A stretch of 63,343 nucleotides of DNA, filler included, from Bacteroidales bacterium (GTDB taxonomy: Bacteria > Bacteroidota > Bacteroidia > Bacteroidales > CAIWKO01), in NCBI GenBank assembly GCA_035389045.1. It is 9 parts of 9 records of this genome, joined end to end, with 100 filler letters (N's around TTAATTAATTAA, not from the genome) between each part and the next. Parts side by side here need not be neighbours in the genome. Positions count along the whole stretch, not along the records: positions 32,781 to 40,610 come from DAOORA010000111.1; 8 more parts are not named here. One strand, 5' to 3'. The notes under the pieces are model-generated. The model did no database searches. It was not told the DNA's origin and saw nothing but the letters and a program-made list of their open reading frames with translations. This document shows, piece by piece, positions 1 through 63,343 of the stretch (the first letter of the stretch is position 1; every line of letters begins with the position of its first letter). The position numbers and the translations under genes are program-made.

Positions 1-30
1 TCAAATATTTATGCTTAAAAAAATAACTCC

Positions 31-663
31 TCAACTTTTCCGATTGATCCATAAAACCAGGGTACTGGCAGCAGCACCGAAAAAACACCATACCGAGAGT
101 ACATTTTCTGAGTAAAACAATACAGAAAACACATAAGAACTTAGATTCACCAGTCCAAGTATCCACATCTTTTTCACACTGGAAATAAACATGGAAACAA
201 CCGTTGGCAAAAGGTATAGTATGCCGTAAACCCAGGCATAAGGAGGTTCGTCACATACAATATATTTGATATGCAGGTTGGCTGCCGAAGCATCAATATG
301 GAAAAACATCAGGATATAAAGGCATATTATGGATAATACAAAACCGAGTACAAGAAAGCTCAGCAGGATTTTACGCCGGATTGATTTTTTCTCCAGCAAC
401 GCCATGGAAAAGGGCACATAAACAGGCCAGATCAGCCAGACAAATATCAAAAATCCTGTGATCAGCGCATGCTTCCATTCTATGTAATCCGGGTTGGCAA
501 GTACCAGCCATAAAAAGCCTTCCAGAATCTGCTGAGCGGCAAAGAATAAAGGAATAACCGCAAAGACCTTTTGCTGAAATGTCCCCGATTTTTTCAGAGA
601 TATAATTCCGGCAGCGCCTAATACCCCGCCTGCAATAAAACTAGCCTCAGCAGAAAAACACAT
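31..663 (-). CDS. Multi-pass membrane protein (DUF6629-like)
   Basis: 210 aa, about 7 hydrophobic segments, N-terminal MCFSAEASF, QQILEG and SVWCFF motifs. Confidence 0.65.
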   Translation of the reverse strand: MCFSAEASFIAGGVLGAAGIISLKKSGTFQQKVFAVIPLFFAAQQILEGFLWLVLANPDYIEWKHALITGFLIFVWLIWPVYVPFSMALLEKKSIRRKILLSFLVLGFVLSIICLYILMFFHIDASAANLHIKYIVCDEPPYAWVYGILYLLPTVVSMFISSVKKMWILGLVNLSSYVFSVLFYSENVLSVWCFFGAAASTLVLWINRKS

Positions 664-698
664 AAAAAGACTTATTCGGATAAGTAAAACATAAAAAA

Positions 699-1295
699 CT
701 ACATTTTTTTATAGGTTAATGTACCTTTTGTTGTGTATGAACCATTCTCTGTGCCATAAAATTCATCAATCAGTATGACCAGTTCCTTATTGGTAAGCCT
801 GTCGATCTGATAGACATAAGGGTACCCAACTGCATGAGTTCCCTGCATGTTTATTTCATGCTGGGTTCCTCCATCCATGGCATACAGGTAACGCATTGTG
901 GAGAAAGCCACGGTTTCTTTGTTTTTAATATCCAGTTCCTTGTTTCCGGGGCAGAAATACCAGGCGCCTTCCTCAGAATAGAAATCAGTATCATCTGTGA
1001 TGGATGAAGTATAAGTGCCGTCCCTGTTAATAGTGAACTGCTTGGTATAAACGACGGTAACAGACGGGAATCCTGGAAATCCTGTTGTTTTTTGGGAGCC
1101 ATTATAGGTTATTATTTTTGAAGTCCCGTCACTGTACAAAACAGTTTCAGTGCCTTGTTGAAGCTCCCATTTGCCTATAAGCCGGGCTTTTCTCGACATC
1201 AGCGAAATCGCCGGGTCGTTTTCTCCTTTTTTGCATGATTGTATGGCAGGAAAAGCAACCAGGGTCAATAATAAAATTAGCAGTATTCTTTTCAT
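699..1295 (-). CDS. Hypothetical lipoprotein
   Basis: Signal peptide with lipobox IQS-C, then KKGENDPAISL..RKARLIGKW and a beta-rich body. Confidence 0.7.
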   Translation of the reverse strand: MKRILLILLLTLVAFPAIQSCKKGENDPAISLMSRKARLIGKWELQQGTETVLYSDGTSKIITYNGSQKTTGFPGFPSVTVVYTKQFTINRDGTYTSSITDDTDFYSEEGAWYFCPGNKELDIKNKETVAFSTMRYLYAMDGGTQHEINMQGTHAVGYPYVYQIDRLTNKELVILIDEFYGTENGSYTTKGTLTYKKM

Positions 1296-1385
1296 GATAT
1301 ATTGAGTTTGATTATTTTTCGGCGCAAACTTACAAAAAACCTACATATGCAACAATACAAGTTTTTTATATTTTGAAAGCAAAAT

Positions 1386-1412
1386 AAAAAACCCTCCGGA
1401 TTACAGAGGGTT
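1386..1412 (-). terminator. Intrinsic terminator of the cold-shock gene
   Basis: AACCCTC...GAGGGTT stem followed by a T-run on the minus strand. Confidence 0.65.
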
Positions 1413-1443
1413 AATTTTGAAAGGCTTGTAAAAATTGGTAATA

Positions 1444-1635
1444 CTATACGCGTTTCACATTTACTGCATTTAATCCTTTTTTTCCTTCCTGAAGTTCAAA
1501 ACTTACGGTATCGCCTTCCTTGATCTTATCTATAAGACCTGATGCGTGTACGAAGTATTCTTTTTCGGATTCATCGTCTTTTATAAATCCAAATCCTTTT
1601 AATTCATTAAAGAATTTTACTGTTCCTTTTTTCAT
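1444..1635 (-). CDS. Cold-shock protein (CspA family)
   Basis: 63 aa with GTVKFFN, KGFGFI (RNP1), YFVH (RNP2) and GLNAVNV. Confidence 0.95.
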   Translation of the reverse strand: MKKGTVKFFNELKGFGFIKDDESEKEYFVHASGLIDKIKEGDTVSFELQEGKKGLNAVNVKRV

Positions 1636-1782
1636 TGTATTAATTTAATTGGTGATAAAAATTATGGGCAAAGGTAATAAAAAATAATAACATGAAAAAA
1701 TTTATTGTATTTAACATACTTTTCGATTATATCCGGCAAAATCATAATTTGATGCGCTGGAAAAAAATACGAACTTTGGCAC

Positions 1783-1902
1783 ATGGCAAAAATAAGTACA
1801 ACAAGCACAAGTATCAAGACACACATTCTTGAACTTTTAATACCGGAAGAAGTATTAGAATGTTTTGAATTGAATTATTTTCAAACTGTTACCGTTGCTT
1901 AA
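1783..1902 (+). pseudogene. Possible remnant of the N-terminal ORF of an ISAon1/ISL3-type element
   Basis: 39-aa ORF MAKISTTSTSIKTHILELLIPEEVLECFEL... resembling the LL-x-P-E-x-[IV]-L-x-x-F-E-L start of these proteins; stops early. Confidence 0.35.
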
Positions 1903-2150
1903 TCAAAATCAGGCCAGGACAAATTTTGATTTATGCTTATGACGTTAGAGTAAGTATTTGGGTTAAAAGTGCAAATGCAATTTTGGACCTATTATAGATA
2001 ATGTATCTATATAACATGAAATAAAAGTCAGAATAATCAATTATATGTTGTTTCTTTTTTTCTGCGAAACAATTCGGTTTTTTTCGGGATAGGTTAGCCG
2101 ATATTTTGTGCGCAGGCAATTCCTGGCGTGCGAGCCGGTGGTGGCGTGAA

Positions 2151-2320
2151 TCAGAAAACATTTGAAAATCTGCAAAGGCCCCGCCACAGGCGGGGTATCC
2201 CGACGCAGCATAGCTGGTCGGGACTGCTTTGCATAGATTTTCAATGTTTTCTGAGAGCGGGCTGAAGCATTCGCCAAGATGTCCTTTTTTGATTACTTTT
2301 TTGGACACGCAAAAAAGTAA
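2151..2320. repeat. Composite palindromic REP/MITE-like element, copy 1
   Basis: Long stem 2151-2177/2227-2254 with nested hairpins and a terminal TTACTTTTTTG..CAAAAAAGTAA hairpin; 2189-2320 recurs at 47854-47985. Confidence 0.8.
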
Positions 2321-2447
2321 TACAGAAAAGTAATATTGTTACAAGAATCTGTTCGGATTTTATATACCAGCACCTTAAAAAAAGAAATTGCCTTATATCC
2401 GTAGGATTTAATTTCAAAAAAAATCTATTTTTACATTTTGATTTATT

Positions 2448-5400
2448 ATGGCTGAACCGAATAAAAAATTTATCATTTATAAAGCTTCTGCAGGATCCGG
2501 TAAAACATACACTCTTGTAAAAGAGTACCTGAAAATTGTTTTGACCAATCCGGCAAAATACCGCAATATTCTTGCGGTGACTTTTACGAATAAAGCTGCC
2601 TACGAAATGAAAAGCAGGGTAGTCGCTTTTCTGACGATGCTTTCAGCGATAAATGATGAACCTGCCGGAAATAAAAAAAAAGAAACAGAGAAATATGGCA
2701 AAATGATCAGCGAACTATCCGCCGCTACCGGATTAGATGTATCCGAATTGTCAGTCAATGCAAAAATTGTATTACAAAGAATACTTCACAATTATTCTGA
2801 TTTTGCCATCAGCACTATCGACAGCTTTGTTCAGAAAATAATCAGAACCTTTGCCTATGACCTGAAACTATCACAGAGTTTTCAGGTCGAACTCGATTCC
2901 AAGCGCATATTGTCCGAAGCGGTGGATGTTATGATCAGCTGTGCAGGCTCTGATGATGATGTTACCAAAATGCTCATCGAATTTATAAAACAAAAAATGG
3001 ACGATGGCGAGAACTGGGACATCGAAAAAGATCTGAAAGTCTTTTCAGAACAACTGCTGAAAGAGGATACGCAAAAATATATCGGTTTGTTCAGCAGCAT
3101 GAGCCTGACAGATTTTGGGAAAGCCATAAGCGGTGCTTTAATGCGGCGAAAAGTTACTGATCATAAGGCCGTGGCAATTGCTCAGGGGATTTTAAAAACA
3201 ATTGAGAGCAATAATATCGGGTTTAAAAGTTTTTTTCAGGGAACCAAAGGGATACCCGGCTTTTTTATGCGGATAGCCAATGGCGGACTTGGCGCTGCTT
3301 CAACTAATTCATACTGCGACAAAGCCATTAATGATGATGTCTGGTACAGCAAGACGCTGGAGGAAAGTGAAAAGAATAAAATTGATAGTATAAAGGATCG
3401 GATCGCAGAAGTCTATTTGTCAATCATTCCGATGATCAGGGAGTATCTTGATCTGACACTTCTCATAAAAAGTCTTTATCCCTTATCCCTGCTGAGCAGG
3501 ATTGAAAAAGAAACACAAACCATTAAAGACGAAGAAAACATTGTATTTATCAGCGATTTCTATCGTAAGATTCATGAACAGTTGCTTAATGAACCCGTGC
3601 CATTCATCTATCAGAGAGCCGGAGAAAAATATGAACATTTTTTTATTGACGAGTTTCAGGATACCTCCGTACTGCAGTTCCAGAATATGCTCCCGCTTAT
3701 CGATAATTCCCTTGCTTCAGGTTATGCCAACCTGATCGTCGGAGACGGCAAACAGGCTATTTACCGCTGGCGCAATGGGGAAGTCATGCAGTTTGTGCAG
3801 TTGCCCGGTATATACCACAAACCAGCTTTCCCTCATTTTGATGAAATCGAGAAAACCATCGGACGTAACATCATTGAATACCACGACTATGAGGCCGGGG
3901 TTGAAAATATCAACTACCGCTCAAAATCTGAAATTGTGAATTTTAACAATGTGCTGTTTGGTTTCCTTGCTGATGAGATACTTGCCGGAGACAAAAAAGG
4001 GATTTACCAGTGCAGCGATCAGAAGGCCAAACCCGGTAATGAAGGGGGATTCGTACAGATCAGATTCTTTGAGAAGGGAACCGATTACTCCGAAAATCAG
4101 TTGAACTATATTACGGAAAAAATCTCCGGGTTGATACAAAAAGGCTGCTTCTTAAAAGATATCGCTGTGGTTTGCCGTGCCAACCAACAGGCAGCAGACA
4201 TTGCATCGCATCTCCTGCGGAACGGTATCGACGTGGTTTCTGCAGAATCTCTGCTGTTGAGATCTTCACCAAAAGTGAATTTTTTAATGTCCGTGTTCAG
4301 GTATCTGAATGACCCCGGTGACGAACTGGCGGCAGCTTTTATTTTATTTTACCTGCAGAAAAATTTTTATAAAGATGTCACCCTGAACAGTCTGATCAAT
4401 AAGTATAATAAGGTAAAGAAAAATCACAACAGATACCCCCTGCAAAGAATCCTTGATGAATTCAAAACAGGACTTAATGTCGAAAAGATCGCACTCATGC
4501 CTCTTTATGACCTGTCGGAATCTCTTATCAGAACCTTTGGCTTTAACGCCACCGCCGATCCGTTCATCATATACTTTATTGATGCGGTAAATGAATTTGT
4601 ATGCGGGAATACTCCCGGGTTGCAGGATTTTATTGTCTGGTGGGATGAAAAAGGTTCTGAAAAATCCATTGTGGTGCCCGACATGCTTGACGCGGTGAAG
4701 GTACTTACCATTCACAAAGCAAAAGGACTCGAATTTCCGGTGGTCATTTACCCGTTCGCCGATGAAACTGTAAATACCAGGGGCGCTACAGCATGGGTGG
4801 AAAACGACTCGGATAAATGTCCTGAAATCAAGGCATTTCCCGTGAACCTTACCCAAAAAGGACTGGCAGGAACATCTTTTGAAGACTATTACGAACAGGA
4901 AAAAAACAGTGCGGAACTCGATATGCTTAATATCTGTTATGTGGCGCTTACACGTGCCGAAAATCAGTTGTATATCCTGTCGAAAAAATATGAAAAAGAC
5001 GGCAGCAGTTTTGGCTCTATGTTAAAGAAGTACCTGATTTCCATCGATAAGTGGGATGAGGACACGGATGTTTATGAGTTTGGAGTTCCTCCTGTGCCTG
5101 AGGGACATAAAGAGAAAAAGAAGGAAAGCAATGTGATGATCCCGGACAAGATTATTTCAACGGACTGGCCTGGCAAAATGGTTATTAAATATAATTCGTC
5201 AATATTGTGGCAGGATGATGAAACCGCCAAACGTATTTCATGGGGTAAAATTATTCATAGGGTTTTATCTGAAATACGTCAGCGGGAGGATACCCCTGAT
5301 GCAGTCAGGAAAATGGTTTTCGAAGGTCTTATCGGTAATACCGAAGCTGAAAAGATAAATAAGTATATTAACGAACTGCTGGACCATCCTGATTTTAAAA

Positions 5401-5654
5401 AGTTTTTTCAACCGGGTCTTCATGTATTGACAGAAGCGGAAATTCTTACTCCTGCCAATGAGGTTTATCGTCCCGACCGCATCATATTTGAAAAAGAAAA
5501 AAATATTGTCATTGATTTTAAAACCGGTGCAGAGACAGACAGTCATAAAACACAGATCAGCAATTACGCTGATTTATTGACCGGGATCAATGGCAAACCC
5601 TGTGAGAAATACCTGGTGTACCTCCGTAAAGAGTTGCTTTTCGAAAAAGTGTAA
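2448..5654 (+). CDS. addA: UvrD-family helicase with C-terminal PD-(D/E)XK nuclease (AddA-like)
   Basis: ASAGSGKT, TFTNKAA, DEFQD, GDGKQAIYRWR, TIHKAKGLEF, YVALTRA; C-terminal RPDR..IDFKTG..Q...Y. Confidence 0.85.
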   Translation: MAEPNKKFIIYKASAGSGKTYTLVKEYLKIVLTNPAKYRNILAVTFTNKAAYEMKSRVVAFLTMLSAINDEPAGNKKKETEKYGKMISELSAATGLDVSELSVNAKIVLQRILHNYSDFAISTIDSFVQKIIRTFAYDLKLSQSFQVELDSKRILSEAVDVMISCAGSDDDVTKMLIEFIKQKMDDGENWDIEKDLKVFSEQLLKEDTQKYIGLFSSMSLTDFGKAISGALMRRKVTDHKAVAIAQGILKTIESNNIGFKSFFQGTKGIPGFFMRIANGGLGAASTNSYCDKAINDDVWYSKTLEESEKNKIDSIKDRIAEVYLSIIPMIREYLDLTLLIKSLYPLSLLSRIEKETQTIKDEENIVFISDFYRKIHEQLLNEPVPFIYQRAGEKYEHFFIDEFQDTSVLQFQNMLPLIDNSLASGYANLIVGDGKQAIYRWRNGEVMQFVQLPGIYHKPAFPHFDEIEKTIGRNIIEYHDYEAGVENINYRSKSEIVNFNNVLFGFLADEILAGDKKGIYQCSDQKAKPGNEGGFVQIRFFEKGTDYSENQLNYITEKISGLIQKGCFLKDIAVVCRANQQAADIASHLLRNGIDVVSAESLLLRSSPKVNFLMSVFRYLNDPGDELAAAFILFYLQKNFYKDVTLNSLINKYNKVKKNHNRYPLQRILDEFKTGLNVEKIALMPLYDLSESLIRTFGFNATADPFIIYFIDAVNEFVCGNTPGLQDFIVWWDEKGSEKSIVVPDMLDAVKVLTIHKAKGLEFPVVIYPFADETVNTRGATAWVENDSDKCPEIKAFPVNLTQKGLAGTSFEDYYEQEKNSAELDMLNICYVALTRAENQLYILSKKYEKDGSSFGSMLKKYLISIDKWDEDTDVYEFGVPPVPEGHKEKKKESNVMIPDKIISTDWPGKMVIKYNSSILWQDDETAKRISWGKIIHRVLSEIRQREDTPDAVRKMVFEGLIGNTEAEKINKYINELLDHPDFKKFFQPGLHVLTEAEILTPANEVYRPDRIIFEKEKNIVIDFKTGAETDSHKTQISNYADLLTGINGKPCEKYLVYLRKELLFEKV

Positions 5655-5736
5655 TGTTAAGATATTGGTGATCACAGGTTCCGGCTTGATGATTGATGTT
5701 GAAACCGATGAGAAATAAAAATCTGCAAAAAAACAA

Positions 5737-6492
5737 ATGCTACCATTGAGCAATTTCGATGTTCAGTTCTGCCTCAGGCATTATGAGATGAGCAAATACG
5801 GCGAAGCTACGCCCGAAACCATGCTGGCCATGCTGGAGGAGGCTGCAGCGGAACATTGCTATGAAATACAGAATGACCTTTTCAAACTGCAAAGGCAGAA
5901 CATCGGATGGGTACTGGTTTCGGGAGGCTTGCAAATGATACGCTATCCGTTGTACAAAGAAATAATAAAAATCAGGACATGGCTGTCGGGCTTCTCGGCG
6001 GTAAGAGGAATAAGGGAAAACATCATCTTTGATTCGGATAATAACATTATAGGCAGGGGACGGGGATTATGGCTTTTTTTCGACATAAACCGCCGCCGGC
6101 CTGTACCTATTTGGGAAGAGATCAAAGAAAAATGGTACATAAACCCGGAGATTTCGTCCGGTCATGACCTGATGTCGAAGATGAAACCGGTTGATAAGTC
6201 AGATTACTCTAATGAGATCAGGGTGCGTTCTTCAGAGATCGACATATACCACCACGTGAACAATGTGATGTACCTGCACTGGCTTATTGATTCCGTTCCC
6301 GATACTATTTTGGACAACAATTTCTTACAGGATATACAGGGCCGGTTCATTGCCGAGATAAAATACGGGGATAACATCGTGTTTTTGACGGAAGAAGTGG
6401 CTGTGCAAAATGTCTTCAGACATACCATAATTAACCGGGATACGAACAAGGTATGTGCCGTTGCTACTACGGTTTGGGGGCTTAGAAAATAA
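5737..6492 (+). CDS. Acyl-ACP thioesterase (FatA/B-like double hotdog)
   Basis: 251 aa with the DIYHHVNNVMYLHW catalytic motif and IKIRTW. Confidence 0.9.
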   Translation: MLPLSNFDVQFCLRHYEMSKYGEATPETMLAMLEEAAAEHCYEIQNDLFKLQRQNIGWVLVSGGLQMIRYPLYKEIIKIRTWLSGFSAVRGIRENIIFDSDNNIIGRGRGLWLFFDINRRRPVPIWEEIKEKWYINPEISSGHDLMSKMKPVDKSDYSNEIRVRSSEIDIYHHVNNVMYLHWLIDSVPDTILDNNFLQDIQGRFIAEIKYGDNIVFLTEEVAVQNVFRHTIINRDTNKVCAVATTVWGLRK

Positions 6493-6584
6493 ATGTCCCG
6501 GATCACGTTTACGTGCCGGTCTGGCCATTCACGCTTTTCATAGTAAAACTTAACTTCAATCATTATAATAATAAATCAAAAAAG

Positions 6585-6920
6585 ATGTCTCAATTATTTC
6601 CCCCTTTCATTGCCGGCCTGCCCGAAGCCGATATGCCTGTCAGAGGCGTAAAAGCATACCTGTCGCAGGCATCGAACCACCAGGTCATTTTTATGTAGTT
6701 TTCTGAAAATACCGAAGTGCCTGAACATTCGCATGCAGGCCAGTGGGGTGTTGTGCTGGAAGGCACGATAGAGCTGACCATCGGTGGCGTGAAAAGCGCC
6801 TTTGTCAAAGGCGACAGGTTTGTGATAGGAGAAGGCGTCAGGCACTCGGCAAAAATTTTTGCAGGCTATGCTTCTATAGAGTACTTTAACCAGAACGACC
6901 GGTATAAGAAAAAGATATAA
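6585..6920 (+). pseudogene. Cupin-domain protein with an in-frame TAG at 6696-6698
   Basis: MSQLFPP...QVIFM*FSENTEVPEHSHAGQWGVVLEG...GVRHSA reads in one frame; cupin motifs intact. Confidence 0.8.
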
Positions 6921-6935
6921 GCGGGCGTACTGACC

Positions 6936-7547
6936 TTAAAGCCCTTTCTGGTCAAGGTATTGTTTAAGCAATTTGGCCACATATTTGCCAAACACGTCGA
7001 ACTCAATGTTGATCACGGTGCCTTTTATAAAATTGTGAAAATTGGTTACCTGATACGTGTAAGGTATAATGGCCACAGAAAACTGCCCCGGCAGGGAGTC
7101 CACCACCGTAAGGCTTACACCGTTAACAGAAATAGAACCCTTCTCCACGGTAATATTTTGTCTCGAAACGTCGTAATCAAACCAGAATTTCCAGCTTCCG
7201 TCCATCTCTTCCACTTTGCTACATACAGCGGTCTGGTCAACATGCCCCTGCACAATATGCCCGTCGAAACGTGCTTCCATTCTCATGCTGCGTTCAAGGT
7301 TTACCTCATATCCCTTGTGCCAGTGACCGAGATTCGTTTTATCCAGGGTTTCCTGTATAGCCGTGACGACATATTGTGATTTGTCAGGGTCAACCTCGAC
7401 TACGGTGAGGCAAACACCGTCGTGGCACATACTTTGGTCGGTTTTGAGTTCTTTTGCGATGGGGGTTTCGATGGTAATATGAATATTGGTACGGTCGCGT
7501 TCTATATTTACGACCTTTCCGGTAGTTTCTACGATTCCTGTGAACAT
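6936..7547 (-). CDS. ribE: Riboflavin synthase (alpha-chain type)
   Basis: MFTGIVE start, GVCLTV, VNLER, GHIVQGHVD, GVSLTV. Confidence 0.95.
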   Translation of the reverse strand: MFTGIVETTGKVVNIERDRTNIHITIETPIAKELKTDQSMCHDGVCLTVVEVDPDKSQYVVTAIQETLDKTNLGHWHKGYEVNLERSMRMEARFDGHIVQGHVDQTAVCSKVEEMDGSWKFWFDYDVSRQNITVEKGSISVNGVSLTVVDSLPGQFSVAIIPYTYQVTNFHNFIKGTVINIEFDVFGKYVAKLLKQYLDQKGL

Positions 7548-7812
7548 GGTCTTGTATTTTAAAATTGCAGGGCAAAATTAGAAAAAAAATATGTTCCTTT
7601 TCTGAGAAACAAAATATTAAAATATCGCTTTTGTGAAATCTTTCAGAGCCCGGCAAAGGAATATTGATATTACGAAAAGCTATTGCATAAAGGAAATAAG
7701 TAATGAGGTGTTTTTTCTTAACTGAATATCGGCCTGATCAATAGCTAGTATTATTCGTTATGGAACGCTTAGTATAATTTAAAATGCCTAATTTTGAAAT
7801 AAATTTTCTAAG

Positions 7813-8250
7813 ATGAAACTCCGTCCGGCACTTTTTTCAATTTTTTTTGTTTCAGTTATTCTGACTTTTGCTGTGTATCTGGTTTCCTGCAAAACAGCCC
7901 AAAGAAAAGAAAACAAACCGGCTGCGGTAGCCACAAGATTTTTGAAGCACCTCAGGGCGTTTGAATTTGAAGAAGCCCGGAAACTGGGCACAGAAAGCAC
8001 GGGCAAAATGCTTGACATGTTTTCGTTGATGATGGAACTGAGTAAAAAGAACGGTAAAGACCCCGGTCTTGAGAAAAAAGACATGGAGATCGATGTTGTG
8101 AAAACAGCCATTGACGGTAAAATTGCCGTGGTGACTTATAAAAACGAAGAAGGAAAAGAACAGCAGATAGAGCTTGTTAAAGAAAAAGGAAAATGGCTGG
8201 TAAACATGAAAAAAGAAATGCCCGTCTTAACTCCCGGGAATAAAGGATAG
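7813..8250 (+). CDS. Lipoprotein (DUF4878-like)
   Basis: Lipobox LVS-C; P..VA..FL; C-terminal LVKEKGKWLV. Confidence 0.65.
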   Translation: MKLRPALFSIFFVSVILTFAVYLVSCKTAQRKENKPAAVATRFLKHLRAFEFEEARKLGTESTGKMLDMFSLMMELSKKNGKDPGLEKKDMEIDVVKTAIDGKIAVVTYKNEEGKEQQIELVKEKGKWLVNMKKEMPVLTPGNKG

Positions 8251-8260
8251 TTTTACATTA

Positions 8261-8315
8261 CCTAACAGCCTAACAGTCTAACAGCCTAACAGCCTAACAG
8301 CCTAACAGTCTAACA
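8261..8315. repeat. 8-bp tandem repeat (C/T)CTAACAG, about 7 units, running into the contig end
   Basis: Read directly from the sequence. Confidence 0.9.
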
Positions 8316-8415
8316 NNNNNNNNNNNNNNNNNNNNNNNNNNNNNNNNNNNNNNNNNNNNTTAATTAATTAANNNNNNNNNNNNNNNNNNNNNNNNNNNNN
8401 NNNNNNNNNNNNNNN
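8316..8415. other. Artificial contig linker; others at 16481-16580, 24625-24724, 32681-32780, 40611-40710, 47754-47853, 53529-53628, 59278-59377
   Basis: 100 nt of N with a central TTAATTAATTAA six-frame stop. Confidence 0.98.
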
Positions 8416-8526
8416 TTAAAAAACTATAGTATCATGGCTGAACAAGAAAAAATTAATTTTTTTATGAGCTTCATATTCATGATTTATACGCATGGTTTTA
8501 TTCCGTGAAAAGCTGTGATTAAGTAT

Positions 8527-9798
8527 TTATCCTTCAAGCACACAAACCAGTTCAGGAATCACCTCAAGGGTGTTCTCGTCTCTTATGCGGTCTAAAGATT
8601 CCGTAAAATCTTTAAATAAACGAGCGTTTTTTTTATTCCAGGGCGTTTCAAGATGGCTGAACAAAGAGGTGAACTGCTGCCTTAATCCAACTCCGTATTT
8701 TTGTTCATAATGGTCAATATAGGTATCCATTTTGTTTCGTATGTCTTTTCTGACCTCATCCGGGAGGATGCTGACATGAAAAATTTCAGGAATAGTTATA
8801 ACGTTAAAATTGAAATTCTGCCACCATTTATCAGCATGATTAATGATACCTGTTTCGGTCAGGTAATCAATTAAATCTGTGATGGTAAAAATATTCATTG
8901 CACTTACCGAAATATTGGGCATGATAAAAACGCCTACCTGGTTAACGGCCTTCAGGTTAGCTTCAATTGTACTCCATTTTGTGCCACTGCGGATCAGTTC
9001 GGCACGCCGGCCTGTAGCGTCTATACTTGGCAGCAAAGTAACCCTGTCACCCCATTTAGTCCAATAATCCAGGGCATTCTTATTTTTGTACTTTAATACA
9101 CTCAGATTGGTAGAATAAGTCAATAACACATCATATCTTTTATGCTCATCAAGCAAGTCGAGTATCTGCCAATGTTCATCCATAAGCAGCGGTTCTCCGC
9201 CTGCAAAGTAAATCTGCTCCACCGTGGAGAGATTTTTTCTCACAAAATCCAAATAATTGATACGGTTTACAGATTTTATATTTACTGGTTGCTCAAGTGT
9301 ATCCTCACTAATCCATCCCAGTTTTTTGGCATCATACAGCCATCCGCTGGAAGATTCAAAACTGCAGGTACGGCATTTAAAATTACACCGGTTGCTGAAA
9401 CGAAAATCCCAGTACTTTAGCTCTACTTTCTCTAAGCTCCCGTCAGGTCTTGTGATTTGAGGAATCTTCTTAAACTTATCAGCAAAATGACCGTTTTGCA
9501 GCGTCCGGATACTCGAACCACATACCCGTTCATCATCAAAACAACGTCGGCACATTTCAGGTTCTATACCCTTAAGCATCTTCTTTCGCATAGTTCTCAA
9601 AAAACGTCCGTTCCAAACTTCTTCTATGGTTTGTTTGTTAAGATCTCCTGCATAATTCTTATGATCGAGTGTCATACAGCATTGCAGGACTTTACCATTG
9701 GGCCTGATATTCAAATGTACCCACGGTAATACACAGATTGTATCTTCCGGCCTCTTTTTTATTTGGTCGGGTTTAAAAAACCTATGAAAATTGCTCAA
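8527..9798 (-). CDS. Radical SAM protein with N-terminal twitch/SPASM domain, paralog A
   Basis: CVLPW..QCC..CRRC at the N-terminus; CNFKCRTC; FAGGEPLL; TTG start. Confidence 0.85.
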   Translation of the reverse strand: MSNFHRFFKPDQIKKRPEDTICVLPWVHLNIRPNGKVLQCCMTLDHKNYAGDLNKQTIEEVWNGRFLRTMRKKMLKGIEPEMCRRCFDDERVCGSSIRTLQNGHFADKFKKIPQITRPDGSLEKVELKYWDFRFSNRCNFKCRTCSFESSSGWLYDAKKLGWISEDTLEQPVNIKSVNRINYLDFVRKNLSTVEQIYFAGGEPLLMDEHWQILDLLDEHKRYDVLLTYSTNLSVLKYKNKNALDYWTKWGDRVTLLPSIDATGRRAELIRSGTKWSTIEANLKAVNQVGVFIMPNISVSAMNIFTITDLIDYLTETGIINHADKWWQNFNFNVITIPEIFHVSILPDEVRKDIRNKMDTYIDHYEQKYGVGLRQQFTSLFSHLETPWNKKNARLFKDFTESLDRIRDENTLEVIPELVCVLEG

Positions 9799-10122
9799 TA
9801 TATATATTTTTAAACAAAATTACTGTTTTATTCTGAGACTAAAAAAACCGGCCTTGGAAACTACAATATTACAGGATTTGCCTGGATACTATTTTAATGG
9901 AATTGATCAGGATGGTAAAAGCTTCAGAAATGCAACAAGTGAAAAGTAACGAAGGCGGAAAACTCTGATTTTTAATTGTTTCCTGTCAGATTAAACAAGC
10001 AGGTAAGTCATTATTTCGAAACAACCCGATTGCATCAAAAGTTAATTATTTTGTTCACTTTTTGTGAAATATGATGCTTCAACTGTTGCTATTAATAATT
10101 GAGGGCTTAACAATTTAAGTAT

Positions 10123-11394
10123 TTATCCTTCCAAAACACAAGCAAGTTCAGGGATCACCTCAAGGGTATTTTCCCCTCTTATGCGGTCTAAAGATTCCGT
10201 AAAATCTTTAAATAAACGACAGTTTTTTTTGTTCCAGGGTTTTTCAAGATGGCTGAATAAAAAAGTGAACTGCGGTCTTAATACAACACCGTATTTTTGT
10301 TCGTAATTATCAATATAGGTATCCATTTTCTTCCGGATATCTTTCCTGACCTGGTCAGGGAGTATACTGACATGGAAAAAGGAAGGCGTGTACAAAATGT
10401 TAAAATTGAAATTCATCCACCCTTTATATGAATGATTAATGATGCCTGTTTCTGTCAGATAATCAAACAAATCCGTCAGAGAAAAGATACTCATTGCACT
10501 TACCGTAATATTAGTCATAATAGAAACACCGATCTGGTTAACAGACTTCAGGTTAGCTTCTATAGTACTCCATTTTGTACCACTGCGGATCAGTTCTGCA
10601 CGTCGTCCTGTAGCGTCAATACTGGGCAGCAAAGTAACCTTGTTCCCCCACTTTACCCAATAATCCAAAACGTTTTTATTTTTATACTTCAGTACACTCA
10701 GATTGGTTGAATACGCCAATGACACATCATATCTCTTATGCTCATCAAGCAAATCGAGTATCTGCCAATGTTCATCCATGAGCAGCGGTTCTCCGCCTGC
10801 AAAGTATATCTGTTCGACAGAGGAAAGATATTTTTTTAAAAATTCCAGATAATTAATCTGATTTACATATTCTACATTATTCGGTGTATTTATTTCATCC
10901 CCGCTAATCCATCCAAGTTTTTTAGCGTCATGGAGCCATCCGCTGGAGGAATCGTAACCACAAACACGGCATTTAAAATTGCAGAGGTTGCTGAAGCGGA
11001 AATCCCAGTGTTTCAAATCCACTTTCTCCAAACTACCATCAGGCCGGGTGATTTCTGGTATTTCCTTGAACTTATCTGCAAAAAATGAATTATAGAAGGT
11101 GCGGGAACTCTTTCCGCTTGCCCGTTCTTCATCGAAACAACGCTGGCACATTTCAGGCTCTATACCATTAAGCATCTGCATTCGCATGGTTTTCATATAA
11201 GTTCCGTTCCACACTTCTTCTACAGACTGTGTGGTGAGATCACCGGCATAATTCTTTTCATCAAGTGTCATACAACATTGCACCACTTTGCCATTGGGTC
11301 TGATATTCAAATGCACCCATGGTAATACACATATGGTTTCCTCCGGTCTCTTTTTTACCTGCTTCGGTTTGAAAAACCCTCTGATTTTTCGCAT
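10123..11394 (-). CDS. Radical SAM protein with N-terminal twitch/SPASM domain, paralog B
   Basis: CVLPW..QCC..CQRC; CNFKCRVC; FAGGEPLL; colinear with paralog A; start may extend to 11412. Confidence 0.85.
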   Translation of the reverse strand: MRKIRGFFKPKQVKKRPEETICVLPWVHLNIRPNGKVVQCCMTLDEKNYAGDLTTQSVEEVWNGTYMKTMRMQMLNGIEPEMCQRCFDEERASGKSSRTFYNSFFADKFKEIPEITRPDGSLEKVDLKHWDFRFSNLCNFKCRVCGYDSSSGWLHDAKKLGWISGDEINTPNNVEYVNQINYLEFLKKYLSSVEQIYFAGGEPLLMDEHWQILDLLDEHKRYDVSLAYSTNLSVLKYKNKNVLDYWVKWGNKVTLLPSIDATGRRAELIRSGTKWSTIEANLKSVNQIGVSIMTNITVSAMSIFSLTDLFDYLTETGIINHSYKGWMNFNFNILYTPSFFHVSILPDQVRKDIRKKMDTYIDNYEQKYGVVLRPQFTFLFSHLEKPWNKKNCRLFKDFTESLDRIRGENTLEVIPELACVLEG

Positions 11395-11588
11395 TTTTGG
11401 TGTTTTCAACAAAAATACTGATTTATTCTTACGCTGAAATAACCTCCCCTAAAAACTAAATTACTACAGATAAAATAACATTATTGTCCGGTTAATTTTT
11501 TAAATATGTAATATTTCGTACCTGCGACGCTTCCAAAAATTGGTAAATTATTCATTATGATAATATTATAGACCTTTGGAACTTTTTT

Positions 11589-11667
11589 AGCACCGTTAGA
11601 GGCGGCATATTGGTAGAAAAAACATTACAATGAAAAATAAAGCCCCGTAGGTGGCGATATGTTGTAA
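11589..11667. repeat. Two degenerate REP-like units (AGCCCCGTAGGGGCG..ATAT type)
   Basis: AGCACCGTTAGAGGCGGCATATTGGTA and AGCCCCGTAGGTGGCGATATGTTGTA. Confidence 0.5.
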
Positions 11668-11818
11668 ATGTTGTGAAAATAAAGCTATTCAGCATATTTA
11701 AATATTTTTACCAGACAACAGTGATAAAAAAATAATAAAATTGATCAGGCCACCGAAAGCCTCCTGAATGCCGAAAATATGAGTAGCCAAAGTCAGAAAA
11801 AACTCGGATTAAATTTTT

Positions 11819-12502
11819 TCAGTCAAACTTTACACGCTGTAAATAATTCATCCTTTTCACGATAGCATTCCGGTAACGGGCCGTATATGGCCCCGGGTTC
11901 AGTACGTTGTACTTCCGTGGATTCGGCAGTACCGAGATCAGCGAAGCTGCCTCATACCGTGATAAACGTGCAGCATGTTTTTTGAAGTATTTCTGCGATG
12001 CGGCTTCCACACCATATACACCCGGGCCGAATTCAACCACATTCAGGTATATTTCCATGATCCTTTCTTTTCCCCATACCAGTTCGATCAGGACGGTAAA
12101 CCATGCCTCCAGACCTTTGCGCAAATAATCGCGATGCGGCCACAAAAAAACATTTTTGGCAGTTTGCTGACTAATGGTACTTCCTCCCTTTGTCCTTTTG
12201 CTTTTCTGATTCGACTTATAAGCAAGTTTTATCGCACGGAAATCAAAACCGTGGTGTTTCAAAAAAGTGTCATCCTCAGCTGCCAGAGCAGCCTGAAAAA
12301 GATTAGGCGATATCTTTTCTATGGGTATCCACTGATAATCCGTTTTTTTATCCGTAGCAAAACCCCTCAACATCATCAAAGGAGTTACAGGCGGGTGAAC
12401 AAACTTATACAAAACCACCGGAAATAGTGATAATCCCAAAAATATCAGCAAAAACCACAAAAGTATTTTAAATATTTTTTTTCGCTTTTTCCCTTTTGCC
12501 AT
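11819..12502 (-). CDS. mtgA: Monofunctional peptidoglycan transglycosylase
   Basis: AAEDDTFLKHHGFD, GGSTISQQTAKNVFL, RKGLEA, KERIMEIYLN. Confidence 0.93.
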   Translation of the reverse strand: MAKGKKRKKIFKILLWFLLIFLGLSLFPVVLYKFVHPPVTPLMMLRGFATDKKTDYQWIPIEKISPNLFQAALAAEDDTFLKHHGFDFRAIKLAYKSNQKSKRTKGGSTISQQTAKNVFLWPHRDYLRKGLEAWFTVLIELVWGKERIMEIYLNVVEFGPGVYGVEAASQKYFKKHAARLSRYEAASLISVLPNPRKYNVLNPGPYTARYRNAIVKRMNYLQRVKFD

Positions 12503-12698
12503 ATTTCGTCATTTTTTTGAGTCTGTATGAGGTATCACAAAACACAAAGAAACCGTATCGAATTATTTATATGATTATTTTTTCAATAATTTTACCTTCT
12601 GTACTTTTTTTTGAAGTATCCAGGGTATTGGAAATCAATTGTTTTTTGGAAATAAGGGCCCAGAAACTGATTTTCCATTATCACGTATTTACAATAAA

Positions 12699-13652
12699 CT
12701 ATTTTCTCTGCAACACGTTTATCACGGCATTTACGACATCAGAAGTGTCAAGGCCGAATTTCACCATTAACTCGTCGGGAGTGCCGCTTTCGCCGAACAT
12801 ATCGTTCACAGCCACCATTTCTATAGGTGCGGGTAATTTGCGGGCAAGCAACTGAGCAATGCTGTCGCCCATACCGCCGTTCATCATGTGTTCCTCGGCA
12901 GTCACCACACATCTTGTTTTTGCAACGGATTGTAATACAGTTTCCACATCAAGAGGCTTGATCGTATGAATATTTATCAGTTCAGCGCTGATGCCCTGTT
13001 CTTTTAATTTTTCAACTGCCAGCATGGCTTTCCAAACCAGGTGACCGGTAGCAAAAATGCTTACATCACTGCCTTCGGCCATCATAAGAGCTTTCCCGAT
13101 CACAAAAGGTTCATCTTCAGGGATAAATACGGGCACTTTCGGTCTGCCAAAACGAAGATATACAGGTCCGATATGCCTGGCAGCCGCTTTGGTGGCTGCT
13201 TTGGTCTGGTTAAAATCACAGGGGTTGATAACCACCATATTGGGCAGCATCTTCATCATGCCGATGTCTTCCATCATCTGATGGGTGGCACCATCCTCAC
13301 CAAGGGTAATGCCCGCGTGTGAGGCACATATCTTCACGTTTTTATTCGAATAAGCCACACTCTGCCGAATCTGGTCGTACACCCTGCCCGTAGCAAAATT
13401 GGCAAAAGTGCCGGCAAAGGGAATTTTACCGCCTATGGTAAGACCGGCAGCAATGCCGATCATATTAGCTTCGGCAATACCCACCTGAACAAAACGTTCG
13501 GGAAAGTTCTTTGCAAAAGCTTCCATCTTCAGCGAACCCGTCAGGTCGGCCACAAGGGCAATGACATCCGGATTTTCCTGCCCCAGTTCGTTCAGTGCTT
13601 CACCAAAGCCCGAACGGGTATCTTTTTCACCTGTTTTTTTAAATTTCTCCAT
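12699..13652 (-). CDS. Transketolase, C-terminal subunit
   Basis: GIAEANM, GEDGATHQ, GPVYLRFGR, TIKPLD, AEEH. Confidence 0.93.
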   Translation of the reverse strand: MEKFKKTGEKDTRSGFGEALNELGQENPDVIALVADLTGSLKMEAFAKNFPERFVQVGIAEANMIGIAAGLTIGGKIPFAGTFANFATGRVYDQIRQSVAYSNKNVKICASHAGITLGEDGATHQMMEDIGMMKMLPNMVVINPCDFNQTKAATKAAARHIGPVYLRFGRPKVPVFIPEDEPFVIGKALMMAEGSDVSIFATGHLVWKAMLAVEKLKEQGISAELINIHTIKPLDVETVLQSVAKTRCVVTAEEHMMNGGMGDSIAQLLARKLPAPIEMVAVNDMFGESGTPDELMVKFGLDTSDVVNAVINVLQRK

Positions 13653-13771
13653 ATCTATATTTTTTTACTCCAGTCATTGATACACATCTTCAAGGCCGGC
13701 CTCATTTGCTGATGAACTATGCAATACGTATCACAACATAACACTGAGGCGGGCAATAGGAAAATACTTAT

Positions 13772-15172
13772 TTAATAAAAATTCACACGCGTTGTCACTC
13801 CTGATTCAATTTTAAATGTTTTATCAAAAGTATAAACTGAATGGGTTGCATATTTCGAACGGAAAATGATCCGGTACTTTCCCGGTAATACATACAACAT
13901 CTCCTGCTGCCCTTCCTCATTGAATTTATAGATCCATTTCAGTTCATTGTTCTCCTCAACGTACAGGTCGCCATAACCGCGCATGGAAAGCTGAATTATG
14001 GCAATCCCGGGCATAGGTATTTCCACCGTGGTGTTATAACTCTGCTTGATCTCAACATCGTTGATATACATTCTTGGCAATGACAACACTTCGAGGTCAT
14101 ATTTGCCAATCAGGTATTTTGTCTTCTGATCAAAAGTCTGCACATTGAGTGTTTCCATTTTTCCACCCTGCCGCACAATGCACTGAAGGTTTTTCACCGA
14201 AGGCAGTTTCCCGCCCACTTTCAGTTCCAGCGTACCCTGGGGAGTGCTCGCAGCAATAGTGGTATGTTTTCCCGGAGTGATGGTAATGCTGTCGTGCCTT
14301 ACCGGAGGTATGGTATGTACCACAAGGTCGTAGGCCAGCAAGGGATCAAGCATTAGTGTATCCGGCAATCCAAGGTCGTTGAATGTATGAATAAAGTTAT
14401 ATTTAATAGTTCCCGAAAAGTTATCATACAAAGTCATACCTACATTGGTTTCGGTTGGTTTTCCGTAAGTATCCAACAGGTTGATCTGTGCAGTGGTAGA
14501 ATTAAGAGCCTGTGAGATCACCACATTCAATGCCTTGCTGAATTCCTTTTCAGTGGAGGCATCATAATAGGTTCCGACACAATCAAAAGATTCTTTAAAG
14601 TTGCGGCCGATGCCGATAATAAAGGGTTTGAGCACCACTCCCTTTTTCTGAAGCGCCTGCGAAACGGCACAAGGGTCACCGCCACATTCTTCCAGTCCGT
14701 CGGTGATAAGTATTATTATGTTCCGGCAATGATCACAGGGTGGGAAGTCATTGCCCGCCGCCTCCAGCGATGCCGCTATCGGTGTGGTACCCCTGGGATT
14801 GACGGTCTTCAGTTTGTTTTTGATCTTATCGGTGTTGCCTGTGCCAAGAGGTATTTCAAGCCTGGTGTCGTCGCAGTCCTGCGGAGGATAGTATTTCTGA
14901 TGTCCATAGATACGCAGGCCTAAGTGCAGGTTTTCAACGTTTTTCAGACTGTCAAGCAATTGCGACATCAGCTTACTGGCAATAGATATCTTCCGGTCGC
15001 TCTGCCAGACGCCGATCATGCTTTGCGAAGCATCGTACACAAACAGAATACGGGTAACAGGCTTGGGCAGGGGTTTCTCTTTTTCAGTAATGGTGACCTG
15101 TGCCACAACATAGCCTGATGAGAACGCCAGTGTATAAATTATGATGATTTTTTTAAAAACGGATAACCTCAT
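13772..15172 (-). CDS. Exported von Willebrand factor A domain protein
   Basis: Signal peptide; MIDAS DASQSM; GTTPI; ITDGLEEC. Confidence 0.85.
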   Translation of the reverse strand: MRLSVFKKIIIIYTLAFSSGYVVAQVTITEKEKPLPKPVTRILFVYDASQSMIGVWQSDRKISIASKLMSQLLDSLKNVENLHLGLRIYGHQKYYPPQDCDDTRLEIPLGTGNTDKIKNKLKTVNPRGTTPIAASLEAAGNDFPPCDHCRNIIILITDGLEECGGDPCAVSQALQKKGVVLKPFIIGIGRNFKESFDCVGTYYDASTEKEFSKALNVVISQALNSTTAQINLLDTYGKPTETNVGMTLYDNFSGTIKYNFIHTFNDLGLPDTLMLDPLLAYDLVVHTIPPVRHDSITITPGKHTTIAASTPQGTLELKVGGKLPSVKNLQCIVRQGGKMETLNVQTFDQKTKYLIGKYDLEVLSLPRMYINDVEIKQSYNTTVEIPMPGIAIIQLSMRGYGDLYVEENNELKWIYKFNEEGQQEMLYVLPGKYRIIFRSKYATHSVYTFDKTFKIESGVTTRVNFY

Positions 15173-15185
15173 TTTACAGCACTAA

Positions 15186-16046
15186 TTAATAATCACCTAA
15201 CGTCACCGGTAACTGTGAAAGTGCAGTGGTTAGCTGCTCATCACTGGGAGGACTGCCATGCCATTTATGCGAACCTTTCATAAAATCCACGCCGTAACCC
15301 ATTTCGGTTTTCATCAATATAACGACAGGAACCCCTTTAAAGGTATTTGCCTTTGCAATTTTCATCATGTCAAGCACTTCAGGAATGTCATTTCCGTCCA
15401 TTTCAAACACATTCCAGCCAAAAGCAGTGAATTTGGCTTTCAGGTCACCCAGACTCAGGACATCATCCACAGGCCCGTCAATCTGTTTACCATTATAATC
15501 CACAACTGAAATAATATTATCCACATGTTTGGCCGCCGCAAACATTGCCGCTTCCCAGTTCTGTCCTTCCTGAAGTTCACCGTCTCCGTGGAGGCTGTAC
15601 ACAAGGTGATTGTCAGCATTATATTTTTTTGCCAATGCTGCACCTATGGCCACAGATAAACCCTGTCCCAGTGAGCCGGATGACATTCGTACCCCCGGAA
15701 TATGTTCGGCAGTGGTCGGATGTCCCTGAAGTCGTGAACCCAGCCGGCGGAATGTTGCCAGCTCGCTGACATCAAAATATCCCGAATGTGCCAGTACGCT
15801 GTACCAGGCAGAAGAAAGATGCCCGTTCGACAGAAAAAAGATATCTTCGCCCGTGCCGTCCATACTGAAAGGTACCGGCCTGTGTTCCATAATCTCAAAA
15901 TACAGGCAGGTGAGAAAATCCGCACAACCCAGAGATCCACCCGGATGCCCCGAACTTACCGCATGGATCATTCGTAAGAGATCACGGCGTACCTGTGTCG
16001 CAATGTTTTTTAGTTCATCAACGGTGTACATAACATTTTTTTTCAA
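15186..16046 (-). CDS. Transketolase, N-terminal (ThDP-binding) subunit
   Basis: SGHPGGSLG, LQGHP, GSLGQG, GDGELQEG. Confidence 0.93.
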   Translation of the reverse strand: MKKNVMYTVDELKNIATQVRRDLLRMIHAVSSGHPGGSLGCADFLTCLYFEIMEHRPVPFSMDGTGEDIFFLSNGHLSSAWYSVLAHSGYFDVSELATFRRLGSRLQGHPTTAEHIPGVRMSSGSLGQGLSVAIGAALAKKYNADNHLVYSLHGDGELQEGQNWEAAMFAAAKHVDNIISVVDYNGKQIDGPVDDVLSLGDLKAKFTAFGWNVFEMDGNDIPEVLDMMKIAKANTFKGVPVVILMKTEMGYGVDFMKGSHKWHGSPPSDEQLTTALSQLPVTLGDY

Positions 16047-16310
16047 AAATATAGTTTTTATATGACTGATTTTCGATGTTTGAAAAAAGTATTAAATAAG
16101 TTTTTCACAATTCCGGGAAACAGATTCCATATTTTTAATGTTTATCTTGTTAATGAGAAACATACATAAATTCTTGATGAATTCCATAACTCATTACTGA
16201 AGTTTTGCATAAAAAATAAAATTAATAAATACCAATCATTTGTTGATTGCGAAGAGGATTAACACTATGGAAAATAACTTTTTTATATATAGTCAATAAA
16301 GAAAAAACTA

Positions 16311-16420
16311 CGGTCAGTCAGAGCAGATTCTCCTGAAACGAAAGTGGAAGGAGATGATTGTCGAAGACGACCGTTGCATGTCACACTTCGACACGCCCCG
16401 ATAACTATCGGAGCGGCTAC
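16311..16420. repeat. Degenerate REP-like element
   Basis: GTCAGTCAGAGC...GTCGAAG / CTTCGAC inverted pair plus a CCGATAACTATCGG mini-hairpin. Confidence 0.4.
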
Positions 16421-16580
16421 CAATAACATCTTTTTAAACTGATTGCAAATTAGCTAGTTGTAATTGAAGCTTTATCATTTNNNNNNNNNNNNNNNNNNNN
16501 NNNNNNNNNNNNNNNNNNNNNNNNTTAATTAATTAANNNNNNNNNNNNNNNNNNNNNNNNNNNNNNNNNNNNNNNNNNNN

Positions 16581-16633
16581 AGCAAAAAAGACGCATAAAG
16601 ATATGAAAAGATAAAATCAAAACAATTTCTTAA
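16581..16633. mobile_element. Right part of the MITE family seen at 18382-18545
   Basis: Near-identical to 18494-18546, at a contig start. Confidence 0.75.
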
Positions 16634-16838
16634 TCCAAATCAAAGTTTCCTTTAACCAGACTAAGCGCCAGGTTATATAATATGTATTGCGAATAATTTG
16701 ATAGACTCCATGAATAATTTATACCGGTGTTTGCCATTTATTAATTTGTATCTTAGCATTTTGTAGTCTGGGGTTGTGAAATCATAACAGGGTTCCGTAA
16801 TAAAAATCCACAATCATCAATCTTAAATAAAAGTACCT

Positions 16839-17792
16839 TTGCAAAAATTTCTGTATATGATCGCCTATTTTAGATTGATACGTCCCGTTAACCTGCTTAT
16901 CATGGCGCTTACCCAGTATCTTGTAAAATATTGTATTATAGGCCCTTTCATGTCTGTCGCCGGTGTTGATATACAGATGAGCCATGTTGATTTTGCCCTG
17001 TTTGTATTTTCAAATCTGTTGCTTGCAGCTGCAGGATATGCGATAAATGATTATTTTGATGTGGATGTTGATTCGGTTAACAAACCCGATAAAAATATGC
17101 TTCTTGAAAAAATCCCCCGGAAACATGCCGTCACTTTTAATATTATATTAAATGTAATTGCATGTATTATTGGGTTTTATTGTGCTATTAAAGTTGGGTC
17201 GTTCAAATTGGGTTTTATTTCAGTGGTTATTTCACTAGTGTTGTATTATTATTCATTGAAGTATAAGAGGCAGTTTGTCACCGGAAATATTGTTCTTGCA
17301 CTGGTGGCGGCCTATTGCGTACTTTCGGTATGGCTGTTTGAGTTTTTTGCCATCAAATCCGATCCGGATGCTTTTATAGGGATGATGCGTACGTTCAGAA
17401 TAATTACGGTTTTTGCCGGAGGTTTTGCAGTTTTTGCATTTCTGACAACTTTTATCCGTGAAATTATCAAGGATATGGAGGATATTGAAGGGGATAATGC
17501 CTGCGGATGCCATACCATTCCGATACAGAAGGGAATGGGTTTTACAAAGAAAATGGTAGCAGGGCTCAACGGTTTAACCATGTTGCTCTTAGCTGCCGCT
17601 CAGCTATTATTGTACGAGCATTATCCGATGCTTACCTGGTATCTATGCGTGTTACAGATACTCTTCATTAATCTGATAATAAAGATTCTGAGATCAAAGA
17701 GCAAATCTGACTATCATTTTTCGAGCGTTTATATAAAAATTATCATGGTAGCAGGTATCCTTAGTACTCAATTACTATATATTTATTTTTGA
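16839..17792 (+). CDS. UbiA-superfamily prenyltransferase, DGGGP-synthase-like
   Basis: IRPVN, NDYFDVDVDSVNKP, YYSLKYKR, REIIKDMEDIEGD; multiple TM helices. Confidence 0.85.
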   Translation: MQKFLYMIAYFRLIRPVNLLIMALTQYLVKYCIIGPFMSVAGVDIQMSHVDFALFVFSNLLLAAAGYAINDYFDVDVDSVNKPDKNMLLEKIPRKHAVTFNIILNVIACIIGFYCAIKVGSFKLGFISVVISLVLYYYSLKYKRQFVTGNIVLALVAAYCVLSVWLFEFFAIKSDPDAFIGMMRTFRIITVFAGGFAVFAFLTTFIREIIKDMEDIEGDNACGCHTIPIQKGMGFTKKMVAGLNGLTMLLLAAAQLLLYEHYPMLTWYLCVLQILFINLIIKILRSKSKSDYHFSSVYIKIIMVAGILSTQLLYIYF

Positions 17793-17793
17793 T

Positions 17794-18384
17794 ATGATCT
17801 TATCCGAAAAACTGAAAGACTACAGGATCATCCTGGCGTCTGCATCACCACGGCGAAATACGCTGCTCAAAGGGCTGGGATTTGATTTTGAGGTTATTGT
17901 GCGTGAAACAAAGGAAACGTACCCCGCCGGATTACAAAAAGAGGAAATCCCTGTTTACCTTGCATCCCTGAAAGCGGATGCTTTTGATCCTGATGAATTT
18001 GGGATTAAAACATTAATTATAACAGCCGACACCATTGTCTGGCTCGACGGTCATATCATTGGGAAACCGGAAAATCCAGATCATGCTGTAAAACTTTTGA
18101 AGCAGTTATCGGGCCACACCCATGAGGTATTTACCGGTGTCTGCCTGAAAACGAATAACGTATCCCATTGTTTCAGCAGTTGTTCAAGGGTAACTTTTCG
18201 TCAATTGAGCGATGAAGAGATCAACTGGTACGTGGATACCTGCCAGCCTTATGATAAGGCCGGTGCATACGGCGCTCAGGAGTGGATCGGTTTTATCGGT
18301 ATTGAACACATCGAAGGATCCTTTTTTAATGTTATGGGACTGCCTACCCAGAAATTATATGTGGAATTAAATGACATTCTTTAG
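17794..18384 (+). CDS. maf: Maf-family nucleotide pyrophosphatase
   Basis: ILASASPRR, TADTIV, GKP, DKAGAYG, NVMGLP. Confidence 0.93.
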   Translation: MILSEKLKDYRIILASASPRRNTLLKGLGFDFEVIVRETKETYPAGLQKEEIPVYLASLKADAFDPDEFGIKTLIITADTIVWLDGHIIGKPENPDHAVKLLKQLSGHTHEVFTGVCLKTNNVSHCFSSCSRVTFRQLSDEEINWYVDTCQPYDKAGAYGAQEWIGFIGIEHIEGSFFNVMGLPTQKLYVELNDIL

Positions 18385-18545
18385 AAACTGTTTTGATTTT
18401 ATGTTACATAAGATTTATTATGGATTTTTTAGCGAAACGAGGCAGATTTTGCAGACATAGTTTATCCTATGTCGAAAAATCTAACGAAGTTGCAGCAAAA
18501 AAGACCCATAAAGATATGAAAAGATAAAATCAAAACAATTTCTTA
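18382..18545. mobile_element. MITE of about 164 bp with terminal inverted repeats
   Basis: AGAAACTGTTTTGATTTTAT ... ATAAAATCAAAACAATTTCT; central GACATAG..CTATGTC hairpin; partial copies at 16581 and 63290. Confidence 0.8.
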
Positions 18546-18662
18546 ATATAACAGGATGCGGCCAATAATTTATTGTATAGTTTCTATTTTCGCCTCTAAA
18601 AAAAACCAGTTTAAAAAAAAATAGTAGTTTTGCTAAAAAATTATTAATAAAAAGCAGAAATC

Positions 18663-21600
18663 ATGAAAGTAATTACAAAGTTAATGTATGTGTGCCTGAT
18701 ACTTGCACTATCTTGTACAGGCGCCTTTTCACAAACGGTCAAGGGCAAAGGCAGTCAAGCGCGAAGCGGGCTGGCCGGATCTGTAGTTTCCAAGGCTGAT
18801 GTGAGCGCCACCATGGGCTTTATCAATTCATTGGGCGGAACCAAGGCTATGTTCGACCTGCTGTTTGAGTTTCCGGTTTCTGATGCCGGTACAGCCGGTG
18901 TTGAAACCGACGGACAGTATTTTTATGTAACCCGCTGGAATACAAATCTTTTCTATAAATATAATCTGACCGGTACACTGGTTGACAGTTTTTCAGTAAC
19001 AGGCGCGGGCCAGATTCGCGATCTTGCTTATGATGGAACATATTTTTACGGTGGCAGCACTTCGAATACCATCTATAAAATGGACTTCACCTCACATACG
19101 CTGGTGGGAACAATAACCTGTCCTTCCTCTGTCGCAGTGCGGCATATCGCTTATGACCCGGTAAATAATGCGTTCTGGTGCGGCAACTGGGACACTGATT
19201 TTACACTGGTGAATATGTCGGGGGCGGTGATCAACACCATTCCTGCCACCACCCACCTCCAGGCTGATATTTATGGCTCTGCTTATGATAATTATTCGCT
19301 GGGCGGCCCTTATTTATGGGTTTACCGTCAGACTTCTGCCAATGCTAACGACCTTGAGCAGATCAATCTTGCCACAGGGGTTTCGACAGGGGTTACCTTT
19401 GATGTTACCACAGCGGTGACAGGACTTACTAGCAGCAATTCTGCCGGGGGATTATGTATTTCTTCCGATGTGGTTCCCAATACCGCCGTTTTGATCGGTG
19501 TGGCGCAAAATGCCAAACTATGGGGACTGGAGCTTAAAGATATCCAAGTTTTTGCTAACGATATGGGCGTGACCTCATTGGTTGCACCCCTGAGTTCTGA
19601 CACCCTGACCAATGCAGATTCATTAAAGATCGTTGTCCGTAATTTTGATACCGTGGCACATACCAATATCCCTGTAAACTACGTCATTGACGGAGGTGCT
19701 GTGGTCCGTGACACCTTATTTGCAACTGTTGCGGCTAATGCCACCATGAATTTCACTTTTTCGCAACCGTATAATTTTTCCATACCCGGGCATGTATATG
19801 ATGTCATGATTTATACATCTATTCAGAATGATGGCAATAATGCCAACGACACCCTGCATACCACTCTTACCAACCAGTGGGATGTGGCGCCGGTCAGTAT
19901 TGATATGCCCGCGGTGGTCGGTGTGGGATTAAATACTCCGAAAGCCACGGTGATCAATAACGGGACACTGGCAACAACGTTCAATGTTACCATGCATTTT
20001 ACCGGTTATACTTCCACAAAAACAGTGACCAACCTGATGCCGGGTGTTACACAACAGGTAACTTTCGATGGATGGACAGCTGCTTTGGGGAATTATACTA
20101 TTGAAGTTTATACCAGTCTGCTGGCCGATTCGGTACATTCCAATGATACGCTCACTCAGGCAATTGATGTCCAAAACCTTGTTAAAGTTTTCGCTTATGT
20201 GGCTTATGATCCTGCACCCACCGGTGATCTGCCCCAGGGGCCGGCCCTTACCTACCTGCAGACCCCTCAGAATGTAATTTCTCTGGCTGACCAGACATCC
20301 GAAAATTTCATACAATCCGGGACATGGGGCCCGTTAAATAAATGGTATGGCGCTGTTTATGACGATAATGTGCTGGTATCTGTTGATACGCTGACCGGTG
20401 CACGTACCGTTATCGGTAACATAGGTGTGTCATTAGAGGGGCTGACCTATGATCCGGTTACGGCTAATCTCTTTGGTGTTTCATTTGATGGTGCAGGAAG
20501 TAACTTGTTCAGGATTAATGCCGGTAGTGGAAATGCAACTTATATCGGCCCTTGTGCTAACCAGTTGTTTATTAATCTTGCCTGCACTCAGGCCGGGAAC
20601 CTCTATGCGGTGAGTATGGATAATGATAGTTTATATGCTATTGACAAAACCACAGGCGCCGCTACTCCTGTCGGAGATGTCGGATTTGACGTCATGTATG
20701 CCCAGGATATGGAAGTAGACCAAAACACAGGCGTGTGTTATATGGCTGCATATAACAATGATATTGAAGCCGGAGAACTCAGGATTGTTGACCTGGCCAC
20801 CGGATCAACCACCCTCATCGGTCCCTTTTTGCACGATATGGAAGTCTCCGGCTTTGCCATACCCTTTAATTGTATTGCACCCTCATGGGATGCTTCCGTT
20901 ATAGCAGTTGATAATCTGGAATCCTCATGCGATCCGGGAACCGTTAACCTGCAAATCAGGGTTATGAATTTTGGAAGCAGCACCATCACAAGTTTACCTG
21001 TAGCTTACACGGTAAATGGAGGTACACCGGTTCAGGCAACCATTACAACTCCAATTAACTCCGGTCAGACCATACCCTATACTTTTACTGTTCCAGTGGA
21101 TCTTTCAGCCGACGGCACATATGTTGTTAAAGTTTATTCGTCTCTGGCCTCTGATGCCGTTCACAGCAACGACACCGTGGTTTCTACGGTAACCAATATG
21201 GCTCCCAAAACCATTCCATATACTTTGGGATTTGAGCCGGCAGAAGATTTACAGGGCTTATCGGTGATTGACAACAACAACGATGGCAGCGCCTGGTTTT
21301 TGTCTGCATCGGGAGGTAATACAAGTCCTTCCTGCATGAAGTATGTTTATAACACAAGTTCAGCAGCCGATGACTGGTTCATTACTACTTGTATTGATCT
21401 TGAAGCCTCAAAATCATACAACCTGAAATATTACTATAAAGCGCAGTCGGCCTCATATCCTGAAAAACTTAAAGTTTTTGTTGGTTCTGATAATACAGTA
21501 GCCGCCATGACAACACAGATTGACAACAAGAGCAACATTATTAATACGACTTTCAGCCAGAGTAATGTTGTCTTTACGGTGCCGGCTACCGGAACGTACT

Positions 21601-21932
21601 ACCTGGGGTGGCAATGTTACAGCGCTGCCGATATGTATAATCTTTACGTTGACGATATCAGCATCACGGATGTTACAGGAGTTGAAGAAAATACGGTTGC
21701 CATCGAACTGACCATTATGCCGAATCCTGCAAATGAGCAATTTACGGTGATAACTTCGGAAAACGAATCGGTGATGACGATTACCAACTCGCTGGGTGCG
21801 GTAGTCTATTCCCAGAAAATAAACGACCGGATGGTAAGCGTTAATACTTCTGAATTATGCCAGGGGTTATATTTTGTGAAAATTGATACCGATAAAGGTT
21901 CGGTGATCCGGAAAGTGGTTATAAGCAAATAA
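18663..21932 (+). CDS. T9SS-secreted multidomain protein (propeller-like, CARDB/Ig-like and cleaved-adhesin-like domains)
   Basis: Signal peptide; repeated D..NDT Ig ends; ADDWFIT..YVDDISI; CTD MPNPA..GLYFVK..KVVISK. Confidence 0.8.
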   Translation: MKVITKLMYVCLILALSCTGAFSQTVKGKGSQARSGLAGSVVSKADVSATMGFINSLGGTKAMFDLLFEFPVSDAGTAGVETDGQYFYVTRWNTNLFYKYNLTGTLVDSFSVTGAGQIRDLAYDGTYFYGGSTSNTIYKMDFTSHTLVGTITCPSSVAVRHIAYDPVNNAFWCGNWDTDFTLVNMSGAVINTIPATTHLQADIYGSAYDNYSLGGPYLWVYRQTSANANDLEQINLATGVSTGVTFDVTTAVTGLTSSNSAGGLCISSDVVPNTAVLIGVAQNAKLWGLELKDIQVFANDMGVTSLVAPLSSDTLTNADSLKIVVRNFDTVAHTNIPVNYVIDGGAVVRDTLFATVAANATMNFTFSQPYNFSIPGHVYDVMIYTSIQNDGNNANDTLHTTLTNQWDVAPVSIDMPAVVGVGLNTPKATVINNGTLATTFNVTMHFTGYTSTKTVTNLMPGVTQQVTFDGWTAALGNYTIEVYTSLLADSVHSNDTLTQAIDVQNLVKVFAYVAYDPAPTGDLPQGPALTYLQTPQNVISLADQTSENFIQSGTWGPLNKWYGAVYDDNVLVSVDTLTGARTVIGNIGVSLEGLTYDPVTANLFGVSFDGAGSNLFRINAGSGNATYIGPCANQLFINLACTQAGNLYAVSMDNDSLYAIDKTTGAATPVGDVGFDVMYAQDMEVDQNTGVCYMAAYNNDIEAGELRIVDLATGSTTLIGPFLHDMEVSGFAIPFNCIAPSWDASVIAVDNLESSCDPGTVNLQIRVMNFGSSTITSLPVAYTVNGGTPVQATITTPINSGQTIPYTFTVPVDLSADGTYVVKVYSSLASDAVHSNDTVVSTVTNMAPKTIPYTLGFEPAEDLQGLSVIDNNNDGSAWFLSASGGNTSPSCMKYVYNTSSAADDWFITTCIDLEASKSYNLKYYYKAQSASYPEKLKVFVGSDNTVAAMTTQIDNKSNIINTTFSQSNVVFTVPATGTYYLGWQCYSAADMYNLYVDDISITDVTGVEENTVAIELTIMPNPANEQFTVITSENESVMTITNSLGAVVYSQKINDRMVSVNTSELCQGLYFVKIDTDKGSVIRKVVISK

Positions 21933-21951
21933 TACGATTCAGTAATATGTG

Positions 21952-21983
21952 AAAAAGCTGCTTCATTCGGGGCAGCTTTTTTT
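21952..21983 (+). terminator. Intrinsic terminator
   Basis: AAAAAGCTGCTTC-ATTC-GGGGCAGCTTTTTTT. Confidence 0.8.
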
Positions 21984-22028
21984 GTTCCCTGTAAAAGATT
22001 AATTTTGCCCCTAATATTTCTATGGCCG

Positions 22029-23981
22029 ATGATATCCGTTAACCAGATTTCTGTTCATTTTACAGGTGAATATCTGTTTGATAATGTGTCCTTTATTGTG
22101 AACGACCGGGACCGTATAGGTCTTGTGGGAAAAAATGGCGCAGGAAAAACCACCTTACTGAAGATTTTTGCAGGACTGCTTGAGCCTGAAAAAGGTTCCG
22201 TAGCTTTTCCTTCGGGCACTACCATTGGTTATTTGCCACAGGAGCCGGTGACCAACAGCCAGCGCACGGTGATAGCGGAAACGCAGACGGCTTTTCAGGA
22301 AGTGAGAAATATCTGGAGCACCATAAAGAAAATATCGGAAGAGCTGGCTCATATCAGTGATTTTAATTCGCAGACCTACGGAAAACTTGTTGACAAATTG
22401 AACCGTGCCAACGAACAATACAAAATACTCGGTGGCGACACCATTCAGGCCGATGTTCAAAAGGTATTGCTGGGTCTGGGTTTTGAACAACGGGATTTTG
22501 AACGCAGCATGAATGAATTCAGCGGTGGCTGGCAGATGCGGGTCGAAATAGCCAAACTGCTGCTGAAACAACCTTCTTTACTGCTGCTTGATGAACCCAC
22601 CAATCATCTTGATATTGAATCTATACAATGGCTGGAGGATTTTTTACTTAGCTATAAAGGCGCTGTAATTTTAGTATCGCACGACAGGGCTTTTCTGGAT
22701 AATGTAACTACCCGGACGGTCGAAATCTCTCTGGGTAAAATATATGATTATAAAGCATCTTATTCCGATTATGTTCAAATGCGTGAAGAACGGCTCGAAA
22801 GCCAGGTAGCGGCATACAACAACCAGCAGAAACAGATCGCGCAGATTGAACGTTTTATCACCCGGTTCCGCTATAAATCCACGAAGGCCAGACAGGTGCA
22901 GTCGCGGCTGAAGATGCTCGAGAAAATGGATGTTGTGGATATTGATGAAACCGATGCCTCAGCTATACGTTTTTTGTTTCCCCCGGCCCAGCCTTCAGGC
23001 AAAGTATCGGTTCATGCGGAGAAAATTTCAAAGAATTACGGGAACAAACAGATACTTTCCGATGTTGACCTGTTGGTTCCCAAAGGGGAAAAAATTGCTT
23101 TTGTCGGACGAAACGGCGAAGGAAAGACGACCCTTGTGAAAATATTGTTGAATCAGATCGGATATTCAGGCAAGGTCACCCTTGGCCACAATGTGATTGC
23201 CGGATATTATGCCCAAAATCAAACCGAAATGCTTGATGGAGAGAAGACAGTATTTCAGACTATTGATGATGTTGCTGTGGGCGACATAAGGCCGAAAATA
23301 CGGGCCTTGCTGGGTAGTTTTCTTTTCAGCGGAGATACGATCGATAAAAAGGTAAAAGTGCTCTCTGGAGGTGAAAAATCGAGGCTGGCGCTGGCAAAAA
23401 TGCTGCTTTCCCCGGTGAATCTGCTGGTGCTTGATGAACCTACCAATCACCTCGACATGGTTTCCAAGGACATCCTGAAAAATGCCTTGATCCGTTATGA
23501 TGGCACCCTGATAATTGTTTCGCACGATCGGGATTTTCTGCAGGGCCTTACCACGAAAGTTTATGAATTTAAACACAAAACGATAAAAGAATATAGCGGG
23601 GATATATATTACTTCCTCGAAGCCAAAAAAATATCCTCCCTTAAGGAACTTGAAAAAGGCAATGCCATTAAATCTGCTGAAAATAAGGTTGTTAATGTTT
23701 CTGATCAAAAAATTCTGAGGGAAAAGAAAAAAGATTTTGAAAGAGAACAGCGCAGACTGCTGAACAAGATTGCAGCATCGGAACAATTGATTGAAAAGCT
23801 GGAATCAGAGATTGCTAAGATTGATAAAGTGCTAACAGATCCTGGAAAATACAAAGAAGCCATCAACGATCACAGTATTTTTGAGAATTATCAGAAAATC
23901 AAATGTCAGCTGAAAACCGAAATGGACCGGTGGGAAACCTTACACAACGAACTGGAGAAACTTAATTACAGAACATTGTAA
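22029..23981 (+). CDS. ABC-F family ATPase
   Basis: Two ABC cassettes (GKNGAGKT/FSGGW/LLDEPTNHLD and GRNGEGKT/LSGGE/LDEPTNHLD), no TM segments, coiled-coil tail. Confidence 0.92.
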   Translation: MISVNQISVHFTGEYLFDNVSFIVNDRDRIGLVGKNGAGKTTLLKIFAGLLEPEKGSVAFPSGTTIGYLPQEPVTNSQRTVIAETQTAFQEVRNIWSTIKKISEELAHISDFNSQTYGKLVDKLNRANEQYKILGGDTIQADVQKVLLGLGFEQRDFERSMNEFSGGWQMRVEIAKLLLKQPSLLLLDEPTNHLDIESIQWLEDFLLSYKGAVILVSHDRAFLDNVTTRTVEISLGKIYDYKASYSDYVQMREERLESQVAAYNNQQKQIAQIERFITRFRYKSTKARQVQSRLKMLEKMDVVDIDETDASAIRFLFPPAQPSGKVSVHAEKISKNYGNKQILSDVDLLVPKGEKIAFVGRNGEGKTTLVKILLNQIGYSGKVTLGHNVIAGYYAQNQTEMLDGEKTVFQTIDDVAVGDIRPKIRALLGSFLFSGDTIDKKVKVLSGGEKSRLALAKMLLSPVNLLVLDEPTNHLDMVSKDILKNALIRYDGTLIIVSHDRDFLQGLTTKVYEFKHKTIKEYSGDIYYFLEAKKISSLKELEKGNAIKSAENKVVNVSDQKILREKKKDFEREQRRLLNKIAASEQLIEKLESEIAKIDKVLTDPGKYKEAINDHSIFENYQKIKCQLKTEMDRWETLHNELEKLNYRTL

Positions 23982-23996
23982 ATTCTGATAGAGTTC

Positions 23997-24518
23997 TTAC
24001 AGGACGAAAAATGACAAGGTGGTAATCACAAAAGACCAAAGCACAACGGAAACAGACAAATAGACAAGTGTGTATTTGTTTTTGCGGTAGTATCTGTTGG
24101 CAAAGAATGAAACCAGGGGTATCGCGATGAGTGTGAAAGAACAGATGCCGATAAGCCCCCATTTTTTATTGATTTTTTTTAACACATGTTTGGTTCGGAA
24201 TGAGGAAAGGTTCATGCCTTGTGAAGAACTTTTTGGTTTTTCAACCAACGTTTCAGGTTTTCTGTTTGCATTGATCATTTTTTTGAACAAGGGGCGTATG
24301 TTTATTTTATAAAACCTGATAAGCATTCCACTCAGATGATAAAATATAAATATGCCTATAATTCCGCCGATAGCTGTAATAGCCACAGTTTCAAAATAAC
24401 CCAGCCCCATCTCGATCGAAACGGGAGGGGCAATAATCAGTTTTGCAATGCTGAGTGCAATGATTTGGATTACTTTAAATAAGGTGTCGACCTGGAGAAT
24501 TATGAGCAATGAAGTCAT
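23997..24518 (-). CDS. Hypothetical membrane protein
   Basis: 173 aa, 3-4 TM segments, KKWGLIGI. Confidence 0.6.
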   Translation of the reverse strand: MTSLLIILQVDTLFKVIQIIALSIAKLIIAPPVSIEMGLGYFETVAITAIGGIIGIFIFYHLSGMLIRFYKINIRPLFKKMINANRKPETLVEKPKSSSQGMNLSSFRTKHVLKKINKKWGLIGICSFTLIAIPLVSFFANRYYRKNKYTLVYLSVSVVLWSFVITTLSFFVL

Positions 24519-24724
24519 TTTTGATACAAAAAGTAAAAAATCAACGACAAAGTTATAAATAATAATTAATAACCTAAAATGATTTTTAAAGTTAATAACT
24601 ATGTAATTTTTCTATAGGGATATTNNNNNNNNNNNNNNNNNNNNNNNNNNNNNNNNNNNNNNNNNNNNTTAATTAATTAANNNNNNNNNNNNNNNNNNNN
24701 NNNNNNNNNNNNNNNNNNNNNNNN

Positions 24725-24776
24725 TGCTGAATAAGGGTTTCAGAGGGGTATGGGCGGTTCAAGTGTCAAACCCAGG
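24725..24776. mobile_element. Probable IS terminus at a contig start
   Basis: Ends in GTGTCAAACCCAGG, resembling IS1634/IS4-type ends; no transposase visible. Confidence 0.35.
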
Positions 24777-25079
24777 AGTGAAATGATTTTTTTTGACTGG
24801 TTGGGTGTACCGGTGGAATATAAGTTTCAAAGCAAAAGCTACCTCTTCAGCACTAAAGGTCTGGAATCGAATTGTTCTTATTATCTTGTTAGCTGTTTGG
24901 TCTGATGTAAAGAAATCAGATTTAGGTTTGTTTTTCCAATTGCTTTGGTACCACCAATAATAATTGGCATTATGGTTTTAACCAGTGCACTTGTCTGCCA
25001 AAATGCTTAAATGATGGCATTTGTATTATTTTGATGGTGTGTTCAGTTTTCAGTTTGTCTGAAGAAAAAATACCGGATT

Positions 25080-25616
25080 TCAATAATTGATCTTATGCGT
25101 TTGTTGTTCTTGTATTACAAGCTCATTGCTTATTTCGGGAAGTATTTCCTTTAATACTGATGATGGCACTGATGCATTAATAAAAAACCATTTTTTTCCA
25201 TTATCATAGGATATGCAAATGAGGGTGGATAAAATCTCGAGTTTTGTATTGCCAATTTTCATGATCATTTTCTGGGGCAGGGTGCATTGAAGATTTGTAT
25301 CTGTAACAATGATTTTTGAGGGGGCATCATTAAATATACTCATCGCCTGATAACCATTTTTTGTAACATTCTCATTAAGGATATTTATCAGGGATTGCTC
25401 TCCACCTAATTTTTTTACCAAGCGCGGATGCTGGTATTTCATATAATTATTAAAATCATTTTGTACAAAATAATAACCCATTGAATCGGCCTGCTGCCTG
25501 ATTATTTCTTTCATTGAAACAAATGAGGAGCTATCCTGGGGATTTTGGGCATTTGAGATATGAAAAGTAAAAAAGAAAAGCAGTATGAAAAATATTTTTC
25601 TGGCACAGTTTGACAT
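25080..25616 (-). CDS. Hypothetical exported protein
   Basis: Signal peptide (SNA-Q); SYDNGKKWFFI. Confidence 0.65.
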   Translation of the reverse strand: MSNCARKIFFILLFFFTFHISNAQNPQDSSSFVSMKEIIRQQADSMGYYFVQNDFNNYMKYQHPRLVKKLGGEQSLINILNENVTKNGYQAMSIFNDAPSKIIVTDTNLQCTLPQKMIMKIGNTKLEILSTLICISYDNGKKWFFINASVPSSVLKEILPEISNELVIQEQQTHKINY

Positions 25617-25642
25617 ATAATAAAGATAATGATTAATATAAT

Positions 25643-27697
25643 TTATTCAATTAATAGTTTTTTGCTGTACCGGAAATTAGCACCATCCGCAAAAACAAAA
25701 TAAACACCTTTTGATAGAGACTCAACGTTAATAACGACATCATTATTATTAAGAGTCACTACTTTTTGTTCTTTAAAAATAAGCTTTCCGTTTATATTTA
25801 TTAGTCTGAGATTTACCTGACCATCCACCTGATTAAATATAATTTTAATATTCTTTTTTGATGGGTTAGGAAATACAATAAACGGAGTTGGATTTTCATT
25901 CATGTTAATCATGCTGACTGTTGCAGAATTAGAAAATTCAGAAGTGTTTCCTGAAGAATCAGTGGCAGTACCTGAAATTTTATCTCCTCCGCAAATTCCT
26001 GAGGTAACGGATGCATTAAAATTCCCTGAAGCATCAGGTGTAGTGGAAATAAGATATCGTTCGCCTTCCCCGTAACCCGACAGGTCGTTATCGGATTTGA
26101 AAATCTCTATTGTAGTGTATTGGGGTAAAGGCGTATCGATATATCCTGTAATTTCGTAACTTCCTGATAATTCATTATATACGGTGCTGGTAAAGACCGG
26201 ATAATTCATCAGCATATTCGGACCCGTATCAACATCTCCGGCATCATTGGGAGTGCTTCCCAAAGGATATAAATCTATTCCCAGGCCTCCGTTAGAATGG
26301 ATGGAATTTGCTGAAAATTTATTATAATAATCCCCTTCCGTCATCACGGTCACTCCGTTTCCGCCATTGTATGCAATGATGTTACCTTTTCCTGTACCAC
26401 CAATAATATTATTTCTGGGTCCTTCACCAATGCGGATGCCGTCAATTCCGTTGGGAACAGGGATTTGCCCACTGATATCCGTGCCGATTTTATTATTTGT
26501 GATCACATTATGATCTGTTCCGGTGGCATGTATCGTGATACCCTGTTGCAGATTTCCCGATATCACGTTACTGTCGATAATATGATACCTGGGAATTCCA
26601 TCTATAACAATACCTATAGCGTTTGGCAGCGCTTCAGTTCCATTGGCTTTTGTTCCGATCAGGTTTCCGGTGACCGTGTCGCTGTCGGTTGAGTTATTGT
26701 ATAAAAAAACACCATATCCACTATTACCTGATATCAGGTTACCAGCTCCGTTTTTTCTGCCACCAAGCAAATTATACTTTGCACCATCATCGTACAACAC
26801 CCCATAGGTATTGGGAATTGACTGTGTCCCTGTGATATCTGTGCCAATATAATTCCCAATGATGGTGTTGTTATCGCATCCTGCGCCGAAAACCGGTATA
26901 CCATAAGCCACATTGCCCGAAACAAGGTTCCGTTCCGCAGTGGAATATCCTCCTACGATATTGAATTCTGAGGTACCTTCGATACTTATTCCATCGTAAT
27001 TACGTAGGGCAAAAGTTCCTGTTCTGTCTGTACCGACATAGTTATTAATTATTATATTATTATTTGAATTTACGATACGAATACCTATATGATCATTACC
27101 TGAAACGATATTCCTGTCTTCGGCAGAAGATCCGCCAATAGTATTATACTGCGGATTGCCAATTATTTCGATACCAATATAATTTCCAGCTGTGTCGCTG
27201 GCATTGAAGTTTGTTCCTATATAGTTTCCTTTTATTACATTATATTGCGAGGCATTTGCCGTCATCTGTGAAATTTGAATACCATATATGAAGTTACAGA
27301 TTACAAATCCTTTGATGGTTATGCCTGATGCATTAAAGATATGGAAAGCAAAATCAATGGTATGGGTACCATCGAGCACAATTTCGGGACCATAAGGATT
27401 GTTGTTGCCCTGGTTTGCCGTTTGTGAAGTCCCGTCGATCATGATATTGCTTTTACTGATATATGGCATCTGTGAATTCGGTCTGATGGTCCATGTGCCC
27501 TGAACAGAATTGTAATTGGGGTCGCTGACGGGAATGTTAAAAAGAATCTGATGCGTGGCGCCGGGAGTGCCGTTAACAAGCGTGATAGCATTTCGCAAAG
27601 AGCCGCTGCCGCTGTCGCCGGTATTGGTGACTGTGAAATCTGCGGCAAATACTGATGAAATACAGCAAATAAACACAAAGAAAAATAGTTTAGGCAT
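25643..27697 (-). CDS. T9SS-secreted right-handed beta-helix repeat protein
   Basis: VTNTGDSGSGSLR; repeated GNYIGTD / RNIVSGN; GNTSEFS; CTD FPNPS..KGVYF..KKLLIE. Confidence 0.85.
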   Translation of the reverse strand: MPKLFFFVFICCISSVFAADFTVTNTGDSGSGSLRNAITLVNGTPGATHQILFNIPVSDPNYNSVQGTWTIRPNSQMPYISKSNIMIDGTSQTANQGNNNPYGPEIVLDGTHTIDFAFHIFNASGITIKGFVICNFIYGIQISQMTANASQYNVIKGNYIGTNFNASDTAGNYIGIEIIGNPQYNTIGGSSAEDRNIVSGNDHIGIRIVNSNNNIIINNYVGTDRTGTFALRNYDGISIEGTSEFNIVGGYSTAERNLVSGNVAYGIPVFGAGCDNNTIIGNYIGTDITGTQSIPNTYGVLYDDGAKYNLLGGRKNGAGNLISGNSGYGVFLYNNSTDSDTVTGNLIGTKANGTEALPNAIGIVIDGIPRYHIIDSNVISGNLQQGITIHATGTDHNVITNNKIGTDISGQIPVPNGIDGIRIGEGPRNNIIGGTGKGNIIAYNGGNGVTVMTEGDYYNKFSANSIHSNGGLGIDLYPLGSTPNDAGDVDTGPNMLMNYPVFTSTVYNELSGSYEITGYIDTPLPQYTTIEIFKSDNDLSGYGEGERYLISTTPDASGNFNASVTSGICGGDKISGTATDSSGNTSEFSNSATVSMINMNENPTPFIVFPNPSKKNIKIIFNQVDGQVNLRLININGKLIFKEQKVVTLNNNDVVINVESLSKGVYFVFADGANFRYSKKLLIE

Positions 27698-27706
27698 AAG
27701 GTTTCT

Positions 27707-30490
27707 TTATCTGTTAATGATGAGTTTTTGAACCACTGAAGTGTTTGGTGTTATAACTTGAATAAAATACAATCCTTCAGCCAGGTTTTCAGTTTTAAAA
27801 AATAAACGATTGACATCAGCTGCTTTTTTTCCTGAAAACAGGCATCGGATTAGTTTTCCATTGATGTTGAATAAGTATCCTTCGAGATTGCATGAGTTTT
27901 GCGTTTCTGTCCTGATTGAGAAATAGCCGTTTGCCGGATTTGGAAATACTTCAACTTTCTTCTCAGTATTTGATATTTCATCCATCCCAACCATAACAAA
28001 ATGATCAGGGCTGATCTCGGAAGTGTTTCCATAAATATCTGTAGCTGTTGCAACTATGGAATCACCATCGGTTATGCTTTGAGCAAAGAACCACCAGTTT
28101 CCCGTGGAATCAACTGAAGCGTTTCCCAGATAATTCATGCAATTTCCTATTCCTGCAGAATCTGAATAGGAACAGAAAAGCTCAATTATTATTCCGGCCG
28201 GATTCTGGTAGTTGTAATCAATTATCCCGGTAATATATGTAATCCCAACAGATGGATTGTATCCTGTAGATGTAATATCCGGATAATTCATTTTCAGATT
28301 TGGCCCGCTGTCGGGATCTCCGGAATCGTTAGGATTCGGCCCTGGAGGAAAAATATCGATCTGGCTGATACCATTATTCATCACAGAATTTTGAGTGATC
28401 GTATTGTTTAAGGTGTTATTATCGTTTAAGATTATTCCTGCAGTATCATTGTATGCAATAATATTTCCGGGGCCTATCATGTTATTTGAAGCGCCCTGAA
28501 TGATGGCTATTCCTGCACCTCCGTTTCCGCAGGGGGGGTTATTTCCACCTGTAACACCTATCTTATTGTATGAAACAGCATTGCTGTCAGCATGTTCGAA
28601 CAAAATAATTCCCATGTATTTATTTCCGCTGATGGTGTTATACGAAATGATGTTGTTTCGCGGATTCGTTGCGATACCAATCCCGTTGAAGTTTCCGAAA
28701 CCACCAGGGGCTGAAGCCCCTATAATATTTCCAATAATCTGATTATGGTCGGTTCCGATGTCTGCAATCTCAATACCATCATAGTAATTGCCGCTGATAA
28801 TATTGGCTTCGCCCGCAGCAGTACCGCCAAGGATGTTATAACGGGTTCCTGCACCCAATATAATACCAATATAATTTGGCACCGTATCCGTATTTGCAGC
28901 ATTTACGCCGACTCTGTTCCCTTTGAATTCATTGTAATACGTTCCTGTTGTTACAAAAAATATTCCGTAACTTTTATTTCCTGAGAGCACATTATTGTTA
29001 ATTCTATTATGGTTTGAGCCTCCGTCAACACAAATGCCGGTGGCATTACCGAGGCGTTGCATACCGGAAGCATTAACACCAATGAAATTACCGGATGTGT
29101 TATTATAGGAACTGTTTCCGTAATAAACCAATCCATAAACACGGTTGCCCGAAATAATATTACGTTCTTCGGGGCCGGAGCCTCCTACGATATTGTGTTT
29201 TGAAACGGTGTTAAGCTCGAGTCCGTTTCCCTGTACCAGTGAATCTCCTATGGCAAAACTCCCGTTACCGGTGATATCAGGGCCAATATAATTCCCCAGA
29301 ACAGCATTACTGTCACAAGCTTCAATATAAACGCCTATCTCAGTATTTCCCGAAATAATATTCCGTTCAGCAAGTGTCGGGCCGCCTATCCTGTTATGAT
29401 TACTGTTACTTTTCAGCATTATCCCTGTATGATTGGAAATAAAATCATCTCCGTCTTTGTTTGTCCCGATGAAATTACCTGTTACTTCATTATTTCTTGT
29501 TCCGCTGCCATTCATCACAATGCCTGCCTGATAATTGCCCGAAATGATATTACCTGAACCTGCTGTATTTCCACCAATAACTGTATTTTGGGCACCCGCG
29601 AGAATAATACCGCATCCGTTTGGAAGACTGTCGGTGCCGCTGATATCCGTCCCAATGTGGTTTCCTTTCACGACCGTGTTTGAGGAGGTAGGGCCATTGA
29701 TGACAATGCCTGATGTCAGGTTTCCTGAAATTATATTTCTTTCCTGGATTGCAGTTCCTCCGATAATGTTTCCGGGGGCATTATCAATAGCGATGCCGTA
29801 ATTATTAGGCAGTTTCTTTGTACCGGTGCGGTCCGTGCCGATTTTGTTACCTTTGATATCATTTCCTGCTGCACCGGTAATTCCAACGCCGCCCATTGCA
29901 TTACCCGATATGAGGCAGTTTACAACATGATTACCTGTTGCTCCGCTGGCAAACCCAACGCCATAATGATTGGGGACAGGGGTGGTTCCGTCATAATTTG
30001 TACCCAGGTACATTTCTCTGATGGTATTATTGGTAGAGGTGCTATTATAAAACAGTATACCATAAACAAACCCGGTAATGGTAATATTCCGGATACTGTT
30101 GCCGGGGCTTGCAATAAGAAAAGCGGTATTCAGCGAACTTACTGTATTAATAATTATTTCCGGCCCGTCGATGTTGGTATTTCCCTGGTGAACGGATTGG
30201 GTATTGCCGTCGACAAAAGTAAACGCTCCGGTCATAAATGGTAGTTCGGAAGTCAGGGTGATGGTCCATGTGCTGTCGGTAGTGTTAAACCCCTGATCTG
30301 TAAAGGGAATATTAAATGAAATGGTATCTGCCCCCGCATGTAAGTTGGTATTTGTGATAGCTTCGCTCAACGAGCCTGCTCCGTTGTTGTGGGTATTGAT
30401 GACTATATATGTGTTTGCGTATATGCTTGTACTTACAATGAATGATATAATACAAGCCACTATTTTCAAATGTTTCATCTGTATGGTCAT
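27707..30490 (-). CDS. T9SS-secreted beta-helix repeat protein (longer paralog)
   Basis: Same architecture with more GN-x-IG / NIISGN units; CTD FPNPA..GLYF..KLIINR. Confidence 0.85.
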   Translation of the reverse strand: MTIQMKHLKIVACIISFIVSTSIYANTYIVINTHNNGAGSLSEAITNTNLHAGADTISFNIPFTDQGFNTTDSTWTITLTSELPFMTGAFTFVDGNTQSVHQGNTNIDGPEIIINTVSSLNTAFLIASPGNSIRNITITGFVYGILFYNSTSTNNTIREMYLGTNYDGTTPVPNHYGVGFASGATGNHVVNCLISGNAMGGVGITGAAGNDIKGNKIGTDRTGTKKLPNNYGIAIDNAPGNIIGGTAIQERNIISGNLTSGIVINGPTSSNTVVKGNHIGTDISGTDSLPNGCGIILAGAQNTVIGGNTAGSGNIISGNYQAGIVMNGSGTRNNEVTGNFIGTNKDGDDFISNHTGIMLKSNSNHNRIGGPTLAERNIISGNTEIGVYIEACDSNAVLGNYIGPDITGNGSFAIGDSLVQGNGLELNTVSKHNIVGGSGPEERNIISGNRVYGLVYYGNSSYNNTSGNFIGVNASGMQRLGNATGICVDGGSNHNRINNNVLSGNKSYGIFFVTTGTYYNEFKGNRVGVNAANTDTVPNYIGIILGAGTRYNILGGTAAGEANIISGNYYDGIEIADIGTDHNQIIGNIIGASAPGGFGNFNGIGIATNPRNNIISYNTISGNKYMGIILFEHADSNAVSYNKIGVTGGNNPPCGNGGAGIAIIQGASNNMIGPGNIIAYNDTAGIILNDNNTLNNTITQNSVMNNGISQIDIFPPGPNPNDSGDPDSGPNLKMNYPDITSTGYNPSVGITYITGIIDYNYQNPAGIIIELFCSYSDSAGIGNCMNYLGNASVDSTGNWWFFAQSITDGDSIVATATDIYGNTSEISPDHFVMVGMDEISNTEKKVEVFPNPANGYFSIRTETQNSCNLEGYLFNINGKLIRCLFSGKKAADVNRLFFKTENLAEGLYFIQVITPNTSVVQKLIINR

Positions 30491-31167
30491 CTTGAATTTT
30501 TTATAATAAGTTCTTTAATTTCTTTCTCGTTCAGATAGACTTTTATTTTCTTTTTTTTGTATGTATCACTTGCATTGGAATGATTCAGTAAAAAATCATT
30601 GTAATCGTATAATTGCCATCCCAGACCATGCCTGATAGTTTCAAGATCTGTTACCGCTTCCAGTTTTCTTCGATACGACACAAACATGTAACTTATGCCG
30701 GTACCTGTCAGCCGGCAAAGATTTTTTTGGGTATAATCAAGCACATGAGCCAGTTCGTGCCCTATAACACCAACTTTTTGATTGTATTTTAAGGCAGAAG
30801 GCAGTACCCCAATAAAATCTTTTTTATTGTTGGCATATATGCGGTATACACGTTTTTGCGGCTTGGCCAGCATTTTTTTTGCCGGCCTTGCTGCCATACA
30901 AAAGTTGAAAGGTTTCAGCTTCATTTCGATATGAACCCCCGTCAGTTCAGGATAATGTGAAACTGCCGTATAAAAAGCCAGTTCAAAATCCTCTGGTATA
31001 TTTTTGCAGTTAGAATATGTTTTTTTTAATGAATCCAGAATGGCGACATAATAGGTGCTGTCGCAATATAGGGGAATCAGTGTATCCTGTGCTTTGCCAA
31101 TGATACAGCAGAATATGATACAAATAAATGGTGATGATTTGCGATGAAGCGATATAATAGTATTCAA
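30487..31167 (-). CDS. Hypothetical exported protein with HExxH (metallopeptidase-like)
   Basis: GHELAHV plus a downstream E..TD; overlaps the next start codon. Confidence 0.6.
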   Translation of the reverse strand: MNTIISLHRKSSPFICIIFCCIIGKAQDTLIPLYCDSTYYVAILDSLKKTYSNCKNIPEDFELAFYTAVSHYPELTGVHIEMKLKPFNFCMAARPAKKMLAKPQKRVYRIYANNKKDFIGVLPSALKYNQKVGVIGHELAHVLDYTQKNLCRLTGTGISYMFVSYRRKLEAVTDLETIRHGLGWQLYDYNDFLLNHSNASDTYKKKKIKVYLNEKEIKELIIKNSR

Positions 31168-31173
31168 ATTATT

Positions 31174-31761
31174 CTATTCAAATGTATTTAAAATATTTGG
31201 TTCATTGATCAGTTCTTCCATTTTCATTTTAAGCGCTTTCAGGGCGCCCTTTTTGGCAGCTTTTTTCGGATTCCAGAAATTACCGCCGAATCCTTCGCGA
31301 TTGGCTTTAACCGTGTTCTCAGCCAGGATATTGCCTTTATTGTCAAGAACTTGCAGAATAACCAGACAGTAAAGGTCTGCATTTACATAGGTATCTGTTT
31401 TCCATTCATGTATGCCGATATACAGTGATCGTGGGGCACTGGTTTTGATGAGTTCTTCTGTCACAGATTCTTTAGCAAGCCCGGAGCGTGTCACGACTTT
31501 GTGCAGTGTGACACCGTTTTTTTCGATGGCTCTTCCGATAACCCCGAGTATATCATCGGCAATTGGTTTGCCTGATTTTGTGGTTATATCATAGGGTATC
31601 CCCACACCGGAACGCAGACTACCGCAATAGGCTGCACTTTTTGAACCGTTTACAATATAAGCCCGCTGGTCATGGACGGCAAGGGCAACAGGTGAATTGG
31701 TTTTTATCCGGGTCGACATAACAACCTCATGGTATGGGTGCTTATTTCCAAATGCAAACAT
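31174..31761 (-). CDS. Hypothetical protein
   Basis: 195-aa ORF heading a closely spaced co-directional run of genes. Confidence 0.55.
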   Translation of the reverse strand: MFAFGNKHPYHEVVMSTRIKTNSPVALAVHDQRAYIVNGSKSAAYCGSLRSGVGIPYDITTKSGKPIADDILGVIGRAIEKNGVTLHKVVTRSGLAKESVTEELIKTSAPRSLYIGIHEWKTDTYVNADLYCLVILQVLDNKGNILAENTVKANREGFGGNFWNPKKAAKKGALKALKMKMEELINEPNILNTFE

Positions 31762-31810
31762 TTTTTAATATTTTTTTAAACAACTAAAATAGTAAATTTT
31801 TTCAACACGA

Positions 31811-31942
31811 ACGGACACCTAACAGGTTTTTAATAACTCGATATTCGAATTTTTTTTTACAAACCTTCGACGGACACCTGGACACTTAACAGGTTTTTAA
31901 TAACTCGATATTTGATTTTTTTTTACAAACCTTTTAGGTGTT
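31811..31942. repeat. REP/REPIN-like doublet upstream of the RAYT
   Basis: Two direct copies of about 57 bp; arms ACACCTAACAGGTTT ... AAACCTTTTAGGTGT. Confidence 0.8.
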
Positions 31943-31974
31943 GGGGGGATACATGAAAAAAATTACTATTTTAG

Positions 31975-32568
31975 ATGAAAACTCTGTATATGAAAATTGA
32001 TGTTCTTGAATCGGGAGCCATGTATCATATCTTTAATCGCGGAAATAATAAGGAAAACCTGTTTGTTGAAGATAGAAATTATTCCTATTTTCTTTCTTTA
32101 ACGGAAAAATATCTTACCAAAGTTGCTGATATTTATTGCTATTGTTTAATGAGAAATCATTTTCACTTACTGCTGAAAATAAAAGACATTGCAATTATTA
32201 AAGAAGAAAAATACCAGAAAAAACCATTTCTTGCTTTTTCGCATTTTTTTAATTCTTATACAAAAAGTATTAATAATGCATACAACCGCACTGGAAGCCT
32301 GTTTCAGGAGCATTTTCACCGAAACCGGATTACAGAAGACGGCTTTTTTAAAAATGTAGTGGCCTACATTCACCTTAACCCTGAAAGACATGGTTTCGTC
32401 AGTGACTTCAGGAATTACTCACACTCTTCATATTCAACTTTTTTTACTGAAAGAAAAAGTTTTATTGACAAAGATTTCGTTTTAAGCTTTTTCGGTAATA
32501 TCGACAATTTTGAAGCGTGGCATTTCAAGAAGGAATCGGGGACGCAAACCTTGATAGAAGATTTATAA
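31975..32568 (+). mobile_element. REP-associated tyrosine transposase (RAYT, Y1 HUH family)
   Basis: YHIFNRGNN, YCLMRNHFHLL (HUH), GSLFQ, YIHLNP, YSHSSY; REPs on both sides; no tnpB. Confidence 0.88.
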
Positions 32569-32572
32569 TAGA

Positions 32573-32628
32573 ACTAACAGGTTTACTAACCAGATTTATT
32601 CAAAATAAATTTAGTCGAAAACCTGTTA
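32573..32628. repeat. REP downstream of the RAYT, right arm cut by an IS end
   Basis: ACTAACAGGTTT ... AAACCTGTTA. Confidence 0.7.
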
Positions 32629-32630
32629 AA

Positions 32631-32680
32631 CCCTAACTTGGAAAAAATTACGTATTATATTAACTTAATGAAAGTCCGAT
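32631..32680. mobile_element. IS terminal inverted repeat CCCTAACTTGGA at a contig end
   Basis: Its reverse complement TCCAAGTTAGGG lies at 40754-40765, near the start of another contig. Confidence 0.6.
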
Positions 32681-32780
32681 NNNNNNNNNNNNNNNNNNNN
32701 NNNNNNNNNNNNNNNNNNNNNNNNTTAATTAATTAANNNNNNNNNNNNNNNNNNNNNNNNNNNNNNNNNNNNNNNNNNNN

Positions 32781-32940
32781 CCTCTGCGTCTTTGCGAGAA
32801 AAGCATAATCCTCTCTGCGCCTCTGCGTCTCTGCGAGAAAAAAAACAGCGCTCTCCCTGCGCATCTGCGTCTCTGCGAGAAAAAAACTTAGCGTTCTTTG
32901 CGGTTATTGTTTACCGCAAGGACAGCAAGGGAAACGCAAG
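32781..32940. repeat. Array of CTCTGCGTCTCTGCGAGAAA-type short repeats plus a CTTTGCGG/CCGCAAGG hairpin
   Basis: At least 3 units; same family at 38176-38302. Confidence 0.8.
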
Positions 32941-32953
32941 GATCGCTATTTGT

Positions 32954-33253
32954 CAGTGGCGGTACGACTGCTCCGAATGAGCGCCTACGGCGAGCGCCAG
33001 CTTGTGTTGTTGGTGGTTCGTGCTGCCACCCTGAAAAAAAGTGTCAGGGTGACTGCTAATCGCCGGGTATCAGCGCGCCGAAGGCGCTCCTATGGAGAAG
33101 TCACCCCGACACTACCAAATAATACCAAATTGAAATATCAATTAGTCCAATGGGGCGTATTGATATTTCTTATTTGGTTATACCGATGATAAAAATAAAT
33201 AGTACAAACGAGTGAAGCGAAGTTTGGACTATATTATTTTTCAAATCGGTATA
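32954..33253. repeat. Cluster of four palindromic elements
   Basis: GTGGCGGTACGA..TCGTGCTGCCAC (32956-33029); AGTGTCAGGGTGACT..AGTCACCCCGACACT (33040-33113); ACCAAAT..ATTTGGT; TTATACCGAT..ATCGGTATAA. Confidence 0.75.
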
Positions 33254-33385
33254 ATCAATTCAATTTTTATCGTTGAACGAATTTACGTAAATTCATTCAA
33301 TAGATTGAACGTATTAATGTAAAAATATTCATCAAAATGATCAAATTAATGGAAAATTGTTTATTTTTGTAAAAAATTTCATAAG

Positions 33386-34516
33386 ATGATTATTCAGCGG
33401 CCCATTCAGAAAAAAATTGAAGGAAAACTAAAATCAGGCAAGGTCTTACTATTGCTTGGCGCTAGGCGGACCGGAAAAACATTTCTGATAAAGCAGATAA
33501 TTAAAAGCCTTAATACACACAGGCTGTTGTTAAATGGAGAAGATTTTCAGGTGGCTGCAAAACTGGAAAACAAAAGTATTTCTGAGTACAAACAAATTGT
33601 TGGGAAAAACAAACTGTTAATCATTGATGAGGCTCAGAAAATTAAAGATATCGGGAGGATACTAAAAATTATGATTGATGAGATTGATGGTTTGACGATA
33701 ATGGCAACAGGCTCATCAGTATTTGATCTTTCGCAGAAACTTGGGGAGCCTTTGACGGGCAGGAATATTAATTTTAAAGTTTTCCCAATAGCACAATATG
33801 AGCTGAAGGATTTAGAGAATCCCATTGAAACCCAATCAAATCTGGAGCAGCGGCTTATTTTGGGTTCCTACCCTGAATTGTTCTCCATGTCGGGATATGC
33901 AGAAAAGCAGGAATACCTGATCGGGCTTGTAAATTCTTTTTTGCTGAAAGATATTTTAGAATTGGACAACATAAAAAACGCATCAAAAATTCTAAATATA
34001 TTACGGTTACTGGCCTTTCAGGTAGGCAGTGAGGTGTCTTTTTCTGAGATTGGGCAAAAAGTGGCATTAAGCAGAAATACAGTGGAACGATATATTGACT
34101 TGCTTGAAAAAACGTTTATAATATTCTGCTTAGGTGGCTTTAGCAAAAACTTGAGAAAAGAGGTTTCAAAAAACTCGAAATACTATTTTTGGGATAACGG
34201 TATAAGAAATGCGGTCATTTCGAATTTTAACCCATTGAGTTTAAGGAATGACGTTGGGCAATTATGGGAAAACTATATTATTTCAGAAAGATTGAAATAT
34301 CTGGCTTATCAGACGAAACCGGCCAATGTGTTTTTTTGGAGGACTTATGATCAGCAGGAAATTGATTGGGTAGAGGAAAGAGCCGGAAAGCTGTTTGCAT
34401 TTGAAATAAAATATATCAAAAACAAAGTCAAAATTCCTGAAGCCTGGAAAGAAGCTTATCCCGAATCGGAATTTTCTGTAATTAGTAAGGAAAATTATTT
34501 AGATTTTATTACCTGA
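33386..34516 (+). CDS. AAA_14 ATPase with DUF4143 C-terminal domain
   Basis: GARRTGKT, IIDEAQ, TGSS, KYYFWDNG, LWEN, QEIDW..AFEIK. Confidence 0.88.
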   Translation: MIIQRPIQKKIEGKLKSGKVLLLLGARRTGKTFLIKQIIKSLNTHRLLLNGEDFQVAAKLENKSISEYKQIVGKNKLLIIDEAQKIKDIGRILKIMIDEIDGLTIMATGSSVFDLSQKLGEPLTGRNINFKVFPIAQYELKDLENPIETQSNLEQRLILGSYPELFSMSGYAEKQEYLIGLVNSFLLKDILELDNIKNASKILNILRLLAFQVGSEVSFSEIGQKVALSRNTVERYIDLLEKTFIIFCLGGFSKNLRKEVSKNSKYYFWDNGIRNAVISNFNPLSLRNDVGQLWENYIISERLKYLAYQTKPANVFFWRTYDQQEIDWVEERAGKLFAFEIKYIKNKVKIPEAWKEAYPESEFSVISKENYLDFIT

Positions 34517-34596
34517 TAATCACCATAGCGTTTTGCCAAATCTTGCATAATAATGAAAATCAATTTTCCCCTTCAGGCCGAGGCAAAAAATTATGC

Positions 34597-34651
34597 CAGT
34601 AGCGGTATGACTGAGCGCTGACTTGTTCCGTTTGCAGTTCGTGCTGCCACT
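34597..34651. repeat. Second copy of the 32954-33029 palindromic element
   Basis: CAGTAGCGGTATGACTGAGCGC..CTTGT..GTTCGTGCTGCCAC. Confidence 0.7.
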
Positions 34652-34727
34652 AAACCCCCATACCGTCACTCACCATCGCTTCAGAAATATTTTGACCCCG
34701 AATCTCTGATAAAACAATTTAAATAAG

Positions 34728-34735
34728 TATTTTTG
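34728..34735 (+). promoter_or_regulatory. Bacteroidota -7 promoter element upstream of gatE
   Basis: TATTTTTG matches TAnnTTTG, 25 nt before the ATG. Confidence 0.5.
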
Positions 34736-34760
34736 ACCGCCCAATAACAATTAATATATT

Positions 34761-36734
34761 ATGAAAGAAAATTTCGATCCTAAGTATAACTACGAAGAAA
34801 CTAAGGAAACTATTGGATATGTGCCACTGAAGAAGGCCACACAGGATGATTGGACCCGTATAGGTTTTATGTCCGGTCTGGAGGTTCACCAGCAGCTCAA
34901 AACCAAAGAAAAACTCTTTTGTCATTGCCCTGCAGGTCTATATCAGAAAAAAAATCAATATGATGCCGAACTTTTGAGGCATATGCGTCCGACACTGAGC
35001 GAATTGGGCGAGTATGACGGCACCGCGCTCATGGAGTTCAAAACACGCAAGGAAATTGTATACCGCATCAAGAACGAAACCGCATGTACCTACGATGTGG
35101 ATGATACGCCGCCCTTTAAACTGAATAAAGAAGCGCTGGAATATGCACTGGAAATAGCGCTGTTATGCAAACTTAATATCGTTGGCGAAGTACATATTAC
35201 CAGGAAGCAATACCTCGACGGAAGCATACCTACCGGATTCCAGAGAACCGCGATTCTCGGGGTGGAAGGTGAATTGTCGCTGAAAAACAAGAAAGTAAGA
35301 TTGATACAGTTAAGTATTGAAGAAGATTCATGCCGCGAAATTTCGGATATCGGCCACCGGCGTGTTTATTCCACCGACCGGCTGGGCGTGCCTCTGATAG
35401 AAACAGTCACCTATCCCGATATGATCAATCCTTACGAAGTAAAAGAAGCCTGTGATTCTATCCGTTTTCTAAACCGAAGCACCGGGAAGGTCAGAACCGG
35501 CATCGGCGCCGGGCGACAGGATGTAAATGTGAGTTGCAAAGGTGGAACACGTGTGGAAATAAAAGGTGTCGCTCATACCCGGTGGATACCCAAACTCACT
35601 CATAATGAGTCGTTCCGCCAGTGGTCCTTGTTGCATATCCGAGGAATATTGAACGAAAAAATGGGCGACGGCTCATCCTGGAAAATGAACTTTAGGGAGC
35701 TGGAACTTAGAGATTTTCGTTTCTCTAACCTCCCGCTGACCGACGAAAAAAAGAATGTATATAAATACTATGCCATTAACCTTCCGGGATTTAAAAAGAT
35801 ACTTTCGCACTTTACCCAGCCCGGTAAAATGTTTGCTGATGAAATCAGCGAAAGACTGAAAGTGATCGCCTGTATTGAAACACCCAACATGACACATTCG
35901 GAAGAGTTTGTTCCCCTGGTCAGTGAAGATGATTTCTCGAACATCAGAAACCTGCTTAGCGCAAAAGATACGGATGCCCAGGTCATCATCTGGGGACCTG
36001 AAGCAGACATGAAAACAGCCCTGGAAACAGTGGAAGAGCGATGTCTGTGGGCGTTTAAGGGAGTTCCCAACGAAACACGTAAATCATTTGAAGACGGAAC
36101 AACAATTTTTGAACGTGTATTGCCGGGAGCAGACCGTATGTATCCTGATACGGATTCTGTGCCTATACCCTTATATGATGATTATATCCTCCACTTGAAA
36201 AAAGGCTTGCCTACGGAGGTTATCACACGTTATCTCCAATTGAAAACATGGGATATTCCGGAAGATACGTATACTTATATTTTAAAGAAAAACCTGTTCC
36301 CCATTATTGACCAGATAGTCGAGAAATACGGATATGATCCCAAACGTGTCGGAACCTTTATCGGACATACGCTGAAACATACCGAAGGCCAACATGAAGT
36401 ATCACCTTATTTTGATTATGACATGATCCGTGAGATGTTCGGTTTTATTAAGGAAAAGAAGCTCGAATTTCCCATTGCCAAGCAGATGCTGCCTGTATTA
36501 ATGATGCACCCCAAAATGGATTTTGATTCTATTTTAGCCACGATAAAATTTAAAAAGATCAACAAGGAGGAAATACTTGCCAACATTCCGTTTATGAAAG
36601 AAAAATTCCGCCAGATACGTATTTCCGAAAAGCCGGATGTGGAAATAAACTGGATCATGGGCGGCTTGCGGAAGATGGCGACAGGAAATATGAACCTCAC
36701 TGAATTAAAAAAATTAGTCGAAACAAGTAATTAA
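34761..36734 (+). CDS. gatE: Glu-tRNA(Gln) amidotransferase subunit E (archaeal type)
   Basis: GLEVHQQL..KLFC.CP, RPTLSELGE.D, GFQRT, EED, DRLGVPLIE, RSTGKVR.G.G..RQDVNVS..GG.RVEIKGV, AspRS-like insertion, GVPNETR..LPGADRMYPDTD; 657 aa, longer than GatB. Confidence 0.92.
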   Translation: MKENFDPKYNYEETKETIGYVPLKKATQDDWTRIGFMSGLEVHQQLKTKEKLFCHCPAGLYQKKNQYDAELLRHMRPTLSELGEYDGTALMEFKTRKEIVYRIKNETACTYDVDDTPPFKLNKEALEYALEIALLCKLNIVGEVHITRKQYLDGSIPTGFQRTAILGVEGELSLKNKKVRLIQLSIEEDSCREISDIGHRRVYSTDRLGVPLIETVTYPDMINPYEVKEACDSIRFLNRSTGKVRTGIGAGRQDVNVSCKGGTRVEIKGVAHTRWIPKLTHNESFRQWSLLHIRGILNEKMGDGSSWKMNFRELELRDFRFSNLPLTDEKKNVYKYYAINLPGFKKILSHFTQPGKMFADEISERLKVIACIETPNMTHSEEFVPLVSEDDFSNIRNLLSAKDTDAQVIIWGPEADMKTALETVEERCLWAFKGVPNETRKSFEDGTTIFERVLPGADRMYPDTDSVPIPLYDDYILHLKKGLPTEVITRYLQLKTWDIPEDTYTYILKKNLFPIIDQIVEKYGYDPKRVGTFIGHTLKHTEGQHEVSPYFDYDMIREMFGFIKEKKLEFPIAKQMLPVLMMHPKMDFDSILATIKFKKINKEEILANIPFMKEKFRQIRISEKPDVEINWIMGGLRKMATGNMNLTELKKLVETSN

Positions 36735-36754
36735 TAGTTAAATATCATAACAAC

Positions 36755-38143
36755 ATGAGTGAAGATTTTTTTCAGGGATATAAAGGCGCGGCTCTTGAAA
36801 TATTGAAAAAATATAATGTACGGGTTTGGGGTCAGGCAGAAGTGGATACTACACGCGGGCAATTCAAGGGAACCGTGTTGCCTCGCGCCGAAAATGATGA
36901 CGACCAGCATATTGTCCTGAAGGTGGTCACGGGATATAACATAGGTGTTGATATAGCAACCATTCTTTCAATGAAGGAACTGGGCTATAAAAAAGCAAAT
37001 TATAAAATTCCTGAAAAAGAATTTCCCTATACGCCCGGACTACCAAAAGTAAAACTGATCGGCACCGGAGGCACTATCGCCTCGAGGCTTGATTATCGTA
37101 CCGGAGCCGTTATTCCGGCTTTTTCTCCCGGTGAATTATACGGAGCGGTTCCCGAACTTGCTGAGATTTGCAACCTGGAAACCGAAAAACTTTTTGCGGT
37201 TTTCAGTGAAAATATGGGCCCGGAGCAGTATAAAAAACTTGCCGTAGCGATAGGTCAGGAAATTGAAAAAGGTACCGACGGCATTATTATAGGCCATGGA
37301 ACGGATACCTTGCATTATACAGCTGCTGCTTTGACATTTATGGTTCAGAATCCTCCGATACCCATCGTACTTGTTGGCTCCCAAAGATCATCTGACCGGC
37401 CCAGCTCTGATGCCGCTTTGAATCTTATGCATGCAGCCACAGCTGCCGCACATGGCGATATTGCTGAAGTGATGGTATGTATGTTTGGGCCCACCTCCGA
37501 TGAATACGGTTTTTTGCATCGGGGAACCCGCGTCAGAAAAATGCATTCATCGTATCGTTCTACTTTTCGAACCCTTGGCGATATTCCCGTGGCTACCGTT
37601 ACCCGTAAAGGCGTGTTCCCGCAAAAACCAGTGTATAATCATCGCCGCCGGGACCCGGCAAATGTAAAAATAACACCTGTTTTTGAAGAAAAAGTGGGTA
37701 TGCTGTATTACTATACCAACATGCAGCCGGATATGATAGATGCCATGGTCGACAACGGTTATAAAGGTATTATTATTATTGGTACCGGACTCGGACATGT
37801 GAACAAGCCAATTTATCCGGCAATAGAAAGGGCTGTCAAAAAAGGAGTGGCAATATATATGACCGTACAGACGTTGTGGGGCTTTGTCCACATGTTCGTC
37901 TATGATACCGGTCGCGACCTGATGGCTAAAGGAATTATCCCGGCAGAAAATATGCTTCCCGAAGTGGCTTATATAAAACTGGGATGGGCCTTAGGGCAGA
38001 CCAGCGACCTGGAAAAAGTTAAAGAAATAATGCTGACACCAATAAATGATGATATCACAAAACGTGAACCCTATAACGGATACCTCATTTATCAGGGAGG
38101 GGTGAGAGAAGTCGAGGACTTCATTAAAAAGGTACACAAATAA
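36755..38143 (+). CDS. gatD: Glu-tRNA(Gln) amidotransferase subunit D (asparaginase-like glutaminase)
   Basis: GatD-type N-terminal domain (VLK..TGYNIG), TGGTIASRLDYRTGAV, SENM, HGTDT, GSQRSSDRPSSDA, RKMHSSYR.TF. Confidence 0.92.
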   Translation: MSEDFFQGYKGAALEILKKYNVRVWGQAEVDTTRGQFKGTVLPRAENDDDQHIVLKVVTGYNIGVDIATILSMKELGYKKANYKIPEKEFPYTPGLPKVKLIGTGGTIASRLDYRTGAVIPAFSPGELYGAVPELAEICNLETEKLFAVFSENMGPEQYKKLAVAIGQEIEKGTDGIIIGHGTDTLHYTAAALTFMVQNPPIPIVLVGSQRSSDRPSSDAALNLMHAATAAAHGDIAEVMVCMFGPTSDEYGFLHRGTRVRKMHSSYRSTFRTLGDIPVATVTRKGVFPQKPVYNHRRRDPANVKITPVFEEKVGMLYYYTNMQPDMIDAMVDNGYKGIIIIGTGLGHVNKPIYPAIERAVKKGVAIYMTVQTLWGFVHMFVYDTGRDLMAKGIIPAENMLPEVAYIKLGWALGQTSDLEKVKEIMLTPINDDITKREPYNGYLIYQGGVREVEDFIKKVHK

Positions 38144-38175
38144 GAACTCGTATTGGCTTGCCGGCATAAAAAAAT

Positions 38176-38302
38176 ATCTCTTTACGCCTCTGCGTCTCTG
38201 CGAGATAATAAACATATCTCTTTGCGCCTTTGCGTCTTAGCGAGAAAAAATAAACATATCTCTTTGCGTTGCGTCTCTGCGAGAAAAATCTCTTTGCGCC
38301 TT
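38176..38302. repeat. Second CTCTTTGCGCCTCTGCGTCTCTGCGAGA-type array
   Basis: About 4 units, same orientation as 32781-32885. Confidence 0.8.
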
Positions 38303-38361
38303 TTATGAATGTGACAGCTTCATTTTACCTGAACAACGGATAACCGGTATTTTTGGCGTTT

Positions 38362-39450
38362 TCAGATGTACTCGTCCCCTTTTTCTATTTTTACATCATT
38401 AACAAACTGCCGGATCTGTTGTTCGTCATTTTTACGGCATATCAACAACACGTTTCCCGACTCAACCACAATATGGTCATCCAGTCCTTGTAAGACAACG
38501 AGTTTGTTCTCCGGCATGTTCACAATGCAGTTGTGGCTGTCATACATAATAACATTTTTTCCGACTATGGCATTTCCCTTTTCATCTTTTTGCCTGTTTT
38601 CATATAAGGAGCCCCAGGTGCCCAGGTCGGACCATCCGAAATCGGAACGCAGGACATACACATTATCTGCTTTTTCCATGATGCCATAGTCAATGGAGAT
38701 GCTTCTGCAAGTGGTATACACCTGCTGTATAAATTCCGGTTCCTTATCCGTATTATATATACCCCTGCCTTTTTCAAAGGACTCTTTGATCTCCGGCAGG
38801 TGTTTTTCGAATGCCTGTAAGATACTTGATACCGACCAGATGAAAATTCCCGAATTCCATAAAAAATCACCACTTTCAAGAAATTGTTTGGCCATTTCGA
38901 GCACTGGCTTTTCCGTAAATGTCTTGACTTTTTTTATCCGTAAATCATCAGGATAGGTGTCAGTGTCTTTATATTGTATGTATCCGTAACCGGTGTCAGG
39001 CCTGCTGGGCTGGATGCCTAAAGTGAAAAGCCAGTTGTTTTTTGATGCCGCACTGAGTGCAGAAGAAATTATGCCGGTGAAGGCATCTTCGTTAAGTATG
39101 ATGTGGTCAGAAGGGGCAACAATTACGCTGGCATCAGGGTTTATCTCGTTGATTTTATAGCAGGCATAAGCTATACAGGGCGCAGTATTCCGGCGCGAAG
39201 GTTCCGAGACAATCTGCCTGGCATCTAAACCGGGAATTTGCTCCTTTACAAGCCCGGCATACTTTTCATTGGTAACAATGTAAATATTTTCTTTGGGTAC
39301 AGTTTTTTCAAAACGCTTAAATGTCTGCTGAATGAGAGTTTCGCCCGTACCTAATATGTCTATGAATTGTTTAGGGTGCGAGGTACGGCTCATAGGCCAG
39401 AAACGCGAACCGATTCCTCCTGCCATGATTACACAATAATTGTTGCTCAT
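38362..39450 (-). CDS. manC: Mannose-1-phosphate guanylyltransferase
   Basis: IMAGGIGSRFWPMSR..PKQF, EP.RRNTAP, PSDH, WNSGIF, SIDYGIMEK, WSDLGTW. Confidence 0.93.
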   Translation of the reverse strand: MSNNYCVIMAGGIGSRFWPMSRTSHPKQFIDILGTGETLIQQTFKRFEKTVPKENIYIVTNEKYAGLVKEQIPGLDARQIVSEPSRRNTAPCIAYACYKINEINPDASVIVAPSDHIILNEDAFTGIISSALSAASKNNWLFTLGIQPSRPDTGYGYIQYKDTDTYPDDLRIKKVKTFTEKPVLEMAKQFLESGDFLWNSGIFIWSVSSILQAFEKHLPEIKESFEKGRGIYNTDKEPEFIQQVYTTCRSISIDYGIMEKADNVYVLRSDFGWSDLGTWGSLYENRQKDEKGNAIVGKNVIMYDSHNCIVNMPENKLVVLQGLDDHIVVESGNVLLICRKNDEQQIRQFVNDVKIEKGDEYI

Positions 39451-39502
39451 CTTTTGTATTTTAATCTGGAAAATATTGGCAAAAATATTAAAATATAATT
39501 AA

Positions 39503-40273
39503 TTATAAATGAGTTTTTTGTTTATATATAGTCGGGGAAGAAGAAACGTTTTCAGAGAAATTCAGAGCATTGCTTACAGGCCTGACTTTCATAGCAGGGC
39601 TGACAAGGTACCAGCGCTTATTGTTTAAGCAAAAACACTTATAACGCGTTCTGACTTTATCTCCCTTACGGAACATATTTCCGTTGCGGATAGAAAAAAC
39701 AGAATCGGGTACCAGCTCAGCGAGAAATTGTCCGGAATAATCAATATCGTATTCGGACAGAACAAGCGAAAGACGATATTCGGCTTCATGAACAGATTTA
39801 CCGTTTCTTACGAAAACATTGATCAGCGCATGCTCAATTTCTTTGGGAAAAATATTTTTTTCAATCAAAGAAAGAATTAATATCCGGTAATTATCTTTCC
39901 ATTCGTGGCCATGCGGCTTGGCTTTTCTTCTGTATGTATTCCAAGTAAGCAGATGGGCAAATTCATGTGCCAAAGTGATTAAAAACGCATAGTTGTTCAA
40001 ATTGCGGTTTATGCTGATCCTGTGATATAAAAAACCATTTTCAGGAGGACGGTAATCTCCGGATTTTGTTATCCGCTCGCCTGATATAACGATCCTCACC
40101 GGGTAGGAAGATATCCACCCGAGCACGGTTTCATAAGCAGATCCGGGCAGATAGGATGAAAGAACTCCGTTATCCAATGCCGTGAGGTTTAGCGGTGTTT
40201 TCAATTTTATTACTGAAAGTAGGACACTGGTTATACCGGTGCTTTTTTGAAGCACATGATGAGATAACAACAA
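39503..40273 (-). CDS. SprT-like metallopeptidase domain protein
   Basis: R.TK.GDYR, TLAHEFAHL, KPHGHEWK; start codon uncertain. Confidence 0.8.
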   Translation of the reverse strand: MLLSHHVLQKSTGITSVLLSVIKLKTPLNLTALDNGVLSSYLPGSAYETVLGWISSYPVRIVISGERITKSGDYRPPENGFLYHRISINRNLNNYAFLITLAHEFAHLLTWNTYRRKAKPHGHEWKDNYRILILSLIEKNIFPKEIEHALINVFVRNGKSVHEAEYRLSLVLSEYDIDYSGQFLAELVPDSVFSIRNGNMFRKGDKVRTRYKCFCLNNKRWYLVSPAMKVRPVSNALNFSENVSSSPTIYKQKTHL

Positions 40274-40305
40274 CCACTGCTATCAGCAGGACAACAATAA
40301 GCATT

Positions 40306-40467
40306 TTAAATTTCATATAAAGGATTGTTTTGAAAATTGCGGGCTTTTATATTCGAAAATGTCGGGCAATCATGGCACTTGTGCTTTTTAGACGTTCTGC
40401 ACGAAGTGGAAGTGATTGCTAAACCGGCAAGTAATAAAAAGGCAAGGCACACACGGGACACTTTCAT
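40306..40467 (-). CDS. Small lipoprotein (53 aa) with a CxxCP motif
   Basis: MKVSRVCLAFLLLAGLAITSTS-C..KCHDCPTFS. Confidence 0.6.
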   Translation of the reverse strand: MKVSRVCLAFLLLAGLAITSTSCRTSKKHKCHDCPTFSNIKARNFQNNPLYEI

Positions 40468-40710
40468 CCTTTGATTTTTTATACAAACATAGGCATTTTT
40501 GACCAACGTACAAAACATATCAGAAAAACGCATAACTGAACATCATATTGTATGGGAATTTTTGCAAATAATATTTAAGGGCATCTCTATTAATCTTGAT
40601 CGGGCGCTTCNNNNNNNNNNNNNNNNNNNNNNNNNNNNNNNNNNNNNNNNNNNNTTAATTAATTAANNNNNNNNNNNNNNNNNNNNNNNNNNNNNNNNNN
40701 NNNNNNNNNN

Positions 40711-40765
40711 CAAAGGATTTCTGAAATTTTTTATTAACTAATACGTGTTAATATCCAAGTTAGGG
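40711..40765. mobile_element. IS terminus ending TCCAAGTTAGGG
   Basis: Inverse of 32631-32642; exactly 55 bp from the contig start. Confidence 0.6.
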
Positions 40766-41226
40766 TTTAATTTTAAAGGATAGCCTTCGCAATCATAGCC
40801 ATCGCATGTGATATCCAGTACGAGCGCTTTGCTTAATGTAAACCCGACCACAGAGTAATAATCGGAATAACCGTAATCGTCCCAATAATCATATATTAAT
40901 ACCTCATCAGAAAAGTTGCCCTTCCTGTCGTAAATATATAAGGATACACTGACGCTGGTACCTACCAGCAGGCCCACGTAGGTTTTACCGATGCTGAACT
41001 TTCCGATGAGCCATTCGGGAGCTTTTGTCAGTTCATCGGAGGCGGAAGTCAGGGGGAGGGTTACATCCCTGAATTTCTTAAGTACTTCCGGAAAATTACC
41101 GAATGTTTCTTTTTTTTCAATTTTTTCTGCGAGGGTGCGGTTGTCTGCTTCTGTCAGCTCCTGGGCCAATAACGGGCAAGCTGTGCATGTACAGATCAAT
41201 GCCAGCATCAGAATTTTTGTTTTCAT
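40738..41226 (-). CDS. Hypothetical exported protein, C-terminus probably IS-truncated
   Basis: Signal peptide MKTKILML..LLA-Q; the last codons lie inside the IS end. Confidence 0.55.
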   Translation of the reverse strand: MKTKILMLALICTCTACPLLAQELTEADNRTLAEKIEKKETFGNFPEVLKKFRDVTLPLTSASDELTKAPEWLIGKFSIGKTYVGLLVGTSVSVSLYIYDRKGNFSDEVLIYDYWDDYGYSDYYSVVGFTLSKALVLDITCDGYDCEGYPLKLNPNLDINTY

Positions 41227-41428
41227 GGCATGAGGTAATTTATTTGTTTTTGAGCATATGTAACTCAAAATTAATGATTTTTAAGAAAAATTCCAATATT
41301 TTGAGCATAAAATTATATTTGGGCTCCCGGCGGGCCGGAGAAAAGATTAGCGAGGGTATGATTGCAGGGATGCGGCACATTACCCGAAGTAATTTTTCAA
41401 AAAAAGTTTTTTATTTATAAAAGTTTCA

Positions 41429-41436
41429 TAATTTTG
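41429..41436 (+). promoter_or_regulatory. -7 promoter element of the tRNA gene
   Basis: TAATTTTG, 13 nt before the tRNA. Confidence 0.6.
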
Positions 41437-41449
41437 CACCCTCGTTCGA

Positions 41450-41522
41450 TGTCCTGTAGTGTAATTGGCAACACGTCTGACTCTGGATCAGAAGAGTTCA
41501 GGTTCGACCCCTGACAGGACAA
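41450..41522 (+). tRNA. tRNA-Gln(CUG), CCA not encoded
   Basis: Acceptor TGTCCTG/CAGGACA, D-stem GTGT/ACAC, anticodon arm TCTGA-CT CTG GA-TCAGA, T-arm TCAGG-TTCGACC-CCTGA. Confidence 0.95.
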
Positions 41523-41530
41523 CTCCCATC

Positions 41531-41558
41531 AAAGCTGCATACACATGTAGCTTTTTTT
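41531..41558 (+). terminator. Terminator after the tRNA
   Basis: AAAGCTGCAT-ACAC-ATGTAGCTTTTTTT. Confidence 0.75.
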
Positions 41559-41801
41559 ATGCCCATAAAATTTCTGTCGGGGGGAGAAGTTTATCCGCCA
41601 CAGCATAGCGGAGGCGGAAGCCCAGGCAGGATAATAAAAACGGTATCAATTAATTGTCGCGTTTTTTTATTTCAAAAAAGCATGGCTTCCGGAGAAGTCC
41701 ATTACCAATTGTGAATGAATGTTCTTTCAGTCCATTAATGCAATAAATTATATTTGGCGGAATCTCATAATAAAAACACACTTTTCGCCAAATATAAAAA
41801 A

Positions 41802-41956
41802 TCATTCATTCTTTTTGAAAAGCACATCCATTTTTAAATCGCTGTTCACCAAACCAAGACTATGGTTGTTTTTAACCAGGCCAAAAGAGCTGATAAATGT
41901 GAGCATGATGTGCTTGTTTGTCCCGCTTAGTTTTTTAAATTTATTTTGTTTCGAAG
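41802..41956 (-). pseudogene. C-terminal remnant of an AAA-family ATPase gene
   Basis: Reads ..FKKLSGTNKHIMLTFISSFGLVKNNHSLGLVNSDLKMDVLF..*; no N-terminus; abuts a repeat. Confidence 0.45.
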
Positions 41957-42020
41957 TGCCCAACGCACCCCCACCGACTCCCCCGACGGGTGAGAACCGG
42001 CCGACGCACAGGAGGAGGAT
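41954..42020. repeat. Direct repeat 1 flanking the RelE/XRE TA
   Basis: Matches 42883-42948; core hairpin CTCCCCCGACGGG(T/G)GAG. Confidence 0.8.
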
Positions 42021-42169
42021 CCTTTTTTATGATTTTACCGTTTTTATTCCCCTTCCCAAAGTGGAAATCGCTGAAAATCATCCCCCTTTAGGGTTGAGCC
42101 AAGATGATTTTCAGCGATATCCCACCTGTCAACTTATTTTAGGACGATACACAAGTCAGCAGTAGTGCG

Positions 42170-42475
42170 TTATCCTATTAAAAGATTTATTTTTCTTCCG
42201 AGTCCGATTTCGAAGATGCGATACAAAGTAGAAAGTTGTATGTCACAGTTCCCATTTTCAAGTCGGGATATGTAACTCTTTTTAGTCCCAACTTTCTCGG
42301 CAAGTTCTTCCTGTGTCATATTGGCTTCCTGGCGGGCTGCTTTTAACATCTCACTGATTACAAAATATTGGGCCTTTTCTTCAAATTTGTCACGCTTTGG
42401 TGTGCCAATCTTGCCATACTTTATGTCAAGCAGTTCATCAAAAGTCCTGGCATCTTTAATATTTTTAGTTTTCAT
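42170..42475 (-). CDS. XRE-family HTH antitoxin
   Basis: LKAARQEANMTQEELAEKVGTKKSYISRLENG. Confidence 0.88.
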   Translation of the reverse strand: MKTKNIKDARTFDELLDIKYGKIGTPKRDKFEEKAQYFVISEMLKAARQEANMTQEELAEKVGTKKSYISRLENGNCDIQLSTLYRIFEIGLGRKINLLIG

Positions 42476-42476
42476 A

Positions 42477-42815
42477 TTATTTATGTTTAAAGTATTCTTT
42501 CATCAGTCTTATTGCCAATTCAATTTCTTCTTTCGGAGCCTTTTGTGTCTTTTTCTGAAAACCATTAAATAAGATCACTAAGTTACCTTTGTCAAAACAA
42601 CAGAATATTCTATAGATATTACTGCTATGTTCTACTCTTATTTCAAATAGTCCGTCTGTTCCAGCCATATGTTCCATAAATTTTCCCGGCACCTTGTCAA
42701 CGGTACGCAATATTTTGAAAACATAATCAATTTTCTCTTGCACACCTTTTGATTGGTCGGTATAAAAGTCCGTGAAGTAGTGTTTGAAGAAAATAATTTG
42801 TCGTTCTGTTTTCAT
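42477..42815 (-). CDS. RelE/ParE-superfamily (HigB/Gp49-like) toxin
   Basis: GLFEIRV, IYRIFCCFD, NGFQKKTQK.P..EI; toxin-first operon. Confidence 0.88.
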   Translation of the reverse strand: MKTERQIIFFKHYFTDFYTDQSKGVQEKIDYVFKILRTVDKVPGKFMEHMAGTDGLFEIRVEHSSNIYRIFCCFDKGNLVILFNGFQKKTQKAPKEEIELAIRLMKEYFKHK

Positions 42816-42821
42816 GATGCA

Positions 42822-42842
42822 AAGTTAACTATAAAGTTAACA
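42822..42842 (-). promoter_or_regulatory. Putative TA operator
   Basis: Tandem AAGTTAAC...AAGTTAAC with palindromic GTTAAC cores just upstream of the toxin. Confidence 0.45.
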
Positions 42843-42882
42843 TAACCCAAATTATTGTAAAGATTTTTCAAAGTCTATACTA

Positions 42883-42948
42883 AAGTGCCGACGCGCCCCC
42901 ACTAACTCCCCCGACGGGGGAGAACTGTCCGACGTACAGTAGGATGAT
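42883..42948. repeat. Direct repeat 2 flanking the RelE/XRE TA
   Basis: Matches 41954-42020. Confidence 0.8.
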
Positions 42949-42975
42949 GGAAAAACCCTAAAAGAGAAGACAGAA

Positions 42976-43200
42976 GTGGCCGGAAAGGTCTGGATAAACG
43001 ACACTCAATATTTTGCCGGGGTTCCACAAGTTGCCTGGGAGTTTTACATAGGCGGTTACCGACCCACTCAAAAATGGCTCAAAGACCGCAAAGGCCGGGT
43101 ATTATCGTTTGAGGATATTCTGCACTATCAGAAAATTATTGTGGCGCTGACGGAGACGGAGAGGGTTATGGGGGAGATTGATAAAATCGAACTTGTTTGA
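42976..43200 (+). pseudogene. C-terminal fragment of a Type ISP restriction-modification enzyme
   Basis: GKVWINDTQYF.GVP..AWEFYIGGY.P.QKWLKDRKGR.L..EDI.HYQKII.AL.ET; rest of the gene absent. Confidence 0.75.
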
Positions 43201-43278
43201 GAAAGTGTCTCAACAAAGTTTATACTTTATTTTCGATATTTTACGCATACATAAAGGATGTTGTGTGTGTCCGTTCTT

Positions 43279-44475
43279 TTATTCTTTTATTATTTTATTT
43301 ATCACATTTATATCTTGTCCTACCAATTTCAGAATATAAACACCTTTGCTAAGGGTTGAAATATCTATCATCGTTTCTTCCTCTTGTGCGGATTGTTTTA
43401 ATAGCAATTCACCGTGAATGCTGTAAAGTAAAATTGTCCCATTTTTGATTTCGGAAGTAGTCGTGATAAAGATATAATCACTGGACGGATTCGGATAAAT
43501 TAAATAGTTTGACAATAAAGTATTCCCAGGTATTTCTGTGGTAATATCTGTACTCCATAAATCCTTCATAAGTAAAGCTCCATTGATCGATCCTGTTCCA
43601 ATATAAAACATATTGCCAATCGAAAAGCCAACAGCACAAGATCTCGGAGCATTGGTAAAACTTGGAAATGATGTCCAGGTGTCATTAATAGGATCATATT
43701 TCCAAAAGTCGCTTAATCCCGTATTTGTATTAACAGGCAACCCGGTCCCAATTATAGCATAATTACCATTAGAAATAGCAACAGAATAACTTCTTGCAGG
43801 CCCGGGGAAGTTTGCTTTTTGTGTCCATGTATCATTGTCAGGATCATATTCGTAAACTTCATTATGGGGGGTACCAGACGGATAAGTTCCGCAACCAATA
43901 TATCCTTTGTTATTAATTGAAAAACTGAATATAAAAGCCCTTGGAACCGGGCAATTTGCTTTTTGTGTCCAGGTATTATTGGAGGGGTCATATTCATAAA
44001 AATCGCTAAGCACATTATATGTACTTGTAATACCTAACCCAACATAACCTTTATTGCCAATGGAGAAGCCACAAGCGGAGAACCTCCCAACTCCGGGGAT
44101 ATTTGCTTTTTGTGTCCAGGTATTATTAGTTGCAGAATACTCCCAACAATCAGCAAGGGAAGTATTCCCGTTGACGCCAGTAACTACGTATGCGTTTGAG
44201 TCTATTGTAAAGCAGACCGCACGTGATCTGGCAGGTAGTAAATTTGGTATAGTACTCCAGGTATCATTCGTAGAATTATACTTGTAGAAAGAAGCCAGTT
44301 GGCCAGAATTGTAATCAAAACCCGATCCGATATAGCCATAGTCGCCTATGGCAAAACCCACAGCCGTGCCACGAGAAGTGCCGGAAAAAGCTGCTTTTTG
44401 TGTCCATGTTTGTCCGTAATTTCCGCTCAAGCCAATAATGGACAGTAAAAAAATTGAAATGATGCTCCTTTTCAT
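43279..44475 (-). CDS. T9SS-secreted kelch-repeat beta-propeller protein
   Basis: Six WTQKA..R...F.I..KGY.G.G-type repeats; CTD IYPNPS..KGVYILK..KIIKE. Confidence 0.88.
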   Translation of the reverse strand: MKRSIISIFLLSIIGLSGNYGQTWTQKAAFSGTSRGTAVGFAIGDYGYIGSGFDYNSGQLASFYKYNSTNDTWSTIPNLLPARSRAVCFTIDSNAYVVTGVNGNTSLADCWEYSATNNTWTQKANIPGVGRFSACGFSIGNKGYVGLGITSTYNVLSDFYEYDPSNNTWTQKANCPVPRAFIFSFSINNKGYIGCGTYPSGTPHNEVYEYDPDNDTWTQKANFPGPARSYSVAISNGNYAIIGTGLPVNTNTGLSDFWKYDPINDTWTSFPSFTNAPRSCAVGFSIGNMFYIGTGSINGALLMKDLWSTDITTEIPGNTLLSNYLIYPNPSSDYIFITTTSEIKNGTILLYSIHGELLLKQSAQEEETMIDISTLSKGVYILKLVGQDINVINKIIKE

Positions 44476-44732
44476 AGTAAGATGTATTGAATTTATGTGT
44501 TTATTTACGTCGTTCATTTTAGTGTTTTTCCAGGAGTTGCACTTGATTTGTCCCTGCATTATGGAGCAAAAAAACAAAAGACCGACAGTATTATATACTT
44601 ATTATTTTTTCCTTTGCGTATAACGATTGGCTTGCTATTAGTCCACTTGTAAACTCTTATAAACGGTTGCATGCAGTTGTATGTGTTTACCGGGACAAAG
44701 ATAGAGCTTCCGGCTCATCATTACCCGAAAAT

Positions 44733-45000
44733 TATGTTTTGTCAACCCAATTCAGGATTAGAAAAAACTTGTCAACTTTTTTTAGGATGATCCGGTAGTC
44801 CATGCTAAGATAAAGCTTGCTTTTTGCCGGCAGGTCGCACTCCAATAGATGTTGAAGCATAAGCGTGGTTTTGCCCACACCGCGGGCCCCCGTGAGCCCT
44901 GTCAACCGCTCCCCCCATTCGATTTCCCCATAAATATCCCTGCGAAATAAAAAAACAGTGGATTCAATTAATTGATTCTGATACGAATAGCGTGTTCCCT
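44733..45000 (-). pseudogene. N-terminal remnant of an AAA_14 ATPase
   Basis: ..IEWGERLTGLTGARGVGKTTLMLQH..LYLSMD then truncation. Confidence 0.6.
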
Positions 45001-45084
45001 TGCAAAATGTAAAGTTGATTGTACAAAATCAATCAAAAAATGTACAATTGGATATACATTCATAGTAAAATCAAAAAAACCATC

Positions 45085-46059
45085 TTAATAGTATTCTATT
45101 TCAAACTCATAAGCCGACACAAGGGCGCCGCCTTCATAGGTATCACACTTAATCATGTTGCCGATCTTATCATACTCATACTCGATAACAGTTTTCCGCT
45201 CCAGGCTGCCGTCCGATCTGTATTGGTTTTCCTCAACCCTGTCGCCTTTGTCATTATTTTTATAGACGGCTTTTGAATGTATGCTGCCATCAGCGTTGTA
45301 TATGGTGTATCCCAGCCAAAAGCCTTTGTCATAAGTCCTTATTTCTCTGTGGTCAATACTTCCGTCGGATTTGTAAGCTACACTCCCGGTCCTGTTTCCT
45401 TTGCTGTCAAAAGTCAGGGTGGTTCTGTAACCATAAGAACTGTAATTATTTTCCATGGTTTTATTTCCCCGGTCATCATAGTTATAAACACTGACCGATT
45501 TATATTGAACCCCGCCGTCAGGATTATAACTTATGTATTGCAATAAATTTCCTTTATAGTCGTACAGGTACGAATTTTTATGTTCCAGCTTATCCGCATT
45601 ACAGACGGTTTCCCCGGTCATGTTTCCTTTGTTATCATATTCGTAAATATATTTACGTTCAAGGCTGTCCTGTGCATTGTAACGTTCCATCCCGGTCATG
45701 CGGTCATCGGCGTCATATTTAAAAATCCATTTACCCTTCAGGCTGCCGTCGGTATTGTAATAATCTTCTTCGGTCTTATACCCTTTGGTGTTGAATCGCA
45801 AGGTTGTTTTATTGATGATTTCTCCCTTAGTATATCCTCCCGGATTTTTCACAACCCTGTAATAGTTTTCGGTTCGTGTTTTTATTTCCCCTTTTAATTT
45901 GTATTTTGAGAGGTCGTTTTCTTTTTTTTTGGTATCGGCGCTTACCTTTTTTACTGTATCATTGGTTTCTGTCTGATCAGCGGAATTTTTTTTTCCTCCG
46001 TTGCAGGAAACCATCAACGACAATGATAATACAGCTAAAAACAACAATATATTTTTCAT
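45085..46059 (-). CDS. Lipoprotein with YD-like repeats
   Basis: Lipobox MVS-C; repeated Y.YD.KGN..E..Y..DGSL. Confidence 0.8.
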   Translation of the reverse strand: MKNILLFLAVLSLSLMVSCNGGKKNSADQTETNDTVKKVSADTKKKENDLSKYKLKGEIKTRTENYYRVVKNPGGYTKGEIINKTTLRFNTKGYKTEEDYYNTDGSLKGKWIFKYDADDRMTGMERYNAQDSLERKYIYEYDNKGNMTGETVCNADKLEHKNSYLYDYKGNLLQYISYNPDGGVQYKSVSVYNYDDRGNKTMENNYSSYGYRTTLTFDSKGNRTGSVAYKSDGSIDHREIRTYDKGFWLGYTIYNADGSIHSKAVYKNNDKGDRVEENQYRSDGSLERKTVIEYEYDKIGNMIKCDTYEGGALVSAYEFEIEYY

Positions 46060-46159
46060 AACAACCGCCGGTTAAGGGGTACAATATACAAACATATTTC
46101 AATACAGTCAGGGAATTAAATCAAAACCAAGGCGTCTTATCTGTTTTTATATCATATAT

Positions 46160-47703
46160 TTAAAAAAATATTTTTTTGGACAAAACAAACCGCTGGTTTT
46201 TAATTAAGATTAAGTAAGTTCCTCCTGATAAATTATCCGGTAGCTGAAGTATGTTTATTCCAGCCTTCAGTCCGATCTCAGTATGATACACCAGCCTTCC
46301 GCCGGCATCGGTCAGGCAACAATCAAAAGAAGAGCCATCTCCGGTATTTTCAGGAATAGTAATATAAAGTTTGCCTCCATACACATACATATCAATATTA
46401 TCCGGGGAGTTTTCATTAATGGAATTGTAAGGAAACGTAATTTTGTATGAACCTATATTGTTTAGTTCATCGGTCTCAACCAAGCCGGAATCCGCATCGG
46501 CCAGATAGAACAAATAATACGTAGCCTGTGTAAAAGGTGGCGGATACGTAATGTGGGCTGAAGAAGCAAATGTATTTCCGGAAGTGACAGGACTGACAGA
46601 ACCTGTATAAAGCAAAGAATCGCTGCTGTTTAAAATGCTGTCGTTTGACCAGAAAAATTTCACCGTGGTTGCCGGGCCATCCACTTGCCCTGTATTGGTA
46701 ATAGAATAATTAATATCAAACCCGGGTTGATTAAGCGGGACATCAACAGGCACCAGGGAGTCATTTGCTTCATAATCAAGTGAAAATCCTTCGATGCTGA
46801 AGTTGTCTACCCTCATTCCCTGGGCTGACCCGTTATTCCATATTTCTTCAGCCGCGCGGAACTTAAATCTGAACACGACATGTGCGTTACCTTTCAGGAA
46901 TGAAATATCGAATGCTGTGGAATCAAGTGTGACAATATTATTCGGCATGGAATATCCTGACCAGCCGGGCTGGTAGAATAAGAGCCCCAGGCTTGAAAAG
47001 TCGTACCAGTTATAGGCCTGCCCGTATTGAGTGGTAAGCAGGGTCCAGGTATTTCCTCCGTCGGTAGAAAACTCAAAATTTCCACCCTGATCATCAGATA
47101 GCCCGCAACCACTGGCATAGCCTATGCACATCAGGTCAAACGAAAGGGAAATCTTTTCTGTTTTGCTGAAATCAAAGGAGGGGGATTCCAAATACCAAAA
47201 AGGCAAATAGTTCGTGTTGAAAATAAGGCCGATTTTATCTGTGAACATCTGACCTGATTTCCGGTCGTTGAGCTCATTACCTTCACCGGGAACCACCATG
47301 TTTCTGAACCGGAATTTATCTTTCCAATGAACCCCTGTATAGGTTTTTACATAATGATGCCAGCCATTGACGACGGTATCGTTGAAATCCATAAAATACG
47401 GGTAGCTTGAAATACTGTCAAGCGCCAGGTTCCAATAGCCGGTATTATTTAATTCATTCGATTCGGCATTGGTGTTATTGGCGTCCACTTTATAAATCAA
47501 ATAATTGTAATTCACAAGATTGGCCGGAGCGTTGAACATCTCATTGATATAATAACTCATATCCGGCCTGATCTGCGGGACACCGACCTGGCCTAATGAA
47601 AAATCCGAACCATCCCATAGGGTATCGGCTGAAAGATAATATTTTGTAATACTGGGGCCGGAAATATAATTACCCTGATTTTTTATGTTCATAAAAAATT
47701 TAA
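46160..47703 (-). pseudogene. 3' part of a T9SS-secreted CARDB-domain protein, interrupted by an IS
   Basis: CARDB-type ends (ESNELNN, ETDELNN) and a CTD; begins mid-domain with no signal peptide. Confidence 0.65.
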
Positions 47704-47753
47704 CCCACATTGCAGCTATCCGAACGTATTCTTCTGACAACCAATAGTTTCAA
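47704..47753. mobile_element. IS terminus CCCACATTGCAGC (IS1634-like) at a contig end
   Basis: Interrupts a coding region after TTTAA; family call rests on end-sequence resemblance only. Confidence 0.5.
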
Positions 47754-47853
47754 NNNNNNNNNNNNNNNNNNNNNNNNNNNNNNNNNNNNNNNNNNNNTTA
47801 ATTAATTAANNNNNNNNNNNNNNNNNNNNNNNNNNNNNNNNNNNNNNNNNNNN

Positions 47854-47985
47854 GGCGGGGTTTCCTGACGCAGCATAGCTGGTCGGGACTACTTTGCATA
47901 GATTTTCAGTGTTTTCTGAGAGCGGGCTGAAGCATTCGCCAGGAGGTCCTTTTTTGCTTACTTTTTTGGACAAGCAAAAAAGTAA
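47854..47985. repeat. Composite REP/MITE element, copy 2 (partial)
   Basis: 132 bp colinear with 2189-2320, few substitutions. Confidence 0.85.
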
Positions 47986-48073
47986 GAGAAAAATCTCATG
48001 TTTACAACAAAAACAAATGTGTAATATTAAGGTATAAACGCTTTTCTAATTTTTAAACTACTGGCAATCGGTA

Positions 48074-49294
48074 TTATTCAGGTTTGTTGTTAAGGATTTT
48101 TAAACAAAAATCTTTGATATGCATCCGTATAATGCCTTTGTATGTTGAAGTTTCGGCTATTTCATCCATGGTGAGCACGTACTTGGGAAAATTATCAGCT
48201 ATTTCAAGCAGGTTATCAAATTCGCGGTTAATGGTTTCTTGATTTGTCAGCATATACGCTACCTGTACATAGATTTTATCACCGGCTTTCTGTGCGATAA
48301 AATCAATCTCCTTATTTCCCTGCACACCCACGCTTACTGAGTAACCAGCCATTTTCAGATGCAGGTAAACGATGTTTTCAAGTATTTTATGAATATCTGT
48401 AGCTTTATAGCCAACAATAGTATTTCGGATACCAACATCTTCAAAGAAGTACTTCTCCCCGATTTCAAATATTTTCTTCCCTTCAATTCCTGTGCGCTTA
48501 ACTTTAAATATTAAAAATGAGGATTCAAGGTAGCCAAGATAATCAATTACTACCTGTGGTGAAATATTAATTTTCTGAGCTTTAAGGTATTCACTTATTT
48601 TTTTTGAAGAAACTATGCTGCCAAGATTATCAGATAAAAATCCAACTAAGTTTTCTAAAAACTTTACGTTTCGGATATTAAAACGAGCTACTACATCTTT
48701 CAGAAGTATCGTGTTGTAAATGCTTGTTAAGTATTCATAGGCGACCTGAATCTCTTTGCTTAGGTTAATCAGGTATGGGAGGCCCCCAAACTTCATATAG
48801 TCCTGAAATGATTCAACCGAATCAGAAATTTTATTAAAAATTAAAAATTCAGCATAGCTTAAACCAAAGACTTTTATTTCGATATACCTGCCGCTTAACA
48901 ACGTGGCAAGTTCACCCGATAGCAGGTTTGCATTACTCCCCGTGCAATAGATATCGAAGTTTTTTCTCGTTCCTAAATCTCTCAGCGTAATTTCAAAAGA
49001 TTCAATATCCTGAATTTCATCAATAAACAGGGCTACTTTTCCATTCTCTTTGACGTTTTTCTTAAGATAGTCAAACAGGTCGTCCGAATTTTTAATTGCT
49101 GAAAACTCATTTTGTTCTTTGTTGATATATATTATTTGCGTATTTGGTTCCTGAGTATTAATAAGGTCTCTCAGCTGCATAAGAAGATAACTTTTTCCCA
49201 CTCTTCTTTGACCAACCAATACCTTTATCAGCGATTTACCGATAAATGGTTTTATCTTTTCGATATACAAAGGTCTGTTTATGTAATCAACCAT
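48074..49294 (-). CDS. AAA_14/DUF4143 ATPase
   Basis: GQRRVGKS, FIDEIQ, TGSNA.LLSGELAT.LSGR, GGLP, LENIVY, EIDFIA..YVQV. Confidence 0.88.
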   Translation of the reverse strand: MVDYINRPLYIEKIKPFIGKSLIKVLVGQRRVGKSYLLMQLRDLINTQEPNTQIIYINKEQNEFSAIKNSDDLFDYLKKNVKENGKVALFIDEIQDIESFEITLRDLGTRKNFDIYCTGSNANLLSGELATLLSGRYIEIKVFGLSYAEFLIFNKISDSVESFQDYMKFGGLPYLINLSKEIQVAYEYLTSIYNTILLKDVVARFNIRNVKFLENLVGFLSDNLGSIVSSKKISEYLKAQKINISPQVVIDYLGYLESSFLIFKVKRTGIEGKKIFEIGEKYFFEDVGIRNTIVGYKATDIHKILENIVYLHLKMAGYSVSVGVQGNKEIDFIAQKAGDKIYVQVAYMLTNQETINREFDNLLEIADNFPKYVLTMDEIAETSTYKGIIRMHIKDFCLKILNNKPE

Positions 49295-49462
49295 ATTTCA
49301 ATTATGATTTAAATTTTCTGCAAATATAATAAAAGATTCAAACATAATTGAAGAAAATAAAATATCTTTGCATTTCTTCAATTATAGGATAATCTTTTTT
49401 CGGATCAGGCATTCAGGATTTTCTATTTTCCGCAATCCTATTGCACCAATCAAGATTGTTAT

Positions 49463-49600
49463 AGCCCAATCCAAAAAGTATGATTTTTGAAAATCAGCTT
49501 TGCCCCGGCCCAAAGGGAGGGCTGATTTTCTGCGACTTCCCTTTGGGATAATGGGCAAAAAGTCGCAGGTTAAGAAAAAACCGGGCTTTTCGGAGTGGCC
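49463..49600. mobile_element. MITE-like element
   Basis: Imperfect ends GCCCAATCCAAAAAG ... CTTTTCGGAGTGGCC; internal GAAAATCAGC/GCTGATTTTC and CTGCGACTT/AAGTCGCAG stems. Confidence 0.55.
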
Positions 49601-49946
49601 CCTTGTAATATTTGTTTTTCGTATTATTTTCTTTTCAACTTCCTTTTGAACTTATGCAAAAATTACACATGTTGACTTTTCTTCTAATTCTTTTGATTCT
49701 TCGGTTCTATAATTATCTGTATATTTTATTTAAAATATTTTCCATTAAACCCAAATCAAGCATCAGTAGACTGTATACCTTTCCGAATGGCTCAACCTTA
49801 AGGGCTAAAACTAAATAAGGGTGGAACCACTTTGCCGGATTGGCTTACGCTCAACACTGTTTCATGCTTGTACTGTATGGTGGGTCGGGGAGTATTCCCC
49901 GGTCATAAATTTCGCTTGCCGATAGACTACTATCCCTTTAAAAAAA

Positions 49947-50891
49947 TCAGTTCTTTATCAGTTTCTTTTGAAATGTCCCGTTCGTGCCAGTCAACCGGAT
50001 CAGATAAACGCCGGATGTTATGGAAGTAATATCTACCATGTTTGTTCCACTCACCAGATCGCTCGTTAAAACACATGCTCCAATAGCATTATAAACCTGC
50101 ATTTTTAAACCTGTCCTTTCGGCACAGTCAATGTACACTCTGTCAGTGGCCGGATTCGGATAGATTTGAATATCATCGTTAAAATTCACATCTTCAATAG
50201 TTGCTTGAAAATCACAGATACAACGAACAGAATACCCCAGAACTTTATCTGCATGGGTTCTTAATAGATAGGAATGATTATAGTTTACACCAGGCCCCCA
50301 GGCCGATGTGGCACTGTAAGACGTTGAAGTCCACCATACTCCGTAGGATCCAATATTAGAAAAGGTTCCATAGAAATATCGTGAGCCACCGGGCAGTGCT
50401 GTAAAACCACTGCTATTGGTAGCCCCTGTATTTGGACTATGCCAATGGCTGGTACCAGTTTCTTTTAATTTGCCGCCGATATCCGTTCCGACTTCACCTG
50501 TAATGGTCGTGTCGGCTGTGTTATCAAGATATTTTACCATTATGTTCCATTCAGCATCAGAGGGCACATGCCAGTTTGCAGGGCATAAATTATGGACATG
50601 GGTTGCGGCATACCAATTATAAAGTCGTCCGTAGGTAGCAGCATTTGAAGGATTATTGCTGATATCACAATATGCACCTGTCGAATTGTTCGTCCAGGAA
50701 GTATTATTTGTTATGTTGGGGATAGAATCACCATTACGATAATGGGTGACTTTCAGGTTCTCCTTCATCCAGACTTGTGTCCCGATGGTCACGGTATTAT
50801 AAACATTTCCGTCAATATCGGTAACTGTCTGGGCTTGATTTATAAAAGTCAAAAATACAAGTCCGGCCAAAAGCAAAATTGTTTTTCTCAT
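49947..50891 (-). CDS. FISUMP (Fibrobacter succinogenes major paralogous) domain protein with T9SS CTD
   Basis: TDIDGNVYNTVTIGTQVWMKENL, YGRLYNWYA, LCP..WHVPS..EW, GFTALPGG, GYSVRC; IYPNPA. Confidence 0.9.
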   Translation of the reverse strand: MRKTILLLAGLVFLTFINQAQTVTDIDGNVYNTVTIGTQVWMKENLKVTHYRNGDSIPNITNNTSWTNNSTGAYCDISNNPSNAATYGRLYNWYAATHVHNLCPANWHVPSDAEWNIMVKYLDNTADTTITGEVGTDIGGKLKETGTSHWHSPNTGATNSSGFTALPGGSRYFYGTFSNIGSYGVWWTSTSYSATSAWGPGVNYNHSYLLRTHADKVLGYSVRCICDFQATIEDVNFNDDIQIYPNPATDRVYIDCAERTGLKMQVYNAIGACVLTSDLVSGTNMVDITSITSGVYLIRLTGTNGTFQKKLIKN

Positions 50892-51245
50892 AACAGCTTA
50901 TTTAAATTATCAGTTTTTGCACCATATTTTATTTATAAAGCCAGGGACACTATGGGGCGTTACACCGGGCGTTCCCACTTAACCGTGCCATACTACTCAG
51001 CCCTCACAGCTTGTCCCGTTTTGGTGGAGTTTTTTCTTCACCATGGCAAAAATATGCAATATAATGGTATTCAGGGGGATCAGTGTGAAAAAAAATTCAG
51101 GATATCATTGTCAGGGAAAGCGGGTTGGGTAGTTGCCCAAAGCCCGGTTCTGGTTACAACTATTACCTTAAACGATTACGCATAAGAGGATACGAATCAA
51201 TGCCTGAAGGTTATCAGAATATTGCTCCATCCGCCAGCCGGCGGA

Positions 51246-51319
51246 AACCGCTGTCCGCCACTGCGGAACGAGACCCGGGAGCCTGTCCCGGTATTTTTCC
51301 ATGTCGGGATACAGTGGTG
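51246..51319. repeat. 74-bp palindromic direct repeat 1 flanking higBA
   Basis: Matches 52318-52391. Confidence 0.85.
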
Positions 51320-51406
51320 TGCCTGCTCCGTAACGCAGTGTGCGGGGAGAGGCTCTCCCCGTCAGTGTTTACTGGCGGGGCAGCTTACCCGATTACCAAA
51401 CGTACA

Positions 51407-51778
51407 TTATTGACCGGTAAGTTGATAGTCATTAATCAGAAGTTCTGCCGAAAGATTAAGTCTGTTAGTCAATTTGCGAATCATTTCTACTGTCAGTTTA
51501 CGTTTACGATTAAGCACTTCAGAAACTCTGCTTTTTCCGCCAAATTCGTTAACTAAGTCAACTTGTTTTAAATGCATCTCCTGCATTCTGATTTTATTTG
51601 CCTCAATTGGATCAGGTGCATCAATAGGATAATGTTTTTTTTCATAGTCGTCAACTAACAATCCAAGAATATCAGCTTCGTCACTTTCTGGTGTGCCAAT
51701 TTTTGAATCAAAAATTTTGTCAAGACGTTTAAGCGCTTTACGATAATCTGATTCTGTTTTTATTAACTTGATATTCAT
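51407..51778 (-). CDS. higA: HigA-type HTH antitoxin
   Basis: IKTESDY..AL, YE.KHYPI..PDPIEA, KSRVSEVLNRKRKLT. Confidence 0.88.
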   Translation of the reverse strand: MNIKLIKTESDYRKALKRLDKIFDSKIGTPESDEADILGLLVDDYEKKHYPIDAPDPIEANKIRMQEMHLKQVDLVNEFGGKSRVSEVLNRKRKLTVEMIRKLTNRLNLSAELLINDYQLTGQ

Positions 51779-51790
51779 ATGTTTGTTTTT

Positions 51791-52086
51791 TTAAATTTTA
51801 TTTACATCAATTTTGTCATATTCAGCATGTGTCCCAATGAATTTGATGAATACCCATTGCTTTTCAAAGTTAAATTTAACTACAAGTCTGTATGTATTTC
51901 CTTTAATATTAAAAACAACTCTATTATTCTTTAGAATACTTGCATTTGCATAAGTTTTTTTTTCATCATTTGGTGTTTCCCAATCTGAACTCATTACTGT
52001 GTCGTACCATGTTTTTAGATGTTGCTCAGAATCAGGATTTTTTTTCAGTACATTCGTAAAGTGCTTTTTGCAAAAATTCTCTCCAT
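51791..52086 (-). pseudogene. higB: HigB toxin, frameshifted
   Basis: ATG at 52086 gives MERIFAKSTLRMY then TGA; the rest (LKTWY..RVVFNIKGNTYRLVV..FIGTHAEYDKI) is in another frame; one extra G (TGG) restores 98 aa. Confidence 0.8.
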
Positions 52087-52317
52087 TCAATTTTTTATTG
52101 CAAAAAAAAATAATTCGCAAATTGGGAACTTTTATCGCATTTTTTTTATTTGTATGGTTGGGTAACGGTAGGTGGCTGCTATTCGCCACGCAATTTAGTA
52201 ACTTTTCTTGTCCAAGTACACATTTTTTCAAATATTTCCAGAACTGTTGTAATGTTTGCCTTTCCTGCAGGGTGAAAGCAGACACATGTGTGTGTCCTGC
52301 ATTTATCGGAATTAATG

Positions 52318-52391
52318 AACCGCTGTCCGTCGCGGAGGAACGAGACCCGGGAGTCTGTCCCGGCATTTTTCCATGTCGGGATAAAGTGGTG
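52318..52391. repeat. 74-bp palindromic direct repeat 2 flanking higBA
   Basis: Matches 51246-51319. Confidence 0.85.
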
Positions 52392-52422
52392 CAAGAGGTT
52401 TGGGGGTGAAAATCCCCCTTAC

Positions 52423-53316
52423 CTACCCGCTTTTTATTATTTTTATTCTTGTTTTTATGTTATTGTCAGTCATTATCTCGAGGAAATAGATACCATTTGT
52501 CAAACCCGATAAATTAAGAAAATTGGATTTATAATCTCTCAGGATACATCTGCCATATACATCATAAATGTTAATTTGATTTATCAGGTCTTTATCTTTA
52601 GTTATTGTAATAAATCGTTTTGTTGGGTTTGGATATACAATTAATGCATTATTTGAATTTTTATCTTCTATACCAATTGTTGCGCAAAAGCTTGATGAAT
52701 AATTTGAGTCATAATAAGAAATGGCGCTATCTGTATAACATAAAATACCGCCATTTGTCCAAGCGTCATCACATGCTCCCAAGTCAAGGGGAAACAAAAA
52801 TGATGAATGTCCTATTCTTTCAATTATTTTTCCTGAATTTCCAACCCAGGAACACAGGGGGTCAAATAATGCCGTTACATATTGAACTTTTAAGATGGTT
52901 GTGCAGATTGTAGTAAATCCAACAGAATCTATCACGAATCCCACAGAGTCAGGACTCGGAAAACCATATCCTGTCTTGATATAAAGTGTGTCACCTGGCA
53001 ATTTGTTGAAGTCATACAATAAACAAAATTTGTTTTGATTTTGACTAAAATAAAAAACCTTATTAGTGTCAGAATAAATAAATATTGGGTGAATTTCTGA
53101 TCCATAAGTACATCCCCCAATACCATTTGATTGTAAAACTTTGCAGTTCTTTCCCTGAATTATCGTATCACCTGTCGACTCTATTGACGCATAATATTGA
53201 CCCAAAGACAAGGAGTATGATAAGTACCACCATTTTGCGCCTGTCGGAGCCCAGGTCTGGGCAAACAATGTTGTCAGTAAACAAAATAGTGTCAAAGAAA
53301 GAAATGTTTTTTTCAT
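52423..53316 (-). CDS. T9SS-secreted protein of unknown function
   Basis: Signal peptide, WAPTGAKWWY, GDTIIQGK, LLYDF, IERIG; CTD VYPNPT..GIYF..KIIK. Confidence 0.85.
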   Translation of the reverse strand: MKKTFLSLTLFCLLTTLFAQTWAPTGAKWWYLSYSLSLGQYYASIESTGDTIIQGKNCKVLQSNGIGGCTYGSEIHPIFIYSDTNKVFYFSQNQNKFCLLYDFNKLPGDTLYIKTGYGFPSPDSVGFVIDSVGFTTICTTILKVQYVTALFDPLCSWVGNSGKIIERIGHSSFLFPLDLGACDDAWTNGGILCYTDSAISYYDSNYSSSFCATIGIEDKNSNNALIVYPNPTKRFITITKDKDLINQINIYDVYGRCILRDYKSNFLNLSGLTNGIYFLEIMTDNNIKTRIKIIKSG

Positions 53317-53473
53317 ATTGTTGTAATAGGTTTTATTTAATTTCTAATGCCAGCTAACGATTGTGTTAACACATTCCATTTTTTTTTACTTTAAATTTTT
53401 GACTGCATTATTTTCAGTTAAATAAGTTCGAATACACCATCCCCGGTAATTCCAAAATATAAAAATACATAAG

Positions 53474-53528
53474 TTATGCGAATCAAGGGTTAAAAAATTA
53501 AATAAATAAAAGCTGCGGCAATTTTACC
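53474..53528. repeat. 55-bp end of a collapsed multicopy element
   Basis: Exact reverse complement of 53629-53683. Confidence 0.8.
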
Positions 53529-53823
53529 NNNNNNNNNNNNNNNNNNNNNNNNNNNNNNNNNNNNNNNNNNNNTTAATTAATTAANNNNNNNNNNNNNNNN
53601 NNNNNNNNNNNNNNNNNNNNNNNNNNNNGGTAAAATTGCCGCAGCTTTTATTTATTTAATTTTTTAACCCTTGATTCGCATAAATAATACAAAAAACAGT
53701 TTTTTTTCAATACAAAATTAAAAATTTGCTTTTTAGAAACAAAATTTATTATATTTGAAAATAATTCTTAAAAAAGTGTTTTTCAAAAATTTTTTAAATT
53801 ATGATAAGTAAATAGATAATTAA

Positions 53824-54369
53824 ATGAGATTCACTGGTGCTTTGAAAATTATTTTTCTTTCATTATTGGTTTTGAGCCTTGTTCTGATGTGGTTTTTTGT
53901 GAATAATGTCATTACCTGGATTAGTATAATTGCTTTTGTTGTATTAAGTCTGCTTTCAGTAATACAACTGTTTTTAATTTCGGTCAGAGGCTCTGATTTC
54001 CACATTTTCAAGTATTTTATCGCCATAGTCCTGCTCATCCAAAGTGTCTGTTTTATTGCGCTTTTATTAGGCTTTCAGCAAATCGGGACATGGAAATATT
54101 TTCTGATTGTTGCCGCTGTTTTTTTTGTCATTACCTCCCTGTTCATAATAGTATATTTAAAAAAATTTATAGCTCCAAAAATCAGAAAAGTTTTTGTCGT
54201 CAACATACTGACACCCTCCTTGATCATTTTATTTTTAGGACTGTTTCTTTTCACCGTCAGTGAACCATTAATATTTAAGGGGTTTAACAGAAACAGGGAT
54301 CACCAGTCTTATGAGCAGTACATTGGAGAAGAACAGCAACAGAATTCGGACCAGATTCCAACTTTTTGA
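53824..54369 (+). CDS. Hypothetical membrane protein
   Basis: 181 aa, about 5 TM helices. Confidence 0.6.
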   Translation: MRFTGALKIIFLSLLVLSLVLMWFFVNNVITWISIIAFVVLSLLSVIQLFLISVRGSDFHIFKYFIAIVLLIQSVCFIALLLGFQQIGTWKYFLIVAAVFFVITSLFIIVYLKKFIAPKIRKVFVVNILTPSLIILFLGLFLFTVSEPLIFKGFNRNRDHQSYEQYIGEEQQQNSDQIPTF

Positions 54370-54459
54370 AGTAAAATAAAGTATTCAGAAATCGTTTGAA
54401 TTGGATCATTTTTTTTTGGTTTGGACTTGTATGAATTTTTAAACAAATTGACAAAAAGT

Positions 54460-54715
54460 TGTTTATAACAATACCGTCAGCATATTTTTACATTCTTGTA
54501 TCATTACGAAGTTCCTCCTGATAATAATGGTTCAGAACAAGCAATTCGGAATGTAAAGGTCAAACAAAAAATATCCGGCCAATTCAAATCATTTGTCGGA
54601 GCTGAATCATTTGTAATCCTTCGATTTGTTATTGATACTTCTATAAAAAATAATATCAATCCTCTGCATTCTATCTCTCAAATTAATTCACTATAATTGT
54701 AGGCTGAATAATTAC
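54460..54715 (+). mobile_element. IS66-family remnant (transposase C-terminus and right end)
   Basis: FL...EVPPDNNGSEQAIRNVKVKQKISGQFKS; terminal GCTGAATAATTAC. Confidence 0.8.
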
Positions 54716-54778
54716 CAATTTTTTTTTAGTTTTACAATCTTAATTTTTGTTAAAAATTAAATAAAAAAAACCATAATC

Positions 54779-55705
54779 ATGAAAATATCTATCTTCCTCA
54801 GTAGATTAGCAACTTTATCATTTGCGCTGCGCAATATGTTCGTTGCTGGCTTTTTTGTCTTTAGTGCAGCACTGGGACAGGCACAAAATTCAACAGTAAC
54901 ACCCGCCCAAAAACAGGCGAATAGCAATACAGAAAATACAGAAAAACAACTCTTACCTTCTGTGATTGGCAATAATCAAAAAGCAATAACAACTGACCAT
55001 AAGGCAGGCTCTTTGCCTTTGAAGGTAACGGAACCTGCTCCTGATATAAATGACCCGGATTATGTAACTAAAAAAGAAACAGGGATTAATGAGTATCCTG
55101 AAGAATATAAGGCAATAATCAACAAAGAGCAATATAGCAATATAACAAATAATGCCCGCCCGAAATCCATAACAAGCCACCATAATATCACATTCTCGCC
55201 AAAATCATTAGAAAAAAATCCAAATTTAACAGCGCCTGACAGCTGTTCAAAAAAAAGGGAAGAGATAAATAATTGTTCAGGTGAGAATAATTCAGCAAAA
55301 CAGCAAACCTACCAAAAGAGTATAAATAATGGTAGTAACAAAAACATTGCAAATGGAAACACGGAAAACACTTTTCAAAAACGAATCGGGGAACACGGCC
55401 CGTATATAAACGACAAAGATCTTGACACCAAAATCCAGGAATGGAAATTTGCTTATCCTGAAGAATATATGGAATACCGTAAAAACAATCCCGACCCAAA
55501 TGTTTATAAAGGTTCGGTTATTATTCCTGCTGCATATGAATCATCAACTAATGCTGCAAAATGTAACAATAAAGTGGCAGAAAATGCTCCCAACCTTGAC
55601 GACCCTGAATATGAAATAAAAAAAGCAGAATGGATAAAAAAATATCCGGAAGAGTATCGGCAATTATTACCCGCAAGCACTGACAACCGGAAAGAAAAAA
55701 ATTAA
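54779..55705 (+). CDS. Exported low-complexity protein with three YPEEY repeats
   Basis: Signal peptide; three D.DY..K..W...YPEEY-like units. Confidence 0.7.
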   Translation: MKISIFLSRLATLSFALRNMFVAGFFVFSAALGQAQNSTVTPAQKQANSNTENTEKQLLPSVIGNNQKAITTDHKAGSLPLKVTEPAPDINDPDYVTKKETGINEYPEEYKAIINKEQYSNITNNARPKSITSHHNITFSPKSLEKNPNLTAPDSCSKKREEINNCSGENNSAKQQTYQKSINNGSNKNIANGNTENTFQKRIGEHGPYINDKDLDTKIQEWKFAYPEEYMEYRKNNPDPNVYKGSVIIPAAYESSTNAAKCNNKVAENAPNLDDPEYEIKKAEWIKKYPEEYRQLLPASTDNRKEKN

Positions 55706-55754
55706 TAATTTGATAATTCATGAAATTTATTTTAATAAATTAAAAACTGCACAT

Positions 55755-58700
55755 ATGCAAACATCCACATCCTTTCTAAAAAAGTCGCTACTGGCTTTTT
55801 ATGTTTTGTTTATGACCATGGGTATTAGCAACAATGGTTTTGGACAATGTGGCAGGCCCACTTGTAACTATATCGGAGACCCTGCAGCTGCAACAAGCAC
55901 ATGGCAATATGTCAGTGGTTCTGTGGCTGATGGCACTACTTATAACAGGTATGATTTTTATCTTTATTCTGGAAATACTTACGCGTTTTCTTTATGTTCT
56001 GCTGATGGCGGCGCGGCAGATTATGATTCATATTTGTGCTTGTACGGCTATGGTTACGGTTGTGGCTATACTACCTTTCTTGCATCTAATGATGATAATT
56101 GTGGTGTCCAATCTAAAATTACATATACAGCTACTTCAACAGGGTGGACGTCATTGTATATTTCGGGCTATGGTACAAATTATGGAACTTATACGTTGGC
56201 TTATAGATATTTGGCTCAGGGTACTGCTACGACGACAATTAATTATTCTGGTTTTGTCGCATGTAACGGCGGGCAATGTTATCTGTGCGGACAGGATTAT
56301 TGGTGTACCAATACTCCCGATAGTTGGTGCGGAGATACACCTCCTTGTGATACCAAAACATTTTTCGATCCTGTTCCGGCTGGTAATACCGTTACCAGCG
56401 TTACGGTTAACTATTGGACATCAAGTTGTTCTGGTGCAATAATTTATGGAACTATAAACAGTTTTTCAGTACCTGTGGCTTACGATGGGAACACTGGGTG
56501 CTTATGTTCGTCTAACCCATGTTCGTTAACAACTTCTGTTTCGAGCTATTATCCATGCGGGTTAACAGGGTATGTGTATGGGGGGTATAATACGTTTACT
56601 CTTTGTTCCAGCGATGATATGTGTATCAACAGGGCGGAACTGGTCTTTACATATTACCCGACTGAAGTAGTTATCCCCAGTATCGCCCCATCAAACCCCA
56701 CCATATGTACAGGCGGAAGCGTAACTCTTGATGCGGGAGCTGGCTATTCATCTTATTACTGGAATACCGGAGCAACAACACAGACTATAAACGTTACTCC
56801 TACTACTAGCGGCACCTATTCGGTGACAGTCTCCAGTCCGTTAGGCTGTGTATCCAATTCGGCATCGACATATGTTACTGTAGTCGCAGATCCCTCCATC
56901 ACCATTTATGGCGCTACAACGATATGCAGCGGCGGCACGGCCTCACTGACATCTTCAAGCTCTGGCGGCACGGGCACATGCAGTTATCAGTGGCAGTCGT
57001 CTCCCAACCAAAGCACCTGGACGAACGTGGCCACCACTCAGAATTATACCACCGCAGCGCTGACTTCCACGACATATTACCGTTGCATCAGAACCTGCGA
57101 CGGTTTGGGTTGTAACACGGCAACGTCAAACACAGTAATGGTTACAGTAAATACTATACCAAGTGCTGTTACAGTTTACGGAGGCGGCACACAATGCGGA
57201 GGAAGCAGGACATTAACTGCAACCGGGGGAACCGGGGGAACAATATATTGGCAAGGGACAACAAGCGGTGGAACCTCGACAGCTACTCCATCAACTTCGC
57301 AAACAGTTTCTGCTTCAGGAACTTATTATTTCAGAGCTTATAATTCTTGTGGATGGGGAACTCAGGGAAGTACTACCATTACAATAAATACTACTACCAC
57401 ACTTATATCAGATAGTCCTGTCACAACAAACTCGTATCCGACGTATTATCAATATCAAAATTGGTCAAATATGACTGCGGTGGTCGCAATTGCGCCTCAA
57501 ACCTCAGATCATGATATATACATTTATGATAATGCCTGCGGATCAGGAACAGATTTGATATCCTCGACCTATGGCGGCACTTATGTAGATTTTGCTATTT
57601 GTTATTATGGAAATTCAGATATTCTGTTCCCAAGTGCTGAATATGGAAGTTCCGGTGTATCCATAGTAGAATATGAAGAAGGCACGGGTATGGGATTATG
57701 TTCCCCCGTCTCAGGAACGATGCAGACCTCAGAAGCCGTTGATATGTATGAAATTTACCTGACCTCAGGAACATCTTATGATGTCAAACTCGATATCACG
57801 AGTGGGGCCTGCAATTTAGGTTTTGCGTTAGGGTACACTACAACCTTTTTAAATCGTGGTTCATGCCAATTAGATATAGATGTTAACGGCGCTTCCGGGG
57901 ATGAGATCGCATCTTCATGGGCTTGTCCTGAAACGGGTTATTATGGGCTAGTTGTATACAATACTTATACCGGTAACCCGGCTTCAAATTATAATATAAC
58001 CATCTGTGCGACCCCGGGTGCCGTAACAGTCAACGGAGGAGGAACGTACTGTAACAGTGCAACTCTGACTGCCAGCGGAGGTACCGGAGGGACGATTTAC
58101 TGGCAAGGAACTACGAGTAATGGGACATCAACAGCAACACCATCAACTTCACAAACTGTCACATCATCAGGCACTTATTATTTCAGAGCTTTTAATGGTA
58201 TCGGTTGGGGAGCAGAAGGCAGCGCAACAGTAACTATCACAGCCCCTGTTACACAAACTATTACTGGAATAACACCTATCTGTGTCGGTTCTTCACAGAC
58301 ATGGACCAGCACAACCACAGGAGGCTCATGGACTACTTCTGCTACTTCAATTGCAACCGTTGGATCATCAACAGGGATTGTTACAGGGGTTTCGGCAGGA
58401 ACTGCGACTATTAACTATTCGGTGACTACTTCCGGTGGGTGTGTCAACACCGCAACCAAAACAGTAACCATAAATGCTATTGCCGGTGCAGTGACAGTCA
58501 ATGGCGCCGGCACCTACTGCAATAGCCAGACCCTTACCGCCACAGGCGGTACCAATGGAACCATATACTGGCAGGGTACCACCAGCAATGGGACATCGAC
58601 GTCTACACCTGCCACTTCTCAGTCGGTGTCCACCACGGGGACATATTATTTCAGGGCATATAACGCTAACTGCGGATGGGGAGCCCAAGGCAGCGCAGCA

Positions 58701-59234
58701 GTTACGGTTAATTCACTCCCCGGCAACGTTGCGGTATACAATGGGGGCACGCAATGTGGCGGAAGCAGAACGCTCACCGCCACAGGTGGTAGCGGCGGAT
58801 CAGGTTACATCCTTTACTGGCAGAATACCACAAGCTCAGGGACATCCACAGCAACACCTGCTACATCTCAATCGGTTTCTTCATCCGGAACCTATTATTT
58901 CAGAGCATATGCTCCCGCCTGTGGATGGGGCACGCAGGGATATACTTCGGTAACAATCGGAAGTCCAATAACCCAAACAATCTCGGGAATAACACCTATA
59001 TGTATCGGTTCATCCCAGACATGGACCAGTACCACCAGCGGAGGCACCTGGTCATCCGCTGCTACGGCTGTAGCAACGGTAGGATCATCAACAGGTGTTG
59101 TAACTGGGGTATCGGCAGGAACGGCAACTATCACCTATTCAGTTACCGTAGACGGATGTGTCAACACCGCAACAAAAACAGTAACAATAAATGCTATTGC
59201 CGGTGCAGTGACAATCAATGGCGGGTCACATTAA
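55755..59234 (+). CDS. Large Thr/Cys-rich surface adhesin with Ig-like repeats, truncated
   Basis: Signal peptide; 4 x YWQ.TTS.GTST.TP..GTYYFRA and 2 x Big_2-like units; breaks mid-repeat at 59223 with no CTD. Confidence 0.75.
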   Translation: MQTSTSFLKKSLLAFYVLFMTMGISNNGFGQCGRPTCNYIGDPAAATSTWQYVSGSVADGTTYNRYDFYLYSGNTYAFSLCSADGGAADYDSYLCLYGYGYGCGYTTFLASNDDNCGVQSKITYTATSTGWTSLYISGYGTNYGTYTLAYRYLAQGTATTTINYSGFVACNGGQCYLCGQDYWCTNTPDSWCGDTPPCDTKTFFDPVPAGNTVTSVTVNYWTSSCSGAIIYGTINSFSVPVAYDGNTGCLCSSNPCSLTTSVSSYYPCGLTGYVYGGYNTFTLCSSDDMCINRAELVFTYYPTEVVIPSIAPSNPTICTGGSVTLDAGAGYSSYYWNTGATTQTINVTPTTSGTYSVTVSSPLGCVSNSASTYVTVVADPSITIYGATTICSGGTASLTSSSSGGTGTCSYQWQSSPNQSTWTNVATTQNYTTAALTSTTYYRCIRTCDGLGCNTATSNTVMVTVNTIPSAVTVYGGGTQCGGSRTLTATGGTGGTIYWQGTTSGGTSTATPSTSQTVSASGTYYFRAYNSCGWGTQGSTTITINTTTTLISDSPVTTNSYPTYYQYQNWSNMTAVVAIAPQTSDHDIYIYDNACGSGTDLISSTYGGTYVDFAICYYGNSDILFPSAEYGSSGVSIVEYEEGTGMGLCSPVSGTMQTSEAVDMYEIYLTSGTSYDVKLDITSGACNLGFALGYTTTFLNRGSCQLDIDVNGASGDEIASSWACPETGYYGLVVYNTYTGNPASNYNITICATPGAVTVNGGGTYCNSATLTASGGTGGTIYWQGTTSNGTSTATPSTSQTVTSSGTYYFRAFNGIGWGAEGSATVTITAPVTQTITGITPICVGSSQTWTSTTTGGSWTTSATSIATVGSSTGIVTGVSAGTATINYSVTTSGGCVNTATKTVTINAIAGAVTVNGAGTYCNSQTLTATGGTNGTIYWQGTTSNGTSTSTPATSQSVSTTGTYYFRAYNANCGWGAQGSAAVTVNSLPGNVAVYNGGTQCGGSRTLTATGGSGGSGYILYWQNTTSSGTSTATPATSQSVSSSGTYYFRAYAPACGWGTQGYTSVTIGSPITQTISGITPICIGSSQTWTSTTSGGTWSSAATAVATVGSSTGVVTGVSAGTATITYSVTVDGCVNTATKTVTINAIAGAVTINGGSH

Positions 59235-59277
59235 TTTTCTGGGGACTAAGCAAAAAGTTTATGAAGTCTAAAGAGAA
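59223..59277. mobile_element. IS terminus GGGTCACATTAATTTTCTGGGGACT (ISL3/ISAon1-like)
   Basis: Exactly the last 55 bp of the contig; interrupts an adhesin repeat. Confidence 0.55.
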
Positions 59278-59435
59278 NNNNNNNNNNNNNNNNNNNNNNN
59301 NNNNNNNNNNNNNNNNNNNNNTTAATTAATTAANNNNNNNNNNNNNNNNNNNNNNNNNNNNNNNNNNNNNNNNNNNNATTCCGGAGCAAACTCTGCCACT
59401 TTTGGGATTTCAGACAGTTTCTGAAACAAAAAATT

Positions 59436-59930
59436 TCATGAAAAAGAAGCACATCTTTTTATCCGGCCTTTCTTTTTGTAATGATGAACTTTCCTGAACT
59501 TTTTATCAAAAAGTTTGTCAAAAACTTTATGATCAAGATGGTGCCTGATTTTATGGGATCTGTGTTTTGTGATGCTTACAGATACCCCTGAAGATCCTGT
59601 ATTCAGAGAATTGGAACGGACGGAAATAATTCCGGTTGATTGTTTTTGTTGAACGGTCACCTGCTGAATATTATCTGCGTTCATGTTGCGATCGGTATTG
59701 ATGTTTACCGCCCCCTGTGGTAGCTGAAGCTGATCAGCGACCTGCAGCGCGTTATTTTTGTTTAAATTATAAACTGTCTGCGGATCAGGAGTTTCGGGCA
59801 TGTTAATATTGTTGGCATATACATGAGGATTCAGGTTTCCTCTCATGTCCATATCATTAAGTATCTGCTCATTTTGTGAACACACGGATATGGGTATTAT
59901 CAGAAAAAGTGATTGAAAGAGTTTTTTCAT
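59436..59930 (-). CDS. Hypothetical exported protein with a basic C-terminus
   Basis: Signal-like N-terminus, N/Q-rich middle, K/H/R-rich tail. Confidence 0.5.
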   Translation of the reverse strand: MKKLFQSLFLIIPISVCSQNEQILNDMDMRGNLNPHVYANNINMPETPDPQTVYNLNKNNALQVADQLQLPQGAVNINTDRNMNADNIQQVTVQQKQSTGIISVRSNSLNTGSSGVSVSITKHRSHKIRHHLDHKVFDKLFDKKFRKVHHYKKKGRIKRCASFS

Positions 59931-60061
59931 TTTATAATGGAATTAAATTGTAAATGAAGATTTTGCAATTGCACAAAAAAAATGCCAACTTCGGTTTCAT
60001 ATTAATTATTATTTCTAATTTAGTCATCTGAAAATGTGTGTTTAACTAAAAATGATACGAA

Positions 60062-61711
60062 ATGAAAAAGATCTTTGTTTTTTTATGTGCGATGGTTTTT
60101 GCTGCATTTATATTTTCAGGATGCGGCGGCGGATCACAGAAATCGGAAACCACTAAAGAAGATTCTGTTATGCAATCGAAAGTAAAAGAGTATGCTACTG
60201 TGAAACTTACCAGTGATTTAAGCCGGCTCACCGGAAAAGAAAAACAACTAATTGGCAAACTCATAGACATCGCCATGATCATGGACGATCTGTACTGGTT
60301 GCAGACACTGGGGGATAAACAGCCTTTTCTCGACAGTATAAAAAATGAAAATGAAATGAAATTTGCCCTGATCAATTACGGGCCATGGGACAGGCTGGAT
60401 GATAACAAGCCTTTTATAGCGAAATACGGTGAAAAACCTCTCGGCGCTAATTTCTATCCCGCAGATATGTCAAAAGAGGAATTTGAGAAGTTTGACAATA
60501 AAGACAAGACGTCTCTTTATACGGTCATCCGCCGCAATGAGGACAAAAGCCTGAAAACGGTATGGTATCATGAAGAATACAAAACACAGCTTCAAAAAGC
60601 GTCGGAACTGCTCAAACAGGCTGCAGAACTTGCCGACGATCCGGGCCTGAAAAAATATCTGGAACTTCGCGCCGCAGCGTTGGTCACCAGCAATTATCAG
60701 CCCAGCGATATGGCCTGGATGGACATGAAAACCAATCGTATTGATTTTGTGGTAGGGCCTATCGAAAATTATGAAGACGCTCTTTATGAATATAAAACAG
60801 CTTTCGAGGCTTTTGTGCTGATAAAAGATATGGAATGGAGCAAAAAACTGGATAAGTACATCAGCATGTTGCCTGATATTCAGAAACAATTACCTGTGGA
60901 AGACAAATACAAAAAAGAAGTCCCGGGAACAGCTTCAGACCTTGGCGTTTATGATGCTGTTTATTATGCCGGCGACTGCAATTCGGGCAGTAAAACCATT
61001 GCCATCAACCTGCCGAATGATGAAGAGGTTCAGCTTGCCAAAGGTTCACGCAGGCTGCAGCTGAAAAACACCATGAAGGCAAAATTTGACAACATCATGA
61101 TGCCCATAGCCCAAAAACTGATAGATCCCGTACAATTGAACAATGTAAAATTTGACGCATTCTTCAACAATGTGATGTTTCACGAGGTGGCACACGGGCT
61201 GGGAATAAAAAACACCATCAACGGCAAGGGTACGGTGCGCGAGGCATTAAAAGACGTTTATTCCGCTTTTGAAGAAGCCAAAGCCGACATTCTCGGATTA
61301 TTCATCGTCACCAGCCTGATCGAAAAAGGAGAGATAAAAGAGATAAGTGTTGACGATTGTTTTATCACCTATATGGCAGGTATCTTCCGCTCGGTTCGTT
61401 TTGGCGCTGCCAGCGCTCATGGCAAGGCCAATATGATGTGTTTTAATTTCTTCGAAAAAGCAGGGGCTTTTACCCGCAGTGATGCCGGCGCCTATACGGT
61501 TAATATGGAAAAAATGAAAACAGCCATGAACCAGTGGGCCAAAACCATACTTATTATGCAGGGCAACGGCGATTATGAAGGCGCCGGAAAGTACCTGAAA
61601 GAAAATGCCACGGTAAACCCGCAACTGCAAAAAGAACTTGACGCACTGAAATCTGCCAGCATTCCCAAAGATGTGGTTTTTGAACAGGGAAAAGTAACGC
61701 TGGGGCTTTAA
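60062..61711 (+). CDS. Peptidase M49 (dipeptidyl-peptidase III-like) lipoprotein
   Basis: Lipobox FSG-C; NYGPWDRL, GPIENYED, AINLPNDE, FHEVAHG, EEAKAD, FRSVRFG. Confidence 0.85.
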   Translation: MKKIFVFLCAMVFAAFIFSGCGGGSQKSETTKEDSVMQSKVKEYATVKLTSDLSRLTGKEKQLIGKLIDIAMIMDDLYWLQTLGDKQPFLDSIKNENEMKFALINYGPWDRLDDNKPFIAKYGEKPLGANFYPADMSKEEFEKFDNKDKTSLYTVIRRNEDKSLKTVWYHEEYKTQLQKASELLKQAAELADDPGLKKYLELRAAALVTSNYQPSDMAWMDMKTNRIDFVVGPIENYEDALYEYKTAFEAFVLIKDMEWSKKLDKYISMLPDIQKQLPVEDKYKKEVPGTASDLGVYDAVYYAGDCNSGSKTIAINLPNDEEVQLAKGSRRLQLKNTMKAKFDNIMMPIAQKLIDPVQLNNVKFDAFFNNVMFHEVAHGLGIKNTINGKGTVREALKDVYSAFEEAKADILGLFIVTSLIEKGEIKEISVDDCFITYMAGIFRSVRFGAASAHGKANMMCFNFFEKAGAFTRSDAGAYTVNMEKMKTAMNQWAKTILIMQGNGDYEGAGKYLKENATVNPQLQKELDALKSASIPKDVVFEQGKVTLGL

Positions 61712-61776
61712 TTTCTGACAGGGAAAATAAGAAGCGCCGGATTCCTGCGTTTATCTGAATATTAATACAAAGTACA

Positions 61777-63198
61777 ATGAAAAAAATAATATGGCTGTTC
61801 CTGCTGTTAGTCAGCGTGGGAGCCATAAAGGCTTTTGCCCAGAGTTTTCCGATGAATGATAGTGATGCGGCGCTCAGGATACAGAAAGACATCTGCATCC
61901 TCGCAAACGATTCGATGTCTGGCAGGGAAACCGGAACCATCGGCGAATGGATCGCACGCAAATATATTGAAAAGAAGTTCAAGGAAACAGGGTTAAAACC
62001 ACTGTTCGACACTTCATATTTTCAGACATTTACGTATTCTGATTTGGATTTTGTCGGGCATGGAACGGCCATGGAGATAAACGGAAAAGAACTTCAGATT
62101 TATAAAGACTATTTTCCGATAGGTTTTTCTGTAAGCGATACAGTCAGTGGAAAGATGGTATTTGCCGGTACCGGTATCTTTTGCGATATTGCCGGCATCG
62201 ACGATTACCGGAATGTTGAAAACTTAAAAGGAAAGATAGCGGTTTTGGATCTCGCTGTCCCCGATGCACTGTTAAAAAACAAAAAAGTGGCAGATAGTAC
62301 ACAGAAAGTGGTGCGTGTCAAAAGGGCCATAAGTCATGGCGCCGTGGCGGTTATTTTTATTTCTTCCGATACTGGCTACGGGATGCCATCCAAAGATCCC
62401 AATTTTTATAAGGAGCGGGTTTCCGTTCCGGTTGTTTACGTTGTGAAAAAAGACCTTATCAATATCCATGCTCCCGGAAAAGCAACCATAATGACAGATA
62501 TAGGGCGCTCGGGACAACGGATGGCTCATAATGTAGGCGGCATTATTGATAACGGTGCGCCGTTTACCGTGGTCATAGGAGCTCATTACGACCATATAGG
62601 GCTGGGTTTTTTTGGTGCGCGTGATCCTGAAAATAACGAGGTGCATAACGGCGCCGATGATAATGCGAGCGGTGTCGCCGGTATGTTGGAGCTTGCCCGC
62701 CGGCTGAGCGTGTCGGATTTAAAAAAGAATAATTATATATTCCTTGCCTTTTCCGGTGAAGAAAAAGGCCTGATAGGATCATCAAGATTTATTGATGAAG
62801 GAGGTTATCCCAGGGATAAGTTAAATTATGTGATCAACCTGGATATGATTGGCCGGCTCGACAGTAAAAAACATATTAAAATTTATGGCTCCGGAACTTC
62901 GGATATGTGGGATGAAGCCATAAACAAAATTGATCTTTTAGGTATGGAGATTGAGAAAATAAAGACGGGCATTGGCGGGTCGGATCATACTTCGTTCAAT
63001 CAAAAAGAAATTCCGGCCATTTTTCTGCATACCGGCTTACACAGCGATTATCACAAGGCGGTGGATGATTGCGGACTGATCAATACCCCGGGGGCTAATG
63101 AAGTAGTAAAATTTGCTCACAACATCATCAATTATCTGGATGACAAGGGAAAGATAAAATTTAAGATTGCCACCCTGCTGGATGAGATTATAAAATGA
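61777..63198 (+). CDS. M28-family peptidase with PA domain
   Basis: GAHYDH, NGADDNASG, FSGEEKGLIGS, NLDMIG, SDH, DYH. Confidence 0.9.
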   Translation: MKKIIWLFLLLVSVGAIKAFAQSFPMNDSDAALRIQKDICILANDSMSGRETGTIGEWIARKYIEKKFKETGLKPLFDTSYFQTFTYSDLDFVGHGTAMEINGKELQIYKDYFPIGFSVSDTVSGKMVFAGTGIFCDIAGIDDYRNVENLKGKIAVLDLAVPDALLKNKKVADSTQKVVRVKRAISHGAVAVIFISSDTGYGMPSKDPNFYKERVSVPVVYVVKKDLINIHAPGKATIMTDIGRSGQRMAHNVGGIIDNGAPFTVVIGAHYDHIGLGFFGARDPENNEVHNGADDNASGVAGMLELARRLSVSDLKKNNYIFLAFSGEEKGLIGSSRFIDEGGYPRDKLNYVINLDMIGRLDSKKHIKIYGSGTSDMWDEAINKIDLLGMEIEKIKTGIGGSDHTSFNQKEIPAIFLHTGLHSDYHKAVDDCGLINTPGANEVVKFAHNIINYLDDKGKIKFKIATLLDEIIK

Positions 63199-63289
63199 GT
63201 GTGGGCATTTTAACGATACGGTGGTTCAGATAAAAGGAATTTTTACAAAACCATAAAGAAACAGACCGTTGCAAGCGCCCTCAACCGAA

Positions 63290-63343
63290 TAAGAAATTGT
63301 TTTGATTTTATCTTTTCATATCTTTATGCGTCTTTTTTGCTGC
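63290..63343. mobile_element. Third (inverted, partial) copy of the 18382-18545 MITE
   Basis: Reverse complement of 16581-16632 plus two further bases. Confidence 0.75.

Follow-up and report, generated by a model that had tools for sequence, protein, structure and literature searches.

The window, i.e. the whole stretch of 63,343 nucleotides that was analysed, originates from a sludge bacterium of the order Bacteroidales that carries intact gatE and gatD genes. It consists of nine contigs joined by eight linkers of the form N44-TTAATTAATTAA-N44; manC and a sprT-like gene are on the same 7830-bp piece as gatDE, and the T9SS genes and a tRNA-Gln gene at 41450 are on other pieces. The features of the operon-bearing piece are (window positions):

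32781..40610, no strand assigned, contig piece holding the operon (7830 bp), with an N44-TTAATTAATTAA-N44 linker at each end
34728..34735, plus strand, candidate promoter TATTTTTG, located 25 nt before the ATG of gatE and fitting the Bacteroidota -7 consensus TAnnTTTG
34761..36734, plus strand, gatE (657 aa), predicted kinase/amidotransferase subunit with cradle domain, AspRS-like insertion, helical domain and putative YqeY-like tail
35772..36023, plus strand, diverged AspRS-like (GAD; PF02938) insertion of GatE, residues 338-421
36735..36754, plus strand, gatE-gatD spacer (20 nt)
36755..38143, plus strand, gatD (462 aa), predicted asparaginase-type ammonia-releasing subunit
38362-39450, minus strand, manC (Pfam), a neighbour outside the enzyme system
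39503-40273, minus strand, sprT-like gene (Pfam), a neighbour outside the enzyme system

Neither ORF has internal stops, in agreement with the initial annotation, which had described two intact genes 20 nt apart. Of the 27 further loci with gatD behind gatE, seven likewise have exactly 20 nt between the two genes. A TAnnTTTG promoter had also been proposed; the motif is present, but the window holds 73 matches to this consensus vs 75.6 expected by chance, so the TATTTTTG match alone is no evidence of a promoter. A contig from an RNA run starts at 34760, which is a weak hint for the candidate promoter.

On the basis of profile scores and PDB matches, the predicted products are true GatE and GatD orthologues. 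Specifically, GatE scores 396.6 bits against TIGR00134 (gatE_arch; cut-off 319.55), narrowly misses a second equivalog, NF003107 (452.7 bits, cut-off 456), and reaches just 122.9 bits against gatB TIGR00133 (cut-off 314.8). It matches the PDB chains 2d6f_C (E 1.7e-83, aligned over GatE residues 30-564) and 1zq1_C (E 1.4e-76), and the Mg2+ ligands known from M. thermautotrophicus GatE (His15, Glu157 and Glu184) align with His43, Glu187 and Glu214 here. Both GatE-specific features listed in the initial annotation were recovered: RPTLSELGE lies at residue 76, and the presence of the AspRS-like insertion follows from a Pfam GatB_N match stretched over 439 residues vs 274 positions of the 277-position model. 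The inserted part matches GAD PF02938 weakly and below the cut-off (18.5 bits, E 0.0023, cut-off 23.4), and the region aligns with 2d6f_C over its full extent. The match to the YqeY-like tail, which in GatDE is the C-terminal part binding the D-loop of the tRNA, is also below the cut-off (PF02637; 20.8 bits, cut-off 27); the NCBIfam match reaches model position 618 of 630, with the tail 15% identical to the archaeal rows.

GatD passes TIGR02153 (gatD_arch; 495.7 bits, cut-off 324), has the Pfam domains GatD_N (PF18195; residues 29-70), Asparaginase N (98-287) and Asparaginase_C (313-426), and matches 1zq1_A (E 1.8e-116) and 2d6f_A (E 1.7e-112, aligned over residues 8-438). The GatD-specific features reported earlier were likewise found, i.e. 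the GatD_N domain, RLDYRTGAV at 111 and QRSSDRPSSD at 210. The motifs GTGGTIAS (103), HGTDT (181) and RKMH (261) are kept and aligned with 1zq1_A and 2d6f_A; in the asparaginase family they carry the Thr nucleophile as well as the Thr-Asp-Lys triad. The residue roles in GatD and the list of Mg2+ ligand residues of M. thermautotrophicus GatE follow PMC2330236. Archaeal GatDE (M. thermautotrophicus, 2D6F; Pyrococcus abyssi, 1ZQ1) has the same two subunits, domain order, Mg2+ ligands and Thr/Thr-Asp-Lys motifs; it forms an alpha2-beta2 complex whose transamidation depends on Glu-tRNAGln.

Type I L-asparaginase (AnsA) is represented by TIGR00519, which GatD residues 96-435 match with 376.4 bits; GatD differs from AnsA in its extra GatD_N domain, its higher gatD_arch score and its fixed place after gatE (28 of 30 loci, same strand; the remaining two genomes have gatD at another site). 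GatB and GatE have in common the catalytic cradle domain and, putatively, the YqeY-like tail, but GatB lacks the AspRS-like insertion; GatCAB carries out the same overall reaction, but with amidase-type GatA and GatC, whereas the system here has asparaginase-type GatD and no GatC. A GatB or AnsA identity, which the initial annotation had named as one way in which its assignment could fail, was rejected on the gatB and gatD_arch scores and on the PDB matches, which are to GatDE.

The initial annotation had argued against archaeal contamination from the presence of manC-sprT on the same contig. These genes do share a piece with gatDE, but the "contig" is only the 7830-bp piece of a joined record, which weakens the argument. 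Since the window is made of nine short contigs of a binned genome, and since among the contigs listed none bridges the gatE 5' junction by at least 31 nt on each side, we considered whether a contig of archaeal or chimeric origin, carrying the operon, might have been binned wrongly with a bacterial MAG. The chance of this is negligible: the window apart, the order gatE-gatD-manC-sprT recurs at eight loci in Bacteroidales MAGs, on contigs reaching 126 kb; both GatE and GatD were found in five of five large-contig genomes, together with GlnRS on single contigs of 3.7-5.4 Mb; a contig of an independent run extends from gatD into manC with 0 differences; and a GC content of 0.40-0.46 is inside the window's range. 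A chimeric junction at the gat boundaries, another outcome against which the initial annotation was to be checked, is thus not supported. The recurrent synteny and the megabase contigs argue solidly that gatDE is a bacterial resident rather than an archaeal contaminant.

Moreover, a search of 401 Bacteroidales genomes gave GatE above the cut-off in 176 (44%), and the window is one more carrier, adding nothing beyond that. The inter-domain transfer that had been suggested would not be an isolated one into this genome, given this distribution and a divergence in step with GlnRS (see below). Bacterial copies, which the initial annotation could not check for, are already catalogued, as the PGAP annotation calls these proteins GatE.

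All bacterial GatE sequences group in a single clade, which is separated with 100/100 support from everything labelled archaeal; this, too, speaks against an archaeal contaminant. The best tree favours an archaeal origin of bacterial GatE, as had been anticipated, but a placement of the bacterial sequences outside the whole of archaeal GatE has an AU p of 0.419 and may be the correct one. If so, GatDE would be ancestral to both domains and no archaeal invention.

Patchiness could also signal a functionless relic, inherited or transferred, no longer used and heading for loss: GatE was not found in 225 of the 401 genomes, nor in B. thetaiotaomicron by profile search, and since GlnRS and AsnRS are present (see below) the GatDE pathway is not needed on paper. 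Against nine relatives, however, pN was 0.076-0.141 for gatE and 0.027-0.052 for gatD (pS 0.68-0.83, saturated), and for the same genome pairs identities were 92-97% for GatD, 77-85% for GatE, 69-83% for GluRS and 77-86% for GlnRS, i.e. purifying selection at least as strong as that on GluRS and GlnRS. The ORFs are intact in 21 of 21 genomes compared. Over 21 genomes GatE and GlnRS distances are correlated (Mantel r 0.72; 0 of 2000 permutations as high), with mean p-distances of 0.336 and 0.328, respectively. These comparisons show that gatE and gatD are under strong purifying selection and have diverged in step with GlnRS. Two metatranscriptome runs from two studies gave contigs that match gatE and gatD with 0-1 differences, from which, being assembled contigs, strand and level are not readable; the upstream 1.5 kb is nearly absent from both runs, though covered by a DNA run. 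Given the constraint, the intact ORFs and the near-identical contigs in RNA libraries, a relic appears very improbable.

The direct route to Gln-tRNAGln is generally present in carriers. GlnRS was detected in approximately 166 of the 176 GatE carriers and was above the cut-off in four of five close relatives, which were searched in place of the window's own genome, while AsnRS was present in five of five carriers checked. GlnRS is thus generally not missing in carriers, contrary to one possibility that the initial annotation had wished to see checked, and GatDE does not replace it; a third bacterial route to Gln-tRNA(Gln), as proposed there, may still exist in parallel. As for gatCAB, also on that list, neither GatA nor GatB gave a match above the cut-off in any of 12 carriers (five close relatives and seven large-contig genomes); gatA had no match at all in the five relatives and was above the cut-off in none of the seven. 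Elsewhere, two carriers (G087 and G217) have both GatB and GatE. Eight GatE-positive genomes show neither GlnRS nor GatB (G010, G069, G113, G169, G200, G325, G326 and G327, where G325 has just a sub-cut-off GatE fragment), seven of these have a GluRS match, and their gene content fits GatDE as the sole route. The background of non-carriers with no route at all (6 of approximately 220) is not clearly lower than the frequency of GatDE without GlnRS or GatB (8 of 174), so MAG incompleteness can explain the GlnRS-less carriers.

Archaeal GatDE is partnered by an archaeal-type non-discriminating GluRS, on which, with GatDE, hosts lacking GlnRS depend; here, by contrast, one GluRS of bacterial type was found per genome, and no marker of a non-discriminating enzyme was detected in it. 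In 22 of 22 Bacteroidales GluRS the position aligned with T. thermophilus Arg358 is Arg. The four genomes with GatCAB but without GlnRS, which would be expected to need a non-discriminating GluRS, have this Arg too, and the Arg358 test is therefore uninformative in Bacteroidales. The tRNAGln genes have U1-A72 in 12 of 12 cases (eight plus four more). Both tRNAGln and the Arg358 column of GluRS are alike in carriers and non-carriers.

Taken as a whole, our data suggest that the product of the operon is probably a functional GatDE amidotransferase and that its genes have long resided in Bacteroidales, with transamidation of Glu-tRNAGln on the bacterial-type U1-A72 tRNA as its most likely function. 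GatE would bind Glu-tRNAGln and use ATP/Mg2+ to phosphorylate its gamma-carboxyl group; hydrolysis of Gln or Asn by GatD would release ammonia, which would pass through an inter-subunit tunnel to give Gln-tRNAGln. With GlnRS alongside, GatDE would not be the sole route; it would either run in parallel as a second one or clear up the Glu-tRNAGln that GluRS produces. We infer substrate, tRNA specificity, non-discriminating behaviour of GluRS and physiological role from gene and protein comparisons.

According to PMC2330236, A1-U72 of tRNAGln is a positive element for archaeal GatDE, and bacterial GatCAB recognises U1-A72; the Bacteroidales enzyme would have to accept the latter pair. The absence of the archaeal identity pair, together with the redundancy on paper, raises the alternative that the clade was repurposed, keeping its kinase/amidotransferase chemistry for another acylated RNA or a non-tRNA carboxylate instead of Gln-tRNAGln supply. 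Such repurposing would explain both the housekeeping-level constraint beside GlnRS and AsnRS, with no aminoacyl-tRNA missing, and the unchanged tRNAGln and Arg358 column in carriers. It would also agree with the divergence of bacterial-clade GatE, which has 17 signature columns, several of them inside the insertion domain, changes at two positions that are basic in 42 of 42 archaeal-clade rows (74, K/R to H; 95, K/R to T), and insertion and tail domains with just 15-25% identity to archaeal rows. On the other hand, 83 columns show conservation of at least 90% across the 42 archaeal-clade rows; the GatE encoded here retains 74 of these unchanged, all Mg2+ ligands among them, and 68 of the 83 reach the same level in 31 bacterial-clade rows. 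GatE also appears to keep its complete set of four domains, and GatD_N is preserved. Furthermore, no neighbour family other than gatE/gatD is conserved in more than 9 of 31 loci, which leaves no pointer to another pathway, and a switch to the pair that GatCAB recognises is plausible within the same function. We consider repurposing unlikely.

Alternatively, GatDE might act on Asp-tRNAAsn in tRNA-dependent asparagine synthesis. According to PMC4206432, Thermus, Deinococcus and Bdellovibrio likewise keep a seemingly redundant tRNA-dependent amidotransferase beside both GlnRS and AsnRS, and there it is GatCAB, used for asparagine synthesis. One large-contig carrier (G062) has neither asnA nor asnB above the cut-off, and another (G111) has only a sub-threshold asnB-like match (254.9 bits). 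However, asnB (four) or asnA (one) is above the cut-off in five of the seven large-contig carriers, and archaeal GatDE, as described in PMC2330236, rejects Asp-tRNAAsn, with modelling indicating a clash between AspRS and the GatE insertion domain, which is kept here. We regard an Asp-tRNAAsn amidotransferase as quite improbable and favour Glu-tRNAGln as the substrate.

The initial annotation was right that GatDE is regarded as an archaeal signature; it is taught as such and reviews still describe it as archaea-only, while 44% of the sampled Bacteroidales species keep it under strong constraint beside GlnRS. No biochemical data on any bacterial GatDE were found in the literature searched. Genome-based rules for bacteria take a lack of gatCAB to mean a lack of any indirect route to Gln-tRNAGln; PMC3927822 applied this rule to Bacteroidetes with no mention of GatDE. 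Arg358, commonly used as the GluRS marker, does not pass an internal control in this order. Should GatDE act on bacterial tRNAGln, two parallel routes to Gln-tRNAGln would exist in a major bacterial order, with bearing on translational fidelity, nitrogen-stress physiology, GlnRS essentiality and the history of the Gln pathway; if not, it would represent a new activity in a well-studied fold. Some carriers have megabase-sized, probably finished contigs, which makes the question testable if such strains are in culture. Finally, in the five large-contig genomes the gatD_arch model gives a second, weaker match elsewhere (approximately 200 bits), which we read as probable asparaginases; the in-frame stops in these matches are at the match ends, beyond a frame of about 350 aa.

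Two open reading frames make up the operon and both agree with the initial annotation, being intact, 20 nt apart and carrying the GatE and GatD motifs that it quoted:

34761-36734, plus strand: gatE, 657 aa, no internal stops
36755-38143, plus strand: gatD, 462 aa, no internal stops

GatE passes the NCBIfam archaeal equivalog TIGR00134 (396.6 bits, cut-off 319.55), falls just under NF003107 (452.7 vs 456) and stays well under the cut-offs of all GatB models (top score 124.2 bits vs 338), and GatD passes TIGR02153 (495.7 vs 324) and holds the Pfam domain GatD_N and both asparaginase domains; the proposed check against GatB thus came out for GatDE. Of the solved structures, the GatDE complexes from Pyrococcus abyssi (E 1.8e-116 for GatD, 1.4e-76 for GatE) and Methanothermobacter thermautotrophicus (E 1.7e-112 and 1.7e-83, respectively) come closest to both proteins. 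The predicted AspRS-like insertion is present in GatE, though diverged (GAD, 18.5 bits, E 0.0023). In M. thermautotrophicus GatE the Mg2+ ligands His15, Glu157 and Glu184 are essential as judged by mutation (PMC2330236), and His43, Glu187 and Glu214 of the window GatE align to these; GatD retains the Thr and Thr-Asp-Lys motifs. The window genes are real bacterial GatDE genes. Of 83 columns with ≥90% conservation among 42 archaeal-clade GatE rows, the window protein retains 74 unchanged. At 17 GatE columns the bacterial clade is fixed for a different state, and it has changed at two positions where each of the 42 archaeal-clade rows carries a basic residue.

The window is a pseudo-molecule, in which eight linkers separate nine contigs of approximately 4-8 kb each, and the operon occupies one of these pieces:

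8316-8415, 16481-16580, 24625-24724, 32681-32780, 40611-40710, 47754-47853, 53529-53628, 59278-59377: linkers, N44-TTAATTAATTAA-N44, with a stop codon in all six frames
32781-40610: operon piece (7830 bp), which also holds a DUF4143 ATPase gene, manC and sprT
33386-34516: AAA_14/DUF4143 ATPase gene, upstream of gatE
48074-49294: second DUF4143 gene

Gene linkage across the linkers is meaningless since the nine contigs were artificially joined; the many T9SS-tail genes of the window, for example, lie on pieces other than that of the operon. Hence, the argument that the operon shares a contig with manC-sprT holds for the operon piece, but not for the window taken as one contig. The suggested promoter is likewise only partly upheld: the motif TAnnTTTG exists at 34728-34735, but it is not enriched in the window (73 matches vs 75.6 expected by chance).

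That the operon is no archaeal contamination, as the initial annotation had argued, follows from other genomes. A pattern scan with one genome per species gave ten loci with a GatE 79-87% identical to that of the window, all in Bacteroidales-titled records and on contigs of up to 126 kb, and in eight of these manC and sprT follow gatD as in the window. Moreover, single contigs of 3.7-5.4 Mb hold GatE, GatD and GlnRS. The composition of the operon is unremarkable relative to the window, and a contig from an independent run spans the join from gatD into manC with 0 differences. The operon is truly bacterial. Beyond close relatives we found no conserved gatDE neighbours. On contigs G209:C1 and G079:C1 of two large-contig Bacteroidales genomes (loci L058, L062, L094 and L095) gatE and gatD are unlinked, both intact, at a distance of ~340 kb in G079 and of 3.7 Mb by coordinates in G209. 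In two other genomes gatE has a glutamine synthetase gene (~505 aa ORF) ~8 kb away (G111:C1:4516486-4517538 and G281:C1:5364550-5365578), at the border of a block of synteny common to 4-6 loci.

None of the related loci has a counterpart of the DUF4143 ATPase gene upstream of gatE, the contig of one DNA run departs from the window sequence upstream of 34708, and the gene is hardly covered by contigs from RNA runs; it may represent a strain-specific insertion. Contigs with 0-1 differences from gatE, gatD, manC and sprT were present in two metatranscriptome runs from two studies, which suggests transcription of the operon, although assembled contigs cannot prove it. For the upstream 1.5 kb (33251-34756), which a DNA run covers, these runs gave almost no contigs, a weak hint in itself. 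A contig from one RNA run (X3; depth 29.9) connects 37780 with 39484 through 15 foreign letters and is probably chimeric or derived from another organism.

With respect to distribution, the GatE model cut-off was passed in 176 of 401 genomes evenly drawn from the order of the related genome G001, and was not passed in the B. thetaiotaomicron control. A protein search returned at least 8000 matches at E ≤1e-20. Several of these, from Bacteroidales, Bacteroidota and Lentimicrobium MAGs, bear the NCBI name 'Glu-tRNA(Gln) amidotransferase subunit GatE', so bacterial copies are already catalogued in databases. The premise that GatDE is regarded as archaeal is shared by reviews from 2008 (PMC2330236), 2021 (PMC8007984) and 2022 (PMC9499178), which describe the enzyme as archaea-only, and a full-text literature search found no paper on a bacterial GatDE. 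The window operon is therefore one unexceptional representative of a large clade, annotated in databases and ignored by the literature; the interest lies in the bacterial GatDE clade and not in the window copy.

The origin of this clade was approached with GatE only. When 1.84 billion representatives were searched, 594 clusters matched at E ≤1e-30, and 109 of the best 150 of these were kept (length 580-720 aa). Of 30 representatives looked up, eight yielded an organism name, and most 'bacterial' and 'archaeal' labels consequently denote clade membership; those named within the window clade are Deltaproteobacteria and candidate division CSSED10-310, and those named outside it are Heimdallarchaeota, Thermoprotei, Parvarchaeota, Thorarchaeota, Methanofastidiosum and Hodarchaeales. 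In a FastTree phylogeny 33 rows including the window formed one clade. A quick tree turned out to be a poor optimum, a constrained tree being better by 64 lnL units, and was set aside together with a first AU result in favour of a more careful tree. A rooted analysis used 31 clade rows and the window (P0185 was dropped), 43 of 77 other rows and five Bacteroidales GatB sequences as outgroup. In the resulting IQ-TREE tree (LG+G4) the window clade has a support of 100/100 and is sister to a Heimdallarchaeota-labelled sequence (99/92) among other Asgard-labelled rows. The archaeal rows were together in 0 of 200 bootstrap trees, but a tree in which they form one group was not rejected by the AU test (lnL 11.95 lower, p 0.419). 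The GatE/GatB phylogeny called for in the initial annotation thus yields one supported clade near Asgard rows, but does not reject archaeal monophyly. Best supported by these sequences is one ancient bacterial GatE clade, which is probably archaea-derived.

Comparison with nine relatives gave saturated synonymous sites (pS 0.68-0.83) and a pN of 0.076-0.141 in gatE and 0.027-0.052 in gatD. For the same genome pairs the identities are 92-97% (GatD), 77-85% (GatE), 69-83% (GluRS) and 77-86% (GlnRS). Across 21 genomes GatE distances are correlated with those of GlnRS (Mantel r 0.72, reached in 0 of 2000 permutations) and the mean divergence is equal (0.336 vs 0.328), a pattern that fits a long, mostly vertical residence.

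Does GatDE replace GlnRS, as a third bacterial route to Gln-tRNA(Gln) might? We examined glnS, gatCAB and gltX in relatives of the window genome. Among five close relatives GlnRS was above cut-off in four, AsnRS in all five, and each had one GluRS; GatB was above cut-off in none, the only signals being cross-hits on the GatE ORF, and GatA gave no match in any of the five. Likewise, neither GatA nor GatB was above cut-off in any of seven carriers with megabase contigs. In the sample of 401 genomes GlnRS was above cut-off in 380, and row-by-row reading gave 9 or 10 GatE-positive genomes among 20 without GlnRS. Since approximately 166 of the 176 GatE carriers also have GlnRS, GatDE is not a substitute for GlnRS in the order, and a route replacing GlnRS is contradicted. 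In a minority of genomes GatCAB is used instead (G090, G220, G321 and G402 carry GatB but lack GlnRS; the three tested also have AsnRS). Two others (G087 and G217) combine GatB above cut-off with GatE and AsnRS and gave no GlnRS match; they thus have two amidotransferases but lack the direct Gln route. Eight GatE-positive genomes, among them G010, G069, G169, G326 and G327, lack both GlnRS and GatB, one of the eight holding a sub-cut-off GatE fragment only, and seven of the eight have a GluRS match. Against a background of six among ~220 non-carriers without any route, these eight of 174 carriers are not distinguishable from an effect of MAG incompleteness, and GatDE as sole route was rejected. 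A metabolic gap as the reason for retention was also dismissed, there being no systematic gap (glutamine synthetase in 7/7 carriers; asnB or asnA above cut-off in 5/7).

According to PMC2330236 archaeal GatDE recognises A1-U72 in its substrate and bacterial GatCAB recognises U1-A72, whereas all 12 tRNAGln genes examined (CUG and UUG isoacceptors, from carriers and non-carriers) have U1-A72 and the same D-arm. As U1-A72 is the pair of the bacterial GatCAB, a specificity switch of GatDE to U1-A72 tRNAGln would, by analogy, be plausible. The source of the substrate is the weak point of the functional reading. T. thermophilus GluRS reads C36 through Arg358 (PMC12088422 and PMC3927822), a rule for discriminating enzymes that is not universal according to PMC3927822. 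All 22 Bacteroidales GluRS examined have Arg in this column, which gave no marker of a non-discriminating enzyme among them; the GatCAB genomes without GlnRS, which should need a non-discriminating GluRS, share the Arg, and the marker therefore has no power in the order. From the sequences we consider it rather probable that a canonical GatDE, adapted to U1-A72 tRNAGln, would act beside and in parallel to GlnRS; that the enzyme has instead been repurposed appears unlikely.

A tRNA-Gln(CUG) gene at 41450-41523 was considered as a linked substrate gene and rejected, because it sits on a different joined contig from the operon, and no tRNA genes were found within 8 kb of gatDE in nine related loci. 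In three relatives (L012 in G001, L011 in G002 and L014 in G003) tRNA-Gln(CUG) follows glnS on the same strand at a distance of 70-1100 bp; the window contig with this tRNA gene has no glnS. Elsewhere in the window, two neighbouring paralogues on one contig piece may constitute a peptide-maturase pair, and a transketolase is split into two genes that flank a VWA-domain gene:

8527-9798, minus strand: radical SAM / SPASM gene
10123-11412, minus strand: radical SAM / SPASM gene, paralogous neighbour
12699-13652, minus strand, and 15186-16046, minus strand: transketolase, N-terminal and C-terminal genes
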